Below, one piece after another: positions 1 through 6,195 of a stretch of DNA of 6,195 nucleotides. Below the pieces are notes generated by a model. That model worked only from the letters and a program-made list of their open reading frames with translations. It was not told the origin of the DNA and ran no database searches. The position numbers and the translations under genes were made by a program. How positions within the stretch are numbered: position 1 is the first letter of the stretch; each line of letters opens with the position of its first letter. This DNA is from Salpingoeca rosetta (lineage: Eukaryota > Protista > Choanoflagellata), in contig JAWQFM010000035.1 of the NCBI GenBank assembly GCA_033442325.1, forward strand, positions 269,941 to 276,135, given 5' to 3'.

Positions 1-346
1 GAATAGCAAGTCGTGCAAATTGACGGATTACTTTGCATAGATCATACTAGGACGCCAATAAACCGGCAAAATCTAATCAAAATTGATCTAAAGGGCGTAT
101 GGGAATTACAGTAGCCTATCAAGGGAGCCACCGGCCTCACCAGGGGGGAGGATTTAGTTGTTGCGTAAAATACACTGCCCCATAGGCTGTCACAGGGAAA
201 GAGCTGCGTGGCGATGCGTCCGTGTGTCCTCCTCAGTTGAAGCGTACGGTCTTGCGCCGCGTAACCCCCCCCAACTTGTACGGCCTTTCTATTATGCACT
301 CGGCGGTCCACCCCCCCCGCCCCACGCCCCCCGTTTTGCTCGCCAG

Positions 347-470
347 GTGTATGGGATTGGGGGAGCACACCACTCCTTCTTTGGGAACACATTGTCACTG
401 CAGCGCACGCAGGCGCCGCCATCCTGTTCACTGGTGAGATCTGCCGTGTGTGTGCTGTCGCCACTCTCAC

Positions 471-516
<46 letters not shown>

Positions 517-536
517 ACACATACACACACACTCTC

Positions 537-596
<60 letters not shown>

Positions 597-828
597 ACTT
601 ACTCACACTCACACTCACACTCACACTCACATGCACATGCACACACACATGCACACACACACACCAGGGGTGCTGTATTTGAAGCTGCGACTGGACTCGC
701 GCACGAGTGCAAAGAGGGAGGAGCAGCAAGCGCTGTTGCGGGACCCTCGAACCGCAGACACAACCGACAACCCCACGTTTCTTGCTTCCTTTGGCACCAT
801 GGCGTCCACAGCAGCAGCATCTTCGTGA
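347..828 (+). CDS. Probable 3' exons of an upstream, unrelated membrane-protein gene (partial)
   Basis: A pyrimidine-rich tract plus CAG acceptor precedes 347. Exon 347-433 ends at a G|GTGAGA donor. The intron 434-667 contains a compound microsatellite and ends in CAG. Exon 668-828 is phase-compatible. Joined: ..VWDWGSTPLLLWEHIVTAAHAGAAILFTG|VLYLKLRLDSRTSAKREEQQALLRDPRTADTTDNPTFLASFGTMASTAAASS*, i.e. a hydrophobic segment, basic residues, then a hydrophilic tail. The TGA at 826-828 overlaps a possible GTGAGT donor at 825, so the 3' end is ambiguous. No family recognised. Confidence 0.45.
474..664. repeat. Compound microsatellite (CA)n-(CT)n-(CACACT)n-(CA/CATG)n
   Basis: Directly visible; lies inside the putative intron 434-667. 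Confidence 0.95.
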
Positions 829-867
829 GTGAGCGAGCGAGCTGCTGAGCTGTGGCACAAGAGAAGC

Positions 868-897
868 GAAGCATTGGCGCAATGAAGCATTGGCGCA
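868..897. repeat. 14-bp direct repeat GAAGCATTGGCGCA x2 (16-bp period), followed by (TG)n at 899-916
   Basis: Copies at 868-881 and 884-897. Confidence 0.85.
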
Positions 898-1097
898 CTG
901 TGTGTGTGTGTGTGTGTTTGTGCGTGGCTGACTCAAACGCGTTTCAAGCCTGCGAAGATCTTCAATCCGGTGGCGCGAATGTTTGTTTGGCTGACGATTA
1001 TCCTTTAATTTTCGCAGATTTTCTGCTCTCCCCTCCAAATCTACCACGGCTGATTCCCGTAAATCATAAACGAAAGTAACACCCCGTCCTTTTGTTT

Positions 1098-1129
1098 GTG
1101 GGAAAAGCCGTGCCGCAAACCAAAACAAA
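1098..1129 (+). promoter_or_regulatory. Candidate conserved upstream element of paralogue 1 (GTGGGAAAA ... GCAAACCAAAACAAA)
   Basis: The same two blocks occur in the same order upstream of paralogue 2, although the surrounding non-coding DNA does not align. Confidence 0.4.
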
Positions 1130-1218
1130 ACAACAACACCACACAACATGCGAGCCATTCTCACACTGTTCGTTCCTGTCTCCTCTCAGCATCTCCCACC
1201 AAGCAAACAACTCCCACC

Positions 1219-2698
1219 ATGATGAAGACGATGCTTGTTGTGGCCATGATGGCCGCTGTGTGCGTGCTGTCGGCCTCCGCTGCGCCCGTGACCATGCACC
1301 TCCACAAGGACCCTGTCACCATGCACCTGCACAACGGTAGATTGCTGCAATGCCGTTGTTGTTGCTGTTGGTCGTTGTTGTCCTTGTTTCTGGCTGTTGT
1401 TTTCTGCTTCTCCTCTTCTTCTTGTTCTGCTTCTCCTCTTCTTCTTGTTCTGCTTCTCTTGTTCTTCTTGTTCTTCTTCTTGTTCTTCTTCTTCTTGTTC
1501 TTCTTGTTGTTGCTTCTGTGTTGTCTGACATGCAAGATCGCTTCTTGTCTTCTGAGCTGTGCGTCCAGTGTGAGCTCACGCGCATAGCTTTGCCTCTCCT
1601 CCACCCTTCTCTAACCCTTTCCAATGGCGCCGTTCGAATCTCAAAACTACAGAGACTGCCCCTCCGCAGCCCAACTGCCCTGGGTGGACCTTGTACAAGC
1701 AGTGCGACTCTCGCTGGGGCGGGTGCGTTCAAGACCTCCGCACCAGTGTTTCAAATGTAGTTTGGCCGGCCTGTGGAACCGATTGCTCTGGCATCGTTTC
1801 ATGCATTGCTGGCTCATCCCTTTGAGCGCGCCTACTTGTGCGCTATAATCCCGCTTCCCTTCTTGCGTGTGTTCGACCATCCATTTTGACAGTGACCGCC
1901 TTGGCACCTCTGGCAACACCATCTGCTCTGCCGGCTGCGCCATGTCCTCTGTGGCCATGCTCCTGCACACCCGTGGTGTCAGCGTCGATCCTGGTTGGTT
2001 GGTGCGTGTGGGTCTACGTGTGTGTGTGTGTCTGTGTCTGTGTCTGTGTCTGTGTGTGTCTGTGTGTGTGTGTGTCCTGCAATTGCGGTGTTCGAGTTTG
2101 TGTGTGAACGACAACGTGCAAATTGACCTTCTCAATCGCCCCTACCCCTCCATCTCTCTTTCGTTCCCATTCAAGGTTCACTGAACAACTGGCTCATCCA
2201 CAACGGCGGTTATGCCAGCGGTGATCTCATGTGAGTTGGCATCTGGCATTGATTTTGACACAACCACCAATGCGTCTGCGTGCGCGTGCGGTGATTACAA
2301 ACGCACACACACATGCACACACACATGCACACACATACACCACACTTGCCTCACTCCTGTGTCGGCGTTTGTATCTTGTATCTCAGCGTGTGGAGTGCTG
2401 TGGACAAGTTTGGCAAGACGAGCTACCAGGGCATTGAGAACCCCTCCATCAACGCCGTCATCAGCGGCCTGCAGTCGGTGCGTGTTTTTGCTTCGAGCTT
2501 CATCAGTGGGAAGGTGAAACATTGTGAAACATGCCGCCGTGTTGTAGCTTGGCACAACAACGACTGCAGGAGACACTCACGTTTGCTTTGATAAACTTGC
2601 TGTGTCCGTCATTCATCCTGGGTTGCTGATTTGTGACAGTGCCACGGCATCATCGCCAACGTCCGCGGCGGCACCCACTGGGTCCTCCTCACGGGTAC

Positions 2699-2780
<82 letters not shown>

Positions 2781-3014
2781 GTCGGTGTCGGTGTCTATGT
2801 CTGTATGCTTGCATTCACAACACCATCTCCAGTACACGCACCCCTCTCCTTTTCCTCCTCCCCCTCCTCTCCACCTCGTTTCTCACCACAATCGCCACCA
2901 ATGCACGCATCTGCAGGCCACGCTGGCGGCAGCACGTTCAAGGTGAACGACCCCGGCTTCTCCACGACCGAGTACAACTTCTCCGACATGCTCCGTTTCG
3001 CTGTCTACCACTGA
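1219..3014 (+). CDS. Secreted C39-like (papain-fold) cysteine peptidase, paralogue 1; 7 exons, 195 aa
   Basis: Exons 1219-1336, 1653-1722, 1893-1993, 2176-2230, 2387-2477, 2640-2694, 2917-3014 (588 nt). All introns are GT-AG with phases 1,2,1,2,0,1, and the exons join into one open frame: MMKTMLVVAMMAAVCVLSASAAPVTMHLHKDPVTMHLHNETAPPQPNCPGWTLYKQCDSRWGGDRLGTSGNTICSAGCAMSSVAMLLHTRGVSVDPGSLNNWLIHNGGYASGDLIVWSAVDKFGKTSYQGIENPSINAVISGLQSCHGIIANVRGGTHWVLLTGHAGGSTFKVNDPGFSTTEYNFSDMLRFAVYH*. Hydrophobic signal peptide ends near ASA|AP. Motifs QxDxxW, GCxxxSxAM (C78, 1936-1938), HWVLLTG (H158, 2676-2678) and VNDP (D175, 2949-2951) fit the Cys-His-Asp triad of C39-like peptidases. The family was assigned by motif recognition, not by a search. 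The exon structure is corroborated by paralogue 2. Confidence 0.9.
1355..1515. repeat. Degenerate (GTT/CTT)n trinucleotide low-complexity tract in intron 1 of paralogue 1
   Basis: Runs of ttcttcttgttc are directly visible. Confidence 0.9.
2018..2076. repeat. (TG)n/(TGTGTC)n microsatellite in intron 3 of paralogue 1
   Basis: Directly visible. Confidence 0.9.
2303..2345. repeat. Interrupted (CA)n in intron 4 of paralogue 1
   Basis: Directly visible. Confidence 0.85.
2703..2780. repeat. (TG)n-(TCTG)n compound microsatellite in intron 6 of paralogue 1
   Basis: Directly visible. Confidence 0.95.
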
Positions 3015-3316
3015 GCGCGCATCGTGCCATTGCAGTCGGCGATGCCCCTTGAGTGCATTGTCATTGCCCTTGCCCCTATGCGTGTTCTTTCCCTTTGCGC
3101 GTTCTTTTCCTTTTCGCGTTGTGTTGTCTTCCTCCCTTCTTCGTCTCTCTCTCTCTCCCTGTTCCTCCTTCCTCCTTCGTCTCACTCTGCAAATACAACC
3201 ACCCGAAGCCAACACAAGCAAGGTGTCTGTGCCGGTGTCGCCCAAAGCCAGCATCATGCCACCCCACACCAAACCAAACCAAACCGCACAATGCGTGAAA
3301 GATGAAAACTTTGCAC

Positions 3317-3343
3317 GTGGGAAAATCGGCAAATCAAAACAAA
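3317..3343 (+). promoter_or_regulatory. Candidate conserved upstream element of paralogue 2 (GTGGGAAAA ... GCAAATCAAAACAAA), overlapping a CACGTG E-box at 3314-3319
   Basis: Matches the block at 1098-1129. Confidence 0.4.
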
Positions 3344-3390
3344 CACTCCTGCGCTGCGTACTGTTCTCTTCTCCAAGAAGCCAAGAACTG

Positions 3391-3420
3391 ATTCATTCAC
3401 AGATTCATTCATTCATTCAT
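3391..3420. repeat. (ATTC)n short tandem repeat upstream of paralogue 2
   Basis: attcattcac...attcattcattcattcat. Confidence 0.8.
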
Positions 3421-3490
3421 CCACTGGCCTTCACATTCACCATTGTCACCGCTCCCTCTTTCTTCCCCTTGAAGCTCAACACCCAACAAG

Positions 3491-4662
3491 ATGAAGGCTG
3501 TCAGCATTGTGCTCATCGCGGTTGCTGTGATGGCTGCGACATGCCTGCTGTCCACTGCTGCCGCTCCCGTCACCATGCACCTGCACAAGCAGGCCGTTCC
3601 CATGCCCATGCATCTCCACAACAGCAACGGTGAGATTGCGCGTGGTAATCCCGTTGCAGTTGGTTTTCACAGTGCCTTCATTCCTTCATTCGCCCGTTCT
3701 TTACCTTCTCTTATGCTTGTCTGATGTGGAAGGACTACCCTCTACTTCATCGCCCCAACTCACCCCTTAATTCACGGCTGCACCCACCGCTTTGTTAACG
3801 CACGCAGCCACGATCGGCCCGCAGCCCAACTGCCCTGGGTGGACCATGTTCAAGCAGTGTGATTCCCGCTGGGGCGGGTACGTGCCAGCACGAGTGAAGG
3901 AGTGAAGCGTTTTGCTCACACCCTGGAATGAACGAAGATGGAGTGTTTGTCGACTGTCACGATTCATACAGCTTTGTCCTGCAACTTTTAAGCGTTGCCT
4001 CGCACAACACTCGGCTTCTCATTCTGGTTGCGTTCTGTTGACAGCGATCGCCTTGGCACGTCTCCAAGTGACACAATCTGCACTGCTGGTTGCGCCATGT
4101 CCTCCGTCGCCATGCTGCTACACACGCGAGGCCTCGGCCTGGATCCTGGTGCGCGTTTTGAACCGTTTGGTCTCAACGTGTCCTCTTTGTTTGCCCAGTA
4201 CTCTGCGTCAGCGTCCTGGCTGCCCTTCACTTCCTCTTCTTGTCCTTCTGTGGCAAAGCACCAGAACAATGAGCGCCTGCCTCTCCATCGTTTGCTCATC
4301 AACAGCCAAATTCGCGCGCGTCTGTGTGCAGGTTCGCTGAACAACTGGCTTATCAACAACGGCGGCTACGAAAGCGGTGACCTCATGTGAGCCAAAATGC
4401 AATTCTGCTTCTGCACCTTCGTCCTTGCTGTGATCTGGATGTCTTCGTCTTCCCTAGCTCCACAGCGCATCACTGCCTTGAAATTTGTTTCTTCCACCAT
4501 TCACATTGTGTCTTGCACTCAGCCTGTGGGGCTCCGTGGACAAGCTTGGCAAGACGAGCTTCCAAGGCCTGGAAAAGCCCGCTCTGAGCGACGTCATCAG
4601 CGGCATTCAGGCGGTGAGGTTTAAGGTCCCATGCAGTTTTGTCTTTCTTGTGTATGTGTGTG

Positions 4663-4698
<36 letters not shown>

Positions 4699-5210
4699 AA
4701 GCGTCAGCCAAACTAGTTATCCTGCGCCTTGCTCTGGTGAGACGCCAAGCACAAGCGAACTTTCTTCCATTGCATATTCGAGCTGCTGTGAGAGATGTGA
4801 CCTTATGACTTCGATTAACCTGCTATTCCTCAGTGCCATGGCATCATCGCTAACGTCCGCGGAGGATCGCACTGGGTCCTTCTCACAGGTGCGTATAGAG
4901 CATGCAAGCATTCGTGCATGCAAGCCTAGCCAACAACAGTTGCGTGCTTGCTTCACGTCTCATCAAGCCGTCATTGTCGACAGCCATGTTGGGCTGTCAA
5001 CCTCAACAGTCATGCACACTCACACTCTGGTACACCCTAATCGTTGTTCTCACACGCACCTATACACTCAATCTACATGGGTTGTGGTTCGGCTTCACCG
5101 CTTGAAATGCAGGCTTTGCCGGTGGAAGCACGTTCAACGTCAACGATCCATACTACTCCACCTCCCAGTACACCTATGCGGACATGCTTCGCTTGGCCGT
5201 GTACCACTGA
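3491..5210 (+). CDS. Secreted C39-like (papain-fold) cysteine peptidase, paralogue 2; 7 exons, 203 aa
   Basis: Exons 3491-3629, 3808-3877, 4045-4148, 4332-4386, 4523-4613, 4834-4888, 5113-5210 (612 nt), with GT-AG introns in the same positions and phases as copy 1. Protein: MKAVSIVLIAVAVMAATCLLSTAAAPVTMHLHKQAVPMPMHLHNSNATIGPQPNCPGWTMFKQCDSRWGGDRLGTSPSDTICTAGCAMSSVAMLLHTRGLGLDPGSLNNWLINNGGYESGDLILWGSVDKLGKTSFQGLEKPALSDVISGIQACHGIIANVRGGSHWVLLTGFAGGSTFNVNDPYYSTSQYTYADMLRLAVYH*. Putative triad C86 (4091-4093), H166 (4870-4872), D183 (5145-5147). Confidence 0.9.
4649..4696. repeat. (TG)n microsatellite in intron 5 of paralogue 2
   Basis: Directly visible. Confidence 0.95.
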
Positions 5211-5737
5211 GACTGCAAACGTGCGCAGCGTCAGTCCTGTGGTGCTGTGATGCACCAACTCGTCGTTTTCCCTCACTTGCGCTTTGCCTGTTTCGCGGCG
5301 CAGACCCAGCTTCTTGTGGTGAGTGTTGTTGCTGTCCTTACACTCAGCCTTCTTGTTAAGATGTGCTTACCTTCACACCTGGTCAAAGGACCAAAGAGCA
5401 TTGTTCTGTTCTTTCCCTCCAGTTTCTCTTCCTTGGAGAGTGGCACGACTGTTCTGTTTCTTCTTCTTCTTTCTCGATCCAGATCCAATACATACATACA
5501 ACAACACACCAAGAAGCCACAGCGCAAAGCGAAAAACACACTCAAACGCATCGTCACGACCTTCAATCCTCTGCCGTGGATAGTTCCCGAATGATACCAA
5601 CAAGTAGCGCTCCTCCAAAAACATTGCCGCTGCCGATACTTGTCTGGAATCATACATAGAAACCAAACAAGGCACAACCCCCAAGACAGACAACACACGA
5701 CTTTCCGCTCCTGGCAAAGACAAAGACGAAGAAGACG

Positions 5738-6128
5738 ATGCTGCTGTTGTGGCCGTCATGGCCTGCGCCCTGTCGGCTTCGGCCGCCCCCATCACCATGC
5801 ACCTGCATCAGGAGCCGGTCACCATGCACCTGCACAACGGTCAGTGTTGCAAGTAGTTTTGCTGAATGGTGGTGGTGGTGTTGTTTCTTTGTTGTTGTTG
5901 TTGGTGGTCAGTGGTCAGTGCAATGTGCATCTTCACTCCCCGTGCTTGTGGTTTGTGGTTCACCTTGAATCCGCATGCACTCGTCGCTCCATTCACTCAC
6001 ATCCATATCCATTCAAACCACTTGCAGAGACTGCTCCTCCTGCCCCCAACTGCCCAGGCTGGTCCATGTTCAAGCAGTGCGACTCCCGCTGGGGCAGGTG
6101 TGTGTGTGTTGATGGGGAGGGGGGATTG

Positions 6129-6192
<64 letters not shown>

Positions 6193-6195
6193 TGT
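5738..6195 (+). CDS. C39-like peptidase paralogue 3, 5' part only (runs off the window); N-terminus frameshifted, so possibly a pseudogene or a signal-less variant
   Basis: Exon 1 ends at 5839 (donor GTCAGT at 5840). Exon 2 is 6028-6097 (70 nt, same as in copies 1 and 2), followed by a GT donor at 6098. In frame from ATG 5758: MACALSASAAPITMHLHQEPVTMHLHN|ETAPPAPNCPGWSMFKQCDSRWG. The ATG at 5738, homologous to Met5 of copy 1, is out of frame with this. Confidence 0.8.
6098..6195. repeat. (TG)n microsatellite at the start of intron 2 of paralogue 3
   Basis: Directly visible; begins at the splice donor. Confidence 0.95.

What the first reader, a model, noticed from the sequence alone, without database searches (positions are those of the whole stretch)
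1219..6195. Hidden tandem array of intron-rich, secreted, bacterial-type C39-like peptidases in a eukaryote: candidate antibacterial or prey-digestion system
Seen: three head-to-tail paralogues that the ORF track does not show. The two complete copies have a signal peptide and an intact Cys/His/Asp motif set; the third is visible only up to exon 2. Knowledge: the QxDxxW...GC..ts.AM...H(W/F)V...G....vnDP signature characterises stand-alone C39-like (Peptidase_C39_2 / PF13529-like) papain-fold domains. These are mainly prokaryotic or phage proteins and are often fused to cell-wall-binding modules. Other bacterial papain-fold wall hydrolases have been domesticated by eukaryotes (NlpC/P60 in Trichomonas; Tae-derived Dae amidases). 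Inference: an anciently acquired, intronised (6 introns) and amplified family that is secreted or phagosome-targeted and acts on bacteria, for example on peptidoglycan stem peptides, in a bacterivorous protist.
Basis: partly seen in the sequence, partly recalled or inferred. Interest (0 to 1): 0.85.

Follow-up and report, generated by a model that had tools for sequence, protein, structure and literature searches.

The report
Secreted C39-like peptidase gene array
The window holds a head-to-tail array of Salpingoeca rosetta genes for small secreted cysteine hydrolases of a bacterial type; their nearest relatives are fused to cell-wall-binding or cell-wall-cutting modules, so they probably help this bacteria-eating protist break down bacterial walls, but that role is untested.

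Summary
The window is Salpingoeca rosetta, G000:C35:269941-276135. It carries two complete 7-exon genes and the first two exons of a third, all on the + strand. My spliced copy 1 is identical to the database protein PTSG_10707. Copy 2 is PTSG_10708. So the genes are hidden only from a prokaryotic ORF track.

Both complete copies pass Pfam's own threshold for Peptidase_C39_2 (PF13529). They fold with confidence into a papain-like domain closest to C39 peptidases. Q56, C78, H158 and D175 are invariant across eukaryotic and bacterial relatives.

The family is a protist-wide clade, not a choanoflagellate oddity: seven choanoflagellates, chrysophytes, Phalansterium and a foraminifer. It is nested among bacterial sequences (Tumebacillus and other Bacilli). 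Close relatives are fused to a GH25 lysozyme, SH3b, LysM, SpoIID, glucosaminidase or muramidase. That supports a peptidoglycan substrate by association only.

A published table shows low, colony-enriched PTSG_10708 expression.

Verdict: a new, uncharacterised member of a known family. The scan also noted a double-domain paralogue elsewhere in this genome.

The parts
1219..3014 (+). Copy 1 (PTSG_10707), 7 exons and 6 GT-AG introns, 195 aa. Exons 1219-1336, 1653-1722, 1893-1993, 2176-2230, 2387-2477, 2640-2694, 2917-3014.
   Evidence: Spliced and translated. The product is 100% identical to P0001. PF13529 E 4.8e-7, above the cut-off.
1219..1281 (+). Signal peptide of copy 1, residues 1-21, ending S-A-S-A before A-P.
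   Evidence: 12-residue hydropathy mean 3.0. The model has a helix at residues 3-17. No signal-peptide predictor was available.
1282..1336 (+). Low-confidence linker or prosegment with two PVTMHLH repeats. It continues into exon 2 with the N-E-T sequon (N39).
   Evidence: pLDDT under 50 for residues 24-30. Choanoflagellate orthologues keep T-x-[HR]-L-[HA]-like repeats and an N-x-S/T sequon before the first cysteine.
1700..1702 (+). Codon of Q56, the predicted oxyanion-hole glutamine.
   Evidence: Invariant in A1 and A2. Coordinates.
1936..1938 (+). Codon of C78, the predicted nucleophile, in the motif G-C-A-M-S-S.
   Evidence: Invariant. It aligns with the G-C of 3ERV. It is the first residue of helix 78-89.
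2676..2678 (+). Codon of H158 (motif H-W-V-L-L-T).
   Evidence: Invariant. It aligns with the H of 3ERV. It is the first residue of strand 158-167.
2949..2951 (+). Codon of D175 (motif V-N-D-P).
   Evidence: Invariant D-P. It aligns with the D-P of 3ERV. It directly follows strand 170-174.
3491..5210 (+). Copy 2 (PTSG_10708), 7 exons, 203 aa in my model. Exons 3491-3629, 3808-3877, 4045-4148, 4332-4386, 4523-4613, 4834-4888, 5113-5210. Catalytic codons: Q63 3855-3857, C86 4091-4093, H166 4870-4872, D183 5145-5147.
   Evidence: PF13529 E 2.1e-6. dN/dS against copy 1 is 0.15-0.18 and dS about 0.8. Listed as expressed in Fairclough 2013, Additional file 10.
5738..6097 (+). Copy 3, partial. Exon 1 runs to 5839 and exon 2 is 6028-6097. 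The start region is damaged: ATG 5738 is out of frame, and the in-frame ATG 5758 leaves no signal peptide. The rest is lost in a run of N.
   Evidence: alignment with copy 1: +2 nt, -6 nt. (no later exons found anywhere). (N run at C35:276136-280729).
1148..1222 (+). Short upstream ORF (24 codons) whose TGA overlaps the ATG of copy 1 (A-T-G-A).
   Evidence: Translation. Whether it lies within the transcript is unknown.

Best explanation
This is a tandem array of Salpingoeca rosetta genes: PTSG_10707, PTSG_10708 and a damaged or incomplete third copy. Each complete gene encodes a signal peptide, a short flexible His-rich prosegment with an N-glycosylation sequon, and one stand-alone Peptidase_C39_2 (PF13529) papain-fold domain. 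The domain carries a Gln/Cys/His/Asp catalytic set.

Shown:
- the gene structures;
- family membership;
- the fold;
- conservation of the catalytic residues;
- purifying selection on both copies;
- membership of a protist-wide clade nested among bacterial sequences.

Inferred:
- The proteins enter the secretory pathway and reach the medium or the food vacuole.
- C78 attacks an amide bond of peptidoglycan (stem peptide or cross-bridge) in captured or surrounding bacteria. They would then work as the peptidase half of an endolysin-like digestion or defence kit.
- The ancestral gene came from a bacterium of the Bacillota kind, then gained introns and was duplicated in the S. rosetta lineage.
For: Gene models and identity to PTSG_10707.

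PF13529 above the gathering score.

Structure: the AlphaFold model has pLDDT above 93 for residues 50-195. The best fold matches are C39 domains 6mpz (Z 12.4) and PCAT1 (12.3), the pseudomurein endoisopeptidase PeiR (12.0), staphopain (11.6) and the C39-like 3ERV (11.4). A mixed eukaryote-bacterium profile finds 3ERV at E 3e-6 with G-C, H and D-P aligned.

Catalytic residues: Q56, C78, H158 and D175 are invariant in 40 eukaryote-type sequences and in 21 mixed sequences.

Selection: dN/dS is 0.15-0.18.

Secretory route: hydrophobic N-terminus; a conserved sequon and clade-specific cysteine pairs.

Peptidoglycan link, all from relatives:
- P0139 is 60% identical, lies inside the eukaryotic clade, and is a GH25 lysozyme fusion.
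- 7 of 20 close multi-domain relatives carry SH3b.
- GTDB relatives carry LysM, SpoIID, glucosaminidase, or muramidase plus SH3.
- Structural neighbours include phage GH25+C39_2+SH3 proteins and LysM+PG_binding+GH19 proteins.
- Peptidase_C39_2 is listed as a catalytic domain of endolysins of phages of Gram-positive hosts (PMC8223927). Mycobacteriophage LysA domain N5 matches 3ERV (PMC3314691).

Distribution: every eukaryote named as a holder is a phagotroph as far as I know.

Bacterial affinity.
Against: - No activity, localisation or substrate is known for any member of the eukaryotic clade.
- The S. rosetta proteins have no wall-binding module.
- No PHROGs or NCBIfam family matches them.
- As far as I know, no bond specificity has been shown for any PF13529 domain.
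- The closest solved folds include peptidases with quite different substrates: double-glycine leaders, Ufm1, glutathione.
- Published expression of PTSG_10708 is low (about 4 units) and enriched in colonies rather than tied to feeding. PTSG_10707 does not appear in that table.
- I could not measure the triad geometry, because model coordinates are not exposed.
Confidence: 0.5

Rival explanations
1. A secreted or lysosomal cysteine protease that acts on proteins rather than on peptidoglycan. It could digest prey proteins in general, or process or remodel the cell's own extracellular matrix or theca.
For: The papain fold is above all a protease fold, and staphopain, streptopain and cathepsins are all among the matches. 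There is no wall-binding module. PTSG_10708 is enriched in rosette colonies, which depend on secreted matrix. Some relatives carry adhesion-type domains (PKD, TIG, PA14, CARDB, cohesin/dockerin) rather than wall-binding ones.
Against: The most frequent fusion partners of the closest relatives are wall-binding or wall-cutting modules: SH3b, GH25, LysM, SpoIID, glucosaminidase and muramidase. The clade is found in unrelated bacterivores that share no matrix biology.
Confidence: 0.27
2. A papain-fold enzyme with non-peptidase chemistry, such as acyl transfer or glycoside cleavage, as reported for some C39-related proteins.
For: BtrH_N and phytochelatin-synthase-like proteins are close in fold or classification. 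A 2026 paper reports glycosidase activity for an archaeal C39-like protein (PMC13642728, listed; I read the abstract only).
Against: The full Gln/Cys/His/Asp set typical of peptidases is invariant. There is no sequence match to those families for the S. rosetta proteins.
Confidence: 0.08
3. A canonical C39-type leader peptidase that removes double-glycine leaders from exported peptides.
For: The best structural matches are PCAT and ComA peptidase domains.
Against: PF03412 did not match at E up to 1. There is no ABC transporter fusion. The protein is a stand-alone secreted eukaryotic product with disulfide-type cysteines. The review read separates single-domain C39_2 from transporter-linked C39.
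Confidence: 0.03
4. Bacterial contamination or an assembly artefact rather than real choanoflagellate genes.
For: S. rosetta cultures contain prey bacteria. The window is bounded by runs of N on both sides.
Against: There are six GT-AG introns per gene with conserved phases. The window lies on a 748-kb contig of the genome. Orthologues are present in transcriptomes of six other choanoflagellates and branch in a sensible order. Several independent sequencing studies of the organism hold the stretch.
Confidence: 0.01

Closest known systems
Stand-alone bacterial C39-like peptidases of PF13529 (solved example: 3ERV from Bacillus anthracis)
   Same: Same Pfam family, above its threshold. Same fold (Z 11.4). 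The G-C, H and D-P motifs align. Both are single-domain secreted proteins.
   Different: Only 14-17% identity to 3ERV. The eukaryotic proteins are shorter in the loops, carry clade-specific cysteine pairs and an N-glycosylation sequon, and are encoded by intron-bearing genes. The function of 3ERV itself is not established.
Tumebacillus stand-alone secreted C39_2 proteins (T. avium, T. lacus, T. lipolyticus)
   Same: 42-48% identity over the whole length. Same layout, a signal peptide plus one domain of about 195 aa. They also lie in tandem, three copies in T. avium.
   Different: They lack the cysteines at positions 48, 57, 74 and 146. They have no introns and sit in an ordinary bacterial gene context. 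They form their own clade (support 100/100) outside the eukaryotic clade. Their function is unknown.
Peptidase_C39_2 catalytic domains of phage endolysins and bacterial lysins (for example mycobacteriophage Bxz2 LysA domain N5; GH25+C39_2+SH3 phage proteins)
   Same: Same Pfam family and fold. A 60%-identical relative inside the eukaryotic clade has the endolysin-like GH25 + C39_2 layout.
   Different: The S. rosetta proteins are single-domain. They match no PHROGs family. Their activity on walls is untested.
C39 peptidase domains of bacteriocin and peptide ABC exporters (PCAT1, ComA, LahT)
   Same: These are the best structural matches (Z 10.8-12.4), with the same order of catalytic residues.
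   Different: There is no PF03412 match and no transporter. The S. rosetta proteins are extracellular products, not cytoplasmic domains.
Eukaryotic antibacterial enzymes of bacterial origin (Dae amidases from Tae effectors; Trichomonas NlpC/P60), cited from my own knowledge
   Same: The concept is the same: a papain-fold wall hydrolase of bacterial ancestry that is now a secreted eukaryotic protein. Nesting among bacterial sequences is shown here.
   Different: A different family (C39_2, not NlpC/P60 or Tae). It is spread over several protist supergroups rather than one lineage. No activity has been shown.

Membership tests
Peptidase_C39_2 (PF13529) | Match to the family profile above Pfam's gathering score | tested here: met
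   30.9 and 28.8 bits against a cut-off of 24, covering profile positions 5-143 of 143.
Peptidase_C39_2 (PF13529) | Papain-like fold closest to C39 peptidases | tested here: met
   The model has pLDDT 87.8 overall and above 93 in the domain. Foldseek's top hit is 3ERV. VIA-align gives Z 12.4, 12.3 and 11.4 for 6mpz, PCAT1 and 3ERV.
Peptidase_C39_2 (PF13529) | Conserved Gln, Cys, His and Asp in the family's order | tested here: met
   Q56, C78, H158 and D175 are invariant. They align to the corresponding motifs of 3ERV. The Cys opens a helix and the His opens a strand.
Peptidase_C39_2 (PF13529) | Cys, His and Asp within bonding distance in three dimensions | not testable with these tools
   Model coordinates are not exposed. 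Only the secondary-structure positions are consistent with a triad.
Canonical C39 bacteriocin-processing peptidase (PF03412) | Profile match and fusion to an ABC exporter | tested here: not met
   No PF03412 match at E up to 1. The products are stand-alone proteins of 195 and 203 aa.
Peptidoglycan hydrolase / endolysin-type enzyme | Wall-binding or second wall-cutting module in the same protein | tested here: not met
   The S. rosetta proteins have a single domain. The feature is met only in relatives: GH25, SH3b, LysM, SpoIID, glucosaminidase and muramidase.
Peptidoglycan hydrolase / endolysin-type enzyme | Hydrolysis of a peptidoglycan bond | not testable with these tools
   Needs biochemistry.
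Eukaryotic gene of bacterial origin | Eukaryotic sequences nested among bacterial ones in a supported tree | tested here: met
   The eukaryotic clade has support 96/93. It joins Tumebacillus, Bacilli genomes assembled from metagenomes, and an SH3b fusion (92/83). Further bacteria lie outside. The root is taken from the outgroup and is not inferred.
Eukaryotic gene of bacterial origin | True residence in the eukaryotic genome | tested here: met
   Six spliceosomal-type introns per gene. The locus lies on a 748-kb contig. Orthologues occur in six further choanoflagellates.

The most novel reading that the evidence does not exclude
A single clade of secreted C39_2 hydrolases descends from a Bacillota-like wall-associated enzyme. 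It is shared by phagotrophic protists of at least four supergroups: choanoflagellates, chrysophytes, Amoebozoa and Rhizaria, and perhaps ciliates. In these organisms it would serve as a dedicated peptidoglycan peptidase of the food vacuole. Some members have rebuilt an endolysin-like two-enzyme protein by fusion to a GH25 lysozyme. The conserved His-rich T-x-H-L-H repeats of the choanoflagellate proteins would then be a prosegment that keeps the enzyme silent until it reaches the acidic vacuole.
Probability: 0.35. Interest if true: 0.65.

Novelty: new member of a known kind. Interest (0 to 1): 0.5.

Why it matters
How bacterivorous protists take apart bacterial walls is poorly known beyond lysozymes. 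Choanoflagellates are also the closest living relatives of animals and a model for host-bacterium interactions. If these proteins cut peptidoglycan, they would add a peptidase class to the eukaryotic antibacterial repertoire. They would be another case of a bacterial wall enzyme taken over by eukaryotes, this time spread across several supergroups. They would also give S. rosetta, which can be genetically manipulated, a testable handle on prey digestion and on the release of the muropeptide signals that eukaryotes sense. If they are ordinary proteases, the finding is a routine annotation upgrade.

Tried and rejected
No splice junction or expression level could therefore be read directly.
- PDB by sequence. 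The single protein and the eukaryote-only profile A1 gave nothing meaningful. Only the mixed profile A2 reached 3ERV.
- GTDB. The first scan, with the single protein, found nothing. The profile scan worked.
- NCBIfam and PHROGs gave no match for the S. rosetta or Tumebacillus proteins.
- Rfam on 1-2290 gave nothing.
- Papers. Searches for the gene names, for choanoflagellate plus C39, and for C39-like in eukaryotes found no work on this clade.
- Tumebacillus avium gene neighbourhood. It holds LysR, MFS and pyruvate:ferredoxin oxidoreductase genes and says nothing about function.
- The 'Verrucomicrobiaceae' hit L020 is rejected as bacterial evidence. Its gene has two GT-AG inserts of about 35 nt and joins cleanly when they are removed, so the contig is eukaryotic and was binned into the wrong genome.
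- First tree. The long-branch domains of the second S. rosetta locus were attracted to Bacilli, so I rebuilt the tree without them.
- Sequencing-run shares. Small contig sets, which look like transcriptomes, hold 0.13 of 1100-5400 and 0.35-0.38 of 2917-3629. Genome-sized sets hold about 1.0. This fits spliced transcripts. It is weak evidence, because the run type is a guess.


Full report
**What is there**

The 6,195-base window is G000:C35:269941-276135 of Salpingoeca rosetta. By eye and by script I assembled two complete genes on the + strand. Each has seven exons and six GT-AG introns.

Copy 1 (1219-3014) gives a 195-aa product that is identical to the database protein P0001, named PTSG_10707.

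Copy 2 (3491-5210) gives 203 aa. The database model P0002 (PTSG_10708, 207 aa) differs only in using a donor 12 nt further downstream in exon 5. That adds four residues found in none of 39 relatives, so I prefer the shorter model.

Exon lengths (apart from exons 1 and 3) and all intron phases are the same in the two copies. The introns differ in length and align only loosely. Between the copies dS is about 0.8 and dN/dS is 0.15-0.18. This is an old duplication with both copies under purifying selection.

**The third copy**

A third copy starts near 5738 and is visible through exon 2 (6028-6097). The window ends in a (GT)n run that is followed in the genome by 4,594 N. Another 3,695 N precede the window.

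No later exons of copy 3 were found anywhere in the genome. Its remainder is therefore in the unread stretch or is missing, and the true number of copies in the array is unknown.

Relative to copy 1 it carries a 2-nt insertion and a 6-nt deletion in the signal-peptide region. The ATG at 5738 is therefore out of frame, and the only in-frame ATG (5758) leaves no hydrophobic core. It may be a pseudogene, an assembly error, or a gene with another start.

**What the proteins are**

Both complete products match Pfam Peptidase_C39_2 (PF13529) above its gathering score and match nothing else.

An AlphaFold model built on 40 relatives is confident in the domain: block means are above 93 from residue 50 to the end. 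It is poor in residues 22-47.

Foldseek ranks the C39-like peptidase 3ERV first. The exhaustive aligner gives:
- Z 12.4 and 12.3 for the peptidase domains of two peptide exporters;
- Z 12.0 for the pseudomurein endoisopeptidase PeiR;
- Z 11.6 for staphopain;
- Z 11.4 for 3ERV.

A profile that mixes eukaryotic and bacterial members finds 3ERV by sequence at E 3e-6. The G-C, H and D-P motifs are aligned.

Q56, C78, H158 and D175 are invariant in both alignments. In the model C78 opens helix 78-89, H158 opens strand 158-167, and D175 follows strand 170-174. That is the usual papain arrangement. I could not measure distances because coordinates are not given.

The N-terminus is a typical signal peptide by hydropathy. 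All eight choanoflagellate sequences have an N-x-S/T sequon just before the domain. They also share cysteines at positions 48 and 146, which the other eukaryotic subclade replaces with four different cysteines. C57 and C74 are invariant in the eukaryotic set. These features point to passage through the ER. That step is inference.

**Relatives**

The family is large. There are 3,050 cluster representatives at E up to 1e-3 and 721 at 1e-10.

Named eukaryotic holders:
- the choanoflagellates Microstomoeca roanoka, Barroeca monosierra, Hartaetosiga balthica, Salpingoeca infusionum, S. kvevrii and S. helianthica;
- the chrysophytes Pedospumella encystans and Ochromonas danica;
- the amoebozoan Phalansterium solitarium;
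- the foraminifer Globobulimina turgida.

An Atlas cluster points to ciliates as well.

Long metagenome contigs that carry close relatives have eukaryote-type neighbours, for example a PX domain, a mitochondrial ribosomal protein and split ABCF genes. One of these contigs carries three intronless copies in tandem.

S. rosetta has a second locus on contig C4. It encodes a secreted protein with two such domains and one intron. The scan noted this locus separately.

In bacteria the close form is sporadic. Tumebacillus species carry stand-alone secreted proteins of about 195 aa at 42-48% identity, again in tandem. One Anaerolineaceae lineage has it inside 800-aa proteins. More distant forms are scattered: 14 of 151 Anaerolineae genomes sampled.

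**Tree**

I dropped the two long-branch domains of the C4 locus. All 25 eukaryotic rows, plus three unlabelled ones, then form one clade with support 96/93. Inside it, a choanoflagellate-type subclade also holds the foraminifer. A chrysophyte-type subclade (97/95) also holds Phalansterium.

The eukaryotic clade sits in a wider group (support 92/83) with:
- Tumebacillus (support 100/100);
- two Bacilli genomes assembled from metagenomes;
- an SH3b-fused protein;
- a two-domain protein.

Myxococcota, a Rhizobacter and the Anaerolineae lie outside.

With those as outgroup, the eukaryotic clade descends from within bacterial diversity. The tree does not tell when it happened. It also does not tell whether the patchy eukaryotic range comes from loss or from spread between eukaryotes.

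The two S. rosetta copies are sisters (100/92), with Microstomoeca next. The duplication is therefore specific to the S. rosetta lineage.

**Function**

Nothing here tests function directly. The best indirect evidence is the company the domain keeps.
- P0139 is 60% identical and lies inside the eukaryotic clade. It is a secreted GH25 lysozyme followed by this domain.
- Seven of the 20 close multi-domain representatives that I scanned have bacterial SH3 domains in front of it.
- GTDB relatives combine it with LysM, SpoIID, glucosaminidase, or muramidase plus SH3.
- Structural neighbours include phage GH25+C39_2+SH3 proteins and LysM+PG_binding+GH19 proteins.
- The literature treats Peptidase_C39_2 as a catalytic domain of endolysins of phages of Gram-positive hosts (PMC8223927). 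It links a mycobacteriophage LysA domain to 3ERV (PMC3314691).

Other relatives carry adhesion-type domains instead. Two eukaryotic relatives are fused to an ependymin domain. That fits a secretory or lysosomal setting but says nothing about the substrate.

Against the wall-hydrolase reading:
- The S. rosetta proteins have no binding module.
- They match no phage family.
- The one published expression record that I found shows PTSG_10708 at about 4 units in rosette colonies, against 0-0.8 in attached and swimming cells. The log2 ratio is 3.3 with P 1.2e-3 (Fairclough et al. 2013, Additional file 10). That would also suit a role in the colony matrix.

I put the peptidoglycan-peptidase reading at about one half, a protein-directed protease at about one quarter, and other chemistries below one tenth.

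**Novelty**

The genes are annotated, and UniRef labels them as C39-like. Six searches of the held literature found no study of the eukaryotic clade. It is a new, uncharacterised member of a known family with a plausible and testable role. It is not a new kind of system.

**Limits**

I worked beside those places and sent none of their letters to any search tool afterwards. Splice junctions therefore rest on three things: GT-AG rules, identity to the database model, and collinearity with orthologous transcripts.

Noticed in passing
window 1148-1222: A 24-codon upstream ORF whose stop (TGA) overlaps the start codon of copy 1 in an A-T-G-A arrangement. It is relevant only if the transcript starts upstream of 1148.
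   Followed up: partly
window 4614-4625: The database model of PTSG_10708 (P0002, 207 aa) uses a donor 12 nt downstream of the GTGAGG donor. That inserts four residues (V-R-F-K) absent from all 39 aligned relatives. It is probably a mis-called junction or a minor isoform.
   Followed up: partly
window 5738-5760: Copy 3 differs from copy 1 by a 2-nt insertion and a 6-nt deletion in the signal-peptide region, so the conserved ATG is out of frame. It may be a pseudogene or an assembly error.
   Followed up: yes
window 1282-1336, 3563-3629, 5785-5839: The His-rich P-V-T-M-H-L-H repeats after the signal peptide are kept in all three copies. They recur in looser form (T-x-[HR]-L-[HA], up to four times in Hartaetosiga) in the other choanoflagellate orthologues, but not in the chrysophyte-type subclade. 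The model is disordered here. They could be a prosegment, a sorting signal or a metal-binding site.
   Followed up: partly
L018 2322-3925 (G000:C4, minus strand): A second S. rosetta locus encodes a secreted protein with two C39_2 domains in a row. Both keep Cys, His and Asp. One intron is filled with GT repeats. Identity to copy 1 is 35-43%.
   Followed up: partly
L021 3995-6076 (Tumebacillus avium chromosome): Three head-to-tail stand-alone C39_2 genes of about 195 aa in a bacterium, mirroring the eukaryotic tandem arrays. Other Tumebacillus genomes have one to three copies.
   Followed up: partly
L003 5792-8597: A eukaryote-like metagenome contig with three intronless tandem copies of 198 aa each. 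Tandem amplification of this family recurs in unrelated protists.
   Followed up: no
L020 4022-4680: A contig filed under a Verrucomicrobiaceae metagenome-assembled genome carries a family member interrupted by two GT-AG inserts of about 35 nt, and has low ORF density. It is most likely a protist contig binned into the wrong genome.
   Followed up: yes
P0139, P0008, P0021, P0140: Fusions inside or beside the eukaryotic clade. P0139 is GH25 lysozyme + C39_2. P0008 and P0021 are ependymin + C39_2. P0140 is a two-domain protein whose first domain has lost the catalytic Cys (G-A-D in place of G-C-A).
   Followed up: partly
window 470-660, 2000-2080, 2697-2780, 4650-4700, 6100-6195: Long (CA)n, (CT)n and (GT)n microsatellites lie in the upstream region and inside introns. 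The window is bounded on both sides by runs of N, which begin right at such repeats.
   Followed up: no
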